From IMG/VR virus record IMGVR_UViG_3300029841_000001, positions 1-64,000 of that record: a stretch of DNA of 64,000 nucleotides; one strand, 5' to 3'. Positions 1 through 64,000 of this stretch are shown here, one piece after another; positions within the stretch are counted from its first letter, which is position 1; each line of letters starts with the position of its first letter. The position numbers were made by a program, and so were the translations under genes. The notes under the pieces were generated by a model that saw only the letters and a list, made by a program, of their open reading frames with translations, did not search any database and had not been told where the DNA came from. The DNA is from a virus (lineage: Duplodnaviria > Heunggongvirae > Uroviricota > Caudoviricetes).

Positions 1-558
1 TCGTTTAGATTTATCCTTTTTGATAATATTCTCCATTTTTTTAATTGATTCTTCGATATTCCCATCGTTTAACACAAAATAATCAATCAGATTAGACTTT
101 TCAAATATTGTAAATTCTTCACTTTCTTTTTTATAATTAGCTTCCCATGTAGAAAAATCTCCACGTTTCTTTGCTCTTTTTCGCAGCTCACTGAATGGAA
201 CATTAACCATAATAGTAACTAAATGAACATCCATTCCTTTTGTTTTAAGTTTTAATTCATAATATCCAGTGGGATTGATAATGTAGAAATCATTATCTAA
301 GATTTGTTGTTTCGTTGCAAAGCTGCAATAATTTACACGTTCCGTATAAGCAATCATATCATTACGATATTTTTCTACTTCATTGGAAGAGATAAATATA
401 TGATCGCAATTCTCATCTGTTTCGTTCTCTCTTCTTTGTCGAGTAGTATACGATTTTAATACTTTCATGTTCAGATTATTCGCTGTTTTTTGGGTAATGG
501 TTGATTTACCCGAAGATGTTCTTCCCAATACACAATATACTGTATGTATAATAATCAC
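1..558 (-). CDS. Guanylate-kinase-like (d)NMP kinase, partial; C-terminus runs off the window start
   Basis: Minus-strand frame reads ...GRTSSGKSTITQK (P-loop) then KSYTTRQRRENETDENCDHIFIS, matching the guanylate-kinase S-x-TTR-x-x-R motif. A GTG start follows an AGGAGG RBS at ~558-566. No stop before position 1. The ORF track omits it because it is open-ended with a GTG start. Confidence 0.5.
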   Translation of the reverse strand, partial: MIIIHTVYCVLGRTSSGKSTITQKTANNLNMKVLKSYTTRQRRENETDENCDHIFISSNEVEKYRNDMIAYTERVNYCSFATKQQILDNDFYIINPTGYYELKLKTKGMDVHLVTIMVNVPFSELRKRAKKRGDFSTWEANYKKESEEFTIFEKSNLIDYFVLNDGNIEESIKKMENIIKKDKSKR

Positions 559-562
559 CCTC

Positions 563-733
563 CTATTCTTCTGTATAATCGGTTGCAATTATTCCGAAAC
601 AAATTTTATACATTCTTTTCTGAAACCAATTTAAATGTTTGTCTACTTTAATTGTTAATACGTATTTATTACTTCCGAGTTTTAATAAAGTTCCATTTTT
701 TATTTTTGATGGTGATTCAATAGTTCCAATCAT
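563..733 (-). CDS. Small hypothetical protein (56 aa)
   Basis: ATG..TAG ORF read by hand (MIGTIESPSKIKNGTLLKLGSNKYVLTIKVDKHLNWFQKRMYKICFGIIATDYTEE) filling the gap between the kinase and the ThyA-like gene. Confidence 0.25.
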   Translation of the reverse strand: MIGTIESPSKIKNGTLLKLGSNKYVLTIKVDKHLNWFQKRMYKICFGIIATDYTEE

Positions 734-735
734 AT

Positions 736-1605
736 TTATACTCCCAATTCAAGTTTAAGTTGTGGTTTAATTGGATTATAATTTTCAAGGGAAAAATCTT
801 CGATTGAGAAATCATAGAAATTATTAGACTTAGGATTAAAATTCATTTTGACTGGTTCAAATTCATAATCATAATGTCCATTAGATGTAGATAAATCTAG
901 TTTTTGTGCATTCGCTCTATTAATAAGTTCATTCGCAGCATCAATGTGACGATCATAAATCTGCTCATTCGCTACGAAGTGTGTAAATTTACCTGCTTTA
1001 TATCCTGTTGCTTTTGCAATCATCATATGTAAACAAGCGTATTGTACTTCATTAACACCACCTGCTCCACTAGCAGTAATCATATCTCCACTTCTCTGAA
1101 TAAGACACATATCAAGATATTCACCCCTTACATTCCAAATAGTAAGGAATGCACATGGCGCAAGTCCGTCAGTTTCTCTCAGATCATTTTCTTGCCATAG
1201 CGATATGATTTTTCTTCTTCCGTATGGATTAGTTTTAATATCATTAATTAGATTATTAATTAGATCATATTTTTTTACTGTATATCCGTATCTATGACCA
1301 ATTGTTCCGTCACCAATATTCCAGTCGTTCCACCATCTTACACCCATATCTTCCATCTCAGAAATTACATTTGTAGGCTTTTGATAAATGGTAAAAATTT
1401 CTCTAATCGCACTTTTCCACGCAATAGGACGTAATGTACAAATTGGAAATTCAGTTTGAAGATTGTAAGTTCTCACAACATGATTCACAAAATATGTATA
1501 AGCTGGTGTGCCATCTTCATATTTAGGACGAGGATTTTCGTCTTTTGTTCCATTTGCAAGAATGTTACGAATATCATTCACAAGTAATAAATCTGCTCTT
1601 GTCAT
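736..1605 (-). CDS. Thymidylate synthase family protein (ThyA fold), divergent; possibly a dUMP hydroxymethylase
   Basis: The fold can be aligned to ThyA: RRKIISLWQ (ThyA RR.I.SAWNP), catalytic-Cys segment LAPCAF (ThyA PCH with His replaced by Ala), GGVNEV retaining the Asn that specifies dUMP, and NEQIY where ThyA has DTHLY. Confidence 0.6.
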   Translation of the reverse strand: MTRADLLLVNDIRNILANGTKDENPRPKYEDGTPAYTYFVNHVVRTYNLQTEFPICTLRPIAWKSAIREIFTIYQKPTNVISEMEDMGVRWWNDWNIGDGTIGHRYGYTVKKYDLINNLINDIKTNPYGRRKIISLWQENDLRETDGLAPCAFLTIWNVRGEYLDMCLIQRSGDMITASGAGGVNEVQYACLHMMIAKATGYKAGKFTHFVANEQIYDRHIDAANELINRANAQKLDLSTSNGHYDYEFEPVKMNFNPKSNNFYDFSIEDFSLENYNPIKPQLKLELGV

Positions 1606-1608
1606 ACA

Positions 1609-1878
1609 TTATTCCTCCACAATCCATTCTTTTATTGCTTCTTTATATTTATTACATAATTCTATATTATCGCAATGATAAATAACTCTGCATGGTTTGC
1701 CAATACCTACACTAAGAACTCCGAGAATACTACAAAAATCAATAACATACCGCCCGAAAATATAATCTCCATCATAATCTTTAAATCTACTATTCTTTTG
1801 CACAAATTTATTTGCATCATCTGTGCTTTTAATACACACTTTAAATTCAATCATATAAAATCCTTTCTTAATATTCAT
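1609..1878 (-). CDS. Hypothetical protein
   Basis: 89-aa ORF in the minus-strand array with a tight overlap (stop/start) with ligA. Confidence 0.4.
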   Translation of the reverse strand: MNIKKGFYMIEFKVCIKSTDDANKFVQKNSRFKDYDGDYIFGRYVIDFCSILGVLSVGIGKPCRVIYHCDNIELCNKYKEAIKEWIVEE

Positions 1879-3827
1879 TCTCCAATTAGCTGCATAAACT
1901 GTTCTTCATTGATAATTTGTACACCTAATGATTTTGCTTTCTTATTTTTACTAGAAGAAGATTCAATATCGTTGTTAATAAGAGCAAATGTCTTAGCAGA
2001 TACAGAACCAGACACTTTTCCACCATAAGATTCAATAACAGATTTTAGTTCATCTCTATTACTGTATTTCTCCAATGATCCTGTAATAACGAATGTTTTC
2101 CCTTGTAAGGTATTTTGAGTATGATTGGATTCATTAGGAATTTTAAATGTAAATTCTTTACTTAACTCAAAAACTTTATCCATGTATGTTATAGCAAATT
2201 TTTGAATATTATTACTTGCAACTACACCGATACCACCTACTTTAAGATTCCAAAAATATCCATATCCGCAAGAGAAACAATGATAAAATTTACCAAAGTT
2301 ATATTTAAAATGTTTAGCAATATCTTTACTTGCACTTTTACCAATCAGGGGTACGGAAAGTGCATAAATAAATCTGTCAAGTGTAGTTTCTCTGCTCTTT
2401 TCAATAGATTCTAATAATTTATCTACTGATTTTTTGCCGAATCCTTCAAGACTATACATTTTACCCTTATAATCAGATAGATGATAAATACTCTTAATGG
2501 AGTTTAACCAACCAAGAGAAATAAATTTCTCAAGTGTAGCTTCTGATAAATTATCCACATTTAAAGCATTTCGTGAAACTGCGTTGGAAAGTTTTCCTAA
2601 TAACTTACCTTGACAATCATCATTCATACACATAAGAACTTCTGAATCATTCTCTTTCACAATTTTAGTTTCTCCACCACAAATAGGACATTTATCTGGA
2701 ATTGTAATTTCTTCTCCGTAATTATTTTCAACTGAATCGCATTGTGGAATAATCATATTTGCTTTGTATAAATTACAAGTACATCCTTTTGTAAAACGAA
2801 ACTGTTTGAAGATACTTACATTATGAACTGATGCTCTATTAACAATCGTGCCATCAATTTCTACTGGTTCTGTTACAATTGTAGGTGTAAGAACTCCTGT
2901 TTTACCAATTGTCCATTCAATATTAATTAACTTTGTAGGATATGTTTCATCTTTCCATTTAAGAGCCATGCGACAATTTTCATGATGTGATGTACTTCCT
3001 AATTGCTTAGAAATCTCTTTATTATTTACTTCAAAAATAAGACCATCAACAGGATATTCGTAATACTCTGGCTTCATTTTTTCTACACATTTCGACACGT
3101 TAATAGATGTTGAAATATCTGTTAATCTTCGTACGGTTTCAAATCCAATACTATCAAGATAATCTAATTCTTCTGTTTTCCAAGTAAAAGACGGATGAAC
3201 CATTTCAAATACTACAAATGACAACTTTCTTTGTTTTAATATATTCAGATCGAGATTTCTAAGAGTTCCTGCCGCAAGATTTCGTGGATTAGAGTATGGG
3301 GTATCCAGAGTAGAATTAACTCTTTTAAATTCATTCCATGACATCACACATTCTCCACGCACTTCAAAAAAATGTTTATTTGGAATTGTCATTGGAATAT
3401 TATCAATAAACTTACACTGTTCTGTTACATCTTCTCCAATGATTCCATTGCCACGTGTAATTCCTTGAACAAATTTACCATCATTGTATCGAAGAACTAA
3501 TGTTAATCCATCTAGTTTATAAGAGCAATACCAATCGTAATCACGTAGAAATTTGATAATATCATTAATATCTTTTGTTTTATTTGCACTAAGCATTGGT
3601 TTACTATGAGTTACTTTTGTAAAACCATCAAGAACATAACCTTGTACTTTTTGTGTTGGTGATCCTGCGAGCGTAGTTCCCGTTTCTTTCTGAATCATCA
3701 TTAATTCATCATATAATGCATCGTATTCTTTATCACTCATAATAGGACTATCTTTCCCGTAGTATGCGTATGATGCCTTATTGAGTTCCTGGATTAACTT
3801 TTTCATTTTTTTAATATTATCTACCAT
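1875..3827 (-). CDS. ligA: NAD-dependent DNA ligase
   Basis: Adenylation motif CSYKLDGLTL (KxDG), Cys4 zinc finger (CPICGGE...CMNDDC), C-terminal BRCT-like segment (TFVITGSL...GGKVSGSVS), 650 aa. Confidence 0.85.
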   Translation of the reverse strand: MVDNIKKMKKLIQELNKASYAYYGKDSPIMSDKEYDALYDELMMIQKETGTTLAGSPTQKVQGYVLDGFTKVTHSKPMLSANKTKDINDIIKFLRDYDWYCSYKLDGLTLVLRYNDGKFVQGITRGNGIIGEDVTEQCKFIDNIPMTIPNKHFFEVRGECVMSWNEFKRVNSTLDTPYSNPRNLAAGTLRNLDLNILKQRKLSFVVFEMVHPSFTWKTEELDYLDSIGFETVRRLTDISTSINVSKCVEKMKPEYYEYPVDGLIFEVNNKEISKQLGSTSHHENCRMALKWKDETYPTKLINIEWTIGKTGVLTPTIVTEPVEIDGTIVNRASVHNVSIFKQFRFTKGCTCNLYKANMIIPQCDSVENNYGEEITIPDKCPICGGETKIVKENDSEVLMCMNDDCQGKLLGKLSNAVSRNALNVDNLSEATLEKFISLGWLNSIKSIYHLSDYKGKMYSLEGFGKKSVDKLLESIEKSRETTLDRFIYALSVPLIGKSASKDIAKHFKYNFGKFYHCFSCGYGYFWNLKVGGIGVVASNNIQKFAITYMDKVFELSKEFTFKIPNESNHTQNTLQGKTFVITGSLEKYSNRDELKSVIESYGGKVSGSVSAKTFALINNDIESSSSKNKKAKSLGVQIINEEQFMQLIGE

Positions 3828-4057
3828 AACCCTCTATAGCTCCTTAATCCAATATCCATAATCCTGTCAAATGGGTGTTCATCTTCTTTACATTTAATAA
3901 CTCCAATAAACACAACATCATTACCTGTATGATAAGTTTGTTTGTATTCTAAAAGCCAGTCCCATGCATTTTGCATATTTTTGAATTTGTTTCCCATCAC
4001 ACCGCCATTATGACCATATTTAATACATGGAACATATACATAATGCTTTTTACTCAT
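3821..4057 (-). CDS. Hypothetical protein
   Basis: 78-aa ORF contiguous in the operon array. Confidence 0.35.
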   Translation of the reverse strand: MSKKHYVYVPCIKYGHNGGVMGNKFKNMQNAWDWLLEYKQTYHTGNDVVFIGVIKCKEDEHPFDRIMDIGLRSYRGLW

Positions 4058-4272
4058 TTATTCTCCTTATAATACGGACTTTTCTTTGCATATTCTTTCA
4101 AATACTTTAACATCTCTGCTTCTTCTGGAAAGAATGGATCTCGTTTATATTCAAATGCAACATAATTAAAAAAATTCACCATAAACTGACCAAATCTCCA
4201 ATCTGGATAGCATTGTATCCATATTCTTTCTAATTCTTTTATAAACACTGGTATTCTATTAGTATCTCTCAT
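4054..4272 (-). CDS. Hypothetical protein
   Basis: 72-aa ORF, start/stop overlap with neighbours. Confidence 0.35.
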   Translation of the reverse strand: MRDTNRIPVFIKELERIWIQCYPDWRFGQFMVNFFNYVAFEYKRDPFFPEEAEMLKYLKEYAKKSPYYKENK

Positions 4273-4289
4273 GTTTTCTCCTATGAAAT

Positions 4290-4601
4290 TTATTCATCAT
4301 CTACTTTTACAAACTCAAATATTGAGTTTTCGGTTTCTATCGTAATATATTTTACGATCCCTTCTAAATCATTAATAGTAATATAGTTTTTAACACAACT
4401 TGTTTTCAAAAGACTAAACTTCATTGAAGTACCATCAGAATCTATTATGTATTGAATGATCAGTGGATAACCAATCTCGATATAATCAATATCAAGTTTT
4501 ACAACTCTACCAATCCGTTGAGGATATCTATCATCTATTCTATCAGTGCCACGTTCACCGCATGTACCACTATGTTTGATACTTGTAATTTTGCATAACA
4601 T
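4290..4601 (-). CDS. Hypothetical protein
   Basis: 103-aa ORF. Confidence 0.35.
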   Translation of the reverse strand: MLCKITSIKHSGTCGERGTDRIDDRYPQRIGRVVKLDIDYIEIGYPLIIQYIIDSDGTSMKFSLLKTSCVKNYITINDLEGIVKYITIETENSIFEFVKVDDE

Positions 4602-4615
4602 TTTATTTTATTCTC

Positions 4616-4897
4616 CTAATCTTCTACAGTAATCCATTTCTTAACTTTGACTTCTTTAAGTTCTACTTCTGTGCATTCAATTTCATCATCATATTCCCAA
4701 GGTCTTTCATCCTGACATTCTGTTGCACCTTCTGAATATGTAGTCATGTAAAACTTTCCATTATCTTCAAATACAATCTCATGGATAATCGACCACCGAG
4801 TAGTATTTACAATCCTATCAACAATAGTATTGTCATACGGTAAATCAAGTTCATCCATTAAATAATCTTTACTAAATACTTTTGTTCTTGTCATCAT
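4616..4897 (-). CDS. Hypothetical protein
   Basis: 93-aa ORF. Confidence 0.35.
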   Translation of the reverse strand: MMTRTKVFSKDYLMDELDLPYDNTIVDRIVNTTRWSIIHEIVFEDNGKFYMTTYSEGATECQDERPWEYDDEIECTEVELKEVKVKKWITVED

Positions 4898-4898
4898 A

Positions 4899-5810
4899 TT
4901 ATTCTCCTTCTACAATTCCCCAACCTTTACAAGTAGGGCATTCACAATATTTTTTGTTAATCTGTGACATAAGCTCTGTTAAAAATTTCTCTACTTTATT
5001 TTGTAAATCTTGATAATTTTCTCCGATAATAGATGGAGCTTTTACACAATCTTTTCCAAAATCTGTAGATGTTGAATTTTTAAAATCAATAATCGTTTCT
5101 GTTTTATGTGAAATCATACGATTAACCCACTTAGGCTTTCTTTTTCTTTTACTGAATAGATTATTATTTGTATCAATTAAAATATTGTATGGATCAGCCA
5201 ATGCGATTTTCTTCTTTACTTCAAAATGAAAATCATAATCAGATGTGATATCAGCAACATTAGTATCAATATTTGCTTTAACATAATTTCTTATAATCTT
5301 TAACATTTCATCACAATCTAGTTTGCAAGGTTTGTCTTGATATGCTTCTTCTGGATATTCAATTTGTGTGAGTAAATCTGTTTTTGCATTATATTTATTG
5401 GGAACAAACTCAAAATTTTCTCTTGAGTAAATTTCTTTAATTTCAAATTCAATTGGTTCATATTCTCCTGGAATAGTGTCATACTTATAGTTATATAATC
5501 CAATTACTTCATCGTATTCTTCACTTTGTTCCATTTCTTGTGTGATAATCTGTGGCATGAGTTCTGTTGCAGTATATCCTGCTTTCAGTTCATACCTAAC
5601 ATTAATACGTTTATCTTCTTGCTTTGCTGCTACAACTTTAGGAATACTATTAAGTTTAAACCATCTATCTTTATTTGTTTTCTCTGGTACTTCACCATCA
5701 AATAAGTATCTAGTTAAGTCTGTAACTCCATAATAATCTTCATCTGCTATGTAAATATAGTTTTTACAGTTAATTACTTTAAGTTTTAATAGATTTTCTT
5801 TACTATACAT
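4899..5810 (-). CDS. Hypothetical protein with C-terminal zinc ribbon
   Basis: 303 aa, C-terminal CECPTCKGWG. Confidence 0.4.
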   Translation of the reverse strand: MYSKENLLKLKVINCKNYIYIADEDYYGVTDLTRYLFDGEVPEKTNKDRWFKLNSIPKVVAAKQEDKRINVRYELKAGYTATELMPQIITQEMEQSEEYDEVIGLYNYKYDTIPGEYEPIEFEIKEIYSRENFEFVPNKYNAKTDLLTQIEYPEEAYQDKPCKLDCDEMLKIIRNYVKANIDTNVADITSDYDFHFEVKKKIALADPYNILIDTNNNLFSKRKRKPKWVNRMISHKTETIIDFKNSTSTDFGKDCVKAPSIIGENYQDLQNKVEKFLTELMSQINKKYCECPTCKGWGIVEGE

Positions 5811-5812
5811 AT

Positions 5813-6094
5813 TTATTCTCCCATATCATGAAATTCTCTACCATTAAGAATATTAATTAGTGCATTTTTATCTCTTTCTAATGCAAGCGAATATGAACAT
5901 TTTGCAATAGAATCAGATTGGGACAATGGTTTTCTTTCTAATTCTTCATTAATTTTCTTATCAAGAAAATCTACAAATCTCCATAAACGATCTTCAATAG
6001 AAGGAATTAATTTGCCATGAATGTTACCATTTGTATCAAGCTGTATATCAGCAACGTTGCACTTATTGAAGTTGGCTACTTCTTTCTTACTCAA
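5813..6094 (-). CDS. Hypothetical protein
   Basis: 93-aa ORF. Confidence 0.35.
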   Translation of the reverse strand: MSKKEVANFNKCNVADIQLDTNGNIHGKLIPSIEDRLWRFVDFLDKKINEELERKPLSQSDSIAKCSYSLALERDKNALINILNGREFHDMGE

Positions 6095-6204
6095 CCATTT
6101 AATCCATTTGTTGCATTTTTTACAATACAGTCCTGTCTGTGTACCACTTTCTTTTGTGTAAAACTCCTCACATCCACACTTATTACATTTTTCTGGAATA
6201 ATAG

Positions 6205-6278
6205 TTGTTCACCTCTTTTCTTATATACTATATATAGTGTTTATTTTAGTTTAATACACTATATATAGCATTGTTTTT
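6205..6278. promoter_or_regulatory. Intergenic inverted-repeat element (TATACTATATATAGTGT ... ACACTATATATAGCAT)
   Basis: Palindromic CTATATATAG-containing arms separated by ~20 nt in a non-coding gap between two minus-strand genes. The same core recurs at 42930-43000. Confidence 0.4.
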
Positions 6279-6299
6279 GCCATGAAATTCTGCTTTCAT

Positions 6300-6569
6300 T
6301 TAGTTATTTTCTTTTATTAGATTTATTGTCATCATGCTTCCAGGGGTTTCATAATATGAATCCTCTAAATATGCTATTTTATATTCATAATACGGTTGCA
6401 AAGCACTATCTATAATTCTTACCTCAGATAATTCAATTGGTTCTTTTAAGTTTGCTTCGTGTATAATCACATTTACATAAATTTTATCATCATACCCCAT
6501 TAAGAATAATTGAATTAAATCTGCTAGTCTAACATTAGGTTGTAAATCAAGTAAATTATCGAATGTCAT
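6300..6569 (-). CDS. Hypothetical protein
   Basis: 89-aa ORF. Confidence 0.35.
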   Translation of the reverse strand: MTFDNLLDLQPNVRLADLIQLFLMGYDDKIYVNVIIHEANLKEPIELSEVRIIDSALQPYYEYKIAYLEDSYYETPGSMMTINLIKENN

Positions 6570-6603
6570 ATCTTATACTCCTTTAAACTTTATAAAATAA
6601 GAA

Positions 6604-7128
6604 TTATCTAATTCTCAAACTTTCTCTCTGTGGTTCTAAATGACACCATTCACAATTAAGTGATCCATCTTGTCCTTCTAGCCCATTTTCCTTTAAATAA
6701 TCTCTCAGCTTTTCTCCATCAACAGCATCAGGTTGTTTAATTCTATATTCCTCTGGAATATTTTCTACATCAACATCAATTGTGAGTTTACGCTTCCCAC
6801 CATTTTTCTGAATATTAAATGAGAATAAATCTGTTGTAAATTTCTTCTTTCCAATTGTTCTCATGCACATTTCAAGATTTTGTTTTAACCACTTGATTCT
6901 ATTTTCATATGTTTTCTTTCTTGCCGTTAATCTATCATTCTCTTTTGAAATCCCATCAATATCAGATTCAAGAGATCGAATAATCTTAGCGTAGTTATCT
7001 GCTTTATTTTCGATTTCTCCGTCCAATGCTTCAAGTGTGTCAATGATTGTTTGCTCATCAACTTCCTCATCTTCTAACATATTCATAAGTTCCAGATATT
7101 CTCCTGTGAGTTCATAAATACTTGACAT
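6604..7128 (-). CDS. Siphovirus Gp157-family protein
   Basis: N-terminus MSSIYELTGEYLELMNMLEDEE...DTLEALDGEIENKADNYAKIIRSLE followed by coiled coil is characteristic of the Gp157 family. It sits immediately upstream of the RecD-like helicase, as is usual. Confidence 0.6.
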   Translation of the reverse strand: MSSIYELTGEYLELMNMLEDEEVDEQTIIDTLEALDGEIENKADNYAKIIRSLESDIDGISKENDRLTARKKTYENRIKWLKQNLEMCMRTIGKKKFTTDLFSFNIQKNGGKRKLTIDVDVENIPEEYRIKQPDAVDGEKLRDYLKENGLEGQDGSLNCEWCHLEPQRESLRIR

Positions 7129-7131
7129 ATA

Positions 7132-9489
7132 TTAATTCTCCTTTTCTTTTAATCTTTTTGCATTTTCAAGTAACATATCTTTTAAAAATGTTTGTTTGGT
7201 TTTAACTTCTTTTGTTTGAATAGCTTTTACAACAGCATAATTATTTGCAACGAGAATACAATATTTTTTAGCTCTGGTAATTGCAGTATAAAGTAATTCT
7301 GAATTATTCATTATGTAGCTGCTATTATCTAATCCAACAATTGTTGAACAGAATCCAGATCCTTGAAGTTTATGTACGGTACACGCATACCCTAGCTCAA
7401 GATTTTTACAATCGGATTTTGTAAATAATACTTCTCCAACACCAATAAAATCTATTGTACACATTCCATTCTTTTCAATTTCTTTTACAATTCCCATGTT
7501 TCCATTGAATACAGGAGTTGTATCACCTTCTGAATTAATACACTTGTAATTGTTTTTTGTATTAATAACCTTATCTCCTGCTCTAATAATATATTTTTTT
7601 GCTTCGTCATTTTTCTTTTCTAAGAAAATTTCAATTTCATTGCAATTACTTAATTTGGGGTTGTAAATGGATTGAATTTTAGAATTTAGATTATAACAGG
7701 ATAATTCTCCACGCAATCTCATAGGAACACACACTTGAACTTCCATAACGTCGTGAAATTTTTCTAATTCTATTTGAAAATGTTTTATGATTTTATCTGA
7801 TATAGATTCTTCATTTCTTTTTCCAGAAATGTCAAACTCCATATCTTTTAATTCTCCAATAACTGTATTTCCTGTATAATCCCCATCAAAGATTTGTTGC
7901 TGATTGGCAATTTTGATCGAAGTTGGAATGATGCCACTTCTCAAGGCTTGTCTATGTGGTTTACTTAATTTCACTACTGGTAAAACATTACTATCAAGAA
8001 TATCAGCAAATACTTGACAATTACCAATTGGTGTAAGCTGTTGTACATCACCCATGATAATTACTTTTGCACCTGTTGGAATTGCTTCAAGCAAGGATAA
8101 AAACAATGTACCATTTATCATAGTTGCTTCATCAATCAAAACAATATCAACTGCTAATTTATTATCTTTGTTAAACATAAATTCACCATTTTGATATCCT
8201 AAAGCTCTATGAATTGTACTAGCTGGAAGTCCCGTAGCTTCGGTAATTCTTACACTGGCTTTTCCCGATAACGCACAAGCCAAAATACTATACCCACTGT
8301 ATAATGAACATATTCCATTTGCAGTTGAAGTTTTACCTGATCCTGCTCCACCAGTTAGAGTCATAACATGATTATCCAGGCTAAGTTTAATTGCGGCTCT
8401 TTGTTCATCAGTAAACATAAATCCTTGTTCTTCTTCTACCTTTTCTGTAATTGTTTCCCAATTTCCTATATTAAATGATTTAGGAACATAATCATCATGA
8501 ATACTATCAAGAATACTATCAACTTTATTTGAATCATTTTCTACTACTTTTACAAGTCCAATTTGAAGTCTAAATAATTCATTCATGATATTTTTCTCCA
8601 AATCGTAGAATTTTTTTAATGCTATTTTAGAACCATTATCAAGTACAACTACATCCTTATTATCAATCATTTGCTTTGCTGTACTGTTGATAATCTCTTC
8701 TGGAACAAAACCTAATGTATCGTATAAAGCTTTCATGAGTTCTTGATAGTTTAAATAACTTTTACCAGCTTCTCCTCGATCATTCAAATAGTATAATAAA
8801 AATCCTTTGATTCTTCTAATGTCATATTGAGTTATTCCAACTTTACAAGCAACCTCATCAGCTTTCTTAAAACCGATTCCGTCAACACGAAGCAAATCGT
8901 ATGGATTATTTTTTACAATATCAATCACTGTGTCTGGTGATTTATAAAAATCTACAAGCTTTTTGATAAATGTATGTGTGAATCCTAACTGACCTAATTC
9001 CATATAAATAGAACTATAATCTTTAGATTCCTCATATTCATCAATCATTCTTAAAGCTACTTGATTCCCAATTCCTTTTATTTTCATTAATGATTTAACA
9101 TCTCTATTTTCAAGTAATTTAATGACATCATCATATTCATCAAAAAGTTTTTCTACTAAATTTTCATTCAAAACATTTTTCAAAAACTCTTTTTGTTTAT
9201 CCTTACTTGAAATATCAATACATTTACTAATATAAATTAATCCATATGTATCTCCGTATATTTCATGAGTTTCTGCTAATTTGCAAAATACTTTATATGT
9301 AGTTCCATATTCAAGTGTACATGTTGTTCCTTTTAATTTAATGGTTTCGATTTCATCAATTTTATTATCTATCCATTTCGTTATTCTCATGCTGAATATT
9401 GCAAAGTCACCAGATTGTACTTTTTTACTATACTTTGGATAGATAATTCTATCCAAAGCACATTCAAATTTTAAAATTTTCTCTTCCAT
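7132..9489 (-). CDS. RecD-like SF1 DNA helicase
   Basis: Walker A TLTGGAGSGKT, Walker B LIDEATM, SF1 helicase C-terminal motifs (CTVHKLQGS), N-terminal HhH-like region; 785 aa. Confidence 0.8.
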   Translation of the reverse strand: MEEKILKFECALDRIIYPKYSKKVQSGDFAIFSMRITKWIDNKIDEIETIKLKGTTCTLEYGTTYKVFCKLAETHEIYGDTYGLIYISKCIDISSKDKQKEFLKNVLNENLVEKLFDEYDDVIKLLENRDVKSLMKIKGIGNQVALRMIDEYEESKDYSSIYMELGQLGFTHTFIKKLVDFYKSPDTVIDIVKNNPYDLLRVDGIGFKKADEVACKVGITQYDIRRIKGFLLYYLNDRGEAGKSYLNYQELMKALYDTLGFVPEEIINSTAKQMIDNKDVVVLDNGSKIALKKFYDLEKNIMNELFRLQIGLVKVVENDSNKVDSILDSIHDDYVPKSFNIGNWETITEKVEEEQGFMFTDEQRAAIKLSLDNHVMTLTGGAGSGKTSTANGICSLYSGYSILACALSGKASVRITEATGLPASTIHRALGYQNGEFMFNKDNKLAVDIVLIDEATMINGTLFLSLLEAIPTGAKVIIMGDVQQLTPIGNCQVFADILDSNVLPVVKLSKPHRQALRSGIIPTSIKIANQQQIFDGDYTGNTVIGELKDMEFDISGKRNEESISDKIIKHFQIELEKFHDVMEVQVCVPMRLRGELSCYNLNSKIQSIYNPKLSNCNEIEIFLEKKNDEAKKYIIRAGDKVINTKNNYKCINSEGDTTPVFNGNMGIVKEIEKNGMCTIDFIGVGEVLFTKSDCKNLELGYACTVHKLQGSGFCSTIVGLDNSSYIMNNSELLYTAITRAKKYCILVANNYAVVKAIQTKEVKTKQTFLKDMLLENAKRLKEKEN

Positions 9490-12074
9490 TAATTGTCCTC
9501 ACTATCAACAATCAGGGATTTTCCCTTTCCATAGTTTCTATACAAAATCTCATATTGTGTTATGATATCCAATTCTTTATATATATCGGCAGCGATTATG
9601 TTTTTACCTTCTTCATCCTTTCCAATAATCTTTTTTGCAAATTCCTTTTTAGAATTTTTAATTTCAATAATATCGCCATCTTGCAAAGGTAGTATTTTAA
9701 ATATCTTCTTGTCTACCTTTCTATATTGTATTTCTCCATTTTTAATGTTATATATTATTAAATTAGGAGCAATTACGTTTCTTGTATTTAATACAAACCA
9801 CATATCATTTTTCAGCAATGGATCAATATACCTAACGGAATCAAATTTATTTATTTGCATAGTCATTATTTCGTATGGATTTATATTCTCATTTGGGATA
9901 ATATCGAAAATTTCTAATAAAGATTTCTCATAATTGATATTGTTATAAGATTTTCCAGATTTAGATATTTCAGAATTAGATATGATAATATTTTTTACAT
10001 TATCATCTTTTATTTTTTTGTTTAGTGTATTTAGAGTCATTTTATCTTTTCCATTCAGAATCATAAAATAATCTCTAAATACCAATAGTTTCTTTGTTTT
10101 TCCATATATATTACAACAATCAGCAATTAAATATTGTTCTAAAACTTTCTTTGTTATTTTTTTCTCTAAGCATTTTTTAAGAAATTCATAAAATGTTGAA
10201 CTCTGATTCATACAATCAAATAATATATATGGAGTTTCATCTATCTTTTCTTCATCTTTAGTTAGGAACATATCAATTCTTTTCTTTGCTTCATTGATAT
10301 AATATTCTTTATCCAAATACTCAGGAATTGATTTATCATGTACATCTTCATTATCAATAAACAAATGAGTAGGTGTATTTGCAAACTGTTCATAGGATTT
10401 TATACCTTTTTCAATTTTCAATTTATAAATAGATCCATCTGATTGTCGTTTACTAGCAAATACTCTATGTACTTTACCTTTTAAAAGTTCTCCGTTTATA
10501 GATGTGATCTTGTTATCTTTTCCTGATACTCCATTTCCATACCATATTTCTTTGTATTTCGCAGACAATTTAATAACTTTTTGAAACTTGATATACTCTT
10601 TACATTCGTTGATAGTTTGTTCAACTGGAATATCATATGCTAGATAATTTCTAACAGCATCATTCAAAATTGGCAAATCATTATCAATTGGTTTATTGAA
10701 TTTAACCATAGCACCTTTACATTCCAATTCCCCATTTTTCTTAACTGCAATGTAGTTATTTACATCTTTTTGAATGAGTTTTGTATATTCGTCTATCTCA
10801 AACTCCATTTTAAGTCTTTCACCCACTTGATTAGTAATTTCAATTACTTTGTTTTTCATTTCTTCATTCTCACAAAGAACAAAAATACCATCAGTATTAG
10901 TCTGTAATAATTTACAGTATGGTTCAAGTTTATCAATCAAATCAAGAATGAACATTTGACCAAAAATACAAGTGAGATTTGCCATGAGTGGATCATACGA
11001 TGGATTATTTCTATCTTTTCCTGCTCCATACACACCATTAATCATAGGTTTAAGAGCTTTATTTTTTGGATTCTTTTCTGATTTTAATTTTAATCTAAAA
11101 TCTCTCATTTGCTTAAAGTCATCAGGATTCTTAAATTTTCTACTCAACAAACCATATTCAATATCTGTTGTAGGGTACATTGAAGCTACGTCAGCATGTA
11201 GAATAATTCCTTCAAATACAGCTTCTTTGTCATCAGCCCCATGACATCCTCCCCATGCAAATACATGGGGAATACCTGCGACTGTACAACATAACTGATT
11301 ATTATGTTGGTTATCTTCTGACCGAAGATGTTCTTTATACCTCCAATTTTTAGGATTCATATACCATTCTGGAATAAATCTGTATTTATCTGATAATTGA
11401 ATCGTATCTGGAAGACGAATATCAAATTCATCATCGAGAGTATGTTGATCTACAGCATTAAGAATTTTAGGGGAAACTGCCAATTGAACTTTTGTTTTAG
11501 TGAAATACGACATATCAAGTCCATATAATTCAATGATATCTAGCTGACCTTCAAAATCATCCCAACAATAATCAAGAACTCTTAATACCTCTATTACATC
11601 ATGGTGATTGTAATAGAGTGTTTGTTCTATTTCTTCTTGCGTGAGAGGTCTATCAATATTAAAGTCTACTTCTGTTTCTCTAATGTCATCTCCCATAAAT
11701 GCTTCTAACTGCTTCAATGATTTATCTTTTAAAATGGTATCATAATCATTTAATGGATATTTCTTTGCATTTTTTACAACTTGAAAAGGTTTTTTACCTT
11801 CTTTGATGAGTTTATCATTTACATATCCGACATTCATTCCATCCAGGATTCCTTTAAAAATTCCTGTATCATATTGTCGTCCATTGTAAGAAATAAAAAT
11901 ATAATTTTTATATGCGTTATAAAATTTTATTAATTTCGCTCTGTTATTTACTATAACTACTTCTTTATTTCTATCTTCGTAATTTATAAATGTAACGCAA
12001 AACCAGTTAATCTTACTGTATACCTCGAAGTCATATCCAAAAATTTTACTTTTGTCTATTATATCAATCACCAT
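9489..12074 (-). CDS. DNA polymerase, family B, with 3'-5' exonuclease domain
   Basis: Exo I YDFEVY, Exo II YNGRQYD, PolB motif A DVASMYPT (DxxSLYPS), motif B KPMINGVYG (KxxxNSxYG), motif C TNTDGIFV (DTD-like); 861 aa. Confidence 0.75.
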   Translation of the reverse strand: MVIDIIDKSKIFGYDFEVYSKINWFCVTFINYEDRNKEVVIVNNRAKLIKFYNAYKNYIFISYNGRQYDTGIFKGILDGMNVGYVNDKLIKEGKKPFQVVKNAKKYPLNDYDTILKDKSLKQLEAFMGDDIRETEVDFNIDRPLTQEEIEQTLYYNHHDVIEVLRVLDYCWDDFEGQLDIIELYGLDMSYFTKTKVQLAVSPKILNAVDQHTLDDEFDIRLPDTIQLSDKYRFIPEWYMNPKNWRYKEHLRSEDNQHNNQLCCTVAGIPHVFAWGGCHGADDKEAVFEGIILHADVASMYPTTDIEYGLLSRKFKNPDDFKQMRDFRLKLKSEKNPKNKALKPMINGVYGAGKDRNNPSYDPLMANLTCIFGQMFILDLIDKLEPYCKLLQTNTDGIFVLCENEEMKNKVIEITNQVGERLKMEFEIDEYTKLIQKDVNNYIAVKKNGELECKGAMVKFNKPIDNDLPILNDAVRNYLAYDIPVEQTINECKEYIKFQKVIKLSAKYKEIWYGNGVSGKDNKITSINGELLKGKVHRVFASKRQSDGSIYKLKIEKGIKSYEQFANTPTHLFIDNEDVHDKSIPEYLDKEYYINEAKKRIDMFLTKDEEKIDETPYILFDCMNQSSTFYEFLKKCLEKKITKKVLEQYLIADCCNIYGKTKKLLVFRDYFMILNGKDKMTLNTLNKKIKDDNVKNIIISNSEISKSGKSYNNINYEKSLLEIFDIIPNENINPYEIMTMQINKFDSVRYIDPLLKNDMWFVLNTRNVIAPNLIIYNIKNGEIQYRKVDKKIFKILPLQDGDIIEIKNSKKEFAKKIIGKDEEGKNIIAADIYKELDIITQYEILYRNYGKGKSLIVDSEDN

Positions 12075-12076
12075 CC

Positions 12077-13816
12077 TTATCCAAATGCAAATCCAGAAAT
12101 TTTATCACTCTTATAGAACATCCAATCATCAATCAAAACTTGTGCAGATTTTGTTTTATAATCAATTGAAAATCTACCAATAATATCAAATTCAACATTA
12201 TCTCCAATATCTATAATTTCTTTATATTGTGATGCTAAAGAACTTCCTTTGGTTTGTTTTATGAATTTGATATTGTGATATGTAAATTCGATTCTATTTT
12301 GTTTAGAACCAAATAGATACAAATTGTATTTATTACATGGAATATTTTTGATAAGAAATATCGGTTCACTAATCGTATTACCCCAAATGTAGTTGTATTT
12401 CGCTACATTTTTGATAATCTGATCATGAATTTGATTTGATTCATAGACGTTATAGACATGATATGTAGGTTCATTAATACTTTTCATAGTTGATAATAAT
12501 TCAAATAATCTATTTGTATTATCAACACTTATTTCACAACCAAATGCTCCTGAATGACCTTCTACTTTATTAAATAAACCTGTATTTTTACACCATTCAT
12601 TAAAATCTAGTATTTCGCATTTGTCGCTTCCTCTTCCACTTCCTCTACATATATCACCTTTTCTTCTCATTAATAAACATGGACGTTGATATTGGTCAGC
12701 AAGTCTATTAGCAATTAAACCAGTGGAATTACCGTCAACATCATCTTTTGCATTACATACTAGAATTGGAAATTTATCAAGATTGTATTTTGATATTTCT
12801 TCCGATAATATTGCAGCACTTTCTTCTGTTTGTTTTTTCTGTTTACGGTTGCTTGATTGACACGCTTTTAACACATAATCTTGAATCGGCATATTTACAA
12901 TTCCTTGACCTCTAACTTTTCTATCAAGAAATTTATCAGAATTACATAACGCTTCAAACATATAACATTTATCTTGATAATCTCCAAGTCTAATCATTGA
13001 ATTGATTAATGGACATACATAGAAACCCATACCATTGATCGTAACTTTATTATTCATTGAATACATTTGAGCTTCTACAAATGTATTAATCAACTTATTT
13101 TTATTAGTATGATTTCTAATCTCTTCAAGACCTTTTAATATTAAATATCGTGTTTGAAGATTTAAAACATCCGCTCTATCGCCAATCATACCAAGAGCCA
13201 CTAAATCTAAATAATCATCAGCATAATTTACTTTATAATATTTGTCTAATAATTTTGTAAATTTGTATGTAATTCCAACTCCTGTCATAGCTTTATCTGT
13301 AATATTTTTTGATGATTGATTATTAATTACAATTGCAGGATTTCCAGATGTGTCAATCGCATGATGATCCAAAATAATCACATCTTTACCAGAGTTAATT
13401 AATCGCTTACATTCATTCCAATCACCGCTACCAGCATCAGGAACAATAACTAAATCTGAATTATCTGAACACATAGAATCTATAAATTCAGATAATCCAT
13501 GTACTTTCCCACTGTGAATAAAACATCTAATTTCTATTGATGGATTTATTCTTTTGGTATATTGATATATATTTGCACCAGATGTATATCCATCAACATC
13601 ACAGTCAACAAGTAAATCAATTGTATGATTCTGCGACACATGCTGTACATATACATCTCTTGCTTTTTTTATATTGTCAAATAATTCTTCACTCTCAACA
13701 TGTTTAATGGTTGGATGTAAAAATGAATCAATATCTTCAATACCTTTTAATGTCAAAATATCATTTAATTCATATTCAAACCTCACATGTCCAAGTACAT
13801 CATATTTAAAACTCAC
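12077..13816 (-). CDS. RecJ-like DHH-family ssDNA exonuclease
   Basis: DHH motifs: LLVDCDVDGYTSG (motif I), IVPDAGSG, ILDHHAID (DHH); 579 aa. Confidence 0.7.
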   Translation of the reverse strand: MSFKYDVLGHVRFEYELNDILTLKGIEDIDSFLHPTIKHVESEELFDNIKKARDVYVQHVSQNHTIDLLVDCDVDGYTSGANIYQYTKRINPSIEIRCFIHSGKVHGLSEFIDSMCSDNSDLVIVPDAGSGDWNECKRLINSGKDVIILDHHAIDTSGNPAIVINNQSSKNITDKAMTGVGITYKFTKLLDKYYKVNYADDYLDLVALGMIGDRADVLNLQTRYLILKGLEEIRNHTNKNKLINTFVEAQMYSMNNKVTINGMGFYVCPLINSMIRLGDYQDKCYMFEALCNSDKFLDRKVRGQGIVNMPIQDYVLKACQSSNRKQKKQTEESAAILSEEISKYNLDKFPILVCNAKDDVDGNSTGLIANRLADQYQRPCLLMRRKGDICRGSGRGSDKCEILDFNEWCKNTGLFNKVEGHSGAFGCEISVDNTNRLFELLSTMKSINEPTYHVYNVYESNQIHDQIIKNVAKYNYIWGNTISEPIFLIKNIPCNKYNLYLFGSKQNRIEFTYHNIKFIKQTKGSSLASQYKEIIDIGDNVEFDIIGRFSIDYKTKSAQVLIDDWMFYKSDKISGFAFG

Positions 13817-13831
13817 TCTGCACCACCTTAA

Positions 13832-14911
13832 TTATTGATTTGTTCCTACATATATTTTGTTCTCCATAAGTTTCAACAAAGTTTCTTTACCTCTATCTGT
13901 TGGAGAATCTTTATAACCTAACAAATTTGTACTATCCCATAGTACAGATACAGAAACAAATGGACTTAATTTATCTATGATTTTATCTTTTATATGTTGT
14001 GACCAGTTTTTACATTCATCTGAATCAAGAGTTTGATATTGTTTATCCAATGCAATAATAACTTCTCTAACTCCCAACATAAGAATCATTCCTTTTTGAT
14101 AATCAGTTAAATTACTTCCACATAAAGCAACTGTAAAATTATCTTCACCAAACATAGTATCAGTTTGAAATACTGATTTTTCAGCTTCTACAAGCATTAC
14201 CTTTCTCTTTTTTTGAATTGCATTTATATTATGATTTAAACCAAATAAATTCAATCCAAGAGAATGATTATAAAATTTATTGCCAATTTTAAACGGTGCA
14301 TATTTACCGAATAATTCAATATCATCAGGTAGTAATGCTCTCGATCTTACACCAACTAAATTATTTTTCATATCATAATGCGGAATGATGATTTTTTGTT
14401 GCCATGTCGAATAAAGAATATTGTACTTTTTCATTGTTTCTACAGAAATTCCTTCTTCTATCCATGATTGACAATAAAAGTGCTGAAATATATTAAGAAC
14501 GTTTTTATCGTAAGGAACTAATATTTTATCTTTTGGTTTTACCTTTTTATTTTTCTTATATTTTTTAATAAACTCCCAATCGGAAATTTGTTCCTGTTTA
14601 CCAAATCCATACACATGATTGTCAAGATTTAATTTTACAGAAATCCAATTGATAGCTTTTTGAAATTCTTCTTGTTCATATCCTTTATATCCCATAACTA
14701 CGCCAATAATATCTAATTGACCGCATTCTGTATAACAATGAAATGACATAGAATCTTTATAAAAATATAATTTAGGTTTAGTTCCATGATGACATATTGT
14801 ATCTGTAATCCACATATCATCATCTTCGTAATAAAAAGTAGCTCCCATTAATTCAAGAAGTTTCTTAATATCATCTTCTGTAAGTTTACTTTTTAATTCC
14901 TGGGCGGTCAT
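13832..14911 (-). CDS. DnaG-like DNA primase (zinc-binding domain + TOPRIM)
   Basis: N-terminal zinc-binding CHHGTKPKLYFY...FHCYTCG; TOPRIM-like LVEAEKSVFQTD...; position between helicase and RecJ. Confidence 0.6.
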   Translation of the reverse strand: MTAQELKSKLTEDDIKKLLELMGATFYYEDDDMWITDTICHHGTKPKLYFYKDSMSFHCYTECGQLDIIGVVMGYKGYEQEEFQKAINWISVKLNLDNHVYGFGKQEQISDWEFIKKYKKNKKVKPKDKILVPYDKNVLNIFQHFYCQSWIEEGISVETMKKYNILYSTWQQKIIIPHYDMKNNLVGVRSRALLPDDIELFGKYAPFKIGNKFYNHSLGLNLFGLNHNINAIQKKRKVMLVEAEKSVFQTDTMFGEDNFTVALCGSNLTDYQKGMILMLGVREVIIALDKQYQTLDSDECKNWSQHIKDKIIDKLSPFVSVSVLWDSTNLLGYKDSPTDRGKETLLKLMENKIYVGTNQ

Positions 14912-14923
14912 ATAAGTACCTCC

Positions 14924-16543
14924 CTACTTAGATAATTGCATTGCTAAATCTGATCCAGACACATCAATATCAGTTTCAATAATACCAACATCTCCAACAT
15001 CATCTAATCTAAAATCAATCAACGTTTTCTCAATATCAGTAATTAATTTGTAATTGTAATCCGTCACAAAACAATCTACTTCCCTCATAGTTCCCATATT
15101 GAGTTTTGTCCAAATTATGATAGTTTTCCATTTTCCACCACGATTTTTAAATATATAGTAAGACATATTGGGGATTAATGATCCGAATGAACCATCTGAC
15201 TCAAGAATTGGTTTTAATCTTTTTAAATCTTTGTGTGTTACAGGAAGTGCAAGTATACCACCATCAGCTTTTTCGATAATAGCTTTAGATCCTTTTAATG
15301 CGCCTGCATCTTTATTGTTATCTTCTTTATAATTATCATTTAACTGTGTAGCTGAACCAAGATATACATTAAATTTATTACAAACTGATTTTAATGCTGC
15401 ACTGAATAAGAAAAGAATCTGGTCTGTTCTAAGTCTTGTGTGTGTTTTATTATAATAATATTCATAAAGCGATGGTGAATCATTGATGTAATCAAAGAAA
15501 CAAGCTACTATTCCATAGTTTAAAACATATTTCTCAATAGTTTCAGAAATCAAATCAATTGTAAAATCTGGCATATACTCTATATAATAATTATAATTCT
15601 CTATGTATTTTGCAGATTCATCAAGAATTGATTCTTCTTCTGGCGTAATATCACTCCATTCTTCAATTCTATCCTGATCAACTCCACTAACATGAGCTAA
15701 AATAATATCTTGAATTTCCTCTTTTTCAAGCTCTGTTGAAATAAATAACACTGGTTGGCTTTCACCTGTTGGAATCCATTCTTTTTTATTCCAATCATAA
15801 ATTCTATCTGATACCATATTACATCCATCTGCTAATGAAGATCTTGATTTTCCTCCACCAGATACAGAACTTCTTAAAATGTATTTTTTAGGTCGCATTC
15901 CTCGATATACTGTAGTTAAATATCCAGATTGAAACGGATAACCATATACATTTTGCTGATTCTTATGTTCATTTAATCTTTCTACAATACCTTCACCTGC
16001 TCTAAATGAATAGTTATCACCAAAAACATTCTTCCATTTAGATTTAAAATCCATAAATTTATTATTTATTTCATTTAAAACTTCTATGCTTGTTAATTGG
16101 TTGAAGTGTTCCAATTTTTCATCATCGTCTTCATCATATATAAATGATGTATCCATTTTAAGTGATTCTGTAGCATTCCTAATGATTGAATATTTTCTTA
16201 CATCGTCATAATATTTACCTACGTTTGATATTTTATCCGATGACATATCAATCGCAGACTCAATATAACCCCACCCATCATTATTTTTCCATAAAGACAA
16301 AGCGGTATCAAATTGTGATATTTCATTTTCAATATCTATGGGTGTAATTTTTTCAGCCGTTCTTTTCTTAGCAATATTAATAATTGCACCCCATATCATT
16401 TTATGAAAATTCTCAGGATAATCATTTGTATTAGTTGCATATTTTTCATCCAATGCTAATCTTGGATTCAAACAATAACAACCAAATAATAAAAATATAG
16501 CTTTCTTATCTACCTGTTGATTAAAATTAATTTGAATCACCAC
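14924..16543 (-). CDS. DnaB-like replicative helicase (RecA-fold ATPase)
   Basis: N-terminal DnaB-like helical domain; P-loop SVSGGGKSRS; overlaps the primase and the downstream gene, operon-like; 539 aa. Confidence 0.5.
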   Translation of the reverse strand: MVIQINFNQQVDKKAIFLLFGCYCLNPRLALDEKYATNTNDYPENFHKMIWGAIINIAKKRTAEKITPIDIENEISQFDTALSLWKNNDGWGYIESAIDMSSDKISNVGKYYDDVRKYSIIRNATESLKMDTSFIYDEDDDEKLEHFNQLTSIEVLNEINNKFMDFKSKWKNVFGDNYSFRAGEGIVERLNEHKNQQNVYGYPFQSGYLTTVYRGMRPKKYILRSSVSGGGKSRSSLADGCNMVSDRIYDWNKKEWIPTGESQPVLFISTELEKEEIQDIILAHVSGVDQDRIEEWSDITPEEESILDESAKYIENYNYYIEYMPDFTIDLISETIEKYVLNYGIVACFFDYINDSPSLYEYYYNKTHTRLRTDQILFLFSAALKSVCNKFNVYLGSATQLNDNYKEDNNKDAGALKGSKAIIEKADGGILALPVTHKDLKRLKPILESDGSFGSLIPNMSYYIFKNRGGKWKTIIIWTKLNMGTMREVDCFVTDYNYKLITDIEKTLIDFRLDDVGDVGIIETDIDVSGSDLAMQLSK

Positions 16544-17030
16544 CCTCTATCAAATCACCTAAATTAATCAATGATGTAGATGATTTTGTTTTATTCATAT
16601 TTACAGATTTTCTATTTACAATTTTTGTTTTAATATCCAATTTAGAGATTTTATCAGCTTGTTCTTTTTGTTTTTCTTGTTGTATATAAAAGTCACAGGC
16701 TTCATTGTAATAATCCTCTATTATGTAAATTCCGTATTTTATATCAAATGACTTACCTAAAATTTCTTTACAATACCATAATGTATATGTCATTGCAGCA
16801 TATGGATAATTATAATCTTTTTTAAATTTCTTTATTTGCTTTAGAATTAATCCATTTGCTTTATCTAAATGAAAAATATCGAAAATATAACGCATAAGTT
16901 CTTTGTATTCATTAGCGTCCCTTTCGACTTTTTTGTAACAATCTACGCAATAACTATTATTATCATATTTATATCTTTCTTCTGGTAATAGTGTTTTACC
17001 ACAACGTTTACATTTTATTGATCTAGCCAT
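16527..17030 (-). CDS. Zinc-ribbon protein, hypothetical
   Basis: CKRCGK...CVDCY at N-terminus, 167 aa. Confidence 0.4.
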   Translation of the reverse strand: MARSIKCKRCGKTLLPEERYKYDNNSYCVDCYKKVERDANEYKELMRYIFDIFHLDKANGLILKQIKKFKKDYNYPYAAMTYTLWYCKEILGKSFDIKYGIYIIEDYYNEACDFYIQQEKQKEQADKISKLDIKTKIVNRKSVNMNKTKSSTSLINLGDLIEGGDSN

Positions 17031-17043
17031 AATATACCTACTT

Positions 17044-17068
17044 AAAATTGGGAGGGAATTACCCTCCC
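17044..17068 (-). terminator. Rho-independent terminator (minus strand)
   Basis: GGGAGGG-AATTA-CCCTCCC perfect 7-bp GC stem. On the minus strand it is followed by AATTTT, and it lies just downstream of the stop of the AAA_24 gene. Confidence 0.5.
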
Positions 17069-17083
17069 GTCAATTAGTTATAT

Positions 17084-18064
17084 TTATTTGATGTTATATT
17101 TACCAACAAGTTCTTCAAGTTCCATTACAATTACTTTTGTAAGATCAATCTGTGTATCTCTAAGATCATTGAACATCTTTACATTACCATTATCATCAAG
17201 ACCAAGATTTCTCTGAAGAACGGCTGTTGCTTCTGCAAGATGACCATTTGATGCAAGTAAACTACCAAGTTCAATACCCTTTGCTTTGATTGATTCAAAG
17301 TCTTCAACTGGTGCAGTCTTATCAATTGTTTTCTCCTTAGTAGTGAAATCTCCACCTAAATCTTCAACCGCATTCGTCCATGCCTTTTTAAGATCTTTAA
17401 CATTAATCTCATCTGGAAGACCGAATGTATCCTTTAAATCTGGATACTTCTCTGTCTTCTTAAAGGTAATGAATCTTTCATCCTTTTCTCTGTACATATA
17501 TCCAACAAGATAAGCAGCTTCTCTACAGTAAGAAAATGTATTCTTATTAAGTTTTAAAGTATCGCTTTCTTTCTTTGTATCGAAATCCTTACTATGTGTT
17601 GACTGTGCGATGAAATGTACTGTATATCCAAGGCTCTGAATGATGCCAATGTTTCTTAATGCACTCTTAAAACGAAGTGAACCTTCACCAAATGCACCAA
17701 CATCTTTTAAGATTTCCGCATCTCTGTTTTCAAGTACATATCTCTCGCAACTTTCTTCAAATTTATCGAGCGTATCAATTACAATACATGAAAATCTTTT
17801 TTTAAATTCAGGGTTTCTTAACTGACCAATAACTGATTTTAAATCTGCCATTGTATCAATTTTTACAGCCATAATTCCTGGAATATTTTGGAATCTATCC
17901 TCAAATTCTAAGAATAATGGCTGTTTATCTGGATATAAACTCTTTAAGAAATTCATTAAAGTTGTAGTCTTACCTACACCAGTATCACCCATCCAAACCA
18001 TTGAATACTGAGTTAAATCCACAGATACCTTATTTGGCTGTAAATCTAATAAATTAATCATCAT
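17084..18064 (-). CDS. AAA_24/Sak4-like RecA-fold ATPase (recombination-associated)
   Basis: Walker A GDTGVGKTT, Walker B IVIDTLD; size and context with the replication genes. Confidence 0.55.
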   Translation of the reverse strand: MMINLLDLQPNKVSVDLTQYSMVWMGDTGVGKTTTLMNFLKSLYPDKQPLFLEFEDRFQNIPGIMAVKIDTMADLKSVIGQLRNPEFKKRFSCIVIDTLDKFEESCERYVLENRDAEILKDVGAFGEGSLRFKSALRNIGIIQSLGYTVHFIAQSTHSKDFDTKKESDTLKLNKNTFSYCREAAYLVGYMYREKDERFITFKKTEKYPDLKDTFGLPDEINVKDLKKAWTNAVEDLGGDFTTKEKTIDKTAPVEDFESIKAKGIELGSLLASNGHLAEATAVLQRNLGLDDNGNVKMFNDLRDTQIDLTKVIVMELEELVGKYNIK

Positions 18065-18990
18065 AATTTTGTTTCTCCTTTTATGTTATTATTTAAAATT
18101 TTCTCAATATTATCAAAATCCCAATACCAAATCTCTAATAGTTTGATATTATGTTTTTTTGCATATTTACGTTTTCTTTCATCATGTTCTTGTTGAATTT
18201 CCAATCTTTCCTTTGTGAAAAAATCTCCAACAAAACTACTTCCATCATGAAAATTACCTTGATATTCAATTAATAAATCAAAATCCGGTAAATAAAAATC
18301 ATACCTTAATTTTCTACCACCAACGCCAAACAAATCTTCATATGATTTTTGAGATTCATAATTAATATCGTTGTTATTAAAATAATTTGATATTTTAACT
18401 TCACCCTTATATTTCTTTTCACATCTAGGGCATCCGTGATTTTTGTATATTGCATTTATTGGATACGAATTCCACACATTTCCACATTTTTCACACAATA
18501 CTTCTGCCTGTGTTTTATTATTCATATATTTTCCAATAACTTTTATGTTTGGATGAGTATTTCTCATATCCTCTTCATATTGACATTGACTTTTTAAAAA
18601 ATGACCGTTACAATTTAAACAACCATGATTTCTTAAAAGATTATTGGGTGTAGCTCCCCATTCTTTTCCACAATTTAAACATTTCACATTTATTAAAGTA
18701 TGATTATTTACATATTTACCAATTATCTCAATTTGTGGATTTATAAGTTTTATTTCTTTAACAAATTGTTCATGTGATTTAGTTTGAGATTTTATTCTCT
18801 TCTTATATCCACAAATGGGACATCCTTGACCCCTAACTAACTGATCTGGTCTAGGATTCCAAACATTACCACATATACAACAATTGCACTTGATAGGAGT
18901 TTTATTATTTATATAATCTCCTTGGATTTCTATATTTGGTTGTTTAATTTTCATTTCATTTATGAAATCTTCTGTAGATTTTCTTTTCAT
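18061..18990 (-). CDS. Homing-endonuclease-like protein: four zinc-ribbon repeats + C-terminal Vsr/DUF559-like nuclease domain
   Basis: Four repeats of C-x2-C...W...P..L...GCP-x-C (~45 aa each). The C-terminus YDFYLPDFDLLIEYQGNFHDG resembles the PD-(D/E)xK Vsr-like fD..lp...IEvdG..H motif. Free-standing between replication genes. Confidence 0.5.
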   Translation of the reverse strand: MKRKSTEDFINEMKIKQPNIEIQGDYINNKTPIKCNCCICGNVWNPRPDQLVRGQGCPICGYKKRIKSQTKSHEQFVKEIKLINPQIEIIGKYVNNHTLINVKCLNCGKEWGATPNNLLRNHGCLNCNGHFLKSQCQYEEDMRNTHPNIKVIGKYMNNKTQAEVLCEKCGNVWNSYPINAIYKNHGCPRCEKKYKGEVKISNYFNNNDINYESQKSYEDLFGVGGRKLRYDFYLPDFDLLIEYQGNFHDGSSFVGDFFTKERLEIQQEHDERKRKYAKKHNIKLLEIWYWDFDNIEKILNNNIKGETKL

Positions 18991-19009
18991 AAAACTCCTT
19001 TCTTATTAT

Positions 19010-19047
19010 CCACCTACTCAAGATTACTCTTGAGTAGGCTTTTTTGT
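19010..19047 (+). terminator. Rho-independent terminator oriented on the plus strand
   Basis: CCTACTCAAGA-TTA-CTCTTGAGTAGG perfect 11-bp stem followed by CTTTTTTGTTTT on the plus strand only. Confidence 0.5.
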
Positions 19048-19048
19048 T

Positions 19049-19999
19049 TTATTGTAAAAATGGATTGTATGTAGTTGCAGGAGCAGGAGTTGGATTTTTC
19101 TCAAATCCTTCTGCTGTTTCTGTATGTGCTGATTCTCCCATTTCAATCTCTTTGAGTTTTGCTTTTCTCTTAGATTTCAGAGTATCTACAACATCTTCTG
19201 TAAGATCATGCTCATAAATAGTTGATACTGCAACACCAGATTTAATTTCATTTCTTCTGATATTTCTCTTTACTTTTTTAACAATATCTGTTCCAAACGC
19301 AGCCTTCTCAACTTCTTCTGTGATTTCAACAGTATTAATTACAACACCTGTGAATTTAGTAAAGCATCCATCATAATATCCTGCATCTCGGAAATCTGTA
19401 GCCATTGATTTATCAACAGTCATTCTAATTGGAATTAGGTGATCAGCTTCATATTTAGCATCTTTTCCAAATCCATCAGCCATTTGACCAATAGCATTCA
19501 TTGTAACTACGAGATTTCCAGTAGGAACATCTTTCACAATCTCATCTGTAATCTTTTCTACAATTCCTTCTACTTCAAATTTAGCTTCCAGAACTGTACT
19601 CTCATAATCTTTCGGCTCAATTTTATTAATAAATTTAGCGTTGATTTTGTTTGAAGATACTACTTTTCCATTAATCTTGAAGTCGTTATCTGTGAATGTA
19701 CCATCTGTAATAGATACAATATCTGGTGATTCTCCTTCTGAGCAATGTTCAATATCTTTCAGATTGTTTTTTGCATCCATATACTGTTTATAGAAGTAAC
19801 TTTCTTCTGTTGTAAACTCTTTCTTTTCATTTTTCTTGTATTTATTCGCATAGAAATTAATCTCATGTTCACTATTGTCAGCAGTTCTTAATACAAGACT
19901 TCCTCCGATTGCGTCTACACCTTTTTTTGTTTTAAACTCTTCAATATTATTTTTTACAAGTTTTCCTGTTACTGTTACTAGATTCTTTAATTCTTTCAT
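19049..19999 (-). CDS. Putative OB-fold ssDNA-binding protein
   Basis: N-terminal VTVTGKLV...GGSLVLRTAD pattern typical of OB-fold SSBs, C-terminal aromatic tail (NPFLQ), position in the replication module; weak. Confidence 0.3.
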   Translation of the reverse strand: MKELKNLVTVTGKLVKNNIEEFKTKKGVDAIGGSLVLRTADNSEHEINFYANKYKKNEKKEFTTEESYFYKQYMDAKNNLKDIEHCSEGESPDIVSITDGTFTDNDFKINGKVVSSNKINAKFINKIEPKDYESTVLEAKFEVEGIVEKITDEIVKDVPTGNLVVTMNAIGQMADGFGKDAKYEADHLIPIRMTVDKSMATDFRDAGYYDGCFTKFTGVVINTVEITEEVEKAAFGTDIVKKVKRNIRRNEIKSGVAVSTIYEHDLTEDVVDTLKSKRKAKLKEIEMGESAHTETAEGFEKNPTPAPATTYNPFLQ

Positions 20000-20075
20000 G
20001 TGTTTTTCTCCTTAATAATTGTTTATTTAATTTTTAATTTGTTTATGATAAACGCCCTATCGGACGGAACATGGA

Positions 20076-20105
20076 ATTAAATCTATAAGATAAATTCTAT
20101 GTCAA
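20076..20105 (-). promoter_or_regulatory. Sigma-70-like promoter for the SSB-like gene (minus strand)
   Basis: On the minus strand: TTGACA, 18-nt spacer, TTTAAT, ~90 nt upstream of the SSB-like start. It lies in a 250-bp non-coding gap. Confidence 0.35.
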
Positions 20106-20247
20106 CAGTGGTTTATGGGTACAAAATCCCAAGGGTATGCTGCTAACCACCCATATTTTATTTCTCTATTTAATTTCAATTTATTTGGAAAATTCGATTC
20201 GATTGAATCTACAAGATTTATTTCTCCGATGAAATTTGGATTTCCTG

Positions 20248-20541
20248 TTATTTATCTCTTTCAGATAATGTAATTGTATCAATGTTGACTCCAAGCAATC
20301 TCTGTAATACCATTGGTGCTTCATCAATTAAAAACTTTTTACTTGAAACCAATGATCTGTCTTTAAGTAACTCTTGTACTGTCATTGGTTCAGGAATAGT
20401 TAAGCCAATTCTTGTAGCAATATCTTTAACAACTCCTACCCCGGTATAATCTGCACATACAACTGGATATTGTGTAATATGACTTCTATATGTTAAATAT
20501 GTTGTTTTACCTTTGCCTCTTTCTAAATTACAAATTTCCAT
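20248..20541 (-). CDS. Hypothetical protein with P-loop-like GKGKTT
   Basis: 97 aa, ERGKGKTTYL. Confidence 0.35.
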   Translation of the reverse strand: MEICNLERGKGKTTYLTYRSHITQYPVVCADYTGVGVVKDIATRIGLTIPEPMTVQELLKDRSLVSSKKFLIDEAPMVLQRLLGVNIDTITLSERDK

Positions 20542-20910
20542 TTAATTATTCTCCTTTTCATCATCCTCATTCACAACTTTGTCAATCTGCTCTGTAATAT
20601 AATCAACTACATCTTTACCAGTTTTACCAATCGCTTGAATGTTATCTGTGGTTACATTATCTAAAACAACCATTGTATATACTGTATCTTTTGATGGTGT
20701 CATAACCACTATTGCTACACTAATACAAAACCATATAAACGATTTTTTCAAACATTGTTTAAGAGTTTCATCTTTTTTATTATCCATATATGGAATAAAT
20801 GCAAATGCCATTATAATAAATGCAATAAATGTAACAAATAAGAATGCCATGTTAATGCTATCTGCTAGTTCTGCAAAATAAATTAACCACGGACTAATAA
20901 TCGGTTTCAT
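20542..20910 (-). CDS. Membrane protein
   Basis: Two hydrophobic helices (LIYFAELADSINMAFLFVTFIAFIIMAFAFI). Confidence 0.4.
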   Translation of the reverse strand: MKPIISPWLIYFAELADSINMAFLFVTFIAFIIMAFAFIPYMDNKKDETLKQCLKKSFIWFCISVAIVVMTPSKDTVYTMVVLDNVTTDNIQAIGKTGKDVVDYITEQIDKVVNEDDEKENN

Positions 20911-20961
20911 AATGCCTCACCTCCTACCTATTTATTCTCTAACTTAAAACGAAAGATCCAT

Positions 20962-21576
20962 CTACATTTTACATTCAATCTCCTTTAACTCATCTTGCAT
21001 CCTCTTAATCTCATTTTGTAGAAACTCAATTCTAATCTTACTCTCTTTCTTTATTCTTTCTCTTTTAGCCTTATCATTCTTATCGAAAAATTCATCTTCA
21101 AAATTCCAATATTCATGTTGAGTACCTTCCCAATCATGTTTTGATACAATCTGAACTTTTCTAACTTCTACCGTAGGATAATCCCAATCACAATCATACC
21201 CACAACATTGTTTATCTTCTCTATATCCTTTATCAGTTTTTATACATTCACAGTAACCTAAATATGATGTATCTGAATCAAATATGATTTCATAATAATA
21301 CTTCTCTTCTTCGTCAATATAAATATTTGCTTTCACTTGATCTTTATAATCGTTACTTATAACTTCTGCACAAACCAAACCCAAATATCTAAGATCTTCC
21401 GCAAAATCCGCATATTTCTCAAAATGATAATTAATATCCTGAGCTAAAGGAGCAATAAGAAATGCTGTGTTAAGTTTATCTTTAGCTTTTCTCTTATCGT
21501 TAAGTTCTTCAACCTCATTGATTAATAACTTGAAAAACTTTGTTACAATCGGTTTATAAAAATCCTCTATGTACAT
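20962..21576 (-). CDS. Hypothetical protein, coiled-coil C-terminus
   Basis: 204 aa ORF. Confidence 0.4.
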   Translation of the reverse strand: MYIEDFYKPIVTKFFKLLINEVEELNDKRKAKDKLNTAFLIAPLAQDINYHFEKYADFAEDLRYLGLVCAEVISNDYKDQVKANIYIDEEEKYYYEIIFDSDTSYLGYCECIKTDKGYREDKQCCGYDCDWDYPTVEVRKVQIVSKHDWEGTQHEYWNFEDEFFDKNDKAKRERIKKESKIRIEFLQNEIKRMQDELKEIECKM

Positions 21577-21587
21577 TTATTCTCCTT

Positions 21588-21764
21588 TCAATATCCTTTT
21601 ATCTCAAATAATTCTTCTTCATATGAGATACACTCATATTTCTTACAATTATCTATGGTGCATTGAAATTCTTTACACCAAGGACTTCCATCTCCCATAT
21701 GATCATATGGACAGTGATAATCTTTTCTACAATATTCACAATTTGTATATTTCTCACACGCCAT
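21588..21764 (-). CDS. Small cysteine-rich protein (58 aa)
   Basis: Read by hand: MACEKYTNCEYCRKDYHCPYDHMGDGSPWCKEFQCTIDNCKKYECISYEEELFEIKGY; RBS TGGAGAA upstream; below the ORF-track size cut-off. Confidence 0.4.
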   Translation of the reverse strand: MACEKYTNCEYCRKDYHCPYDHMGDGSPWCKEFQCTIDNCKKYECISYEEELFEIKGY

Positions 21765-21779
21765 TTATTTATTCTCCAT

Positions 21780-22115
21780 TTACTTTTCAAATCTATTCCA
21801 CTTTTCAAATCTATATTTTTGTTTAATATCAGGATATTTTTGATGATCCACTTCACTCATAAACATCTCATAAGGTCTTGCATAGATTTTAAACTGTCCA
21901 TACAATGCTTGATACACAACCATATATTCATCTTTCTCTGTATGCTTTGCAATACATAAGATTTTATAAAGATATTCATTTGGTGAATTTACTGTATTTG
22001 TTATTTCTCTTTTAAAATGCTGAACAATATCACCTTGATTAAAACTATTTCGATAACTCCTATCAAGCCTACCATATTGCTCAAGAAGTTCTTTCATATA
22101 ATTTTTCTTCGCCAC
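21780..22115 (-). CDS. Hypothetical protein
   Basis: 111 aa. Confidence 0.4.
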
Positions 22116-22129
22116 TAATAATTTCTCCT

Positions 22130-22390
22130 TTATGATAATTTATTCGCAAGAACATTTAATGCTTTTACAACTTCAATATTTTCTTGAATATATTGAGGGG
22201 CTGGAACATTTTTATAATCACCATATAAACTACATTGTTCTTGATAATAGACTTGTTCATCTTCACCAATGAAATAATCATTTCTACCAAGTAATTGCAA
22301 CTTTAACTCTCTGATTACATCTAATGGATTAATCTCAACAGGTTTTTCAATTTTACCAGTTACTTTAATGTTCATATATGTATTCTCCAT
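22130..22390 (-). CDS. Hypothetical protein
   Basis: 86 aa. Confidence 0.35.
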
Positions 22391-22654
22391 TTACCAAGAA
22401 ATTTGAATTATACTATGGTCTTTTTCATATTTTACAGCAAAATCATAACCATTTCTTCTTAAAACATCTTCTAAATCTTTTGATAATGTTTTAAATGGTT
22501 CTGGTTTTGAAATTGTCCATTGAATTGCATTATCTTCTGAGTATGAAGCATGTTTTCGTATTTCCTTGTCTATTTTATCAATATAATTTTTTAATTTATT
22601 ATTATATTCTGTATTTCTTTTAATTAATTCTCTTGCTTCTTTTGCACTAATCAT
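22391..22654 (-). CDS. Hypothetical protein
   Basis: 87 aa. Confidence 0.35.
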   Translation of the reverse strand: MISAKEARELIKRNTEYNNKLKNYIDKIDKEIRKHASYSEDNAIQWTISKPEPFKTLSKDLEDVLRRNGYDFAVKYEKDHSIIQISW

Positions 22655-22659
22655 AATTC

Positions 22660-23019
22660 TTATTCTCCTAACATTTTCTTTACATCAAGTACGTCAATCT
22701 TCTGGTAATGATACTCATATGGTGATTCAATATAATCTTTATTTAATTTATCAGTAACATCATTGACGCAATATGCGGCACATCTACTACCATATCCATT
22801 GCTACTAAAATAGATTTCCGCTTTATCACACGTTTCTTCACCAATTTTAAAATTGCTTTTTCTACACTCAAGACATTTATTTACTTTTTTACATCTTTCA
22901 TTGAGCTTATCTACCAGGAATTTTGCGGAAGATTCATCCCAAGTGATTCCGTCTATTACTTCTCCATAAGAATGTGTGATTAGATATGCTCCATCTACTT
23001 CACTTTTGATCATTTTCAA
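22660..23019 (-). CDS. Cys-rich hypothetical protein
   Basis: 119 aa, CKKVNKCLECRK. Confidence 0.35.
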   Translation of the reverse strand: MKMIKSEVDGAYLITHSYGEVIDGITWDESSAKFLVDKLNERCKKVNKCLECRKSNFKIGEETCDKAEIYFSSNGYGSRCAAYCVNDVTDKLNKDYIESPYEYHYQKIDVLDVKKMLGE

Positions 23020-23210
23020 CCTCCAATGATTGCTTTAGCTAATTTATCCCAATCAGATTCATAATCTTCTTTAGATAATTCTCTCAGCACATCTTCTGTT
23101 GACAAATCAATAATATCTGATTCTTTCGCAGCTTCGATTGCTGTTTTGCCTTTAATAATCAATTCTACAAATTTTGCAATTTTAACATCTTTCATAGCAT
23201 CATTCTCCAA
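23016..23210 (-). CDS. Hypothetical protein
   Basis: 64 aa. Confidence 0.3.
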   Translation of the reverse strand: MENDAMKDVKIAKFVELIIKGKTAIEAAKESDIIDLSTEDVLRELSKEDYESDWDKLAKAIIGG

Positions 23211-23703
23211 ATAGTTCTCTTAATTTATCAAAGTCATAATCAAACATATTATGCTCATTGCAAACTCTACATAAATATACAGGTATTTCATAATATGTAG
23301 AATCTTCATCCCTATGAGAACATAACTGACAAGAATCTTTAATAAGATATCTTAATTCAGGCGTTGGATATTTCTTTAATAACCTGTACAACTCTTCTAA
23401 TTCTGTATTTCTCTCTTTAATCTTTTTCTCAATCACTCGATCACGTTGTTTTTTGCTATATTTGTATAACTGTTGAATCTGATATTTTTCTGCTTCTTCC
23501 TTTGTAAAGAAAATACTCTCACCTAATTCAGACACTCTATAATTCTCTGGAAGACACATCATCCATTTGTGTTGCTTTCCATATTGAATTCTACGAATTG
23601 CGTAATTTTTAATCCCTTGCCGTGGGAGTATTAAAAACACTTCTCTACCAATTAATTCTTCCATATTAGAAATTCCGTTTTTCGATAAGTAATCACTTAA
23701 CAT
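23200..23703 (-). CDS. Hypothetical protein with C-terminal CxxC pair
   Basis: 167 aa. Confidence 0.35.
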   Translation of the reverse strand: MLSDYLSKNGISNMEELIGREVFLILPRQGIKNYAIRRIQYGKQHKWMMCLPENYRVSELGESIFFTKEEAEKYQIQQLYKYSKKQRDRVIEKKIKERNTELEELYRLLKKYPTPELRYLIKDSCQLCSHRDEDSTYYEIPVYLCRVCNEHNMFDYDFDKLRELFGE

Positions 23704-23901
23704 TTAGTTCTCCTTATGATATTCTTTATCTAGCCAATGAATACAATTTTCAATCGCAGCATCTTTATTACTAAATGTATATCCACTAGGACTACACCAA
23801 ACTTCTGATTTATTGATCATAGTTTTATGCACTAAATATGGCGCAATTTCTTCAAGTGACATTACTCTAAGTCTATCTATATTTCTCATAATCCACCTCA
23901 C
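23704..23901 (-). CDS. Hypothetical protein
   Basis: 65 aa. Confidence 0.3.
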   Translation of the reverse strand: MRWIMRNIDRLRVMSLEEIAPYLVHKTMINKSEVWCSPSGYTFSNKDAAIENCIHWLDKEYHKEN

Positions 23902-24686
23902 ATATTAGTTTCTATACCATGCCATTTCTTGTGCTTTGTACAGTCTCGCAATTCGAGATTACCAAAATGGATTCTTACTTCTACATTCTCTATATTATCC
24001 TGTGCTAATATCCAATCACGATACTGTTTTACTTCACTATCCGTCAAATTATAAATGTTCTTATAATAACTTAACACCTTATCTATCTGCTCAACAGACC
24101 AATCATAATCAGATAAGGCAGCTTGACGTTTATATTCCGCAATATGTTCATCTACTTCTTTCTGTGCTTCATCATATGAACGATATACTTTTGAGCAGGT
24201 TACAGTAGTATAATTAGGTGTTCTATTGATCCCCCAATCTTGCGAATATCCCTTATGTATTCTCCAACCATCTTTTGTGATTTCTGATTCAATAGATCCA
24301 TGAAAGATTTTCGCACGTTTCACTAAGAATCCTTTATCATATGCTTCTTTTAATGTTTCTGGTTTGTTAATGTCTAATTTGAAATTAATCTCTTCATCTG
24401 TTAATGGATCTTGTTTAATCTCAAATAACTTTGTATCATAACTCCAATTCTTAGGAAGTTTGTGAAATCTCTGTTCAGTGTTAAATTCATCAATCGGAAC
24501 ACCTTTTACATAGTCAGAATAAATTCTTCTACGTTCTCTTGGTGCAAGATAGTCAATATAAACATCAAATTTATACTGTTCATCTACCATCCCATAGTGG
24601 ACTGAATATTCATGTCCACATTGGTGACACCAAAATACAATTTCACCGCTTTCAAATCTCTTATTCTTTGGCGGTACATTTGCCAT
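23898..24686 (-). CDS. Hypothetical protein with N-terminal zinc ribbon
   Basis: 262 aa, CHQCGHE; strong RBS AAGGAGAACAGTC-ATG. Confidence 0.4.
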   Translation of the reverse strand: MANVPPKNKRFESGEIVFWCHQCGHEYSVHYGMVDEQYKFDVYIDYLAPRERRRIYSDYVKGVPIDEFNTEQRFHKLPKNWSYDTKLFEIKQDPLTDEEINFKLDINKPETLKEAYDKGFLVKRAKIFHGSIESEITKDGWRIHKGYSQDWGINRTPNYTTVTCSKVYRSYDEAQKEVDEHIAEYKRQAALSDYDWSVEQIDKVLSYYKNIYNLTDSEVKQYRDWILAQDNIENVEVRIHFGNLELRDCTKHKKWHGIETNM

Positions 24687-24715
24687 GACTGTTCTCCTTT
24701 CAATATTTATTAGAA

Positions 24716-24782
24716 TGTGTAGGTAGGGAATCGAACCCTACCATTCTATATTTCTCTATATAGAATCACACCATGTCTACAC
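24716..24782 (-). ncRNA. tRNA-like element; T-arm and acceptor stem present, D-arm truncated, 8-nt anticodon loop
   Basis: Minus-strand reading: GTGTAGA-CA-TGGTGTGATT-CTATA-TAGAGAAA-TATAG-AATGG-TAGGG-TTCGATT-CCCTA-CCTACAC-A. It has a canonical GGTTCGATTCC T-arm and a 6/7 acceptor pairing, but is only 67 nt and has no proper D-arm. It is intergenic. Confidence 0.35.
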
Positions 24783-24785
24783 TAT

Positions 24786-25715
24786 TTACTTCTTTGTTGC
24801 ATCAACAACTGTACTATTTGTACCTTTTACAGTTACCCAACCATGTTTAAGTCTTGCTTCTGCTTCTTTCATCTTAATGAGATCTTCTGTAATAGATGCA
24901 CTAAGTTCTTTATTAGCTTCTGCTTGCGCTTTTGCCTTCGTTCTAGTATTCTCCGCATCGGCTTCTGTTTTGATTTTTGCCTTTTCTGCATCAGCTTGAG
25001 CCTTTGTAATTTCAATCTGAGCATCAGCTTCTGCTTGTAGCTGCTCAGTCTGTTTCTGTACCTTTACTTTCTCCTGTTCAGCTTGAGCTTGCTGTTTCTC
25101 CTGTAGTGCTGTAACACGATTGTCAATAGCTTGTTTTAGCTTTTTATCTGGATGTACATCAACGATAGAAGCATCAAGGACTTCAATTCCGTATTTCTTA
25201 TGGAAATCTTTATTAAGATATTCCGTGATTGCATTATTCAGTTTAGATCTGTTTCCAGAATAAATATCCATCATAGAATAATCTGTTGTCACTTCTGAGA
25301 TTTTAGATTTCAGAACAGTCTTAACACGATTTTCTACAATATCATTTCCATCCATACCTTTAAATTTCTTATATGTATCAATAACTGTTTCAGGATCGTA
25401 ACGATAACTCATCTGGAATGAAACTGCGATGCTAGCATCATCAGATGTTGCCACTTTAAAAGAATCATCTTCTTTACTACCTTCTCTTTTATCTTTCGTA
25501 AGAACAAGAATCTCATTACTTGTAGAAAATTCTTTGGATTTATTCATAGGTGCAATAAAATGTGCGCCTGGTGGAAGTACCGTATCTTGTACTCCATCTT
25601 TGTAATTGTAAACAATACCAACTTTACCAGTTCCAATAAACTTAATATGAGATACTGTAAAAACTCCACCAATAACCGCTGCTGCGATAACAATTCCTGC
25701 AATAAGTTGTTTCAT
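24786..25715 (-). CDS. SPFH/band-7 domain membrane protein
   Basis: N-terminal TM helix, SPFH-like core, long Ala/Gln/Lys/Glu-rich coiled coil (QAQAEQEKVKVQKQTEQLQAEADAQ). Confidence 0.55.
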   Translation of the reverse strand: MKQLIAGIVIAAAVIGGVFTVSHIKFIGTGKVGIVYNYKDGVQDTVLPPGAHFIAPMNKSKEFSTSNEILVLTKDKREGSKEDDSFKVATSDDASIAVSFQMSYRYDPETVIDTYKKFKGMDGNDIVENRVKTVLKSKISEVTTDYSMMDIYSGNRSKLNNAITEYLNKDFHKKYGIEVLDASIVDVHPDKKLKQAIDNRVTALQEKQQAQAEQEKVKVQKQTEQLQAEADAQIEITKAQADAEKAKIKTEADAENTRTKAKAQAEANKELSASITEDLIKMKEAEARLKHGWVTVKGTNSTVVDATKK

Positions 25716-25718
25716 AAA

Positions 25719-25913
25719 TTAATCCTCTTTCTTAATATTATTTTTAATTTTTGTATAAACTTCTTTTTCGATATTAAATTTTTCATCATCTCTGTGCATT
25801 TCAGACTCCATTTTGTGAATAACCCACCATGCAATTAATGATATGATTAGTGCTACAAGAGCAAAAGCACATGCACTAAGCAAAAATATAACCCACATGT
25901 ATATCATCACCAC
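25719..25913 (-). CDS. Small membrane protein (possible SPFH partner)
   Basis: Single TM helix followed by a charged tail; immediately upstream of the SPFH gene. Confidence 0.35.
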   Translation of the reverse strand: MVMIYMWVIFLLSACAFALVALIISLIAWWVIHKMESEMHRDDEKFNIEKEVYTKIKNNIKKED

Positions 25914-25952
25914 CTTTCTAATATTTATTTCTCCATGAAATCAGAGTTTTAA

Positions 25953-26177
25953 TTAGTCCCATAATCCATCAATTTTTACTGTCCTATGATTGATCCATCT
26001 ATATCTGATTTCACTACCATATCCGCACGATTCATCACAATTATTATTTGTACATATTGGTAAAAGTTCTGTTACTTCTGGTTCATCCATATATGAAAAT
26101 TCATAACATAATAAACCCATCTCTAATTTAGAACCACATCTAGGACATTTACCTTTGATTTTAATTTTCTTACTCAT
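25953..26177 (-). CDS. Zinc-ribbon protein
   Basis: CPRCGSK...CTNNNC; 74 aa. Confidence 0.35.
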   Translation of the reverse strand: MSKKIKIKGKCPRCGSKLEMGLLCYEFSYMDEPEVTELLPICTNNNCDESCGYGSEIRYRWINHRTVKIDGLWD

Positions 26178-26294
26178 GCATAATCCTCATCTTCAAGAAC
26201 TGATCCGCAATTTTCACATTTTTATTTTTACTTTTTCTATCATTGGTTTAGTTTGCTCTGGTAATTGATGCGGATTTTGAATTACTTTCATATT

Positions 26295-26891
26295 CTATTC
26301 TTTTCCTATATAAATCCATTCTAATTTCTTGCGAATATCTATATCATCAATTGGAAAATAAATCACACATGGATATTTGTCTGGTATATTAGTAAATTCT
26401 CCACCACGCTCATGATATTCTCTAATTGTTTCTAATACTTTTCCTGTATTATCATTTGCATTTGGAGTGAATCCAAAATATTCTTCAAGAGATTCAGGAC
26501 AATCAAAATATTTTTCAACCATTTCCATAAAGTCAACCATTTCATTTATATCGTGAATAATATTGAGACATTCAATAGGATCATACGCATCACAATTTGC
26601 AACAGAATTTGCGAAAAGTTTAATAGATGAATTTTCAAGACGTGTTCTTAAAAGACAACGATCATGACAAGCACGATCTTCTGGTTCACAATGTTTACAT
26701 CTATAGCAATTATGTTCAAGTTCATTATGATTATGTACGCCTGTATTTACAAAATGAACAGAATTGTTAGTATCACCAGGTATACATCTATGTGCTAGCC
26801 TAAACGTACCATCGTCATTTCTGATTATATCTTTATACTTATTCAATAGAAAATTTATATTATCTTGTTCTACTGTATTCGTACCATACAT
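26295..26891 (-). CDS. Cys/His-rich hypothetical protein
   Basis: 198 aa, HNCYRCKHCEPEDRACHDRC. Confidence 0.35.
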   Translation of the reverse strand: MYGTNTVEQDNINFLLNKYKDIIRNDDGTFRLAHRCIPGDTNNSVHFVNTGVHNHNELEHNCYRCKHCEPEDRACHDRCLLRTRLENSSIKLFANSVANCDAYDPIECLNIIHDINEMVDFMEMVEKYFDCPESLEEYFGFTPNANDNTGKVLETIREYHERGGEFTNIPDKYPCVIYFPIDDIDIRKKLEWIYIGKE

Positions 26892-26917
26892 AACATCTCC
26901 TCCATGAAATGAAAATT

Positions 26918-27829
26918 TTAATGCATTTCCTTATCGGCTTTATGTAATCTCATTACATTATTATAAAGTTTATCTCCAAGCAATTTTTGATATTTATGTT
27001 TTGTTTTATCTCCGTATTCTTTATCTTTTTCCCAGAAATGAGGTTGCATATGTAAATTAATAATAATAGAAACATCCAATCTATTTACACTTTGTGGATA
27101 ATCAAAGAACAAACTATCATATGAACCTGTACAATGATGCTGATAATAATGTGCTATATCTGTTATTTCTCCTTTTGAGTTAACAAAGCTTTTAACAAAT
27201 GGTTTACCGCAATCATGAAGCGATCCCGCATAGTATAGTAAAGAATTATCTTTTAATTCCTCTCCAACTAATTTGCAATGTTGTCCAAGTGTATATACAT
27301 GATGTGGATTATCCTGGTTAAATTCCATATGTTTATCAATCCAATTTTCAACAGTATCCACAATTTTATAATTTTGCGGGAACACGATCCTAATATCATC
27401 CCATCCTTCAAACCAATATGGAGTATTCCAATTTTTATACATTCTATCAATTACTTCATATGGAACAATTCTACTTCTTGACTCATTCTGTTTATAGCAC
27501 ATATGAAACGGAGTAGCCATTATTATACATTTTTTAATACATGGAATATTTTTAAGTTCAGACAAAAACGCCCTACGTCTTTTAGATTTAATATTTGTTG
27601 CGTCATAAATTGTATTCTTACCATTTTTTAAATTATTTTTAATTCTTTTGTGCAATACACGAAATACTTCTTCGTTTTGATTTTGTATATTTTCATTACC
27701 AAATAATTCTTCTCTAATAGCATCTGAATTACAAATTATTGCATTAATGTCATCCGATAATTGTTTTGCATAAGTGGACTTGCCTGACCCAACAAGACCA
27801 ACCATCATAATAAAAATAGGTTTATTCAT
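26918..27829 (-). CDS. Polynucleotide kinase-HD phosphohydrolase (Pnk-HD-type end-healing enzyme)
   Basis: N-terminal P-loop kinase (MVGLVGSGKSTYAKQ, downstream D and R as in polynucleotide 5'-kinases). C-terminal HD domain (H..H...LHDCGKP...H). Adjacent to the RNA ligase. Confidence 0.6.
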   Translation of the reverse strand: MNKPIFIMMVGLVGSGKSTYAKQLSDDINAIICNSDAIREELFGNENIQNQNEEVFRVLHKRIKNNLKNGKNTIYDATNIKSKRRRAFLSELKNIPCIKKCIIMATPFHMCYKQNESRSRIVPYEVIDRMYKNWNTPYWFEGWDDIRIVFPQNYKIVDTVENWIDKHMEFNQDNPHHVYTLGQHCKLVGEELKDNSLLYYAGSLHDCGKPFVKSFVNSKGEITDIAHYYQHHCTGSYDSLFFDYPQSVNRLDVSIIINLHMQPHFWEKDKEYGDKTKHKYQKLLGDKLYNNVMRLHKADKEMH

Positions 27830-29144
27830 TTACAGTTTCCTCATATAATTCTTCTGCTTCTTCAATATCGGGAGTATCTGATGTATCTTTTGCAATACCT
27901 TCAACAACTTTAAATTCAAAAACTTTATCTTTAAAAGCAGTAAATGTTTCCCTATTATCAATACGGACGACTACTCCTTCTGCGATATGTGTCTTTCCAA
28001 TCTCATCCACTGGCATCCCGTCAAGATATTTATTTACTCTCATTTTTAAATCTTCTGGGGTTGTATAAATAAATTTCTCTAAATCTGGTACATGTTTAAC
28101 GCCTAATTTGTCACACCATATTTTAGTTACTTCCCAAGGGACTTCAACAACTGTTCCATCTGCGGTAGTCATAGTCATTCTATACACATACATTTCTGAT
28201 TCACCAGGTTTACATCCATATGAAAATATAGTAGTGTCACCGAATTTCTTTATAAATGCTTTATCTTTTACACTTTTATTTGAAACGGAACTCATAATAG
28301 GAGTAGACTCATTTACATATCCAACAATCTCATAAAAGATTTCACATCCTTCTGGTAATTTATCTTTTAAAATATCATGATATTTTCTTCTGAATCCATT
28401 GTCTGAATAATATCCATCATTCTTTGCCATATCTTTTAATACAACTCTTCTACTTCCAGATACAACGGAAACTTCTCTAATTGTCTTTGGACACATTCGA
28501 AATAATCTTCTTAGTAAATTATTTTTCTTGGTTACTTTTACAGTTTTCATTGTACGTGCAGATGTTCCATGCATTTTTCTTGTAATATAAATTGTATCTC
28601 CTGGTTTAAACGCAGATATATTATATGCAAGCTGTGCAGTATCCTTATGCTCTTCAAAAAATGGATACGATATAGATTCTTGTTTATATTTATTTTTCTT
28701 ATTTTTTGAATTAGGTATATTTGAATTTGAACGTCTTTTACTTCTTGGAATATATTTCTTACAAATCTCATGTCCTCCAAGAATTGTAATTTGATCACCA
28801 TCTTTTAATTTTGAAATATCAGTATATTTAGAAAGTGTTTCAACTGGTAAAACAAGTCCTTCTGATTTCTCGCCACGGAGTCTTATAGCGGTAACATTTC
28901 TTTTTTCTGCGTCCATATAACCGCCGATGTTATTACCATTTTCATCTTTCTTTCGCACAAGATTATTATCTATAGCAAATTCAATAGAAAGCTGTCCATC
29001 GGAAGGAAAGAATATTACTTTTTGTCCTTCTTTATAGCTTAAATCTACAATTACATTTTGACCAAATACTTCCGCACACTGTAATCTATCAGCATTACTA
29101 TGTTTCCTTAGACCTTTTAGCGTTGTTATATATGCACAATACAT
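27822..29144 (-). CDS. ATP-dependent RNA ligase (Rnl2/DraRnl-like)
   Basis: Adenylyltransferase motif I RKMHGTS (T4 Rnl2 KIHGTN); N-terminal extension upstream of the nucleotidyltransferase domain; 440 aa. Confidence 0.55.
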   Translation of the reverse strand: MYCAYITTLKGLRKHSNADRLQCAEVFGQNVIVDLSYKEGQKVIFFPSDGQLSIEFAIDNNLVRKKDENGNNIGGYMDAEKRNVTAIRLRGEKSEGLVLPVETLSKYTDISKLKDGDQITILGGHEICKKYIPRSKRRSNSNIPNSKNKKNKYKQESISYPFFEEHKDTAQLAYNISAFKPGDTIYITRKMHGTSARTMKTVKVTKKNNLLRRLFRMCPKTIREVSVVSGSRRVVLKDMAKNDGYYSDNGFRRKYHDILKDKLPEGCEIFYEIVGYVNESTPIMSSVSNKSVKDKAFIKKFGDTTIFSYGCKPGESEMYVYRMTMTTADGTVVEVPWEVTKIWCDKLGVKHVPDLEKFIYTTPEDLKMRVNKYLDGMPVDEIGKTHIAEGVVVRIDNRETFTAFKDKVFEFKVVEGIAKDTSDTPDIEEAEELYEETVNE

Positions 29145-29425
29145 CTATTTAACCTCCTTTTTATGAAAGGGAACTTTCATCTGTTCTAAATTTCTCCCTT
29201 TGCTCCACAATTATCCGCAATAGTCCAGTCGTCACACGCCATGTTCTCGATTGTATATGTAATGTCTTCTGAATCCCTAATGTTAATAACTCTACCATCA
29301 TGACAGTGCATCATAACTTCATTACCATCCAATTCCCACCATCCTGTCCAATGTTTTCTCTTGATCTTATGTCCTCTTTTAAGTTAAAATAGTGCGCTTG
29401 CGAAATTCATAATTTACATCCCCCT

Positions 29426-29692
29426 TTATTCATTTACTATTTCAAACATATCCTTAAATTCTTCATCTGTATAACTTTTCAACGTTGCTTCGTCCCAATC
29501 GAAAACATACCAATTATTGTAAAAATAATATTTCTCCACTTCAAAACGTTTAACAAGACAATATTTATCATTATCATCTTGGATAAAGACATATTTACTA
29601 TCAAGATAAGGTTCAACTATTCTTAAAAATTCTTTTAAATTTTCCTTTGTTAATTTTATGCATTCATATTGTTTCTTACTTACACATCTCAT
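29426..29692 (-). CDS. Hypothetical protein
   Basis: 88 aa. Confidence 0.35.
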   Translation of the reverse strand: MRCVSKKQYECIKLTKENLKEFLRIVEPYLDSKYVFIQDDNDKYCLVKRFEVEKYYFYNNWYVFDWDEATLKSYTDEEFKDMFEIVNE

Positions 29693-29803
29693 TGTTGTAC
29701 CCTTCTTTCCACTTCATCTGTTTACAGAATTCTCTATATCTTCTTGTATACTCATAAGATTCTCCAAATATATTATTTACTGTCTTGAAAGAAATATTTT
29801 ATG

Positions 29804-30127
29804 CTACTTCTTATCTTCGTTTATTACTCTTGTTAAGGCTTCGATTAATACTTGTGTATTAACATACATTTTAATTTTTGATTCATTCTCTAATATATTT
29901 GTGAGTGCAATTTGATATTTTGTTCTTGTTTCTTCAAAAGACACACAATTCCCATATTGATCACATGCATACTCAGATGGAATATCATAATCTATATGTC
30001 CTAAATCATCTTTGAAATGATAACCGCAATCTCCATTATATTTCTTGCATACTTTACATTGTTCACTCATAATTCTATAGCATCTCCGCAACTTTCTTCG
30101 CAAAAATATCTTTGATATTCTTATCAA
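29804..30127 (-). CDS. Cys-rich hypothetical protein
   Basis: 107 aa, CKVCKK...CGYH. Confidence 0.35.
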   Translation of the reverse strand: MIRISKIFLRRKLRRCYRIMSEQCKVCKKYNGDCGYHFKDDLGHIDYDIPSEYACDQYGNCVSFEETRTKYQIALTNILENESKIKMYVNTQVLIEALTRVINEDKK

Positions 30128-30386
30128 TTACATCACAAATAACTTTTTCTGTCGCTTCTTTTACATACGTTTCTAATGTTTTATCTTTAATTTTTCGATT
30201 TGGATTCCATCTATCTGCTGATACTAACGCTCCAATTCTTTTAGTGACAATCTTTTCAATCTCATCATCAAGATTCCCTACAATTACATCTTCTATATAT
30301 TTATCCATTGCAAGTTTAACTTTCTGATCAAGTTCTTCACTATCAACTTGTAGATTTAAAATTAATTTTGGTTCTGATTTCTTCAT
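30075..30386 (-). CDS. Hypothetical protein
   Basis: 103 aa. Confidence 0.3.
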   Translation of the reverse strand: MKKSEPKLILNLQVDSEELDQKVKLAMDKYIEDVIVGNLDDEIEKIVTKRIGALVSADRWNPNRKIKDKTLETYVKEATEKVICDVIDKNIKDIFAKKVAEML

Positions 30387-30401
30387 ATTTTTAATCCTTT
30401 C

Positions 30402-30671
30402 TTATTCCTCAGTAATACAAGTATTTGTCACTTTCTTATACACATCTTCATAAAGTTCCTGCTTATCACCATTGTATGTATACTCAACATAGATTCCATC
30501 ACCAGAAACCGTAGTAGAAGCAAGACATTTATAGTTTTGTAGAGTCTTACATGACCAAACAATAAATACATCATTCAAATCAACTTCATATTCTGGATAA
30601 TTTTTATAATACCATTCTACTAATTTCTTTAAACATACTTTCTGAAAGTGATTCATTCCTGTAATAATCAT
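30402..30671 (-). CDS. Hypothetical protein
   Basis: 89 aa. Confidence 0.35.
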   Translation of the reverse strand: MIITGMNHFQKVCLKKLVEWYYKNYPEYEVDLNDVFIVWSCKTLQNYKCLASTTVSGDGIYVEYTYNGDKQELYEDVYKKVTNTCITEE

Positions 30672-30673
30672 AA

Positions 30674-31129
30674 TTAATCCTCCACTGATTCATATTTTTT
30701 AAATAATCTACCCATTGTTAAATGATTGAATTTAGCTAGATCCATTGCACAAGCCACAACATTATGAGGTGTAGAAGCTCCAATAAATTCACAAAGATAC
30801 TCTGATAATGATTCATAATTAATATCTTTTGATATTTCTTCATCCCAAGGTTTTCTAATCCATCCAATCATTTTCTGATTATTGATTGTTACTTCTCCTT
30901 TATCAAGTGAATATAATACACTACCGTTACTACTTCTCCACCAAGCATCTTCACCTGCGAATTTCACAAATTTTTCTTCTGATATATCTGAAATCATATC
31001 AAATATTTCATCATCCATTAACCAAACTTCATATCTATTACTCTTGTATGTGCATATTGCTCCATATTCTTTTGGATAATCTAATACGAAAAAGAATTGT
31101 TTAAGATTATTTCCTAAAATTTCTTTCAT
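30674..31129 (-). CDS. Hypothetical protein
   Basis: 151 aa. Confidence 0.4.
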   Translation of the reverse strand: MKEILGNNLKQFFFVLDYPKEYGAICTYKSNRYEVWLMDDEIFDMISDISEEKFVKFAGEDAWWRSSNGSVLYSLDKGEVTINNQKMIGWIRKPWDEEISKDINYESLSEYLCEFIGASTPHNVVACAMDLAKFNHLTMGRLFKKYESVED

Positions 31130-31133
31130 TTGC

Positions 31134-31562
31134 TCACCACCCTAAATGTTGAAACCATTTTGCAAATAATAGCAACCCTTCTTGAATCTTATCATTAGTT
31201 TCCTTATATTTTTCTTTCCAATCTGAATTGTTACAATCTATCGACTCATATATCTCATAATAATTAGCAGCTTGCTCAAATGACCAGATCATCTTATCTA
31301 ATAATTCATCCCATTTCTCAGGTGTATTTGCTTCATCATATCCAGGATAAGCAATGGTTAGTTTCTTATACATTTTTAATCTTGGAAGAATATATTTTGC
31401 AACATTACAATCAAGATTCCATATTTCTTTTGGACTAACATATAATCCTTGCTTCTTTAACCATTTCTTTCTTACTCGTTTATTCAATATTTGAACCTCT
31501 CGTATAATATTTCTCCGTAATTTCTTGTTTAATCTTAGAAACTCTTTGTTTTGATATACCAA
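31134..31562 (-). CDS. Hypothetical protein (true start probably downstream of the sigma gene stop)
   Basis: 142-aa ORF whose first ~27 codons overlap the 3' end of the sigma-factor gene. Confidence 0.35.
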   Translation of the reverse strand: MVYQNKEFLRLNKKLRRNIIREVQILNKRVRKKWLKKQGLYVSPKEIWNLDCNVAKYILPRLKMYKKLTIAYPGYDEANTPEKWDELLDKMIWSFEQAANYYEIYESIDCNNSDWKEKYKETNDKIQEGLLLFAKWFQHLGW

Positions 31563-31974
31563 TAATTTTAGATATTTCGCATTGTGTATATCCTTCTCTT
31601 AATAAAAGAAAAACCTTTTTCTTATTACCAACCAATTCATTTTCAATATTTTCTAATGATAGTGCTGATATTATTTCATTTTCAATATCTTGTTTACTTG
31701 GAATATAATTAAGAAATGTAGATGTGTCATTATCTTTAGATGATTCGTTGACTTGATTCTCATAATAAACTATCTGATTTTGTGGAATTGTACGCATTGC
31801 ATTTTCTTTACGTTTCTCCATTATTATAGTTGTATACATACATTTATAGGCATAGGTAGAAAATCCCGATTTATCATTGTTATATGTATTTGCAGCTTTA
31901 CATAAGCCTATTGCTGCAATATCATACCATTCTTCTACATCTAAATGATATTTATACAAAAAGGAATATATCAA
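31480..31974 (-). CDS. Sigma-70-family RNA polymerase sigma factor (phage-encoded)
   Basis: Region-2-like WYDIAAIGLCKAANTYNNDKSGFSTYAYKCM; region-4 HTH LLLREGYTQCEISKIIGISKQRVSKIKQ; 164 aa. Confidence 0.6.
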   Translation of the reverse strand: MIYSFLYKYHLDVEEWYDIAAIGLCKAANTYNNDKSGFSTYAYKCMYTTIIMEKRKENAMRTIPQNQIVYYENQVNESSKDNDTSTFLNYIPSKQDIENEIISALSLENIENELVGNKKKVFLLLREGYTQCEISKIIGISKQRVSKIKQEITEKYYTRGSNIE

Positions 31975-32062
31975 ATTGTGATTCTCTTCTACTAATTCCC
32001 TTGCTTCATCTGTAATTTATATCACCTCCATAAAATCGAGAATTCAAATTAAATAATACTAC

Positions 32063-32344
32063 TCATCCAATTCCTCTCTTTTTAAACAATTTTCTTAATG
32101 ATTCTTCTGTGTATAATATATCATTATCTTGTAGCCATTTAAGAAAATTATTTTTATTAGGAAAACATTGAGCACAACCATAATAATTGTTGTAAATACC
32201 ACAATTACAACGATACATTAGTTCTCTTCTATATTCTTTATGGCATTTCTCACATTGACACCTTAAAGATAAAGGTCTTATTTTCTTTACACTAATAGAA
32301 TCCATATGCTCTTTTATGTATCTTTCTGCTGGATCACGTTTCAT
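32063..32344 (-). CDS. Cys-rich hypothetical protein
   Basis: 93 aa. Confidence 0.35.
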   Translation of the reverse strand: MKRDPAERYIKEHMDSISVKKIRPLSLRCQCEKCHKEYRRELMYRCNCGIYNNYYGCAQCFPNKNNFLKWLQDNDILYTEESLRKLFKKRGIG

Positions 32345-32658
32345 TTCTTATCACCATCTTTCTTTATACCTATATTCGCTATTTTATAAATGAATTTTGT
32401 GAACATTCTATTACTCTTTCGTTTTTCATATATTTTTTGAAGAATATCAACTATGATAAGATAAAAGACAATTAAAAATGACACCCCTCCCGTAAGAATA
32501 AGAACTATAGTATGCAGTATTTCTCCTTTAAAATAATTCTCATCATATGGTTCTCCTCTCATATCGTATACACATATACTTATTACCGATAATAAGCCAA
32601 TCAGCAACCATATGACTGCAATTATAATATACTCTTTACGTCCAAACATTATCATCAC
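32341..32658 (-). CDS. Membrane protein
   Basis: Two TM helices. Confidence 0.4.
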   Translation of the reverse strand: MMIMFGRKEYIIIAVIWLLIGLLSVISICVYDMRGEPYDENYFKGEILHTIVLILTGGVSFLIVFYLIIVDILQKIYEKRKSNRMFTKFIYKIANIGIKKDGDKK

Positions 32659-32687
32659 CTGCCTTAAAACGTTTGTTTCATGTGATG

Positions 32688-33023
32688 CTAAACCATCACT
32701 TTATCATTGATTTCTTCAATTTTAGTTCTCATATAATATCTTAAATCTTCTCTAAGTTCACGATTACACATAATTTGTTTAATATCATTTGAAAATTCCG
32801 TGATGATTTTATTTACGATCTTATCTGCCATTTCTTCTTCTAATCGTGATATAATTTTCTCTTTTACTTTTTCAATATCAATTTTTTCATAACATTCTTT
32901 AATGATTTCGTATGGAACTTCATACCTATTATCATAATTGATTTTAATAAGATCCTGTTTTGAAATGTCATTGATAATCTTTTTCTGGATTAAATCATTA
33001 AATTTCTCTTCAAAATTTACCAT
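32688..33023 (-). CDS. Hypothetical protein
   Basis: 111 aa. Confidence 0.35.
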   Translation of the reverse strand: MVNFEEKFNDLIQKKIINDISKQDLIKINYDNRYEVPYEIIKECYEKIDIEKVKEKIISRLEEEMADKIVNKIITEFSNDIKQIMCNRELREDLRYYMRTKIEEINDKVMV

Positions 33024-33640
33024 TTCGTATTCTCCAAACTATCTAAAAATTGTTTCATCCATAGATTCTTTTCTTCTACTCTCTTTAATTCTGCTTGATA
33101 TTTTTCATATGCCCTATTAACTTGCATATCCTTTTGATCTTTTAAATCATCAATATATTTCCTAATTGCATCATCAGAAGTATCTAATTCCTTATTTATA
33201 TCTTCTTCACACCATTTATATAAAGATGTATTCAATGACATATCAATTTGTTCTAAACAAAATTTCTTTAAATTTTCATGTTCTGGTGTTGGAGGAATCC
33301 ATTTTTCAACTTCTTCTCGTACTTTTAGGTACTTTTTATCTTCATCTTTATAATCTTTAAGACATCTTTTTGCACTAGCTTTATTATTCTTAAATTTAGA
33401 AATCATGTCTTCTTTCGCTTCTTCAAGAGTCATGCTATATGCTTTTTCTCTTGACACTAAAGAATCTTTGTATGCTTTTTCATAATAAGGATCTGGCTCA
33501 AAATGATTTGGTGTTGGAACATCTAAAGATTCATCTTTTAAGTCAACAGCAATTCCAAATGCTCTTGTACATAGTTTCAAAAACTCTTTACCAGATGTTA
33601 TTTCTCCATCATTAATGTAAGACGTATATCCTGTTGGCAT
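33017..33640 (-). CDS. Hypothetical protein
   Basis: 207 aa. Confidence 0.4.
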   Translation of the reverse strand: MPTGYTSYINDGEITSGKEFLKLCTRAFGIAVDLKDESLDVPTPNHFEPDPYYEKAYKDSLVSREKAYSMTLEEAKEDMISKFKNNKASAKRCLKDYKDEDKKYLKVREEVEKWIPPTPEHENLKKFCLEQIDMSLNTSLYKWCEEDINKELDTSDDAIRKYIDDLKDQKDMQVNRAYEKYQAELKRVEEKNLWMKQFLDSLENTKW

Positions 33641-33694
33641 CTAATCACCTCTCTAGTCAGTTATATTTTTATGGAATCTTGAGCAGAAATGCTC

Positions 33695-34723
33695 TTAGAT
33701 TTCACCTTTAACTACTCTTTCATTTACAGAAGCTACAAACTCATTAATCTTTTTATAATCTGGACTATCTGGTAAATCGGTATTCTCTTTTGCGTAGTCT
33801 AATCTCTTTTCATATTCATCTACCATTTCATAAAATTCTGGAACAGGTTGCCTATTTTCATCTAAATATTTACCATTACGAATATCCATAAGTAAATCAT
33901 GCTCTTTATCTCTATAGGTATTGATTTCTCCTTTTTCAAGAATATCCAGGCACATCATATATAATCTAATCAAATGCATCATATGTTTACCTAATTTATT
34001 TGCTTCAATCGCTTTTTGATTGCGTTTACCAATCTTGCCATATGCTTTTACGATAGATTGCATTTCAGAAATCATACCAGAATAATCTCTTAGAGGATAA
34101 TGTGTTAAATTCACATCCATAAAAATTTCCGTATCATATCCCTCTTGAACTGCTTTATCAATATATAATTTAATCGCATCATCTGGCATTGTAAAATGTT
34201 TTTGTTTAAAGTCAAACATTGCATGATCAATTGTCTTAAAGATATGTTCTTCGTTTTTAGCCTGTCCAACTAATCTATTTGACTTATTCTCCAACCTACG
34301 GAGCTGCTGATTAGCATAGCCACCAAAAGAATAAATTGCTTTCTTCGATAGAAATAAATCTTTATTATAAATAAATTCTCTACCAATTGGCGATACATAG
34401 AAATAATGTTCTGGTTTATTACCGAGCATTTCAATTGTGTTAGGATTACAATTGCATAACAGTGAAATCAATTTATTAAACGCATAAATGGTTGTATCTG
34501 TTTTTTCATTTACAAATTGCTCAAAATTTTCATTCGTAAGAATTTGCATTTTACTATTCAATGCACATCCTCTAATATCCAGATCACTTGTTTCTGTATT
34601 TGTACCATAAGCATGACTTCCACCAAGTGTAAGAATAATAATATTATTACCTAAATTCTTATCTTTTCGTAAGAAATCGTATTCTTTACTTCTTAATTTC
34701 TCTTTAATCTGCTCTATTGTCAT
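33695..34723 (-). CDS. Pol-beta-superfamily nucleotidyltransferase
   Basis: LTLGGSHAYGTNTETSDLDIRG matches hG[GS]-x9-13-[DE]h[DE]h; 342 aa with a helical C-terminal domain. Confidence 0.5.
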   Translation of the reverse strand: MTIEQIKEKLRSKEYDFLRKDKNLGNNIIILTLGGSHAYGTNTETSDLDIRGCALNSKMQILTNENFEQFVNEKTDTTIYAFNKLISLLCNCNPNTIEMLGNKPEHYFYVSPIGREFIYNKDLFLSKKAIYSFGGYANQQLRRLENKSNRLVGQAKNEEHIFKTIDHAMFDFKQKHFTMPDDAIKLYIDKAVQEGYDTEIFMDVNLTHYPLRDYSGMISEMQSIVKAYGKIGKRNQKAIEANKLGKHMMHLIRLYMMCLDILEKGEINTYRDKEHDLLMDIRNGKYLDENRQPVPEFYEMVDEYEKRLDYAKENTDLPDSPDYKKINEFVASVNERVVKGEI

Positions 34724-34759
34724 AAAAATTCACCTCTTTTTATGAATGAAAGTTTACTT

Positions 34760-35014
34760 TCAACTGTTAATTTTTTGACTACCTGCAATCTCCTCTAAAC
34801 ATCTATTCCAACCGTCACGATACCCAGTATAATATTCCTCATAGGGATCGTCAAAATCATCTTTCTCCGGCAGTGGCTGCAATGGACACCAATCGGGGAT
34901 TACATCATTGTTTGGAACTCTCCTGCAATGTATTGCTCTGCACCAGAAATCACTTATAAATTTACATTTTCCACAGTCCTCTGGTGTATCCATAACTAAT
35001 ACTGATTTACTCAT
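34760..35014 (-). CDS. Cys-rich small protein
   Basis: 84 aa, CGKCKF...C..C. Confidence 0.35.
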   Translation of the reverse strand: MSKSVLVMDTPEDCGKCKFISDFWCRAIHCRRVPNNDVIPDWCPLQPLPEKDDFDDPYEEYYTGYRDGWNRCLEEIAGSQKINS

Positions 35015-35162
35015 CTTATCTTCCTTCTTTTCTGTAAAAATGCTCCATACTGTGCGGGGCTGATAATGTCTTCCTTCTCTCTGGTAGCTAGACCGTATCC
35101 GAATCTTCCGTTCTTTTTGTTTTCTTCCTTTGTGAACATAGTGGAAATGTCTTTTCCTTTAC

Positions 35163-35426
35163 TCATTTGATTCCTCCACTTTTCACAATTTCGATCAAAT
35201 CATCAATAAGAGCATCTGAGCAATCTTCACTGCATACTGTTTTCCCATCATCATTATATTTACATAATTTACAATCAAAATTTGCTCTTCTATATTCAAT
35301 CTGTTCAATAACTTTTTCCACATCAAAAGCTGTCGGCTGCTCATCAATCTTTTCAAGAATTTCTAAATCATCAGAATACGCACAATGTATCACATGTTTC
35401 AATTTATCTGCATCAATTAATCTCAT
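35163..35426 (-). CDS. Hypothetical protein
   Basis: 87 aa, CxxC pairs. Confidence 0.35.
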   Translation of the reverse strand: MRLIDADKLKHVIHCAYSDDLEILEKIDEQPTAFDVEKVIEQIEYRRANFDCKLCKYNDDGKTVCSEDCSDALIDDLIEIVKSGGIK

Positions 35427-35509
35427 CTTTTATTTCTCCAAATTAACACACATCCGCTAAGTAACACCATAAATAACAATTCTACAATTACTGTAAATCT
35501 ATCCATTTA

Positions 35510-35866
35510 TTATTCCTCATTTTCTTTAAACGCATATTGAATAGCTTCACTAAAACAACATCCACCGTTGTAATATCTAACATTGTATTTATATTCTTCA
35601 TCCTGTAACTTTGTCAGATCAAAAGTAGACTCATTATAATCAATTTGTTGTTTTGACATAATCCTATACACATTTTCATTAACAACAACATAATAATCAT
35701 AAAATTCATATATAAGATATTCTTCCCATGTGTCATAATAACTCGGCAAATTCTCATCACAACCAGGACAAGTTAATGCAACTCTTTTACAAAAATCACC
35801 ATATGTTTCATTTTCTTTTTTGTGAATTAATTTTAGTTTACCTCTATAATTTACATACTCACTCAT
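35510..35866 (-). CDS. Hypothetical protein
   Basis: 118 aa. Confidence 0.35.
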   Translation of the reverse strand: MSEYVNYRGKLKLIHKKENETYGDFCKRVALTCPGCDENLPSYYDTWEEYLIYEFYDYYVVVNENVYRIMSKQQIDYNESTFDLTKLQDEEYKYNVRYYNGGCCFSEAIQYAFKENEE

Positions 35867-35869
35867 ATT

Positions 35870-36175
35870 CTAATGCTCCTCATTTTTATCCGTATAATAT
35901 CTACCAAAAACCATATTAAATAAATAGCCTAAAATTAATATCCTCTTTAATTGATTTGGAGATACTGGACGTAAATCCATAAATGCACCTAAAATTTCAG
36001 TTGTTTCAAAATCCATCATATGATAATCGCAACTATTTGGATCAGATATTCCATGTTTAAAATATAAATCATCTTCACTTTGTAATCTTTGTGGTTCAAA
36101 AGTTTGTTCATAAATTGATTTATAAACAGACATTGGAATTTTATCAAATAATTCTAATTCAAACATATTTCTCAC
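35870..36175 (-). CDS. Hypothetical protein
   Basis: 101 aa. Confidence 0.35.
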   Translation of the reverse strand: MRNMFELELFDKIPMSVYKSIYEQTFEPQRLQSEDDLYFKHGISDPNSCDYHMMDFETTEILGAFMDLRPVSPNQLKRILILGYLFNMVFGRYYTDKNEEH

Positions 36176-36192
36176 CTCATGAAAGACGCATT

Positions 36193-37080
36193 TTATCGTG
36201 TAATAACATTAAACATATCATCTACAGAATCAAGTAAATCATATCTTTTATCAAACGGAGCAGTTGAACTTTTTGCAAATTTTTTCTCTACCATATCAAT
36301 GTAATATGTAAATTCAGAATCTCGTCCCATATAAAACTCATCCCATTCTTCCTGAGTTAATAATCTTTTTACATTCAACTGCTCAATTGCAAGATTATCA
36401 AAACTTACAACTTTAAATTTCTGAATAATATCTTCAAGATTTTCATATAACCATTGCTGCTTAGTCTCAATATCATTCTGTTCTTCTTCAAAATACTCAT
36501 TACCTCTACGCAAATGTTTATACCCAAGAATTAACATCTTTAAATTATTATTCTCTAATGCTTTTATATCAGATGGTTTTAATACACCATTAATTACATG
36601 AATAACTGCATTTGGATATTGTTTTATAAGTTCAATAAAATGTTTTGTGGGATTTACTAGCGAAACGCCAAGACCATAGATTAATTTCTCGTCAACTAAC
36701 TTTTTGATTAATTCATGCTTCTTTTCAAAATGGATCTGATTAACAGTCATATTTGCAATAACTTTTCGTTCTTTTAGTTTTTGTAAGAATGGAATTAAAT
36801 CAGGATGACTGGTTGCATCACCACCGCCAATTGCAATTTCTTGATATGGATGTAAAGTATCAATAAATTTTTCATTTAAAATATCTCCAAATTTACCATG
36901 TAAAGAGCTACCCTCATGACAAAATTTACATCCCCTATCACAGTAATTACAAATTTTTACATCCATGTTTTCAGCAAAACTAGGAATAAATTCATCATCT
37001 TTTGTTTCTCTAATTTTTGTTCCGTCACTCAAAATAGTTGTCACAAAGTTACCGTTTTTATATCTTCCTAATAATCCCAT
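36193..37080 (-). CDS. Radical SAM enzyme
   Basis: CNYCDRGCKFC contains the CxxxCxxC [4Fe-4S] motif near the N-terminus; glycine-rich AIGGGD SAM-binding-like motif; 295 aa. Confidence 0.55.
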   Translation of the reverse strand: MGLLGRYKNGNFVTTILSDGTKIRETKDDEFIPSFAENMDVKICNYCDRGCKFCHEGSSLHGKFGDILNEKFIDTLHPYQEIAIGGGDATSHPDLIPFLQKLKERKVIANMTVNQIHFEKKHELIKKLVDEKLIYGLGVSLVNPTKHFIELIKQYPNAVIHVINGVLKPSDIKALENNNLKMLILGYKHLRRGNEYFEEEQNDIETKQQWLYENLEDIIQKFKVVSFDNLAIEQLNVKRLLTQEEWDEFYMGRDSEFTYYIDMVEKKFAKSSTAPFDKRYDLLDSVDDMFNVITR

Positions 37081-37095
37081 TCTTAACCCTCCTAA

Positions 37096-37389
37096 TCAAT
37101 CATGACCGTAATATCCAAATGCAACTACTGTATCACCATTTTTTGTCGTAAATGTATCTTCAAAAGTTTTATAATCAAGTGCGCCATACTCATTAAAACG
37201 ATCATATGTATAATATCTGTCATCATCATCATGATCTGTATCATCTAGTGGAATTAATTTATCTTCCCAATAATCATAAATAAGTTCTCCATTTTTCCAT
37301 CTATCATAATCTGATTGTGTACACATTGTTAAACTATGTACGCTTGATGAATTAGTTTCAAATACACCTCGTCTAATTTGTCTCTTCAT
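37096..37389 (-). CDS. Hypothetical protein, paralog A (N-terminal MKRQIRRGVFETNSSSVH motif)
   Basis: Shares a near-identical 20-aa N-terminus with the next gene. Confidence 0.4.
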   Translation of the reverse strand: MKRQIRRGVFETNSSSVHSLTMCTQSDYDRWKNGELIYDYWEDKLIPLDDTDHDDDDRYYTYDRFNEYGALDYKTFEDTFTTKNGDTVVAFGYYGHD

Positions 37390-37394
37390 ATAAT

Positions 37395-37973
37395 TTAATT
37401 TCCTTTCATATAAACTTCATAATTGTCAAACACTGGTTTTAATCCACCATAATTTGTATATGTACCCCAACTTGTTTCTTCTTCACCTTCGTTGACATAC
37501 ATTGTGTCTCTAAAAGCATTCGAGTTATCATTGCCAGTAATCACTATTGAATTACCAAACAAATACCTAAATAATTTATCTGAATCTGCTAATACATCAT
37601 TAACAAAATCTTGTGTTTCTTCTGAATGATCAATATACCCATCAATATCATAGTAGTATCTTGTTTTACCATCATATTTATATGTATCAACTTTTAATTC
37701 CGGAAGAGTATATTCAATATTATTATCATCTAAAATATCTTTTAATTTCTGTAAATTTTCATCTGCCTTATTCTTATCAAAACTTAGAATCGCCGTGATT
37801 AAATATGATGCCTTATCATATGATGCCCCATAAGTAATATTCTCCCAACCAAACTCTCCTACTACAAAATCAATATGACTTAAAGGATTGTAATTCCCTT
37901 TAGTGATACAAATTGCATGTGTACTACTCGAATTAGTTTCAAAAACACACCTTCTAATCTGTCTCTTCATTTT
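37395..37973 (-). CDS. Hypothetical protein, paralog B (MKRQIRRCVFETNSSSTH motif)
   Basis: The listed ORF extends to 38012. The internal Met at 37973 has a good RBS (AGAGAGGAAAAT) and aligns with paralog A. Confidence 0.4.
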   Translation of the reverse strand, partial: KMKRQIRRCVFETNSSSTHAICITKGNYNPLSHIDFVVGEFGWENITYGASYDKASYLITAILSFDKNKADENLQKLKDILDDNNIEYTLPELKVDTYKYDGKTRYYYDIDGYIDHSEETQDFVNDVLADSDKLFRYLFGNSIVITGNDNSNAFRDTMYVNEGEEETSWGTYTNYGGLKPVFDNYEVYMKGN

Positions 37974-38012
37974 ATTTTCCTCTCTTTCTTCTTTATGAAA
38001 ACAACATTTCAT

Positions 38013-39113
38013 TTATCTTAAATCTACATCATTTCGGGTTTCTCCATCAGAATAATAAATATTCCAATCATTAAATAAATTTATAAGCAAATCATTATCC
38101 CATTTGTCATATTCATTACAATGGGTAATTGCAATTGATTTTGTATTTCCAAAATCTCCAATATCATCAGAACATCTATTATATAGTTCTCTTAGATTAA
38201 GATGTCCATATCTTAATATATCTTGAAAAGGATTTGGAACATTTGTTTTATCATACATATATTCGTTAATAAAATTTTTATTGCATTCTGATGGAAATTT
38301 CCCTGCGCCATGTCTTGTTAAATAAGTACGAGATACATAACAAGTTTCAATATTTATATCATCATTCCATTCAATATTTTCAATTATTTTCTTGGGATTT
38401 TTAATTCCAGTGTTAGATGGGGTAAGATGTGGAAAATAATCAATATTATTTTGATCAAGTAAAAGCCCTTGTGCTGCTTCAAAAATAATATTGTCATACT
38501 GATTTAAGAAATATTCATCTGAAATACACAATGAATGGCTATTCATAAAATCCAAGTCTTCTAAGAAATGTTCAAATATACCATTATCAAAAAAGATTTT
38601 CAACCATTCGCCTGATAATTCAATGTCCTCCTTTTTAAATTGTTCCAAATAGTATTCTTTAATATTGTAATCTAAATCAGTTACACCAGCTCTATATCTT
38701 TTAATTGTCTCAAAAACCCCTAATCCACAACTACCATGTTTATTTTTACCACGGCTTTCCTCAACGATTTGATTAGCTATCATATCAAATGGAGTTGTTA
38801 TCATGCAATTTTGATTAATATATACATTTAGATTATGATTAAGTTTTACTAACTCATCATATTCTTGTTTAAAAATAATTGGATTAAGAATAAAATCCTC
38901 AGATAAATATGTACTTGCGTTATTAAATGTACCTGATCCAAAATGATGAAAGACATGTCTAATTGCAGTTGGCGTTGTTACAGTATGTCCTCTTTGCGCT
39001 CCACCATTTGAACACACAACAATGCTATTGGATTTTTGCGAAAAATAATCTGTCATCAAGCCCTTTCCTTCATCCCCAAAATTTGCTCCAATTACAATCT
39101 TAATGTCTTTCAT
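38013..39113 (-). CDS. Adenylosuccinate-synthetase-like enzyme (PurA family; PurZ candidate)
   Basis: GANFGDEGKGLMTD (PurA GDEGKGK P-loop) and NGGAQRGHTV (PurA GG.NAGHT). 366 aa is shorter than cellular PurA and within the phage PurZ range. Confidence 0.55.
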   Translation of the reverse strand: MKDIKIVIGANFGDEGKGLMTDYFSQKSNSIVVCSNGGAQRGHTVTTPTAIRHVFHHFGSGTFNNASTYLSEDFILNPIIFKQEYDELVKLNHNLNVYINQNCMITTPFDMIANQIVEESRGKNKHGSCGLGVFETIKRYRAGVTDLDYNIKEYYLEQFKKEDIELSGEWLKIFFDNGIFEHFLEDLDFMNSHSLCISDEYFLNQYDNIIFEAAQGLLLDQNNIDYFPHLTPSNTGIKNPKKIIENIEWNDDINIETCYVSRTYLTRHGAGKFPSECNKNFINEYMYDKTNVPNPFQDILRYGHLNLRELYNRCSDDIGDFGNTKSIAITHCNEYDKWDNDLLINLFNDWNIYYSDGETRNDVDLR

Positions 39114-39130
39114 CTTTTAATTCTCCTATT

Positions 39131-40009
39131 CTACCATGTAATTTCTTCTGAACCAGAAGATGTTGTAACTGAATTTACTACATTATTTTCTGCTTCATTA
39201 ATGATAATGTCTACAATTTCATTCGTAATACTATCCATAGTCACTTTTCTAAAATGAACATCATCAAGATATTTTCTATAAGATGTTTCAATCTCATCTT
39301 CGTCCCATCTACGACCATGATTTACATCTAAATGATAAATATTAAATTTTTTAGAAACTTCATTATATAAATCTTTTGTTTCTACATCATCTTGAAGATT
39401 ATCCCCTGTTGCTTCAATCAATCCGCTATAACAACCTCTTAACGGAAGATATGGATTAAGCTGTTCATCTCCCATAGTGATGATAATTCCTTTTCTTCCA
39501 CGATTTAAACAATCAAGCTTTGTATGACGAGAACCAAAATACCATGCTGCGGTATAAGACTCGTAATTATTTCCACCACCACCAAATTCAAAATAAATTT
39601 TATCAAGCTGTTCAGCAATACGAATATCTGATTCAAACTGAGAAGCTTGAATAGGGTAAATGTCACATGCTAAATCTCCAATCCCCATAATGAGAAATTC
39701 AACATCTGTTACTTTCTCATATAATTTAGTCATAATTACATTGAGTTTCTTTGCTACTTCAACGGCAGCTTGTCCCATAGATCCAGTAACATCTAATGCT
39801 AAAATAACTGGAACTGTATTTGGATGTTCTTCTGTGTCGCAACATTCCCTGATTACATTTTTAGGATTCAGTGCAGGATCAATATTTGTAGCTTTGAACA
39901 TATCCTGATTAGAATAAGAACCACTAATTGTTCCATCTTTTGAAACACTTCTTCCTACTGATTTTGAATAACTTGTATAACTAGCTCTTGTCCATGATCC
40001 ACATCCCAT
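39131..40009 (-). CDS. von Willebrand factor A (VWA) domain protein
   Basis: MIDAS motif ILALDVTGSMG. Confidence 0.55.
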   Translation of the reverse strand: MGCGSWTRASYTSYSKSVGRSVSKDGTISGSYSNQDMFKATNIDPALNPKNVIRECCDTEEHPNTVPVILALDVTGSMGQAAVEVAKKLNVIMTKLYEKVTDVEFLIMGIGDLACDIYPIQASQFESDIRIAEQLDKIYFEFGGGGNNYESYTAAWYFGSRHTKLDCLNRGRKGIIITMGDEQLNPYLPLRGCYSGLIEATGDNLQDDVETKDLYNEVSKKFNIYHLDVNHGRRWDEDEIETSYRKYLDDVHFRKVTMDSITNEIVDIIINEAENNVVNSVTTSSGSEEITW

Positions 40010-40010
40010 A

Positions 40011-40619
40011 TTATGCTTCCTCCTCTTCTTCTACATCTGTATCATTGTCTGTATCAAAATCAAACATTCCATCAAACATTTCTCCCATATTTCCACCCAT
40101 CATCATAAATGGTAACATGGCACTCATTCCTCCACTATTTCCATTTAGCATTCCAGAAGAATTGTTTTCACCTTTCATCATTTGTGAAAGCATCATATAT
40201 TTAAAAATATTGTTTGTGCCTTTCTTTCCTTTTAAAATATCACATCCAAACATTGAAACAATTTTCCCATAAAAATATGTATTACCCATAAATACATGTC
40301 TCTCAGGTAAAATAGTTTCTACTGTTGAATCTTCATAGTTGATTACAGTAATTTTAGTTTTATCAGATTCAATGACACATTTTGGTTTATTATTAACTAA
40401 AATAATATCACCTTTTTCTACTTTATTTGTTGGAATTACAAAGAAAAATTCTTCTCCAATATCAAACACAAAATTGCTACAATTAGTAAGTTTACTTGTT
40501 TTAACATTGTAGCTTTTGTACCCGTTTGATGTTTTTACTGCAATTCCTCCATTCATTGAAAGCCTACACATTCCACTTCCAACTTTCCCAAACATCCCGT
40601 TTAAAAAATTGTTCATCAT
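40011..40619 (-). CDS. Hypothetical protein with Gly/Met-rich and acidic C-terminal tail
   Basis: 202 aa; ...GMLNGNSGGMSAMLPFMMMGGNMGEMFDGMFDFDTDNDTDVEEEEEA; overlaps the VWA gene (operon). Confidence 0.4.
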   Translation of the reverse strand: MMNNFLNGMFGKVGSGMCRLSMNGGIAVKTSNGYKSYNVKTSKLTNCSNFVFDIGEEFFFVIPTNKVEKGDIILVNNKPKCVIESDKTKITVINYEDSTVETILPERHVFMGNTYFYGKIVSMFGCDILKGKKGTNNIFKYMMLSQMMKGENNSSGMLNGNSGGMSAMLPFMMMGGNMGEMFDGMFDFDTDNDTDVEEEEEA

Positions 40620-40688
40620 TTTTTATTCCTCCTGTTTTATATATTATTTATTGTTATGTGCTTTATTTCTCCAAATGAAACTGCCGTT

Positions 40689-40874
40689 TCAAGATTCCCT
40701 TGCAACCAGTTCCGTAATAGCATAAATCAAATCATCTAATAGTTCTTCCTTATCTTCCGCACTCAAAGATTTCGTGACTTCTTTTTGTCCACTATGATTT
40801 CTTGTGAATACTCTATATTTATTGTTATCAAAATCATACTCTACTCTAAATCTGCTTCCTACTAGACTAATCAT
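40689..40874 (-). CDS. Hypothetical protein
   Basis: 61 aa. Confidence 0.3.
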   Translation of the reverse strand: MISLVGSRFRVEYDFDNNKYRVFTRNHSGQKEVTKSLSAEDKEELLDDLIYAITELVARES

Positions 40875-40884
40875 TTTCTATTCC

Positions 40885-41190
40885 TCATATTTCCTCAAAC
40901 ATATTTTTGTTTATACACGCTTGACACTTTCTCCCTACAACATCTTTCTGTCCATACTTACACTCAGTACAATTAGCCAGCTCAAAATATTCTCGCTCCC
41001 ATTGAAGAACATTATGGAAATCATATGAAGCATATCCCATATGATAATTGTCTTCTCCAACTTCCTTGTATTTTAATAAATAACATGGTTTATCGTCTAT
41101 AATCTCGAAAATTTGTTCTATATCGGTTACTTTTGTTTTTGGATTATGTTTAATATTTGTACTTGTTTTACACATTGCTATTACTCCCAA
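40885..41190 (-). CDS. Cys-rich hypothetical protein
   Basis: 101 aa. Confidence 0.35.
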   Translation of the reverse strand: MGVIAMCKTSTNIKHNPKTKVTDIEQIFEIIDDKPCYLLKYKEVGEDNYHMGYASYDFHNVLQWEREYFELANCTECKYGQKDVVGRKCQACINKNMFEEI

Positions 41191-41540
41191 TCAAGTTTCT
41201 GTCCGCATTTATCACAATAAATAAAAGATCTATTAAGTCCTTCTCCGCAACAAGGACAATTTCCTCTTGAAGTATAATAGTTTCCAGAAAAATCGAGAAT
41301 GGATTTCATATTTGTGATTTTCTTAGGAATTTGTTTTTCCAATGCTTTAATGGCTTTCATTCTAACTTCGTAAGTACATTTACCACCATAAGCTGTGTCG
41401 TCATAACTTAATTCTTTTAATGCTTCTTCTGGTTTCATATTAGTCCTCCTAATGAAATTTCTCCTTAATGGAAACATAATCAATGAATACTCGCTTTCTT
41501 TTACCACATTTCTTACATTCCAGAACAGCTTCCTCAGCAT
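41181..41540 (-). CDS. Zinc-ribbon protein
   Basis: CPCCGEG...CDKCGQKL. Confidence 0.35.
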   Translation of the reverse strand: MLRKLFWNVRNVVKESEYSLIMFPLRRNFIRRTNMKPEEALKELSYDDTAYGGKCTYEVRMKAIKALEKQIPKKITNMKSILDFSGNYYTSRGNCPCCGEGLNRSFIYCDKCGQKLDWE

Positions 41541-41715
41541 CCTTCCAATACCAAACCAATTTGTATTTATGTGGTTTGCAGAGACATTTTATTTTGCATC
41601 CATTCTTTCGCCATCTATTGAATTTATTGATTATTGTGCAGAGTAATCCGTAAATAATAGCGGCAACTACGTATATCCCCAACATCATAAGAATTTCTTT
41701 TATCACTTCGATCAT
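41449..41715 (-). CDS. Membrane-anchored zinc-ribbon protein
   Basis: N-terminal TM helix, C-terminal CKKCGK. Confidence 0.3.
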   Translation of the reverse strand: MIEVIKEILMMLGIYVVAAIIYGLLCTIINKFNRWRKNGCKIKCLCKPHKYKLVWYWKDAEEAVLECKKCGKRKRVFIDYVSIKEKFH

Positions 41716-41733
41716 TTCTTATCTCCATTTATC

Positions 41734-41934
41734 TTATATTTTCTCTATTACTTCCAACTTTTTTCCACAATACGGACAATAATTATAATTATCCGCATAA
41801 TCTTCACAACCGTCTTGAAATGAATTGAGATAACTTGCACCATACGGTTTACTGTTTGCGACATTACACCAAATGAATACTGTTCCATACGGATTTATGT
41901 ATTTGAAGCAATTCAGGTGCTTTTTATTTCCCAT
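41734..41934 (-). CDS. Small zinc-ribbon protein
   Basis: CPYCGKKL. Confidence 0.3.
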   Translation of the reverse strand: MGNKKHLNCFKYINPYGTVFIWCNVANSKPYGASYLNSFQDGCEDYADNYNYCPYCGKKLEVIEKI

Positions 41935-42361
41935 TCTTCTTCATCTCCTCCAGCTTCTTCTCGGCTTCTTCACGAGTGAGGAAAATAGATTTTCCTATAG
42001 AATTCTTCATAATTGAAGTAAACTTAATTTCTTTTACATAATATTTCTTCTTTTCATACTCGCATTGAACATATTCTTCACATTTCCATTTTTGAGTAGC
42101 TTCACAATGTTCATAATCATAAATACAATCAAGAAATGATCCTACTACATACACATTAGTTCCTGTCGCAACTGGCAATCTCACAAGCAAGCCCTGTTCT
42201 TCTAAGTCTTCATAAGTGGCAAGCTTTTCAATCGCAGGATATAAATATTCTCCGCTTAATACTTTAACAAGAGGTATTTTATTCTTAGATTCAAATACTT
42301 TTATCCCTGAAATTCCATTCTTTTCATCATTTGGAACATATCTTTCTGTTAATCTCTCCAT
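41924..42361 (-). CDS. Hypothetical protein
   Basis: 145 aa. Confidence 0.4.
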   Translation of the reverse strand: MERLTERYVPNDEKNGISGIKVFESKNKIPLVKVLSGEYLYPAIEKLATYEDLEEQGLLVRLPVATGTNVYVVGSFLDCIYDYEHCEATQKWKCEEYVQCEYEKKKYYVKEIKFTSIMKNSIGKSIFLTREEAEKKLEEMKKNGK

Positions 42362-42374
42362 TTATTTCAACCTC

Positions 42375-42605
42375 TTAAAAAATCATATCTTCCAAGTATT
42401 CATAAATTTTATATGGGATAAAACAAATTACCATAAGTACAAATCTTAATATTACAATTGGAATCTGTGCTATCATACATAACAAACACCAACTACACGC
42501 CCATTTATTTTTCCTCCACCAATCAACAGGGGAACCATTGATGTATCCGTTTTCATCTTCTAACGATCTCTTAGCCATTCTACTTATTGCAATCAACCGC
42601 TTCAC
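42375..42605 (-). CDS. Small membrane protein
   Basis: 76 aa, hydrophobic core. Confidence 0.3.
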   Translation of the reverse strand: MKRLIAISRMAKRSLEDENGYINGSPVDWWRKNKWACSWCLLCMIAQIPIVILRFVLMVICFIPYKIYEYLEDMIF

Positions 42606-42925
42606 CTCTCAAACTTAATCTTCTTACCAATGTATTTCTCTATAATCGCACCTAATTCATCAGAATATGTTTTCACAACATAATCTGTATCAACTTTAAT
42701 CGCAATAATTACATTATGATCGTCTACCAAAATTCCACCAACTGTACCACCAGGAACACGAATTGGATAATTATGAAATCTATCTCTATCCCTATAATCC
42801 AATAGATAATGCTTATAATATGGATATTCTCTTATATCAAATCCTGCACATCGGTCTAATTCTTCTGTGAATTTACAATAATACTGTTTATTATTACCTA
42901 AACTATATTTCTCTTTTAGAATCAT
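42602..42925 (-). CDS. Hypothetical protein
   Basis: 107 aa. Confidence 0.35.
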   Translation of the reverse strand: MILKEKYSLGNNKQYYCKFTEELDRCAGFDIREYPYYKHYLLDYRDRDRFHNYPIRVPGGTVGGILVDDHNVIIAIKVDTDYVVKTYSDELGAIIEKYIGKKIKFER

Positions 42926-42929
42926 ATTT

Positions 42930-43000
42930 TGTCCTCTTTACATATACCATATATAGCATTTAAAAATGTTATATATACTATATATGGTATTTAATTAACC
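42930..43000. promoter_or_regulatory. Intergenic inverted-repeat element (ATACCATATATAGCAT ... TATACTATATATGGTAT)
   Basis: Palindrome built on the same CTATATATAG core as the 6205-6278 element, in a non-coding gap. Confidence 0.4.
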
Positions 43001-43018
43001 ATGAAACTCGTGTTTCAT

Positions 43019-43228
43019 CTAATAGCGTTTATATGTCACAAATTCTCCATTCTCAAACTCCACTTCAATTCTTGTAGGATATCCAGTATTATCTCCTTTG
43101 AATGAGACATATTTCTTTCCTATAATTTTTAAATTTGTTTTATGATTCTCTTCACACTGTTTACATTTGTTTTTGTCTGAATATTCTGTTCCACAAACTT
43201 CACACTGATATCTGGTACTTGTTTTCAT
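43019..43228 (-). CDS. Zinc-ribbon protein
   Basis: CEVCGTEY...CKQCEE; 69 aa. Confidence 0.35.
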   Translation of the reverse strand: MKTSTRYQCEVCGTEYSDKNKCKQCEENHKTNLKIIGKKYVSFKGDNTGYPTRIEVEFENGEFVTYKRY

Positions 43229-43275
43229 AACATTAAACCTCTTTAAATTATATTTTGTATAAGGAATATAGCCGC

Positions 43276-44184
43276 TTATGCGACTACATCCTCAATACTC
43301 TTTTCTCCAACTGGAAATACTTCTGGTTCTTCGGCAGCCACAGACTCTACATTTTTCTTTAACTGCTCAAAATAACTATCTTTTAATTCACTTGCAATTC
43401 CTCTTCTTCCTAATTTAAGTGCAACATATGGAGTAGAACCAATTCCACCAAACGGATCAAACACAATATCGTTTGGATTCGTCCATAATTCAATACATCT
43501 CTGAATTACTTCAAGCTGTAATGGACAAATATGTTTCTCATCCTGTTCAGATCTTGCTGATTTTCTCTGTAATGTATCACTCTGCCTAATGTCCATCCAT
43601 ACAGGTGAAGCGTAATTTTGCCATACATTAACAGGAAATGATTCATTTGTGTGTTCAACTCGTTCTGGATTATCACCAGGCTTCCTAACCGTAATTACAT
43701 AATCTGGAAGTCCTTGACGACTCATACTACTATCTTTCTTAATCTGTTTATGTAAAAGCCCAAGTGCTTTTGTTCTTTGCATTTCCGTAACAGGATTCTT
43801 CCAAATAGTTACTTTACTATGGTAAATGAATCCACAATCCTGAAAGATTTTAAGCATGAGCGCAGGAAAATCTTTTAATCCAATAACACCATCTCTTGAC
43901 TTCATGAGAGGTAAATCCATACAGTGAAAACTCAGAAGTCGTCCAGGCATTGTAATTCTATATAATTCTTTTGCAAGATATTTGAAATGGTTATAAAATT
44001 CTTCATCGCCCTTACAGTTACCCATATCTCTATCTGAATTGGAGTACACATATAACTGTGAAAATGGTGGTGAAAAGATAGTGTAGTGGATGCTATTATC
44101 TGGAATCTCCTTAGTAATTTCTACACTATCTCCATGATAAAGTGCATATCTGTTTGCTACTGCTTGATCAATTACATTCATCAT
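43276..44184 (-). CDS. DNA N6-adenine/N4-cytosine methyltransferase (beta class, PF01555-like)
   Basis: Motif IV FSPPF (D/S-PP-Y/F) near the N-terminus, then motif I VFDPFGGIGSTP near the C-terminus; this order defines beta-class amino-MTases. Confidence 0.7.
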   Translation of the reverse strand: MMNVIDQAVANRYALYHGDSVEITKEIPDNSIHYTIFSPPFSQLYVYSNSDRDMGNCKGDEEFYNHFKYLAKELYRITMPGRLLSFHCMDLPLMKSRDGVIGLKDFPALMLKIFQDCGFIYHSKVTIWKNPVTEMQRTKALGLLHKQIKKDSSMSRQGLPDYVITVRKPGDNPERVEHTNESFPVNVWQNYASPVWMDIRQSDTLQRKSARSEQDEKHICPLQLEVIQRCIELWTNPNDIVFDPFGGIGSTPYVALKLGRRGIASELKDSYFEQLKKNVESVAAEEPEVFPVGEKSIEDVVA

Positions 44185-45548
44185 TATTTAAATTCCTCCC
44201 AGTTTGGTAATTTCATTGTTGTATTTGCTTCATATGGTGTAGTAAGCCTACACGTTGATTTAAGCTCTTTCTTAGTAATTTCTTTAGTCAGATTAATCAT
44301 TGCATCTCTCATAGTAATGAAATCTAATTGTTTTCTTTCGATATTCTCTTTTACACAACCTTCTTTTGCTGAAATGATTATGTATACATTGACTTCTTTT
44401 GTCTGACCAAAACGCCAACATCTTCTTACAGCCTGATAATACTGCTCAAAACTATCAGAAAGTCCAGTAAAAATAACATTGTGGCAATTCTGCCAATTCA
44501 TGCCATACCCTGCGAGCTGTGGCTTACTGATAAGACATTTTAATTTTTCATCAGAAAATGATAGCATTGTTTCACTCTTGTATTTATTCTTATCACTTCC
44601 TTGAACGTTTTTACTTTCCTCAATCAGTTCATTTAACCTATCACCTTCGGCATTAAGATCACACCATACTAACCACTGTTCATCAGAATTATTCACTAAC
44701 TCCGCTGCTTTTTGGCATCTTAATTCAAGAGTATCTTTTCTTGCATTTCTACGCTCTGTTAATGTGAGTGATTCAGTAATTGGTTCATTTCCATCAACTA
44801 TAATTTCGTGAATATTCAAATTAGGTAATTCATAATCTGTACCGTCATATCCTAAATTTGATGGATTATCAATAAATACAGACCAACTTGCCATCCATTG
44901 CCAAAATACATCTTTTGCATGACCTTTCAATCTCCACTTAGATGTTTGACCACCATCATGAACAAAGAACATTGATAACATCTCTGAACGTGTCATAACT
45001 CCACAAAATTCAGAATGATTTCCCAACTCCATATAATCATTTGGGGCAGGTGTTGCAGTACAAGCTAATTTATAGGGAACATTTTGGAAATTCTCGATAA
45101 TAGAAGTCCTCACTTTACCAGTGTAGGATTTAAGAATTGAACTCTCATCTAAGACTACTCCAACAAATTCATTTGCTACGAATTTATCTAGTTTCTCATA
45201 GTTTGTAATATTAATTCCATTAATACAATCTTCCTGTTTCTCACATACTTTTGAATTATAATGGAATTTTTCAGCTTCTCTCTTTGTCTGATCCGCAACC
45301 GATAGAGGTGCAAGAATCAAAACTTTACCGCCCGTATGTAGATGTACTTGATGCGCCCATGATAATTGCATTAGTGTTTTACCAAGCCCACATTCTGCAA
45401 AAATACAAGCTCTACCTTTTGCTAAAGCCCATCTTACTACATCTTTCTGAAAGTCAAATAACATGGGATTTAGTTTATCTTTATCAATATTAAATCCGCT
45501 ACTTTCCAGAACATAATCCTTTTGTTTTAGAAAATCTTCGTAATTCAT
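44184..45548 (-). CDS. SNF2/DEAD-like superfamily-2 helicase
   Basis: Motif I ECGLGKTL, motif II VVLDESS, motif VI QAVRRCWRFGQ; its stop overlaps the MTase start. Confidence 0.65.
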   Translation of the reverse strand: MNYEDFLKQKDYVLESSGFNIDKDKLNPMLFDFQKDVVRWALAKGRACIFAECGLGKTLMQLSWAHQVHLHTGGKVLILAPLSVADQTKREAEKFHYNSKVCEKQEDCINGINITNYEKLDKFVANEFVGVVLDESSILKSYTGKVRTSIIENFQNVPYKLACTATPAPNDYMELGNHSEFCGVMTRSEMLSMFFVHDGGQTSKWRLKGHAKDVFWQWMASWSVFIDNPSNLGYDGTDYELPNLNIHEIIVDGNEPITESLTLTERRNARKDTLELRCQKAAELVNNSDEQWLVWCDLNAEGDRLNELIEESKNVQGSDKNKYKSETMLSFSDEKLKCLISKPQLAGYGMNWQNCHNVIFTGLSDSFEQYYQAVRRCWRFGQTKEVNVYIIISAKEGCVKENIERKQLDFITMRDAMINLTKEITKKELKSTCRLTTPYEANTTMKLPNWEEFK

Positions 45549-45570
45549 TCAATCTCCTTTTAATTATTTA

Positions 45571-45960
45571 TTATTGTTTATATTTTTCTATAAAATCTAA
45601 TTCTCCATTAGACTTTAATCTTTCATATTCATCAATCCAATATTGAGCTTTGTATCTATTATTGTTTGTTGATTTCCACATATTGTAATCAAACTTTTGA
45701 TGTGGCTCTTGTGAACTTAATACACGTTTACAAAATCCATATAGATAAATAGCATATTCATTAGACAATTTTCTTATATATCCGTTATGTATAAAAGCAC
45801 TTGTATTATCCCAAGGCTCCCGTTCATCAGTAAGTGTTCTATCATACAACTCAGTTTGTGCATTATAATAACAACGCACTTTATAATATAGTTCTTCTAT
45901 TGGACTCTTTTTTACTGATTCAGCGAATACTTTACTTCTCCATTCATAAGGTTCAAACAT
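45571..45960 (-). CDS. Hypothetical protein
   Basis: 129 aa. Confidence 0.4.
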   Translation of the reverse strand: MFEPYEWRSKVFAESVKKSPIEELYYKVRCYYNAQTELYDRTLTDEREPWDNTSAFIHNGYIRKLSNEYAIYLYGFCKRVLSSQEPHQKFDYNMWKSTNNNRYKAQYWIDEYERLKSNGELDFIEKYKQ

Positions 45961-45961
45961 T

Positions 45962-46225
45962 TTATTTAATCTCCAACGGAATATTTTCCATAACCGCTCT
46001 CATCTGTAACACCGCATAATAATCTTTCATAGCTCTTAACTGTAAATCATATGTACTCCTAGGACAAGTTGGCTTGAAATTCAATTCATTATGATCCCAG
46101 TTGTCTAACATTCTCTCAAGCCCTAAAATTCTAATTTCTAATTGTTTATATTCAGCAATAAATCTTTCTTTATAATCTGTGCTGCACATAATATCTACCG
46201 TATCTTTTAAAGTTTTATATTCCAT
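45962..46225 (-). CDS. Hypothetical protein
   Basis: 87 aa. Confidence 0.35.
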   Translation of the reverse strand: MEYKTLKDTVDIMCSTDYKERFIAEYKQLEIRILGLERMLDNWDHNELNFKPTCPRSTYDLQLRAMKDYYAVLQMRAVMENIPLEIK

Positions 46226-46562
46226 AATCTTATATTCTCCTTTGAAATAAATTTTTTATTGAGTCAAGATTGAAACTGCTAAAGGAATCATCATAATCCA
46301 TATTGATTCTAAATCTTTTGTGATTGCTATTCCTGCAATCGCAACAATCGCACTTGCAATCCACATAATACATTCAGGTACGTTATTCATACGTTTTACT
46401 CCTATCTGATGTTGTTCTATTGGTAAAACTCATCTTAATATTTCGTGAATCATAACCACATGTACATGTAAAATAAACTATTGGAGATCCACAGAAATAT
46501 CCAATAGTTTGTTTTAAAGTTTTATAACATATCGGACATGTATTCATAGTTTTATTTCTCCT

Positions 46563-47108
46563 TTAATGTTCATATTTGTCTTTTAACCTTTGTAATTCAG
46601 CTAATTCTTTTTCTCTTAGTTGTTTCTCTTTTTCTAATCTTTCTTTTTCTTTAAAAGGTCTTACAAATTTTTTATTCATCAACTTAATATTTTCATCATA
46701 AATTTTACCATCACCGTAAGAACGTAATTCTGCCAAATAATCTTGTGCAATTTTTTCAGCAAGTTTTCTATCATTATGACTAATATTAATTTCAAATTTT
46801 ATCCAGTTACACAATCTATTACTTTTCGTTATGCTATTGCAATGCAATTCATTATCTATATAATATCTATATCTATCGGGTTCTTTTCTCATAGTGTATT
46901 TATTATTTTTATCATAATCAAAAAGAACCTCATGAGTATACTTTAATTCTACTTTCGACAGATCTTTTTCATTTGTTAAATTTTTTAATGGTTCTACATA
47001 ATAATCAGCATGAGAGATACAACAATATTTTTCTGCATCATCACGATTATCAAAATAACCAACTATATACCAGTCGCTATAACAACCACCAAATACTCCA
47101 TATACCAT
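46563..47108 (-). CDS. Hypothetical protein with C-terminal coiled coil
   Basis: 181 aa. Confidence 0.4.
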   Translation of the reverse strand: MVYGVFGGCYSDWYIVGYFDNRDDAEKYCCISHADYYVEPLKNLTNEKDLSKVELKYTHEVLFDYDKNNKYTMRKEPDRYRYYIDNELHCNSITKSNRLCNWIKFEINISHNDRKLAEKIAQDYLAELRSYGDGKIYDENIKLMNKKFVRPFKEKERLEKEKQLREKELAELQRLKDKYEH

Positions 47109-47153
47109 AATTCCCTCCTATTTATCCATTCTATGAAAGATTTCTTTCAACTG

Positions 47154-47333
47154 TTATCGGCTTTTATATTTCTTCTCTATTCCACATTTTTTACAACGAT
47201 AAGTTTTCATACGATATAATGGATATTTGTAAGGTGTTCCATCTAAATGTTCTCCATATGCATAAGTATCAAAAATTAATTCCCAGTCATGTTTACAAAA
47301 ACAACTTCGTATATAATTAATTAACCTTTTCAT
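47154..47333 (-). CDS. Small zinc-ribbon protein (59 aa)
   Basis: Read by hand: MKRLINYIRSCFCKHDWELIF...YRCKKCGIEKKYKSR. Confidence 0.3.
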   Translation of the reverse strand: MKRLINYIRSCFCKHDWELIFDTYAYGEHLDGTPYKYPLYRMKTYRCKKCGIEKKYKSR

Positions 47334-47501
47334 TTAAAATCCACCTTCCATTGCCAAGCAACACATTAATATTGTTATAATTATTGAAGTTGTACATGAG
47401 ATAATGACATTTTCTAATTTATTTCGATTAGCGTACCATTTTGCCGCAATCATATTTAGAATAATCAACGCACCCATTATACAATACCTAATGTCATTCA
47501 T
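47334..47501 (-). CDS. Small membrane protein (55 aa)
   Basis: Read by hand: MNDIRYCIMGALIILNMIAAKWYANRNK...; two hydrophobic segments. Confidence 0.3.
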   Translation of the reverse strand: MNDIRYCIMGALIILNMIAAKWYANRNKLENVIISCTTSIIITILMCCLAMEGGF

Positions 47502-47820
47502 TATTATTCCCTTTCATCTCATCGGATTCCCTGTTTATGCTCCAATATTGCAAGAAATTGTATTGAAAGCATTCAGCAGAAAAGTCTGAATAACTCTGCA
47601 ATTTGTCTGGTTTAGCTTGTGCCCTGTAGCAATGACTACGTTTTGGACAGTCACTACTACGGCACATAGTAATATCAGGCATTTTTATTACTATCTTTCT
47701 TCTTACGTTTCACGGAATCAGCTTTAATTTTAAGCTGCTCATTCTCAATTTTTCTCATCATCCCTCTGAATTTTCCTGTCTGTTTACTTGTAATTCCCAT
47801 AATGCTTTCTCCTTTTCTTA

Positions 47821-48032
47821 TTATGAATTAAAATATTTTACAATCTGTTTGCCAATCCAACGTCCCATTGGAACAGCAACAGCATTACCAATCTGTCTAT
47901 AAGCATCATTATCTGTTCACAGAACTCAAACCAATCTGGAAAACCTTGTAGTCTAGCATATTCCCTTACTGTATATGGTCTAATTCTATTTTCATTTTTG
48001 ATTAATCTTGTTCTTGGAAATAATTTGGATGA
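47821..48032 (-). pseudogene. C-terminal remnant of a DNA (cytosine-5)-methyltransferase, frameshifted
   Basis: One frame reads ...RPYTVREYARLQGFPDWFEFCEQ. After a -1/+2 shift near 47905-47925 the frame continues DNDAYRQIGNAVAVPMGRWIGKQIVKYFNS*. This is C5-MTase motif IX/X (ENV...QIGNAV). No N-terminal motifs (FxGxGG, PCQ) are present upstream. Confidence 0.6.
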
Positions 48033-48061
48033 TCACCCATAGAAATTTACTTAGATATGTA

Positions 48062-48217
48062 TTATTCCTCCCAATAATCATAATTAGGATTCATAAGACA
48101 TTCAGGACATCTACAGACTAATTCTCCATCTTCGTCCTCGTAATAATCGTCACCATAACCACTACATTCATAGCAGTAGTCATATGGATCTTCTTCATAA
48201 TTGTCTAAATCATTCAT
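48062..48217 (-). CDS. Small acidic zinc-ribbon protein (51 aa)
   Basis: Read by hand: MNDLDNYEEDPYDYCYECSGYGDDYYEDEDGELVCRCPECLMNPNYDYWEE. Confidence 0.35.
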   Translation of the reverse strand: MNDLDNYEEDPYDYCYECSGYGDDYYEDEDGELVCRCPECLMNPNYDYWEE

Positions 48218-48686
48218 CTTTCACCTCTAGTTTCTTTAAATCTTCAATGCTCCAAGGTTTTTCATTTTCCCATTTTATAAAATCAAACATACCGCCAAAT
48301 GGCTTTTTAGAAATATAACAATAGTCACACATTGATATATTTTCGAGACACCAACCATCATATCCTTTACTTGGCAGTGAATCAAAAACATATAAATTTT
48401 TATCTTCACCTCTTGCTAAATATTTCCATTTAGCTACAATCAAATCAAGGAACGTTTTCTCTTTTGATGTGATTGTAGGTTCCTCTACATATTCTGATTC
48501 AGACCATTCACGTAATTGATCGAGGCATACCTGTGAACGTCCAATATGTTCAACCATATCAAACATGCATGATTCACAATTAATATTATCACAACAAACA
48601 ACTTCATTATCTTTTGTTACTGCTATACTCCTACCATTACAAGCAATATCTACAATTTCTTTAGCGAATTTCTCTCTATTTTTCAT
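48210..48686 (-). CDS. Cys-rich hypothetical protein
   Basis: 158 aa. Confidence 0.4.
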   Translation of the reverse strand: MKNREKFAKEIVDIACNGRSIAVTKDNEVVCCDNINCESCMFDMVEHIGRSQVCLDQLREWSESEYVEEPTITSKEKTFLDLIVAKWKYLARGEDKNLYVFDSLPSKGYDGWCLENISMCDYCYISKKPFGGMFDFIKWENEKPWSIEDLKKLEVKDE

Positions 48687-48957
48687 TTATATCCTCCAAA
48701 TATTCTTTATTATATACTTCATTTACTTCTTCATCTTTTGGCATTTGAAACACGATACATATAAAACCTGTCTCAAAATTATTATAAGCTTGACCAATCA
48801 AATCTAAAACTTTGAGAGCCTTTTCTTTACTCGTATATTTTCCTAACAAAACATTACTGTTTGCATACGTTATTTCAATTGCATTCGCACGATCAATAGC
48901 AATTGTTTTACCTGCAATATCTACCAATTTAGTTCTATCCTGGCTTCTAATTAACAT
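48676..48957 (-). CDS. Hypothetical protein
   Basis: 93 aa. Confidence 0.35.
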   Translation of the reverse strand: MLIRSQDRTKLVDIAGKTIAIDRANAIEITYANSNVLLGKYTSKEKALKVLDLIGQAYNNFETGFICIVFQMPKDEEVNEVYNKEYLEDINEK

Positions 48958-48992
48958 ATTTTCTCCTTTGAAATGCCAAATTCATCATTAAG

Positions 48993-49379
48993 CTACTTTT
49001 TAAATCCAGAACTATACTCAAAATCATCATCATTAAATACAATAACTTCTTTATCACTCATACCACAAAATTCCATTTCATATTTTCTGATATAATCATC
49101 AATAGATTTCTGATGCATCTCACCGAAAAATGGATATGGAAATGTACTCACTTCATGATTTTTGACTTTATCATAATCAATTCCTTTTGATACACTAATA
49201 TGTTTACAAAATGCTTCTTCATTAATTCTCACCCAGTCTATGATTGAGTTCATATTAAATGTATAGGCTGTTTCAGATCCTCTAGTGTACGAAACAAAAT
49301 CAATTACAAAATCTGTCCAGGGATCTTTCTTGCTTCTGAATATCATTCCTGTCTTATATTTCTCTTTATACTTTTTCAT
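48993..49379 (-). CDS. Hypothetical protein
   Basis: 128 aa. Confidence 0.4.
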   Translation of the reverse strand: MKKYKEKYKTGMIFRSKKDPWTDFVIDFVSYTRGSETAYTFNMNSIIDWVRINEEAFCKHISVSKGIDYDKVKNHEVSTFPYPFFGEMHQKSIDDYIRKYEMEFCGMSDKEVIVFNDDDFEYSSGFKK

Positions 49380-50023
49380 TTTCCCCTCTCATATTTCATT
49401 CTTCTCTCTACTTCTTTATCATTTTCTTTATCATTGAAGTATTTATAAGCTAACATCATGGGATAATCAGAATCTTTAGCTCTTGGATATAACATATATT
49501 CACACCAATTAACTTCTCCATCATCTTTAACCCAGCTTGTGCCTTCAAATAGATTCAAGAAAACATTCTGATATGAATACTTTTCATTCTGCACACGATA
49601 ATCTTTGATGATTGTAGACTTATCATATCCACTAATTTTTACAAGAATATTATCAATCATGACTCTTTTACCTAATCGTACAAGCCATTTCGTAAACTCT
49701 TTATATGTTTGATTATATTCTCTATCTCTTAATGCAGCATCTACAACTAAGATGTATTCATCTTGTGTACGCAACATCCCTCTACTTCTTGTTCTATTAC
49801 CATACCTATCAACAAGATTATTAGTTCTTTCTCCAAATTCATCACAAGAACAGGAACTATTATGTCCATTCTTTTGAATTACATATACATCCATGTCTTT
49901 CTCTGAACCAGAAACTATCGGTAAATGTGCTAAGACGGTATCAAGAATATATCTTTTCTCTGCTTGTGTACGCCCTATTGGAGATACTGTTATTGTTCCC
50001 TGTATGTAAGTCCAACTACTCAT
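49376..50023 (-). CDS. Hypothetical protein
   Basis: 215 aa. Confidence 0.4.
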   Translation of the reverse strand: MSSWTYIQGTITVSPIGRTQAEKRYILDTVLAHLPIVSGSEKDMDVYVIQKNGHNSSCSCDEFGERTNNLVDRYGNRTRSRGMLRTQDEYILVVDAALRDREYNQTYKEFTKWLVRLGKRVMIDNILVKISGYDKSTIIKDYRVQNEKYSYQNVFLNLFEGTSWVKDDGEVNWCEYMLYPRAKDSDYPMMLAYKYFNDKENDKEVERRMKYERGK

Positions 50024-50221
50024 TTATAGCCCTTCCTCAGGATAATGTCCCTTAAATTTTTTAAATCCTAAATCTAAAGTACAAACATCGTTTTCTATAG
50101 TTTTATATCTAACATAATATTTCTCTTCAAAATCATCACCAACATTCGGAAAGGTGTTTTTGTCCAAATCTTCAAGATATTCTCTCGAATATGAAAGTGG
50201 TACATTTATAATTAATTTCAT
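50024..50221 (-). CDS. Hypothetical protein
   Basis: 65 aa. Confidence 0.3.
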   Translation of the reverse strand: MKLIINVPLSYSREYLEDLDKNTFPNVGDDFEEKYYVRYKTIENDVCTLDLGFKKFKGHYPEEGL

Positions 50222-50249
50222 AAACTATCTCCATAAAAGCAAGATTTCA

Positions 50250-50675
50250 TCAGTCACCACACAACTTTTCGGCATAAGTTTTTAATTCTACTACTTTACT
50301 ACGAGGAATTTTTACTGTCACTTTTTCATATACGTCAATGCTATTTAAAAATTCTGCGATTTCTTCTTGCTCAGATTCATAATCTAAATCATTATCTTTA
50401 TAAACACTCTCTAACTCCCATCTTAAATTCTCACCATCACATTCTAATTTCCCTTCAATGGCATATTCTTTATCTGATTTAAAGCTTTCTTTTACTGTAA
50501 CTTTTCCTTCTGTTTCGCTATATTTTCCATCAATGTCAGCAACATATACTTCGGTTGGAAAACACTCTTTGATTTTTTCATATGAAGATTTTTTAATCCA
50601 AATATTTTCCTCATATTCTACTCCGCTATAATATGCATAAGCGTATAAATTTGCCTTTACTAATTCCATTTTCAA
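50250..50675 (-). CDS. Hypothetical protein
   Basis: 141 aa. Confidence 0.4.
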   Translation of the reverse strand: MKMELVKANLYAYAYYSGVEYEENIWIKKSSYEKIKECFPTEVYVADIDGKYSETEGKVTVKESFKSDKEYAIEGKLECDGENLRWELESVYKDNDLDYESEQEEIAEFLNSIDVYEKVTVKIPRSKVVELKTYAEKLCGD

Positions 50676-51172
50676 TTCCTCCCATAATTTGATCTTCTGC
50701 TAATAACAACGCAATCTACTATATCATCTAGCATCTTTGATATTTCGCTATAAGTCCCACTAAATGCAGTTCCAGTTGTCTTTAATTCATATGTCCATTT
50801 ATCTTTATCTTTTGTACAAATAACTGGGATACTCATATATGTAACTGTTCCTTTCGGTATGATAACTGGACAATATTCATACGCATAATCTTCTTTTAAT
50901 ACTTTTAACCATGTTTGACAATTTTTATTGTATGATTTATATTTTGCTCTACTCATATGCACACGAATATATTCTTTTGTCTTATCAGAATAATCAATAG
51001 AAATAAACTTATTCACAACAAGTAAAACTCCATCTGTAATTCTATAAATGTCCTGATAATCTGTTTGTGCTACTACTTCCATATTTTCACCTCTATTCAT
51101 TTTTATTCGCTTTGGAAATTTCGACTTGAACAAGTCTAATAGATTTAATAGATTTTGATGAATAATTATCAT
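50672..51172 (-). CDS. Hypothetical protein
   Basis: 166 aa. Confidence 0.4.
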   Translation of the reverse strand: MIIIHQNLLNLLDLFKSKFPKRIKMNRGENMEVVAQTDYQDIYRITDGVLLVVNKFISIDYSDKTKEYIRVHMSRAKYKSYNKNCQTWLKVLKEDYAYEYCPVIIPKGTVTYMSIPVICTKDKDKWTYELKTTGTAFSGTYSEISKMLDDIVDCVVISRRSNYGRN

Positions 51173-51174
51173 TT

Positions 51175-51843
51175 CTATCCAAGCAGCTCTTTATATACTT
51201 TTAATTTCTCCGCTAACTCAGGATTGTCACTTGCGTACATCTCATACAGCTTTGTCTGATCCATTCTTGCAATCATTTTATCCATCTGTTTTTTAATTTT
51301 ATCTGCTTCTTTATTACGTTCTTTCTCTTTGCGTTCCTTCACACGTTTGTCATAAGACGATGTATCAACTTTGCATATGACCTCAGCGGTAATATCTTTT
51401 CTTCCTTTTTCTTTCGCTTCTTCTGGTGTAATAATATTCTTAATTGTTAGAACATTTTTATTTACTCCACTAACTAATATATTATCACCAATCGCATATG
51501 TGTTCCCATCATTAAATATTGCATAATGATAATCCTTTGTCATTCCATAATATCCTGTTTCTTCTTCCGTTACTGCAACTGCATAATATCCTTCTAATTT
51601 TGCCATGTTATTATTCTCACTTTCTATTTCTATAAGATGACCTTTATGAACTTCATCAATTATTCCATCATCAAAATATACTGTTACATACTTATAACTA
51701 TTTTCATCTCTTTCTTTTATAATCCCTGTCTTTCCTTGCAAAGGAGATAAAGGATACATATATTTAACTCTAATATCGCCCATTGTTTGTTTTTCCTCTA
51801 CAGCTTTCATCGAAAGCATAATCACTACAAGTCCACTTCTCAC
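51175..51843 (-). CDS. Hypothetical protein (probable true start at internal MGDIRVKY)
   Basis: 222-aa ORF. The internal Met is preceded by GAGGAAAAACAAACA. Confidence 0.4.
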   Translation of the reverse strand: MRSGLVVIMLSMKAVEEKQTMGDIRVKYMYPLSPLQGKTGIIKERDENSYKYVTVYFDDGIIDEVHKGHLIEIESENNNMAKLEGYYAVAVTEEETGYYGMTKDYHYAIFNDGNTYAIGDNILVSGVNKNVLTIKNIITPEEAKEKGRKDITAEVICKVDTSSYDKRVKERKEKERNKEADKIKKQMDKMIARMDQTKLYEMYASDNPELAEKLKVYKELLG

Positions 51844-51957
51844 TTTTATACATCAATCCATGCATTCCTCTAAATCTAGGATGTGGATATACGTCTACGA
51901 CAGCACCTTGAACTTATACAGCCACACCTATGTTTTCTCCTTGCTTAATATGTTTCA

Positions 51958-52368
51958 TCATTCCAGGTCAATATCCTTTCCATCAAAATCAGATAAGTCA
52001 ATAATCCATTCATATTTATCAGTTTCTTCGTTATAATGTTTTACGGATATCATAGCAACCCAATTCAGAATCTTTTTAAATAAGTTCTCATCATAATTAC
52101 ATTCTCTATTCCAAAATAAATTATTGCTAAATATGTAATACAGAAATGAATGTAACTTATTGTCTCTATGATTCTCCAATACCCATTCAACCATAGGAAA
52201 TAAAAATATCTGATTAGCAAGTTGATAAGTAATGTCAATGTCATCACAATAATATTTGTGATAATATCTATTCATTGCATTAAATACTGACCCGTACTTT
52301 TCATAATTGTATCTTCCCTTGCAAATAAGAAATATCTCTTTAGAAAATTTTTCTTTCTCCTTATCCAT
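51958..52368 (-). CDS. Hypothetical protein
   Basis: 136 aa. Confidence 0.4.
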   Translation of the reverse strand: MDKEKEKFSKEIFLICKGRYNYEKYGSVFNAMNRYYHKYYCDDIDITYQLANQIFLFPMVEWVLENHRDNKLHSFLYYIFSNNLFWNRECNYDENLFKKILNWVAMISVKHYNEETDKYEWIIDLSDFDGKDIDLE

Positions 52369-52690
52369 TATAATTCTCTCCGTAAACTGCTATTTCTGGT
52401 TTACCATCTTCATCCAATATGTAATATGGTGTAATGCCACCATAATGATCTGAACCTTGTACTACATATACAATTTTAGTGGTTTTATCATATACAAAAT
52501 ATTGACTGAATATACACCCATCATTTGATGCGATTTTTGTTTTCTTAATTTCAATAAATTGACCGAATGATTGAACTTTTTCACCTTTATCATTTATCAC
52601 TTTGTCACCACATCCAGTAAACGAAAGTGTCAGTCCAGATACAAGTAATCCAATTAATAGTTTCTTAACTTTCATTCTGTCCCCTCTCAA
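52361..52690 (-). CDS. Lipoprotein
   Basis: Signal peptide and lipobox MKVKKLLIGLLVSGLTLSFTGC; start probably at the internal MKVKK. Confidence 0.5.
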   Translation of the reverse strand: MRGDRMKVKKLLIGLLVSGLTLSFTGCGDKVINDKGEKVQSFGQFIEIKKTKIASNDGCIFSQYFVYDKTTKIVYVVQGSDHYGGITPYYILDEDGKPEIAVYGENYNG

Positions 52691-52693
52691 AAC

Positions 52694-53473
52694 TCACATT
52701 TCAACAATTCTGTATAATTGCCTATTCAGATAATGTTCAAGTAAATAATCATTATCTAGCCCAGTACCATGATAAAATTCTTCTGCAATTCCACCACCTA
52801 TAGCACATAATGTATCCATATCACATTTCAACGAGAATACATTTCGCAAGAAACTTTCATAATCATCACTTTCCAGAAAACATCTTATTGCAACAGGTAC
52901 ACTTCCTTGACAAGTTTCATTCCACTGATATGTCTTTCTATAGTCTTCAATTTTATATTCAACACTATATTGATAATCGTCTTTTGGGTAATTCTTCTTC
53001 ACATATTCATAGATTTCTGCTTTTGTAGCACCTGTTCTTGCCATATAAATGCACATTGCTGTTACAACTGCTCCTTTGATTCCCTCTGAATGATTATGTG
53101 TACACTCAGCAGATTTTGTAGCCCATTCGATAACTTCTTTTTCTGTATTAAAATGTTCTCCGACATAAGAACATCTCATTGCAGATCCATTACCAAAACT
53201 TCCATATGTAGTTTCATCATCGTATCTTAACCACGTTTCAAAATTGTTTCCATATCCTGCATTTGGATATTTTCTTCCCCATTCTCTATATGATTCTGCG
53301 AAAGATTTATTATTAAGAATTGCTAATTTAGCAGCAAGTGTCATTACAGTATCATCTGTAAAATAACATCTATCAGTAAATAACTTACAATTCTTCCAGT
53401 CTAAATCAATCGGTCTACCAAATTCATATTGTGAACCTGCAATATCTCCTAAAATTGCGCCAATGATAGCCAT
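52694..53473 (-). CDS. ADP-ribosylglycohydrolase family protein (ARH/DraG-like)
   Basis: N-terminal AIIGAILGDIAGSQYEF (GDALG.p.E motif) and FTDDTVMTLA (DDT motif); 259 aa. Confidence 0.6.
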   Translation of the reverse strand: MAIIGAILGDIAGSQYEFGRPIDLDWKNCKLFTDRCYFTDDTVMTLAAKLAILNNKSFAESYREWGRKYPNAGYGNNFETWLRYDDETTYGSFGNGSAMRCSYVGEHFNTEKEVIEWATKSAECTHNHSEGIKGAVVTAMCIYMARTGATKAEIYEYVKKNYPKDDYQYSVEYKIEDYRKTYQWNETCQGSVPVAIRCFLESDDYESFLRNVFSLKCDMDTLCAIGGGIAEEFYHGTGLDNDYLLEHYLNRQLYRIVEM

Positions 53474-53558
53474 AGTATTAATCTCCTTTATATTAAATTG
53501 TAATTTTTATGGGATTTTATTAAGAAATATTAGAAATTTTTACCATGAAACCACGATT

Positions 53559-53756
53559 CTATGTATTTACTTCTTCAAAAATATTTCCAATCTGATGTCC
53601 AATCATCTTCCTGTCTTTTATCTTCTTACATTTCGTACACCGACATTTACCAATCACAACTTCGCAACCATCATAATCATATTTAATATGTCGAGGTCTT
53701 TCGATCAATACCCACTCATGTTTACACATTAGCTGATCCATCCTTATCAATCTCAT
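53559..53756 (-). CDS. Zinc-ribbon protein
   Basis: CKHEW...CRCTKCKK. Confidence 0.3.
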   Translation of the reverse strand: MRLIRMDQLMCKHEWVLIERPRHIKYDYDGCEVVIGKCRCTKCKKIKDRKMIGHQIGNIFEEVNT

Positions 53757-54312
53757 ATTTTAATAATTCTCCATTTCTAATGATTATTCTTGAGCAAACA
53801 AATTTTACTTTCAAATCTGTATCCCATGAATCACGTTTCTCAATTCTTGTTATAATCACAGGAGCAATTCCATTCTTTGTACCGCAATAAATCAAATCTC
53901 CTGGCAGCAACACATCATACATATTCTCTTTTGATTTTGGCAATCTCCAAACATATTCTTTATTAATAATTCCATTTGGATGTTTACCATAAATATATAC
54001 AGTTGGTTTCTCTTTATATGTAAGAACTTTCTCAGGTGGAACTAAACGTCCATATCTTACACGTTGTTTATCAGTATATTTATGTTTTCTTAACGTGATA
54101 CGTTTTGCATCACAACTCTCAGCATTATGACTTTTTAACACCAGATACATTATGTAGCCATCTACTAAAACATTCTTCTCATCTACTACTATGTACCTAT
54201 CCTGATTTCCTATTTCTTTATAATATCTACAACATTTTTCATATTTGTATAAACTTGGTACACTATTTTCAAAACTCTCTGGAATTTTGATTTCTGAAAG
54301 ATTCATCTTCAT
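53722..54312 (-). CDS. Hypothetical protein
   Basis: 196 aa. Confidence 0.4.
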   Translation of the reverse strand: MKMNLSEIKIPESFENSVPSLYKYEKCCRYYKEIGNQDRYIVVDEKNVLVDGYIMYLVLKSHNAESCDAKRITLRKHKYTDKQRVRYGRLVPPEKVLTYKEKPTVYIYGKHPNGIINKEYVWRLPKSKENMYDVLLPGDLIYCGTKNGIAPVIITRIEKRDSWDTDLKVKFVCSRIIIRNGELLKYEIDKDGSANV

Positions 54313-56582
54313 TATGCAGTAGCCCCTTTCTTATTGAATCTAATGAAGTCGTTCCTCATATGTAAATAATTTCTCTTCTGATCAATCTCATATGTATTTG
54401 TTCTTTTAAAGTAGTCCTTAAACCAATCGTCAATATCCTCATCCATCTTATAAGCATAAGCAATAAGAGCAATAAGAGATTTATGATTTACTCCATCTAA
54501 GAGTTTTGAATTATTATCAACATCAAGTGTTACAACATCCAAATCTTCCTCATAATCCAGGATATCGGCATCTGTCACATCATCATCAACACACATTTTT
54601 ACAAATTCTAAAGTATCTTTATCTACTACTTCTCCACTAACATGCTCGATTTCTTTGTTTCCAATAGCTGAATACTCTGTTACTTCTGCAATAATTGGCT
54701 TCTTATCATCAGATTCTTCTACTACTTCTGTATCAAATAAATCATCTTCGATTACATCTAATTCTGATTCTTCAACAGAATCTTCTATATGTAAGTATTC
54801 TTTCATCAGAGTAAGTAAATGATTGAATCTTTTTGTTACAGAAGAGCGATCCTTTGTACCTTTCTGACCATTTAAACAATCATATGTAATACCGTCAATT
54901 TCCTTGCTATGTAATGTTTCTTTAAACTCCTGAATAAAATCATTGAATTTATTATCTTCAACGCCATATTCTATGAATTTATCAAATAACGCAAACCATA
55001 AAAATGAATTTTTGTTATTAAAAATATCCGATGTATCACCTCTTAACACATTAGATAATTTCTCCAATGTCAAATAGAAATCAATAAATACTGATTCATT
55101 TGCATTTTCTGTTAAGTAAATACACATTTTCCCAAAGTCTTTATCAAAATGGCTAAGATATTTAGATGTCATTATTGCTTCAATAATGACTCTTCTAAGT
55201 GATCCATTCTTGATATTCGTATTTGAATAACTTGACTTATCACAATCAACCTTAAAGAAGTCCATCTTTAAAATCTTATCTACATATTCGGCATAGGATT
55301 CTTCCAATCCTAGCCATCCTGACTGAGAAACGTTCATTGGTCTACATCTATTGAATCGTGCAATATCATAAGCAATATCTTTCTTTGTACAATTCAGATT
55401 AAGCATTACAGGAACTTGATAATCCTTAAATTTATCCTGTAATTCTTCTGGTAACTGAGAAAATTTCTTTCCACGAATATCAAATGTTTTACTTTCGGGT
55501 ATTGGAAATCCATCTTCATTCAAAATCACATTACCATCTTCATCTGTCTTATCAGTCTGATATTCAATCATATATCTCTGTACATTCTTTGAAACAGCAA
55601 ATCCATCTTCCAGATAATCTTTTAAATTTGTAGAACGCTGTTTGCCATCAATTAACCAGTGCATCGTAATTCCGGCTTTGATTTCTTCTGAAATTACAAT
55701 CTGTAAAAGTGAATTACCTTGTAAAATATCAGAAATTAATTCACTTTTTGTAAGTAAATTCCATTGTCCAGAAGTTCTTTGCAATGGATGATTATCTCTT
55801 AATCTGTGCTGTCTTAACTGTTTACTAAGAGATTCTATTGAATAACTGGTAGACTTTGTTCTTTCTGATGTTGTCGTTTTTGTTTCCATTGGTAATTCCT
55901 CCTCAATATTTACATTCTCGCATTCTTCTGTTTTTAGAAGTTTTCTTTTGTCATATTCTTTCATATCAGAAAGATATGTATAATATTCCTTATCGGAAAT
56001 ATGTAAAATCTCTTTGATCTCTGTAGAATTGTATCCTTGCATTATTAAATCCGCAATTTGACGTTGTATAGTTCCAAGAGAATTAATATATCTAATTACA
56101 TTTTCCCCAAGATTCAATAATTCTCCGACATCAATATTACTTTCAATATCAAAATCCGAAGGAATCACATCCATATATTTTGTTTCTCCATCATCTGTCA
56201 TTAAATTATCTAATGATGTTGGATAAATATATTGTTTGACTTCTTTATTACCTTCTTTTGATGTTACAATCTGACATCTCTTTCCTCTGTTTTTACGTGT
56301 TATATAGGTTTTTATCTTATTCGTAATTCCAAAATACATATAACCATTGAATTTATCTTCATCAAAATCTTCAATGTTCTGATCTAATTGACTTTTTATA
56401 TACTTTGAAATATATAAATTTGCTATTGAGTAACATTCTTCTCTATCAAAATCGGTGATACCACCAAACTGCGAAAGAATTTTATCTACCATAGTATGTA
56501 ATTTTTTTGCTGATTCTTCTGGTTTATCCTCGTTTACTTTATAGTACGATTCCAGAATTTCTTTGTAGTGCATCTGTACCAC
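54312..56582 (-). CDS. Sigma-70-like HTH (regions 2/4-like) fused to a DUF262 (ParB/DGQQR-type) domain and a long acidic C-terminal region
   Basis: N-terminal ~210 aa include LGTIQRQIADLIMQGYNSTEIKEILHIS (sigma region-4-like HTH). The middle has HPLQRTSGQW ... WLIDGKQRSTNL, i.e. the DUF262 [FY]QR..W + DGQQR motifs. The C-terminus is D/E-rich. Confidence 0.5.
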   Translation of the reverse strand: MVQMHYKEILESYYKVNEDKPEESAKKLHTMVDKILSQFGGITDFDREECYSIANLYISKYIKSQLDQNIEDFDEDKFNGYMYFGITNKIKTYITRKNRGKRCQIVTSKEGNKEVKQYIYPTSLDNLMTDDGETKYMDVIPSDFDIESNIDVGELLNLGENVIRYINSLGTIQRQIADLIMQGYNSTEIKEILHISDKEYYTYLSDMKEYDKRKLLKTEECENVNIEEELPMETKTTTSERTKSTSYSIESLSKQLRQHRLRDNHPLQRTSGQWNLLTKSELISDILQGNSLLQIVISEEIKAGITMHWLIDGKQRSTNLKDYLEDGFAVSKNVQRYMIEYQTDKTDEDGNVILNEDGFPIPESKTFDIRGKKFSQLPEELQDKFKDYQVPVMLNLNCTKKDIAYDIARFNRCRPMNVSQSGWLGLEESYAEYVDKILKMDFFKVDCDKSSYSNTNIKNGSLRRVIIEAIMTSKYLSHFDKDFGKMCIYLTENANESVFIDFYLTLEKLSNVLRGDTSDIFNNKNSFLWFALFDKFIEYGVEDNKFNDFIQEFKETLHSKEIDGITYDCLNGQKGTKDRSSVTKRFNHLLTLMKEYLHIEDSVEESELDVIEDDLFDTEVVEESDDKKPIIAEVTEYSAIGNKEIEHVSGEVVDKDTLEFVKMCVDDDVTDADILDYEEDLDVVTLDVDNNSKLLDGVNHKSLIALIAYAYKMDEDIDDWFKDYFKRTNTYEIDQKRNYLHMRNDFIRFNKKGATA

Positions 56583-56604
56583 CGATCCTCTCTGTTAATA
56601 GTTA

Positions 56605-57285
56605 CTATCGAAGCATATCCAATGCCAAGTCATAGTATTCAGTTCTTCCCTGATACTTCTCATATGTAGCTTTACTTAATTCAAACTTTAATTTTTCTAA
56701 TGTGTAATGATATGTAATAGCATCTTGCATTACTTTTATATAACATTGACATTGTTTGATCCGCTTATGTTTATCTCTTACATCATCAAGTAGATAACCA
56801 ACTTTTGCCATCTTATGCGCTTGTGGTTTCTTGCCACCAGATTCTTCCTTGTAAGTCTGTAATGCATGTTCAATATCTGCTTCTGCCGAATCATATTTAG
56901 ATAATGCTGTGGAAAGCATATTCTGATATGTAGTAAGCTGCGCCATATTCCATCCAGCAATACCTAAAAGATTATTTGTTTCTTGCATAATCTGATCAAG
57001 AATAGACACATCAAAATCAATATCATTCTTACCTACAAATACACCTTTATTACTTCTACTTCTTACTTCCTGTTCCGCAATTTTCTCTCCCGAAGAATCA
57101 TCCACCATATTGAAACTTCTAATCCAAGATAACTTCTTACTTTTATTATTCAACAAGGCTCTTGCTTGTTTAAAAGTAAATTTCTTTGCGTTTACCGGTG
57201 AAGTGCTGTACATGACCCTTCCTGGATGAATAGGATCATCCATGACATAGTTCTTACCATCTGTCAAAATGTACAATTTTAGCAT
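56605..57285 (-). CDS. Hypothetical protein
   Basis: 226 aa. Confidence 0.4.
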   Translation of the reverse strand: MLKLYILTDGKNYVMDDPIHPGRVMYSTSPVNAKKFTFKQARALLNNKSKKLSWIRSFNMVDDSSGEKIAEQEVRSRSNKGVFVGKNDIDFDVSILDQIMQETNNLLGIAGWNMAQLTTYQNMLSTALSKYDSAEADIEHALQTYKEESGGKKPQAHKMAKVGYLLDDVRDKHKRIKQCQCYIKVMQDAITYHYTLEKLKFELSKATYEKYQGRTEYYDLALDMLR

Positions 57286-57324
57286 CTCCTTTCATTCTTA
57301 TAAGTTTTACTTCTCTTCTGTAAA

Positions 57325-57398
57325 TGGAAATTATGGGATTTGAACCCATCATTAATCACAAAATAGTGATTTCTCAGTCCAATTTGAGCTAAATTTCC
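57325..57398 (-). tRNA. Probable tRNA gene with atypical anticodon loop (6 or 8 nt); no encoded CCA
   Basis: Minus-strand reading: GGAAATT-TA-GCTC-AAATTGGACT-GAGA-A-ATCAC-TATTTT-GTGAT-TAATG-ATGGG-TTCAAAT-CCCAT-AATTTCC-A. It has a perfect 7-bp acceptor stem, U8/A9, a D-arm with GG, a 5-nt variable loop and a canonical T-arm (GGTTCAAATCC). The anticodon stem-loop cannot be drawn with a 7-nt loop. Confidence 0.5.
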
Positions 57399-57517
57399 CG
57401 AAAATGAGTACAAAAACTACGATGAAACATGACTTTCATGTATCTCTTATTTATACATTCTCCATATTCAGTTGTATTATTATTGGAATAATCGCTGAAA
57501 TGCTATGAATTAATATA

Positions 57518-57655
57518 GAAACTACTTGACTTTTAATGCCAGACCAACTAAACTAATTAATAGCATTTCTGGGATTCCCGTCCCTCATGCTAAATCATTA
57601 TGTAAGAGGTTCTTATCTCATTATGGTGCGCCAACACCGAGATAAGAGCCTTTTT
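57518..57655 (+). ncRNA. Candidate small RNA on the plus strand (promoter-like element plus intrinsic terminator)
   Basis: TTGACT-17 nt-TAAACT promoter-like element at ~57518-57546. Downstream is a stem (A)GGTTCTTATCTC / GAGATAAGAGCC(T) followed by TTTTTTATTTT at 57598-57655. There is no ORF, and it sits in a ~500-bp non-coding gap. Confidence 0.3.
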
Positions 57656-57838
57656 TATTTTGCCTTTCGACTTTCTTATAATATAGCAAACATTTGTTTG
57701 TGTCAATACTCATCAGAACATTTGTTTGCATTTTTTTAATTATACCAAAAATTAGGTATAAATCCTATATTTACCATTGTTTATGTTTATATGTTACTAC
57801 CTTAGTATAGGAAATCGAGCGGTAATTTTTGGAAATTT

Positions 57839-58120
57839 TTATTCCAATTTTTTGATTCCCTTCTCCGCAAATAGAATAGTTTTTTCTTTGTTTTTATCAT
57901 GTGTTTTTAATGATGAAACAATGATGTTTCTATCATACATTATCGGAAATCCTGTAGATATAGCTTTGATCCCATGTGTGATGCTAATTGGAATAGCTTC
58001 ACAATCAGGAGATCTGCTATCTAAATCAAATGAGGAAAATAACACATTCTCTCCACCGTTTTTCTTATACTCAGTTAATAATTTTATAGCTTCGTCTACA
58101 GACACAATCTTTCCATTCAT
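57839..58120 (-). CDS. Hypothetical protein
   Basis: 93-aa ORF with protein-like composition; preferred over the overlapping low-complexity plus-strand ORF 57777..58139. Confidence 0.4.
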   Translation of the reverse strand: MNGKIVSVDEAIKLLTEYKKNGGENVLFSSFDLDSRSPDCEAIPISITHGIKAISTGFPIMYDRNIIVSSLKTHDKNKEKTILFAEKGIKKLE

Positions 58121-58179
58121 GCCAATTCCTCCACCCTAATCTTCTTTTTGCCAAATAAGTTTGCAAGGAAACATTTCTC

Positions 58180-58330
58180 TACCAATTCTCTTTCCTCTTT
58201 ATTGTCAACATTTCCCCATTTTTCTACTACGTCACGCTTGTCAATGGTAAAAATCTGCTCTCGTGAACTACCACGAAGCTAAAGACTTCGTAGCTTCTTG
58301 GGACTATACTCTTATGAGCATTTCATTACC
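58180..58330 (-). ncRNA. Predicted omega-RNA (reRNA) region at the 3' end of tnpB / right end
   Basis: Inferred from TnpB biology: the guide RNA scaffold derives from the tnpB 3' end and RE, and this region contains the RE hairpin. Boundaries are not determinable from sequence alone. Confidence 0.3.
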
Positions 58331-59680
58331 AAGCTAATAACCGTGTTCCACAGTCTCTTATATTCATCGCTGCATTATAATCTCTATCGTTTTCATATCC
58401 ACAATCACAAGTATACCATCTGTCTGATAATTGCAAATCTTCTTTAATAGTGCCACAACAATGACACATTTTAGAAGACGGAAACCATTTATCAATCTTA
58501 ATAAATTGTTTTCCTTGTTCTTCCAACTTATATTTCAAAAAAGTCCTAAACATTCCAAATCCATTATCATGAACATTCTTTCCAAGTTTTAGACATTGAG
58601 CCATATTTCTTAAATCAATATCTTCTACTATAACAGCGTCATATTCGCCAGCTATTCTTCTCGATTCTTGGTGTAACCAATTAAGTCTTTGATTTGCAAT
58701 ATGTCTTTGTAATGTTGTAATTTTTTGTTTTTGTTTATACCAGTTTTTAGATTTAAGTTTTTTTCTTGACAATCCTCTTTGGATTTTTTTTAATTTTTCT
58801 TCTGATTTCCTATAATAGTGAGGATAATTGGCTTTCTTACCATTGCTATCAACATAGAAATCATGTTGAGAATAATCTAATCCAAGAACTTTTTCTGATT
58901 TCTTTGATTCAATATCAATTACATATTTAACACATAAACTGACATAAAATACACCCTTATTATCCATTGAAACAGTACAATTCTTAATAATTGAATTATT
59001 TGGCAATGGACGATGTTGTTTTACTTTAATCAATGTTTTAAGTTTTGGAATTTTTAACATAGAATTTTCCAATGTAATTAAATTCCATTTTTCACCTTGT
59101 GACTGATTATATGTTCTATATGAAAAATCATTGTTCTTAATACTCTTAAATCTTGGCATTCCTTTTAAGTCTCTGAAAGTAAGTTTAATTCCTAATGTCT
59201 TTTCTCTTTTTCGACTGCTTTTGGTATATGTCTTTTTATCATATTCTGTATTAAATTTTTTAATGGCATTATTAAAATCCATTTTTGCACTTGATAAACA
59301 CTGAGCATCAACATTTTTCATATAATCAAACTGTCTTGAAAAATCAGTATATTTACTCAAATGCAATTCCGATTTTTTAATTATTCCATTCTGATAACTA
59401 GACTCTTCGAGTTTTCTATATAACTCATCAACATACATATTGTATATTTTTCTTGCACAACCAAATGATTGTAAGAAAAACTCTTTCTGATCTTTAGTTG
59501 GAGCAATTTTAAACTTATAACCTCGATTAATGATAGTTTCCATCGTCTCACCACCTTTCTATGGATATTTTAGTTCCTACATATTTTTCTTTGATTTATT
59601 CTTCTTTATGTTGGTATATTCTCTATTCACATTCATTCACTAGGCTAAAGACCTAGTGGATTTCTGCTCTAGAAGTTTTA
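58260..59680 (-). mobile_element. IS200/IS605-family (IS1341-type, tnpB-only) insertion sequence with subterminal hairpins
   Basis: Intact TnpB ORF flanked by two hairpins in the same orientation with identical CTAAAGA loops and different, compensatory stems: ACGAAG/CTTCGT at 58273-58291 and CACTAGG/CCTAGTG at 59638-59658. This is typical of IS200/IS605 LE/RE structures. The element ends are approximate. Confidence 0.6.
58326..59543 (-). CDS. tnpB: TnpB (OrfB) RuvC-like RNA-guided nuclease/transposase-associated protein
   Basis: N-terminal OrfB-type HTH (GYKFKIAPTKDQKEFFLQSFGCARKIYN), C-terminal RuvC-III plus zinc ribbon CHCCGTIKED...CDCGYENDRDYNAAMNI; 405 aa. Confidence 0.75.
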   Translation of the reverse strand: METIINRGYKFKIAPTKDQKEFFLQSFGCARKIYNMYVDELYRKLEESSYQNGIIKKSELHLSKYTDFSRQFDYMKNVDAQCLSSAKMDFNNAIKKFNTEYDKKTYTKSSRKREKTLGIKLTFRDLKGMPRFKSIKNNDFSYRTYNQSQGEKWNLITLENSMLKIPKLKTLIKVKQHRPLPNNSIIKNCTVSMDNKGVFYVSLCVKYVIDIESKKSEKVLGLDYSQHDFYVDSNGKKANYPHYYRKSEEKLKKIQRGLSRKKLKSKNWYKQKQKITTLQRHIANQRLNWLHQESRRIAGEYDAVIVEDIDLRNMAQCLKLGKNVHDNGFGMFRTFLKYKLEEQGKQFIKIDKWFPSSKMCHCCGTIKEDLQLSDRWYTCDCGYENDRDYNAAMNIRDCGTRLLAW

Positions 59681-59689
59681 AATATTCTT

Positions 59690-59824
59690 TTTTTAGATTC
59701 ATATGCTTCTTTTCTATAAGCTAATGTTTGATTATAAAACAAATCTACAACATCCAAACGTCTTATTAATTTGTTCTTCTTGTTGTTTATTTGGATAAAT
59801 TCTATACTTATAAGCTTTTAACAT
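59690..59824 (-). pseudogene. N-terminal fragment of a second TnpB-like gene, frameshifted
   Basis: Reads MLKAYKYRIYPNKQQEEQINKTFGCCRFV, then after a +1 shift YNQTLAYRKEAYESKKR.., the canonical OrfB N-terminus. The frame runs directly into the LE hairpin of the intact element. No downstream remainder is found. Confidence 0.5.
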
Positions 59825-59864
59825 TACCTATCATCTTCTTTCTAACTTTTAACAACTTTAAGTT

Positions 59865-60161
59865 TTATTCTAACATAGGATATGGAAACATTATATTTCT
59901 CATTAATTCTCCTTCTTTTTCGTTTGACAAACATCCAATTACACCAAAGAAATCATTGTCTTGATATCCAATTTCTTTAGCTAATTCAATTAATTCTTTA
60001 CCTATCTTTTTCTTATTTCTTAAAGTAGGTTTATGGATCATTGTAGATTTATTGTAAATTGCAATAGTAACGCTATCTCCTGGCGCTGCATCAATCATTT
60101 TTTTTGCTTCTTCTTTAGAAACTGTTAAATATCCTTCAATCATGCTAATACTTCCTCCCAA
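59865..60161 (-). CDS. Small protein, possible MazE/AbrB-like partner of the MazF-like toxin
   Basis: 98 aa. GYLTVSKEEAKKMIDAAPGDSVTIAIYNKSTMIHKP loosely resembles a swapped-hairpin antitoxin segment. Overlaps the toxin gene by 22 nt, but lies downstream of the toxin rather than upstream. Confidence 0.3.
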   Translation of the reverse strand: MGGSISMIEGYLTVSKEEAKKMIDAAPGDSVTIAIYNKSTMIHKPTLRNKKKIGKELIELAKEIGYQDNDFFGVIGCLSNEKEGELMRNIMFPYPMLE

Positions 60162-60544
60162 TTAATATTTTCTCCAAAGAACATTGTATTCCAACATACT
60201 TTATTTACAATGTTTCTCTGTTCTTTATCTACAACGGCTCCAAGCTTTCTTTTGATCTCACATTTTTTATCTAGTGTATAAGGTTGCTCACCAAGAACCA
60301 TTGAGTATAAAGACAAACCAGTATCACTATTTGCACTGATACATCCATGAGTAGGAAGTCCAGTTCTTTTTATAATATGAGTCAAAGGCATGGCAATAAC
60401 TGTTGGAGCTGTAGTAGTCCCTTTTTCATTTCCCACAATCACATATGGACGTTTCTTTTTCTGCACAGAGCCAGATGGTGTTGTCATCTTAATCTCAGCT
60501 TCAATAATATCATATCTGTGATATTCATTTCTCATACCTTCCAT
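60140..60544 (-). CDS. MazF/PemK-family endoribonuclease toxin
   Basis: KRPYVIVGNE...VIAMPLTHIIKRTGLPTHGCISANSDTGLSLYSMVLGEQPYTLDKKCEIKRKLGAV matches the PemK/MazF pattern (RP..V..., PLT, TLDK); 134 aa. Confidence 0.6.
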   Translation of the reverse strand: MEGMRNEYHRYDIIEAEIKMTTPSGSVQKKKRPYVIVGNEKGTTTAPTVIAMPLTHIIKRTGLPTHGCISANSDTGLSLYSMVLGEQPYTLDKKCEIKRKLGAVVDKEQRNIVNKVCWNTMFFGENINWEEVLA

Positions 60545-60635
60545 ATATGTAACCTCCTCTCTGTTGTGGTATGTATTCCTTACCTTTGATAGTTCTTATT
60601 ATAGCGTGTACGCTAATTATTGTCAAGACTAATTA

Positions 60636-60664
60636 TTGCAAAAAATAAATATTTTTGATATAAT
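60636..60664 (+). promoter_or_regulatory. Sigma-70 consensus promoter for the XRE gene
   Basis: TTGCAA (60636-60641), 17-nt spacer, TATAAT (60659-60664); RBS GGAGGG 8 nt before the ATG at 60693. Confidence 0.6.
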
Positions 60665-60692
60665 CTATTCATCAAAAATTGGAGGGAAATTC

Positions 60693-60902
60693 ATGAAAGT
60701 AATTCTCAAAGAAACCCTTGAAAAGAAAGGTAAATCACAATATTGGCTTGCAAAAGAAACAGGAATAGCTGCATCTACTTTAAGCAATATGTGTTCAAAT
60801 AAAACAACTAAAGTAGATTTTGTTGTTCTCCAAAAAATATGTAATGCTTTAAAATGTGATATTACTGACATTCTTTCAACAGCAAAGGACGATGATAAAT
60901 AA
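60693..60902 (+). CDS. XRE-family (Cro/CI-type) helix-turn-helix transcriptional regulator
   Basis: MKVILKETLEKKGKSQYWLAKETGIAASTLSNMCSNKTTKVDFVVLQKICNALKCDITDIL is a classic HTH_XRE. The ORF track starts it at 60636, but the RBS supports the internal Met. Confidence 0.7.
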   Translation: MKVILKETLEKKGKSQYWLAKETGIAASTLSNMCSNKTTKVDFVVLQKICNALKCDITDILSTAKDDDK

Positions 60903-60923
60903 TCATCGCCCATACATATATCA

Positions 60924-61568
60924 TTATATTAAATTAATTTGTAAAAGATCTTGTTTTATTTTATTCAATCCATCTGGTGAATGTGAAATATTAGTATTAA
61001 ATTCCTTTGTACATTTCATTAAATATTTTATTTGCTCAAAATCATTATCTTTTATCTTGTTGTTAACTGCAATATTATAATTATGCACACTTTCTTTCAA
61101 TATAAATACTGTTTCCAGTGGAACATCTGCATTTAACAAATAACCATTTCCTTCCACATATGTAAAATCACATTCCTTACTAACTCTACAATAATCCAAT
61201 AAATTATAGTATAATATATCTTTTAAGAATATTAACACAGAATATTCAAAATCATATTTTTGAACAATGACACTACCTGTTTCTTTAAACCATTTGTAAA
61301 AACATTCTTCCTTGATTTTACTTTTTTCTCCAAACATATTATACAATTCATTAAAAAAATCACTTATGCAATTTAACAGCTTTGATTTTAACCTTTTAAA
61401 ATCAACGTTCATTCTGTCTTCTTCATTAAGATTATTATAATTAGATTCAATCAAATAATAAATCAAGCTAGCTAAATCCCATGTACTTACATCTTCATCT
61501 TTTGATATTCTATCGTATATTTTCCAAAAGTCTAAATCATCTGGAAAAACAAAACCATTATCTACCAT
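60924..61568 (-). CDS. Hypothetical protein
   Basis: 214 aa. Confidence 0.4.
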   Translation of the reverse strand: MVDNGFVFPDDLDFWKIYDRISKDEDVSTWDLASLIYYLIESNYNNLNEEDRMNVDFKRLKSKLLNCISDFFNELYNMFGEKSKIKEECFYKWFKETGSVIVQKYDFEYSVLIFLKDILYYNLLDYCRVSKECDFTYVEGNGYLLNADVPLETVFILKESVHNYNIAVNNKIKDNDFEQIKYLMKCTKEFNTNISHSPDGLNKIKQDLLQINLI

Positions 61569-61748
61569 ATCACTTATCCTCTAAAATATTATTCATTCGA
61601 TATTTCATTATTTAATATGATTATTGTACAAAATTTATTGTCCTTAAAGTATGATATATTGATTATATAATAATTTAATTTTCACAAATTCTTTTCCACA
61701 ATAATAACAATTTACATATTTTTCATAAAAGCAACCTTTCATCTATAT

Positions 61749-61979
61749 TTAAACATATCCAGGACGCACTCGAATAGTTCCCTTTTTAGTTTTATGCGCA
61801 TCCATACATTGATCATTGCAAAAAATTAACGTTCTTCCTCTATTAAGATCAATACATCCTAACATTCCTGCGTTATTTGCAATATTATATAGTTCAAATC
61901 CAAATGTAATTTGTCCATCAATTAAAACATTTTTTTCTTTTCCACAATGGAAACATTTTAATGTAATTATATTCTCCAT
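61749..61979 (-). CDS. Zinc-finger protein
   Basis: CFHCGK...CNDQC..H; 76 aa. Confidence 0.35.
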   Translation of the reverse strand: MENIITLKCFHCGKEKNVLIDGQITFGFELYNIANNAGMLGCIDLNRGRTLIFCNDQCMDAHKTKKGTIRVRPGYV

Positions 61980-61984
61980 TTTAT

Positions 61985-62524
61985 TTACTTAACCTCAAAT
62001 TTAAGAATCATTTTCTTAACTCTATCAATTTCTTCTGTTGTATGTGGTGTTCCACCTGCGTTCATATCAATATACCACTGTAACACTTCTCGTTCTGTCT
62101 TTAAATCATTCACATTCAATTTTACAGTATGACTATTTAACATTGCTAAATCCGTATACTCATTGAAATATGATCCAAATACTTTGATTTCGTTATTGAT
62201 AAATCTGCAAATAGCAGTCAATCTTTGCAACCCATCTACACACACAAACTCATTGTATGCTCCATCTTGAACAGACCAATGCCATGATGGACAATTAAAG
62301 TATATGATATTTCCGCTTTTACCGCCTTTAAGAAAGAACTCTAACCATGCAATCTGCTGTTCCTCTGTCCATACATGTCCTCTCTGGAAATCTGGGTTAA
62401 GCTGCAAGTTCATATCTTCTTCCATGTCTTTTATCCATCTAGGAACTCTACTGATATTTACATCACATTGATAGTTACCATCCCTGGTAAATTGTGGTAT
62501 GTATTTAAATTTTGTATACTTCAT
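61985..62524 (-). CDS. DUF262 (ParB/DGQQR-type) domain protein
   Basis: NPDFQRGHVW ... CVDGLQRLTAI; 179 aa. Confidence 0.55.
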   Translation of the reverse strand: MKYTKFKYIPQFTRDGNYQCDVNISRVPRWIKDMEEDMNLQLNPDFQRGHVWTEEQQIAWLEFFLKGGKSGNIIYFNCPSWHWSVQDGAYNEFVCVDGLQRLTAICRFINNEIKVFGSYFNEYTDLAMLNSHTVKLNVNDLKTEREVLQWYIDMNAGGTPHTTEEIDRVKKMILKFEVK

Positions 62525-62544
62525 AACAATCTCCTTTTATAAGA

Positions 62545-63354
62545 TTATTCCTGACACAAGTTGTTATACATCTGTTCTACTTTATCCAAATGCTTTTGAT
62601 CCATCACTTTTCCTGTACGATTAAGCATTAAAAAATATTTTAATATTACTTTTTTGTCTGATTCTTCAATATTACCAACAGATATATGGTGATCTTTAAA
62701 CGTATATTTGTCCATACCACTTAAATCACTATAATATTTTCCCATATACGGAAATCTATCTTCATAAAATTCTACCAATGCATTTAATCGCTGTTTACCG
62801 TCAAGAATTTCATATCCATATCCATATTCCATCCATTTAGATGTAGAATGATGAACTAAAGCTATTTTACCAATATCAATATTATTAAAAATACTGTCAA
62901 TTAAAAGCAATTTATCTTCCATCGTCCATACATAATCTCTTTGATAATCTGGATTCATATTAATACCGAAATTATAATAAGTGTGTAGTAAACTCTCAAT
63001 CGTAGAATTATTAAAATTTATTCTTACATCTTGATTCTTTGAAAAATTACTATCATTATGTTTGATTGCTCGAATATCCATCCATGCAGTAACAATATAT
63101 TTCTGATAATCATATGGACTTCCATAGTTATTATCTGTTGCGGTGCATAATAACCCATATACCTTGCCATCATACAATACTTCTTTTATTACAGATTTCT
63201 TTAAAGAACCATATATAACCTCGTCACCAATATTAAAAGAATAAGTTGGCTCATTAATATATTGTACTCGATCTTCGATAAATGATAACTCTCTATCTCT
63301 TTCTTGTTTTAATCTCTCTTCTAATGTTAATTCTTTCTTTGTTTTTCTTGCCAT
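62545..63354 (-). CDS. DUF262 (ParB/DGQQR-type) domain protein with N-terminal extension
   Basis: NPDYQRDYVW ... ILDGKQRLNAL; 269 aa; tandem with the previous gene. Confidence 0.55.
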   Translation of the reverse strand: MARKTKKELTLEERLKQERDRELSFIEDRVQYINEPTYSFNIGDEVIYGSLKKSVIKEVLYDGKVYGLLCTATDNNYGSPYDYQKYIVTAWMDIRAIKHNDSNFSKNQDVRINFNNSTIESLLHTYYNFGINMNPDYQRDYVWTMEDKLLLIDSIFNNIDIGKIALVHHSTSKWMEYGYGYEILDGKQRLNALVEFYEDRFPYMGKYYSDLSGMDKYTFKDHHISVGNIEESDKKVILKYFLMLNRTGKVMDQKHLDKVEQMYNNLCQE

Positions 63355-63390
63355 GACAATATCCTTTCTTTAAAGCTGGATTTCAGCTTA

Positions 63391-63600
63391 TTAATGATAG
63401 TAATCTTTGCCTACGTTAAATCCAATTTCTAATAATTTTGCCTTTCCAGCTGCACTATTCAATGATTTTCCACTTGTAACTTCTTTACCATATCCATCGA
63501 ATACCGCAAAATAATTATTTGATAGCTTAATGACAGTAAAATGATCAAAATCCATACGTCCAGATTCTAAATCCACACGCCTTGCTTTAATTTTTTCCAT
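63391..63600 (-). CDS. Hypothetical protein
   Basis: 69 aa. Confidence 0.3.
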   Translation of the reverse strand: MEKIKARRVDLESGRMDFDHFTVIKLSNNYFAVFDGYGKEVTSGKSLNSAAGKAKLLEIGFNVGKDYYH

Positions 63601-63601
63601 A

Positions 63602-63844
63602 TTAATCTCCCACTCCTTCTAATTTTACTCCACAATTAGGGCAATACCCTTCAACATCTTTAATTAAAATCTGATCTTTACAATTTGAACATTTCATAAA
63701 ACTGTAAATATCGTCATTTACAAACATCCATCTTCCACAATGATTTTCTATAATCATTCTATACCCTGTATCTTTTACTTTTGCCATTTGTAACACTATC
63801 TTTCTCATAAAATGAAAGTTTGATTTCAGCGTTGTATTATTCAA
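63602..63844 (-). CDS. Zinc-ribbon protein
   Basis: CSNCKDQ...CPNCG; 80 aa. Confidence 0.35.
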   Translation of the reverse strand: MNNTTLKSNFHFMRKIVLQMAKVKDTGYRMIIENHCGRWMFVNDDIYSFMKCSNCKDQILIKDVEGYCPNCGVKLEGVGD

Positions 63845-64000
63845 TTCTAATGTCTGTTACACTACCATGCATTTCGTCATATAACTGAGAAGCAATAGTT
63901 TCTAAATCATCAAAATAATAATCCCATAAATCACATTGAAATCCATTTGGTGTGTCATTAATATAATATGTCGTGTCTAAATTCGTATCAATTGCCACAA
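63837..64000 (-). CDS. Hypothetical protein, partial (N-terminus beyond window end)
   Basis: Open minus-strand frame ending ...MHGSVTDIRIE* with the stop at 63837-63839 and no start within the window. Confidence 0.3.
   Translation of the reverse strand, partial: VAIDTNLDTTYYINDTPNGFQCDLWDYYFDDLETIASQLYDEMHGSVTDIRIE

Follow-up and report, generated by a model that had tools for sequence, protein, structure and literature searches.

An IS200/IS605-family element with an intact tnpB and a deleted tnpA in a gut phage genome

The window, i.e. the whole 64-kb stretch of phage DNA analysed here, carries on its minus strand a 1415-bp insertion sequence of the IS200/IS605 family. It is most likely a non-autonomous IS605-group member that has lost tnpA by internal deletion, and we put the probability of this explanation as a whole, including the mechanism proposed below, at about 85%. 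The element is a well-preserved example of a common and already understood kind of mobile element and holds little conceptual novelty; its architecture and protein, like its target motif and the source of its guide, agree with the established IS605/TnpB model (Karvelis 2021, PMC8612924; Meers 2023, PMC10055086; review, PMC13565253). Its value lies in being an unusually complete natural example, in which the ends, the TAM (TTTAR), the predicted omega-RNA, the guide, and twenty unoccupied sites are read from metagenomic relatives alone. It also offers a small candidate nuclease (405 aa) for which the TAM is T-rich and the guide scaffold defined, and a specific phage setting for testing TnpB homing between co-infecting viruses. 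The features are as follows.

58263–59677, minus: whole IS200/IS605-family insertion sequence, 1415 bp, comprising left end, tnpA remnant, tnpB, omega-RNA region, and right end
59659–59677, minus: left-end linker AACTTCTAGAGCAGAAATC, outer limit ambiguous within 59670–59677
59638–59658, minus: left-end hairpin, sense CACTAGG TCTTTAG CCTAGTG
59559–59609, minus: tnpA remnant, 51 bp, in which the first ~9 codons (start ATG now ATA) run directly into the final ~25 nt
58326–59543, minus: tnpB, intact, 405 aa, from Pfam domains and alignment with ISDra2 TnpB
58263–58367 (approximate), minus: predicted omega-RNA scaffold and right end, with helices at 58339–58355, 58297–58333 (enclosing 58306–58321), and 58271–58293, then the tail TAGTTCAC at 58270–58263
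58273–58291, extended 58271–58293, minus: right-end hairpin, sense CTACGAAG TCTTTAG CTTCGTGG
58243–58262, minus: flank predicted as guide, GAGAGCAGATTTTTACCATT, directly 3' of the invariant right end
58117–58262, minus: 3' fragment (47 codons) of mazF-A, a PemK/MazF-like toxin gene cut by the insertion, reading frame checked
59678–59682, minus: TTTAA, a TAM-like pentanucleotide of the left flank, lying 5' of the left-end hairpin at a distance of 19 nt
59670–59824, minus: N-terminal fragment, frameshifted, of a different IS605-family tnpB (tnpB'), forming the left flank

Element limits and mobility

The limits of 58263–59677 were derived from copies at other sites, and lie within 3 bases of the interval 58260–59680 proposed by the first-pass annotation. 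The L003 copy (92% nucleotide identity, at another site) aligned to window positions 59667–58263, and the L004/L005 copies (82%) to 59671–59624 and 59562–58263. The right end is fixed exactly by the other-site copies as ...GTAGTTCAC|, with 58263 as its last base; the flanks part exactly past this sequence in more than 15 independent insertions, the invariant end being followed by more than 15 different, copy-specific sequences. Both ends are common to L019 and L021, and likewise to L027 and L028, with the members of each pair at different sites, and this recurrence of the same ends at different genomic positions is the evidence for mobility.

On the left side, identity to L004 starts at 59671, and the outer 6–8 nt of the linker vary between lineages. 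Intact tnpB' homologues read AAAACTTCT|TGC, with 9 nt common to the flank and the linker, so that the junction is ambiguous by 9 nt. The 19-nt spacing of the linker is as in other copies. A left end at 59671, with a 13-nt linker starting where L004 identity starts, was set aside because TTTAR-like motifs stand at the canonical 18–19 nt in the window copy and L003, the exact point still being ambiguous.

No second copy of the element and no self-target were found in the 64-kb window. Copies L040, L037, and L041, sited elsewhere, have an identical or nearly identical right-end/omega-RNA region. The relatives include autonomous and tnpA-deleted forms of one element as well as cargo-bearing and miniature ones, the miniature tnpB-less forms retaining the last ~105 nt. 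The exact right-end pattern had no match in species-representative genomes, and in a protein-based scan the relatives reached at most 82% identity, only MAG contigs having at least 80%; for these reasons, the host of the element-bearing phage is narrowed no further than probable Clostridia.

Terminal hairpins

Subterminal imperfect palindromes lie on the same strand at both ends. In plus-strand form they read ACGAAG-CTAAAGA-CTTCGT (58273–58291) and CACTAGG-CTAAAGA-CCTAGTG (59638–59658), in the same orientation and with one loop, and a direct-repeat search returned the two as repeat D3. They are present as first described, namely as two same-orientation CTAAAGA-loop hairpins marking the right and left ends, and both were found again, with compensatory changes, in independent copies elsewhere. 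CTAAAGA occurs five times in the 64-kb window, a stem of at least 4 bp flanking only these two occurrences; among the perfect hairpins of the window with a 7-nt loop and a stem of at least 6 bp (n = 49), only this pair has a common loop, and any loop-sharing hairpin pair appeared in just 2 of 50 shuffles. Conservation of the hairpins is stronger evidence than these window statistics. In other copies the left-end stem reads CACTATG/CATAGTG, a single position differing by a pairing-preserving T-A to G-C change, and the window stem is without the closing pair (GTGA versus GTGG). The right-end hairpin includes a G-T/G-U wobble, for which pairing is possible on the tnpB-sense strand alone, and its helix (helix 4 of the 32-sequence set described below) has both sides changed in six of eight pairs. 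Inspection of the repeat list revealed no inverted repeat joining the two termini, and comparison by eye gave no consistent pattern of IS608-like pairing of the cleavage motif with the bases that precede the hairpin on its 5' side.

Loss of tnpA

As first annotated, no tnpA is present in the element or elsewhere in the 64-kb window, bar the 51-bp remnant. Alignment with the tnpA-bearing copies L004 and L019 revealed a ~370-bp internal deletion in the window copy. In the autonomous relatives (L004/L005, L019–L022, L253, and L256), a Y1 TnpA of 138–143 aa is encoded between the left end and tnpB; the L020 protein matched Pfam Y1_Tnp with an E-value of 5e-35, and that of L004, 138 aa long, contains an HIH motif. 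The earlier assignment to an IS1341-type arrangement holds for gene content, tnpB being the sole intact gene between the ends as in the tnpB-only IS1341 group, but does not extend to origin. Since the tnpA remnant is recognisable and the nearest full-length relatives have both tnpA and tnpB, the window copy is a recent deletion derivative and not an original IS1341. The Clostridium sister copies L050–L054 and L083 are tnpB-only too.

TnpB protein

TnpB matched three Pfam families, HTH_OrfB_IS605 (PF12323; E-value, 1.5e-10), OrfB_IS605 (PF01385; 5.7e-20), and Cas12f1-like_TNB (PF07282; 1.9e-23), and the ISDra2 TnpB structures (PDB IDs: 8h1j and 8exa) with an E-value of about 5e-35. Asp223, Glu307, and Asp388 align with Asp191, Glu278, and Asp361 of ISDra2 TnpB. 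In 27 homologues, Asp223, Glu307, and the four cysteines Cys360, Cys363, Cys379, and Cys381 are invariant, and Asp388 is at least 90% conserved. Its second zinc knuckle, CxC in place of CxxC, sets the protein apart from the ISDra2 and IS608 systems and is seen likewise in PDB entry 8iaz. Together, the Pfam matches, the ISDra2 alignment, and the homologues bear out the initial identification of an IS200/IS605-family element with an intact 405-aa TnpB carrying RuvC and zinc motifs. The dN/dS ratio of tnpB among copies is 0.06–0.19 (about 0.1), showing that the gene is under purifying selection. From this conservation and the homology to ISDra2 TnpB (PMC8612924), the protein is predicted to be a nuclease that cleaves DNA in an RNA-guided and TAM-dependent manner.

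Omega-RNA and guide

The predicted omega-RNA is encoded across the stop codon and the right end, its structure reaching ~40 nt into the 3' end of tnpB. Applied to a MAFFT alignment, RNAalifold gave helices 1–3 with compensatory changes, a result independent of the covariance model (CM). In the set of 32 sequences aligned by fitting to the CM, 96.5% of cells pair, and double changes occur in 18 of 26 pairs; none of 500 shuffles reached the observed level of covariation, and slid controls paired at most 49%. The G-U/G-T wobbles pair on the tnpB-sense strand only. When the window was searched with the CM, the omega-RNA region was the sole match. At the guide position, each independent copy has a sequence of its own.

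The first-pass annotation was thus right in assigning to the 3' end of tnpB a structured RNA whose guide derives from the flank, but not in placing it at 58180–58330: the covarying structure occupies 58263 to about 58367, and the probable guide reads from 58262 to 58243. The stretch 58117–58242, formerly taken in part as RNA, is the 3' part of the disrupted PemK/MazF-like gene rather than scaffold.

Two other functions may be weighed against these data, namely a nuclease-dead TldR-like RNA-guided repressor, and an IStron, i.e. an IS combined with a group I intron. Phage-encoded TldR regulators exist (bioRxiv 10.1101/2023.11.30.569447), and IStrons have been described in the genus Clostridium (PMC13565253), to which relatives of the element belong. 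Here, however, the RuvC D/E/D triad is intact in a full-length protein. A search of 57500–60500 against Rfam, with E-values up to 10, placed no group I intron or other family on the RNA and returned only a chance match to mir-96, a miRNA, outside the element; moreover, the left end is too short for an intron, with just ~95 nt between its hairpin and tnpB. Either function is therefore scarcely credible, and we retain the reading of a TnpB nuclease with its omega-RNA.

Target motif, uninterrupted site, and rearranged left flank

TTTAG stands at the left-end position in 10 independent copies (L016, L019, L021, L027, L028, L035, L037, L042, L251, and L256), and TTTAA in the window copy and in all eight copies of the Clostridium sister group, the exceptions being L003 (TTTGG) and L004 (GTTAA). 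These copies show the target motif to be TTTAG, or TTTAA in the Clostridium sister group (TTTAR). The target is not duplicated, the window flanks being TTTAA and GAGAG.

The uninterrupted site GGTTTTAG|GRGAACARATTTTTAC, reading TTTAG|G..., was found in 20 related phage contigs (L001 and 19 from IMG/VR) within the PemK/MazF-like gene, of which L001 holds an intact 129-aa version, mazF-A (Pfam PemK_toxin; E-value, 2.5e-19). The predicted guide matches the TTTAG-adjacent protospacer in these contigs with 1–3 mismatches in 16. In IMG/VR there was no perfect protospacer, the best having one mismatch in 16, at guide position 5. The search for a TAM and guide matches recommended at the outset was thus productive, giving TTTAG/TTTAA and targets in related phages.

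The toxin-gene match covers the right flank only. A clean empty site for both flanks, as expected of a simple single insertion, was accordingly rejected, and the sequences on either side of the element do not come from a single split gene. Because the left flank is a fragment of another tnpB and not the 5' half of mazF-A, the locus has been rearranged after insertion. The tnpB' DNA matches annotated transposases of other phages, and its product is 39% identical to residues 4–31 of the element's own TnpB; intact homologues occur in L173 and L176, sited elsewhere. No phage with an intact tnpB' at the window position was found, the fragment occurring only in same-context copies, and L002, L006, L023, L030, and L039 have the element at this site with these flanks. 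The left flank, with tnpB' downstream of a second toxin cassette, may most likely be ascribed to recombination between two element copies in two phage variants, or to a deletion.

This rearrangement, together with the deleted tnpA, the lost closing pair of the left-end stem, and a left motif of TTTAA instead of the TTTAG of the closest relatives, could be taken to mean that the window copy is an immobile, decaying relic with non-functional TnpB and RNA and leftover hairpins. We regard this as highly improbable: none of the catalytic or zinc residues has been lost from the full-length ORF, dN/dS between copies stands near 0.1, the right-end/omega-RNA region matches L040, L037, and L041, and TTTAA is the motif of the sister group. 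A non-autonomous element that may still be mobilised in trans remains the preferred reading.

Proposed mechanism and role in the phage

From the established biology of IS608 and ISDra2, we infer transposition by TnpA in trans, with excision and insertion, and guide-directed cutting. A Y1 TnpA supplied by autonomous copies in related phages or the host would bind both hairpins on the tnpB-sense strand, excise the element as single-stranded DNA, and insert it 3' of TTTAG. At the present locus, insertion would have occurred past TTTAG, inside the Gly codon of ...MVLG|EQIF... in the phage PemK/MazF-like gene. TnpB with its omega-RNA, the last ~16–20 nt of which would be copied from the flank (GAGAGCAGATTTTTAC...), is expected to cut element-free TTTAG-GAGAGCAG... 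sites, and recombination with an occupied copy after the cut would restore the element (homing/retention). The occupied site would be protected because the right end puts TTCAC in place of TTTAG.

Whether the phage itself is served by this activity is more doubtful. The element could act for the phage as an RNA-guided homing/exclusion nuclease, co-infecting siblings with an intact mazF-A being cut and thereby either excluded or converted to the IS allele, in the manner of the free-standing homing endonucleases of T-even phages, an analogy discussed in a review (PMC13565253). TTTAG with a protospacer 1–3 mismatches from the guide in 20 related contigs, the shared site and flanks of L002, L006, L023, L030, and L039, and a close TnpB variant that a further widespread phage lineage carries fixed at one site are in keeping with it. 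On the other hand, a perfect target is absent, the nearest one has its mismatch TAM-proximal in the guide, and the guide is merely whatever flank the element landed in; from the phage's side, the process equals ordinary selfish retention, and a benefit remains hypothetical. We thus consider such service to the phage unlikely. Similarly speculative is a fuller proposal, in which the copies in ~130–180-kb gut phages would be both RNA-guided homing/exclusion nucleases against the intact toxin allele of co-infecting siblings and portable homology that shuffles toxin cassettes. The window would then have arisen by recombination, with one copy linking cassette B (mazF-B and a 98-aa gene) to a truncated cassette A (mazF-A and a 93-aa gene). 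The selfish element outlined above is the reading retained here.

Comparison with known systems and occurrence in phages

The element closely resembles IS608 of Helicobacter pylori and ISDra2 of Deinococcus radiodurans, sharing same-strand subterminal hairpins, the lack of terminal inverted repeats and of target duplication, a short T-rich motif 5' of the insertion point, and cleavage ~19 nt 5' of the left hairpin and 8–10 nt 3' of the right one. Also shared are the placement of tnpA upstream of tnpB (here in the autonomous relatives), the RuvC D/E/D triad and zinc finger of TnpB, and a predicted omega-RNA that extends from the 3' part of tnpB into the right end and takes its guide from the flank. 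Unlike both, the window copy has its tnpA deleted and resides in a ~150-kb gut phage. The target motif is TTGAT for ISDra2, as against TTTAG/TTTAA here; that of IS608 is TTAC.

An IS200/IS605-type tnpB on a phage chromosome has been described in cyanophage A-1(L) (bioRxiv 10.64898/2026.02.14.705889), and transposases are annotated in the deposited genomes of Bacillus phages IEBH and 250, Clostridium phage c-st, Lactobacillus phage Semele, and Thermus phage YS40_Isch. A comparable reading was not seen for those records, whereas in the present case related phages directly reveal all four features, namely ends, target motif, guide, and empty site. The 51-aa N-terminus of tnpB' alone matches 313 IMG/VR stretches; phage-borne tnpB is therefore abundant, and a carriage that the first-pass annotation called noteworthy is not rare. 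As regards the lytic lifestyle presumed there, no integrase was seen in the 64-kb window, which is a replication module and part of a ~150-kb phage genome. In the same window, the ORF at 38013–39113, which may encode either PurZ or PurA, has PDB matches to cellular PurA only (E-value, about 1e-15).

Ends and insertion site of the element

The element (window 58263–59677, minus strand) carries at its ends the two same-orientation hairpins with a CTAAAGA loop that the first-pass annotation had described, both at the positions it gave. They are the sole loop-sharing pair among the 49 perfect 7-nt-loop hairpins in the window, such a pair arising in just 2 of 50 shuffles, and CTAAAGA, which occurs five times in the window, is flanked by a stem of at least 4 bp only at these two places. 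As isolated DNA hairpins, both have modest stability (z about −2 to −2.6), and it is their conservation in other copies that gives them real support.

Features of the element and its flanks (window coordinates)
58117–58262, truncated mazF-A toxin gene, last 47 codons
58273–58291, right-end hairpin, ACGAAG / CTAAAGA / CTTCGT
58306–58321, predicted omega-RNA inner hairpin, enclosed by the CUUGG/CCAAG helix, covarying (RNAalifold)
Across the tnpB stop codon, predicted omega-RNA helix CUUGG/CCAAG, invariant (RNAalifold)
58339–58355, predicted omega-RNA hairpin within the last tnpB codons (RNAalifold)
58326–59543, minus strand, tnpB, intact ORF of 405 aa
59559–59609, tnpA remnant, initial ~9 codons (ATA in place of the ATG start) plus last ~25 nt, from alignment with relatives
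59638–59658, left-end hairpin, CACTAGG / CTAAAGA / CCTAGTG
59824 to ~59670, minus strand, tnpB′ fragment, frameshifted N-terminal part of an unrelated IS605-family tnpB (MLKAYKYRIYPNKQQEEQINKTFGCCRFV...)

Copies at other sites (given, like the other comparison loci, by L-numbers) were drawn from IMG/VR, Logan/ENA, and JGI metagenome contigs. In every one of them ...CYACGAAGTCTTYAGCTTCGTGGYAGTTCAC is followed by unrelated DNA, and the right end is therefore exact, with its final base at window 58263. At the other end, TTTAG lies 18–25 nt 5′ of the left-end hairpin in L016, L019, L021, L027, L028, L035, L037, L042, L251, and L256, and TTTAA is found in 8/8 copies of a sister group from Clostridium genomes (50–65% amino acid identity); TTTGG in L003 and GTTAA in L004 are exceptions. 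Two element types have identical ends at two sites each (L019/L021 and L027/L028), so the left-end linker is part of the element. In the window, TTTAA at 59682–59678, at the canonical 19-nt spacing, gives an element of 58263–59677. The outer 6–8 nt of the linker vary among lineages sharing its inner core (L003, L016, L037, L256, and window 59659–59677), reading ACAAAC, ATAATT, AATCAAAA or AGTGGA, then ATTCGCACAATCC; these nucleotides move along with the element, and linkers are between 18 and 43 nt long, suggesting that the left cleavage site may drift. Because of these differences and of 9 nt (AAAACTTCT) common to the linker and the flanking tnpB′ fragment, the left boundary is uncertain within 59670–59677.

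The sole similar deposited phage, MT835469 from human faeces, aligns to window 57857–58260 and 60598–60918, and has an intact gene for a 129-aa PemK/MazF-like protein at the position of the right end. In the tnpB sense, its uninterrupted site reads GGTTTTAG|GGGAACAAATTTTTAC, and the occupied site in the window ...GTTCAC|GAGAGCAGATTTTTAC; 19 more IMG/VR phage contigs have GGTTTTAG|G[AG]GAACA[AG]ATTTTTAC. From this comparison, we infer that the element was inserted directly 3′ of TTTAG, and that the flank after the right end (58262–58243) corresponds to the vacant allele's protospacer. The target motif, a predicted guide, and related phages without the insertion, which the first-pass annotation had proposed to look for, were thus found for the mazF-A site at the right flank; the left flank derives from a different context. 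The right end puts TTCAC in place of TTTAG, so the occupied site is devoid of the motif. No second element copy or other candidate target was found within the window, and the paralogous toxin gene (60140–60544) has GTTCTTGGTGAGCAACC at the equivalent place, where the motif is absent.

TnpB and the predicted omega-RNA

The 405-aa ORF contains three TnpB Pfam domains (HTH_OrfB_IS605, OrfB_IS605, and Cas12f1-like_TNB), and its closest solved structures are those of ISDra2 TnpB (8h1j, 8bf8/8exa; E ~5e-35), with 8iaz, another TnpB-type ‘transposase’, also among the best. Asp223/Glu307/Asp388 align with the ISDra2 triad Asp191/Glu278/Asp361 (residue numbering of 8h1j is shifted by 2). In 27 homologues (52–93% identity), Asp223, Glu307, Cys360, Cys363, Cys379, and Cys381 are invariant and Asp388 is kept in at least 90%; the second zinc knuckle is C-D-C, like that of 8iaz. 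The earlier description of an intact TnpB with RuvC and zinc motifs, including the D/E/D residues, is thereby borne out, and TnpB presumably has nuclease activity. Pairwise dN/dS values of 0.06–0.19 among six tnpB copies point to purifying selection. The 90%-identity protein cluster holding this TnpB has 403 member sequences.

For the RNA, MAFFT was used to align 28 distinct right-end regions, taken from both the window and Clostridium groups, and RNAalifold, run on this alignment not fitted to any model, predicted three elements. The inner hairpin stem occurs as ATGCTC/GAGTAT, GTATTC/GAATAC, ATCTCC/GGAGAT, and GTCCTC/GAGGAC. A covariance model combining these elements with the right-end hairpin was searched against 79 sources and gave a single window match, at 58263–58392, across and beyond the 3′ end of tnpB; the first-pass annotation had proposed such a search 3′ of tnpB. 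It had placed the RNA at 58180–58330, which overlaps over 58263–58330 but misses the part inside tnpB and includes toxin-gene sequence (58180–58242). In the 32 model-aligned sequences, an alignment that is fitted to the model and leans towards structure (a bias of which the MAFFT/RNAalifold result is free), standard pairs fill 96.5% of cells versus 75% in shuffles, and 18/26 pairs show changes on both sides; the observed covariation values were reached by 0/500 shuffles, and pairing fell to 39–49% when partners were slid. A number of pairs that are G-U/G-T in the tnpB sense would become A-C on the opposite strand, which fits a structure formed by sense-strand RNA or top-strand DNA. Miniature tnpB-less derivatives (L027 2071–2375, L028 3107–3246, and L032 439–638) keep the left-end hairpin and the last ~105 nt, which contain the omega-RNA structure, suggesting a functional unit of ~58263–58367; such derivatives could supply guide RNAs despite lacking tnpB. 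These derivatives come from activated-sludge and digester metagenomes and are TTTAG-flanked. No Rfam family matched the right-end RNA.

In geometry, strand asymmetry, T-rich 5-nt target, flank-derived guide, and protein, the element matches IS608/ISDra2-type elements, and its features fit the TnpB homing model (PMC8612924, PMC10055086, PMC13565253). Phage-borne tnpB genes, already on record (bioRxiv 10.64898/2026.02.14.705889) and also among the DNA matches in deposited phage genomes, are abundant.

Loss of tnpA and relatives

A Y1 transposase of 138–147 aa lies between the left-end hairpin and tnpB in L004/L005 (two ~159-kb phage contigs from IMG dataset 3300045988, as are L002 and L003), L019–L022, L253/L254, and L256. 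By alignment, ~370 bp of tnpA are deleted in the window copy, and L003 has a comparable but larger deletion with an identical 3′ junction. No tnpA-like sequence was found elsewhere in the window. The earlier assignment as a tnpB-only, IS1341-type element holds for gene content, but the remnant marks it as a deletion derivative of an IS605-type element, one that could be mobilised only in trans.

In some copies, tnpB is separated from tnpA (or the tnpA remnant) by an antisense gene for a 65-aa HTH_3/HTH_26 (Xre-like) protein, possibly element cargo or a regulator (L016 2216–4281, L256 1680–3790, and L037/L042, with a left-to-right-end distance of ~2045 nt). In a different, widespread phage lineage (L262–L271, gene always at 2501–3718), a TnpB sharing 89% identity with that of the window occupies one fixed site, a type present in 129 index blocks, next to genes for a product of at least 924 aa (extending beyond the locus end; weak RdRP match), a beta-CASP protein, and ClpP. 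This copy retains the omega-RNA helices and the TAGTTCAC end, but has ATCATAGT...ATTATGAT in place of the right-end hairpin and no recognisable left-end hairpin; it may have become immobilised or domesticated.

History of the locus

Between a divergent Xre-type HTH gene (60636–60902) and conserved downstream DNA from ~57731, two alternative arrangements occur among related phages.

Toxin cassettes and swap locus
Cassette A, mazF-A and 93-aa gene: L001, L103–L121
Cassette B, mazF-B and 98-aa gene: L124, L127
Swap locus: window 57839–58262 and 59865–60902; L001 3986–4993; L124/L127 3611–4700

Neither small partner ORF (93 or 98 aa) has a Pfam match. The window order is intact cassette B (60140–60544 and 59865–60161), tnpB′ fragment, element, mazF-A 3′ part, and 93-aa gene. 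With cassette B and tnpB′ on one side and mazF-A on the other, the two flanks stem from separate contexts. Recombination between two element copies, or deletion between them, would most simply explain how the present flanks were joined; one parental copy would have lain in mazF-A, and its counterpart in a tnpB′ that followed cassette B. The predicted parental arrangements were not found in the same-context copies or tnpB′ homologues examined, and the identical rearranged context occurs in L002, L006, L023, L030, and L039. One 51-aa N-terminal tnpB′ query matched 313 IMG/VR stretches, so this lineage appears to be very common in gut phage contigs. That the element mediates inter-phage homing and cassette shuffling we regard as rather unlikely.

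An autonomous copy in another phage context (L019/L020 4364–5155) directly adjoins one HTH_3 and one PemK_toxin gene, a neighbourhood of the kind found in the window; such HTH/PemK-type surroundings may therefore tolerate, or even attract, insertion of the element.

The surrounding phage

The window represents a phage replication and nucleotide-metabolism module (NAD ligase, exoV/Dda-like helicase, DNA polymerase, RecJ, primase, DnaB, RNA ligase, and methyltransferase), in which no sign of the lytic lifestyle assumed by the first-pass annotation was seen. Every ORF of 250 aa or longer, 25 in total, lies on the minus strand, and a tRNA gene was not found in 1–64000.

38013–39113, minus strand, adenylosuccinate-synthetase-like ORF, 366 aa

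This ORF matches PHROG phrog_1211 ‘2-aminooxy adenylosuccinate synthetase’ (E 2.7e-63) and Pfam Adenylsucc_synt (E 6e-35); its PDB matches are to cellular PurA only (E ~1e-15), and none of the adjacent ORFs matched DatZ or MazZ. It may encode PurZ, in which case the phage would have 2-aminoadenine (Z) DNA.

Follow-up and report, generated by a model that had tools for sequence, protein, structure and literature searches.

A candidate repressor-gated MazF toxin–immunity cassette with an exchangeable payload in large temperate Firmicutes gut phages

The DNA analyzed here, a stretch of 64,000 nucleotides (hereafter the window), comes from a large temperate gut phage and carries two small minus-strand genes next to a divergently transcribed regulator. 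The first, MazF-1 (60140..60544, minus strand), encodes a 134-aa protein that scores 52.7 bits (E 5.8e-14) with the Pfam PemK_toxin family (PF02452), whose curated cut-off is 23.1, and that also matches phrog_1936, "MazF-like growth inhibitor," which bears out the PemK/MazF signature that a sequence-only reading had noticed in this ORF. PADLOC and NCBIfam models gave no match for either the toxin or its neighbor. Alignment to solved MazF structures places Arg32 and Thr55 of MazF-1 at the positions of the catalytic B. subtilis residues R25 and T48; the sequence-only reading had named missing catalytic residues as grounds for giving up the assignment, and both are kept. Among homologues Arg32 is invariant and Thr55 is present in at least 90%, and a C-terminal extension (residues 117-134) is conserved as well. 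MazF-1 is a true member of the MazF/PemK fold, having the SH3-like barrel of the MazF/Kid/CcdB family and the catalytic Arg and Thr, and we regard it as a candidate endoribonuclease. There is no depletion of UACAU, the canonical site for MazF in Firmicutes, from the phage sense strand (138 observed, 128 expected), so the phage shows no sequence-level sign of self-protection. The tail of MazF-1 contains a motif, ENINWEE, that is similar to the toxin-binding site of E. coli MazE, ENIDWGE, which includes Trp73 (PMC3668371). The shuffle p value of this likeness is ~0.005 for the tail alone and 0.16 over the whole protein, and the second MazF type described below lacks the motif, which makes it a weak lead at most.

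The second gene, partner-1 (59865..60143, minus strand), lies directly downstream and most likely starts at the ATG at 60143, giving an acidic product of 92 aa (pI 5.9, compared with 8.8 for the basic toxin). This start is favored because an SD sequence, GGGAGGA (60153-60159), precedes it, because homologues are 83-92 aa long, and because toxin and partner genes overlap by 1 or 4 nt at 97 of 101 related loci; here the ATG overlaps the MazF-1 stop by 4 nt (ATGA). The 98 aa and 22-nt overlap given previously reflect a mechanically assigned TTG start. Partner-1 had also been called MazE-like, with fold prediction proposed as the check for an AbrB-type swapped hairpin. The resulting model is a compact beta-alpha-beta-beta-alpha-beta-beta-beta globule (pLDDT 89) without an AbrB match, and a MazE/AbrB fold was rejected on the confidence of this model and the lack of such matches. 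Partner-1 has no Pfam hit and no PDB sequence hit, and its model resembles no known antitoxin and has no known structural relative. It carries no recognizable DNA-binding domain, and it is not an AbrB/MazE or RHH antitoxin with a disordered toxin-binding tail of the sort found in canonical MazEF. Searches of GenBank phages and PLSDB plasmids returned no partner-1, and we found no literature on the family. We regard partner-1 as a candidate cognate inhibitor or immunity protein belonging to a new alpha/beta fold family.

Our survey of ~140 related loci, which yielded roughly 50 distinct toxin–partner pairs, showed both genes at 100 of the 101 partner-anchored and at 42 of the 42 MazF-anchored loci. 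The partner is downstream of the toxin at all 100 partner-anchored loci that have both genes, and the toxin-first order, already recognized in the single sequence as the reverse of the canonical one, therefore holds throughout them. As in toxin–antitoxin (TA) systems of type II in general, these are two small, adjacent, co-transcribed genes that strictly co-occur. Pairing also follows type, MazF-1 always being found with partner-1 and MazF-2 always with partner-2. In 82% of comparisons it is the partner that diverges more quickly, and the divergence of toxin and partner is correlated (r = 0.76). Comparison of partner-1 with partner-2 by hhalign did not establish homology (probability 6%, E 0.006), the alignment being full-length and collinear.

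On the opposite strand lies a gene for an XRE/Cro-C1-type HTH regulator (60693..60902, plus strand; SD GGAGGG at 60680-85), which matches HTH_26 (E 1.7e-16) and HTH_3 (2e-09). The sequence-only reading had found this divergent HTH gene and rightly taken it as the only plus-strand gene, which holds for credible genes within the 64-kb window; its product is 69 aa long rather than 70. A divergent small regulator is present at nearly all related loci, and among the 30 distinct loci it is of the HTH_26 type at 24 and of the RHH_5 type at 4. XRE proteins identical at 68 of 69 positions occur across payload types, in front of payloads that are only 38% identical. That a near-identical XRE serves such divergent payloads, and that RHH replaces XRE at some loci, argues that this protein is a regulator and not the neutralizer.

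Two promoters lie back to back between the regulator and the toxin, with 9 bp separating their −35 boxes. P(mazF) (60598..60626, minus strand), which drives the MazF operon, consists of TTGACA (60626-21), a 17-nt spacer, and TATAAT (60603-598), and is the only promoter in the window with a 12/12 match to the sigma-70 consensus; two relatives (L001 and L006) have equivalent strong promoters. P(xre) (60636..60664, plus strand) is TTGCAA (60636-41)-17-TATAAT (60659-64) with a TG extended −10. It is present as had been described, but it matches 10/12 consensus positions and is neither perfect nor the best promoter, P(mazF) being the stronger. Candidate operators (60602..60644) overlap both promoters: CTAATTATTG occurs twice in tandem, at 60613 and again, with 16-bp spacing, at 60629, covering both −35 boxes, and a palindrome, TAGCGTGTACGCTA (60602-60615), lies within the spacer and −10 of P(mazF). 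No further copies of the CTAATTATTG repeats or the palindrome occur elsewhere in the window. The two repeat copies co-vary in relatives, reading TAATTAG twice or TATATAG twice, and the palindrome is not kept in all of them. A strict co-variation between XRE variants and operator variants did not hold, locus L016 being an exception. This arrangement suggests that XRE may bind at the candidate operators and repress the cassette promoter.

At the other end of the regulator gene, a strong hairpin (60887..60911) holds the XRE stop codon in its loop. A hairpin is found at the same place at 26 of the 30 distinct loci, with dG values of −9 to −20 kcal/mol and a median z of −6.4, and the stems differ in sequence while keeping complementarity. 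It is probably a terminator-like insulator between an upstream phage operon and the cassette. The 3′ boundary is marked by the next sigma-70-like promoter (57678..57706, minus strand; TTGACA-17-TATTAT, 11/12), which lies ~45 nt past the partner stop in relatives without the insertion described below and has none of the candidate operator repeats. Collectively, its own sigma-70 promoters and the upstream terminator hairpin agree with the earlier description of the module as an independent unit driven by host-type promoters.

The cassette is conserved at a fixed position throughout a group of large temperate gut phages of Firmicutes. It heads a ~60-kb one-directional block of replication genes; the same phage encodes an integrase ~3.5 kb upstream, and in relatives an integrase adjoins the module. 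One relative is integrated in a Lachnospiraceae chromosome, and Lachnospiraceae bacterium A4 is a host that carries one. At 0.30-0.33, the G+C content of the module is the same as the mean of the window (0.299), and its base composition therefore offers no hint that it was acquired recently. The horizontally acquired moron island that had been proposed is not supported as a recent island in this phage, and it is only the block with TnpB that is an insertion.

This 2.1-kb block (57754..59863, minus strand), whose junctions were defined by blastn, is absent from the close relatives L015 and L016. It contains a degraded N-terminal fragment of TnpB (~59650-59810), an intact TnpB gene, the remnant of a second toxin (MazF-2), and partner-2. 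The MazF-2 remnant (58117..58257, minus strand) consists of the last 46 codons, preceded by in-frame stops; the catalytic N-terminal part is absent. Its translation matches the C terminus of MazF-2 of MT835469.1, and similarity to phages with the type-2 payload picks up again at position 58260 of the window. Partner-2 (57839..58120, minus strand) is intact, encodes 93 aa, and overlaps the stop of the remnant by ATGA. Elsewhere its family lies directly 3′ of an intact MazF-2 at 25 of 27 other loci (L102, L106-L130), one of the 27 being on a short contig that ends before the upstream region. On the sequence evidence, partner-2 is the orphan partner of a truncated toxin.

The same operator/promoter string, matched exactly, stands in front of at least five different MazF/partner types in different phages. 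Payload types 2-5 give PemK_toxin matches with E values of 1e-19 to 4e-32, and the partners are 88-101 aa long across types. MazF-1 and the payload toxins are all single-domain PemK proteins of 120-142 aa that lack a secretion or delivery domain. Two marks of a polymorphic locus are present, namely divergent pairs at one site and an orphan module (the MazF-2 remnant with partner-2). Judged from these comparisons, the MazF/partner pair is a payload that is swapped as a unit, and the regulatory region is the fixed "socket" that receives it. Neither the exchangeable payload nor the truncated second MazF had appeared in the sequence-only reading.

Comparison with known systems shows likenesses to several. 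As in MazEF and PemIK (Kid-Kis), there is a toxin of the MazF/Kid fold with catalytic Arg and Thr, encoded in a small operon of two genes, the toxin being basic and the partner acidic. However, canonical MazEF operons place the antitoxin upstream of the toxin, whereas here the order is reversed and the upstream gene is divergent; the partner is globular, with neither an AbrB/RHH domain nor similarity to MazE or PemI; and transcription would be controlled by a separate divergent repressor. This architecture, with a separate regulator and a partner that lacks a DNA-binding domain, argues against autoregulation by the partner as in MazEF. HigBA, MqsRA, and HicAB also have the toxin gene before the neutralizer in one operon, but their antitoxin contains an HTH and is the repressor, while no DNA-binding domain is recognizable in the partner here. 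In omega-epsilon-zeta and PaaR2-PaaA2-ParE2 a DNA-binding regulator is separate from a neutralizer that does not bind DNA, as the candidate roles would be here; in contrast, the regulator of the present locus is divergent, is transcribed from a promoter of its own, and is swapped irrespective of toxin type, and the toxin belongs to the MazF family, not to that of zeta or ParE.

Phage and polymorphic-toxin loci provide further parallels. In P22 immI (mnt / Pant–arc–ant), a divergent small maintenance repressor faces a very strong promoter that drives two small genes harmful to the lysogen if uncontrolled. The layout is the same, but the payload here is a candidate RNase with its partner instead of an antirepressor with its regulator, and no sequence relationship is known. 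As in CDI cdiA-CT/cdiI and Rhs polymorphic loci, many divergent toxin/immunity pairs occupy one conserved locus, and a displaced toxin 3′ fragment with an intact immunity gene lies downstream of the active pair. Unlike those systems, the present one has no domain for secretion or delivery, swaps the toxin gene in full and not a C-terminal tip, and would act inside the producer. T4 RegB is a precedent for an RNase of TA-toxin fold as a phage early gene, although RegB resembles RelE/YoeB and is not known to have a partner or repressor of its own.

The explanation that we prefer, with a probability of roughly 0.6, is a three-part, repressor-gated toxin–immunity (TA-like) cassette with an exchangeable payload. 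Host sigma-70 RNA polymerase would initiate at the perfect-consensus P(mazF) and produce a bicistronic mRNA. Its first gene would supply a sequence-specific endoribonuclease of the MazF family and its second, ATGA-coupled gene a small acidic alpha/beta protein that neutralizes its own MazF type by binding; such physical neutralization is suggested by the type-specific pairing and correlated divergence of the two. Transcription would be controlled not by the neutralizer but by the separate divergent XRE repressor (RHH in some relatives), seated on the repeats that overlap both back-to-back promoters, and the hairpin over the repressor stop codon would block incoming transcription from upstream phage genes. 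Swapping of the payload between related phages would leave behind displaced toxin fragments and intact partner genes. With different toxin–partner pairs at the same spot, the locus looks more like a site of toxin–immunity conflict than like a standard MazEF module. A labile antitoxin would have no evident means of being replenished when the repressor is a separate protein, which makes classical addiction a poor fit.

The layout can also be read as an early-lytic host-takeover device, in which XRE would be the lysogeny or immunity repressor, MazF and its partner would be the first early genes, switched on at infection or induction to cut host or early mRNAs in the manner of T4 RegB, and the partner would set the timing, confer specificity, or guard against leaky expression rather than serve as an addiction or exclusion antitoxin. 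A lone opposite-strand XRE gene in 64 kb, the nearby integrase, the position at the head of the replication block, and the relative integrated in a host chromosome all suit this idea. So does P(mazF), since a 12/12 match is typical of phage early promoters, and a promoter of maximal strength at the position of Cro or the antirepressor in other temperate phages fits it equally well. However, a separate strong promoter that lacks the candidate operator repeats serves the next genes, so XRE control of the early region is not visible; the fast exchange of payloads and the kept orphan partner better suit conflict or immunity than a housekeeping early function; and UACAU is undepleted in the phage. 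We consider host takeover possible, if on the unlikely side. More doubtful is the proposal that the partner is an obligate specificity or activating subunit of a two-protein nuclease, with co-variation arising from the complex. Strict co-occurrence, coupling, and co-variation are equally expected of a heteromer. Yet the MazF-family enzymes of E. coli, B. subtilis, and S. aureus are active homodimers without cofactors, and an intact orphan beside a truncated toxin suits a protective protein, not the subunit of a dead enzyme; we therefore regard this proposal as improbable. Several points do count against the cassette reading: the partner is unlike any known antitoxin and could be a cofactor instead, classical addiction is a poor fit, a promoter of this strength suits an early-lytic role equally well, UACAU is not depleted, and the palindrome is not kept in all relatives.

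Two further alternatives assign the antitoxin differently. If XRE/RHH were the true antitoxin, made up of a DNA-binding domain and a tail at the C terminus that binds the toxin, the role left to the 92-aa protein would be that of an accessory, third component. Antitoxins commonly have XRE or RHH as their DNA-binding domain (PMC2701414), and a K-D-D-T-K-like end is shared by these unrelated folds, being found in 18 of 30 regulators compared with 3 of 859 control ORFs. As a toxin-binding peptide, however, this tail was rejected because it is explained by the conserved hairpin across the stop codon with its compensating stems: where the stem differs the peptide changes (SGDK, DSNQK, DGTK, DNTK) and pairing is retained. 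Moreover, the near-invariance of XRE in front of strongly diverged MazF types speaks against it, and divergent transcription would leave no stoichiometric coupling to the toxin. We hold this assignment to be very improbable. A canonical MazEF in reversed order, with the downstream protein a diverged MazE/AbrB antitoxin, is hardly credible: the protein is small and adjoins the MazF gene, but its model is a confident globule, unlike the swapped-hairpin barrel and disordered tail of that antitoxin type, and neither Pfam nor the PDB yields a sequence match.

For the repressor-gated cassette, the most likely role would be to exclude or compete with related phages and/or to retain the prophage. A bolder version, which we find rather unlikely as a whole, casts the locus as an exclusion-type determinant with which co-circulating phages fight each other: interchangeable MazF RNase/immunity pairs would occupy one repressor-controlled socket in the immunity region, cells or rivals without the matching partner would be disabled by a resident prophage or an incoming phage that expresses one toxin type, orphan partners such as partner-2 would confer cross-immunity, and the 88-101-aa partners would form a new superfamily of MazF inhibitors. 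Were it true, the polymorphic toxin systems of bacteria would have in this locus a counterpart that is carried by phages and acts inside the cell, with a partner fold unseen among antitoxins.

MazF toxins belong to the best-studied RNases of bacteria; the protein neutralizers known for them are DNA-binding antitoxins encoded upstream. The present locus supplies unannotated globular candidate neutralizers of at least five cognate types under a different regulatory logic, which combines a separately encoded putative repressor, a host promoter of perfect consensus, and a hairpin as insulator. The exchange of whole pairs behind one regulatory region, together with an orphan partner, is what characterizes a locus in an arms race, found here in abundant, uncultured Firmicutes phages of the human gut. 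If confirmed, the partners would represent a new MazF inhibitor fold and a set of natural orthogonal toxin–inhibitor pairs usable as genetic tools, and the locus would provide a testable case of RNase-mediated competition between phages or between phage and host.

The genes beyond the payload had also been noted from the sequence as a TnpB element and a tRNA. The TnpB gene (58326..59543, minus strand) is intact and has the domains of an IS200/IS605-family element, with matches to HTH_OrfB_IS605 (E 1.5e-10), OrfB_IS605 (5.7e-20), and Cas12f1-like_TNB (1.9e-23). The tRNA, undetected by ARAGORN, is placed at 57325-57398 by Rfam with a score of 39 bits.

The 134-aa protein encoded at 60140-60544 on the minus strand (MazF-1) belongs to the MazF/PemK family. 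The open reading frames described in the sequence-only reading are present where it placed them, and the PemK/MazF signature that it recognized in this protein is borne out by matches to Pfam PemK_toxin (52.7 bits, E 5.8e-14, against a cut-off of 23.1 bits) and to phrog_1936, a "MazF-like growth inhibitor." That reading took a lack of the catalytic residues as counting against it, but they are present: in alignments, R32 and T55 occupy the positions of the Arg and Thr that are catalytic in Firmicute MazF, and across the family R32 never varies and T55 conservation is 90% or more. A site-depletion test showed that UACAU is not avoided in the phage sequence. Residues 117-134 (60140-60193, minus strand) form a conserved C-terminal extension, GENINWEEVLA, similar to ENIDWGE, the toxin-binding segment around Trp73 of Escherichia coli MazE (shuffle p ~0.005 for the tail only). 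Within type 1 MazF, Trp129 is at least 90% conserved; MazF-2, the toxin of a second payload type, does not carry an ENINWEE-type C-terminal motif. The tail may be self-inhibitory, may dock the partner, or may resemble MazE by chance.

The gene downstream of MazF-1 encodes its partner (partner-1; 59865-60143, minus strand). The 98 aa and 22-nt overlap previously assigned to it result from reading from the first in-frame TTG. The likelier start is the ATG at 60143, six codons on, which follows GGGAGGA (60153-60159) and overlaps the TGA stop of MazF as ATGA. Given this start, the 83-92 aa length of the homologues, and the 1- or 4-nt overlap between partner ATG and MazF stop in 97 of 101 related loci, partner-1 is most likely a 92-aa protein translationally coupled to MazF-1. 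Searches of Pfam, NCBIfam, PADLOC, and PDB sequences gave no match to it, its PHROGs hits did not rise above noise, and a profile search returned 405 relatives, none of them named. The family accounts for only 82 clusters among 1.84 billion 50%-identity representatives, nearly all of them stand-alone proteins of ~80-100 aa. The partners of MazF catalogued in a 2009 survey (PMC2701414) are AbrB, RHH, PHD, and one unknown family (XF1863). Our literature search found no paper on the present family.

The two genes travel together. Among loci gathered by partner family, by MazF family, and by exact lookups, a MazF-like gene lies directly upstream of the partner in 100/101 partner-anchored loci, and the partner lies downstream of MazF in all 42 MazF-anchored loci. 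Conservation is much lower in the flanks, where the 214-aa gene on the upstream side recurs at 4 loci and the 226-aa gene on the downstream side at 20. Toxin and partner diverge in step (r = 0.76), although 82% of pairwise comparisons show faster divergence of the partner. A basic toxin is paired with a mildly acidic partner. Two genome-derived loci hold decayed versions (L097, 3995-4687; L100, 2719-3414), one with a 52-aa MazF and the partner domain within a 230-aa ORF, the other with a split MazF and a shortened partner.

The pair is also an exchangeable payload behind a shared regulatory region. In a related 176-kb virome phage (MT835469.1), the same place is occupied by an XRE gene followed by MazF-2, which has 129 aa and 38% identity to MazF-1, and then, with a 4-nt overlap, by a distinct 92-aa gene (partner-2). 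This arrangement recurs in 24 of 25 further IMG/VR contigs with this partner family, the 25th being short and ending before the upstream gene. The XRE proteins of L015, a close relative with payload 1, and L102, with payload 2, are identical at 68/69 positions, and their intergenic DNA is near-identical as far as the −10 box and diverges immediately beyond it. An exact search of IMG/VR with the operator/promoter string found 16 contigs, which carry at least five MazF/partner types. All toxins behind the string match PemK_toxin (E 1e-19 to 4e-32); the partners, all 88-101 aa, have no Pfam match. The partner types align collinearly and have an N-terminal s-x-E-E-A-x-K helix in common, though hhalign of type 1 against type 2 does not establish homology (6% probability, E 0.006). 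Since one regulator is found with toxins of no more than 38% mutual identity, it cannot be their specific neutralizer; the partner, which varies with the toxin, can be.

The window records such an exchange. Its homology to type-2 phages spans 60918-60598, stops precisely where the −10 box ends, and restarts at 58260 inside MazF-2, which marks the window as a type-2 backbone; MazF-1, partner-1, and TnpB DNA displaced the 5′ 60% of the backbone's MazF-2. A 2.1-kb block (57754-59863) is absent from the close relatives L015 and L016, where ~45 nt after the partner stop comes the equivalent of the window promoter at 57706-57678. Inside the block are an intact TnpB, the 3′-terminal 46 codons of MazF-2 with stop codons ahead (58117-58257), and an intact partner-2 (57839-58120), which overlaps the stop of the MazF-2 remnant as ATGA. 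If the partner protects, decay should strike the toxin and spare the partner, as seen here with a dead MazF-2 next to a live partner-2. Also within the block, a degraded, frameshifted TnpB N-terminal fragment (YKYRIYPNKQQEEQINKTFGCCRFV..., ~59650-59810, minus strand) comes immediately behind the partner-1 stop and ahead of the intact TnpB, from which it differs, indicating that IS elements struck this site more than once.

The XRE/HTH_26 gene encodes 69 aa from an ATG at 60693 preceded by a GGAGGG ribosome-binding site and, as proposed earlier, is the only plus-strand gene, no other plus-strand ORF in the window being gene-like. Its TTGCAA-17-TATAAT promoter, P(xre), does exist and also has a TG extended −10, but at 10/12 consensus positions it is neither perfect nor the best in the window. 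The sole 12/12 promoter, P(mazF), shares this intergenic region but lies on the opposite strand (TTGACA-17-TATAAT; 60626 to 60598, minus strand) and is aimed into the MazF operon, its −35 box back to back with that of P(xre) at a separation of 9 bp. Candidate operators are two tandem CTAATTATTG repeats (60613 and 60629) spanning both −35 boxes and a palindrome, TAGCGTGTACGCTA (60602-60615), in the P(mazF) spacer and −10; neither has further copies elsewhere in the 64-kb window. In relatives the two repeat copies vary in concert (TAATTAG twice or TATATAG twice), which hints at a functional site. The palindrome is less conserved than the repeats, and in more distant relatives promoters of equal strength come with other palindromes. 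We infer that XRE represses the operon. Flanking the P(xre) −10 and likely start site are the arms of a perfect 9-bp inverted repeat, ATTTTTGAT...ATCAAAAAT, set 11 nt apart (60651-60679, plus strand), which is possibly autoregulatory; the TTGCAA box is itself palindromic.

Nearly all related loci have a small divergent DNA-binding gene of variable type (the 30 distinct regulators include 24 HTH_26 proteins, which come in several lengths, and 4 RHH_5 proteins). A K-D-D-T-K-like C-terminal tail occurs in 18/30 of these regulators, compared with 3/859 control ORFs. This tail was considered as a shared toxin-binding peptide, but it is accounted for by a hairpin at the DNA level, formed by the last codons of the regulator and the DNA past its stop, with the stop codon within the loop. 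The hairpin is found in 26/30 distinct loci (ΔG −9 to −20 kcal/mol, median z −6.4; 60887-60911 in the window). Both arms of the stem co-vary (GACGATAC/GTATCGTC, GTGGTGAC/GTCACCAC, GATAGCAACC/GGTTGCTATC), and the peptide varies along with them. The window's copy most probably acts as a terminator-like insulator, which would block antisense transcription from the upstream phage operon through XRE into the MazF operon.

In the mechanism we propose, host RNA polymerase would transcribe MazF and partner from the maximal-strength promoter, the partner would be synthesized in step with the toxin and neutralize its own type, XRE expressed from the facing promoter would switch the operon off, and the hairpin would exclude outside transcription. 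The parts and the coupling between them are demonstrated; toxin activity, partner binding, and XRE repression are predicted. The payload polymorphism and the orphan partner speak for a role in conflict, in which the cassette may exclude related phages, abort infection, or help to retain the prophage. An early-lytic role in host takeover, with XRE as immunity repressor, also fits, as the cassette's divergent promoter is the only one, is perfect, and lies near the integrase, where the replication block begins. The next promoter (57706-57678) lacks the candidate operators, which weakly disfavors XRE as a master repressor. The conflict and early-lytic roles share one molecular mechanism.

The cassette departs from canonical MazEF in antitoxin type and gene order, and probably in autoregulation. 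Its gene order is like that of the toxin-first type II systems HigBA and MqsRA, its separate regulator like those of omega-epsilon-zeta and PaaR-PaaA-ParE, and its layout like that of P22 immI. The population pattern resembles the polymorphic toxin loci of bacteria, whose "orphan" toxin-tip/immunity modules are mirrored by the MazF-2 remnant and partner-2.

The window has a G+C content of 29.9%, and ~90% of its length is taken up by minus-strand ORFs of 60 aa or more. Its larger genes serve phage replication and nucleotide metabolism, and include NAD ligase, DNA polymerase, RecJ, a DnaB-like helicase, RNA ligase, and ribonucleotide reductase. The related contigs measure 90-260 kb and comprise IMG/VR viral contigs, metagenome scaffolds, and Lachnospiraceae, Clostridia, and Coprobacillus genomes. 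They often have an integrase a few genes upstream of the cassette (3.5 kb upstream in L010, the window's own phage). A 366-aa protein (38013-39113, minus strand) matches phrog_1211, the PurZ-type adenylosuccinate synthetase family (E 2.7e-63), which hints that the phage may swap adenine for 2-aminoadenine (Z-genome). RNA ligase (phrog_968) and a nucleotidyltransferase (phrog_388) are encoded at 27822-29144 and 33695-34723 (minus strand), and a relative has a Tpt1-type RNA 2′-phosphotransferase (PTS_2-RNA) close to its cassette (L011, 3056-3595); together these are possibly an RNA-repair toolkit, notable beside a phage-borne RNase. Upstream of the cassette, two adjoining GmrSD_N/DUF262 (ParB-like nuclease) proteins (61985-62524 and 62545-63354, minus strand) have weak PADLOC matches to NsnA and PD-T4-2_A, with homologues beside the cassette in 24 related loci. 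The pentamer pair CGAAC/GTTCG is nearly missing from the whole window (0 and 1 on the two strands vs. ~11.6 expected; z ~ −3.6 on both), which could reflect restriction-site avoidance. Between the 57706-57678 promoter (minus strand, 11/12, sigma-70-like, within 57600-57706) and a tRNA-like gene downstream lies a long leader hairpin, GGCTCTTATCTC...GAGATAAGAACC, which is conserved in L015. Rfam calls this gene at 57325-57398 (minus strand; 39 bits, gathering score 29, E 1e-5), ARAGORN reports no tRNA anywhere in the window, this one included, and the anticodon loop appears noncanonical. At the homologous position, L015 has a normal-looking tRNA with a CAU anticodon.
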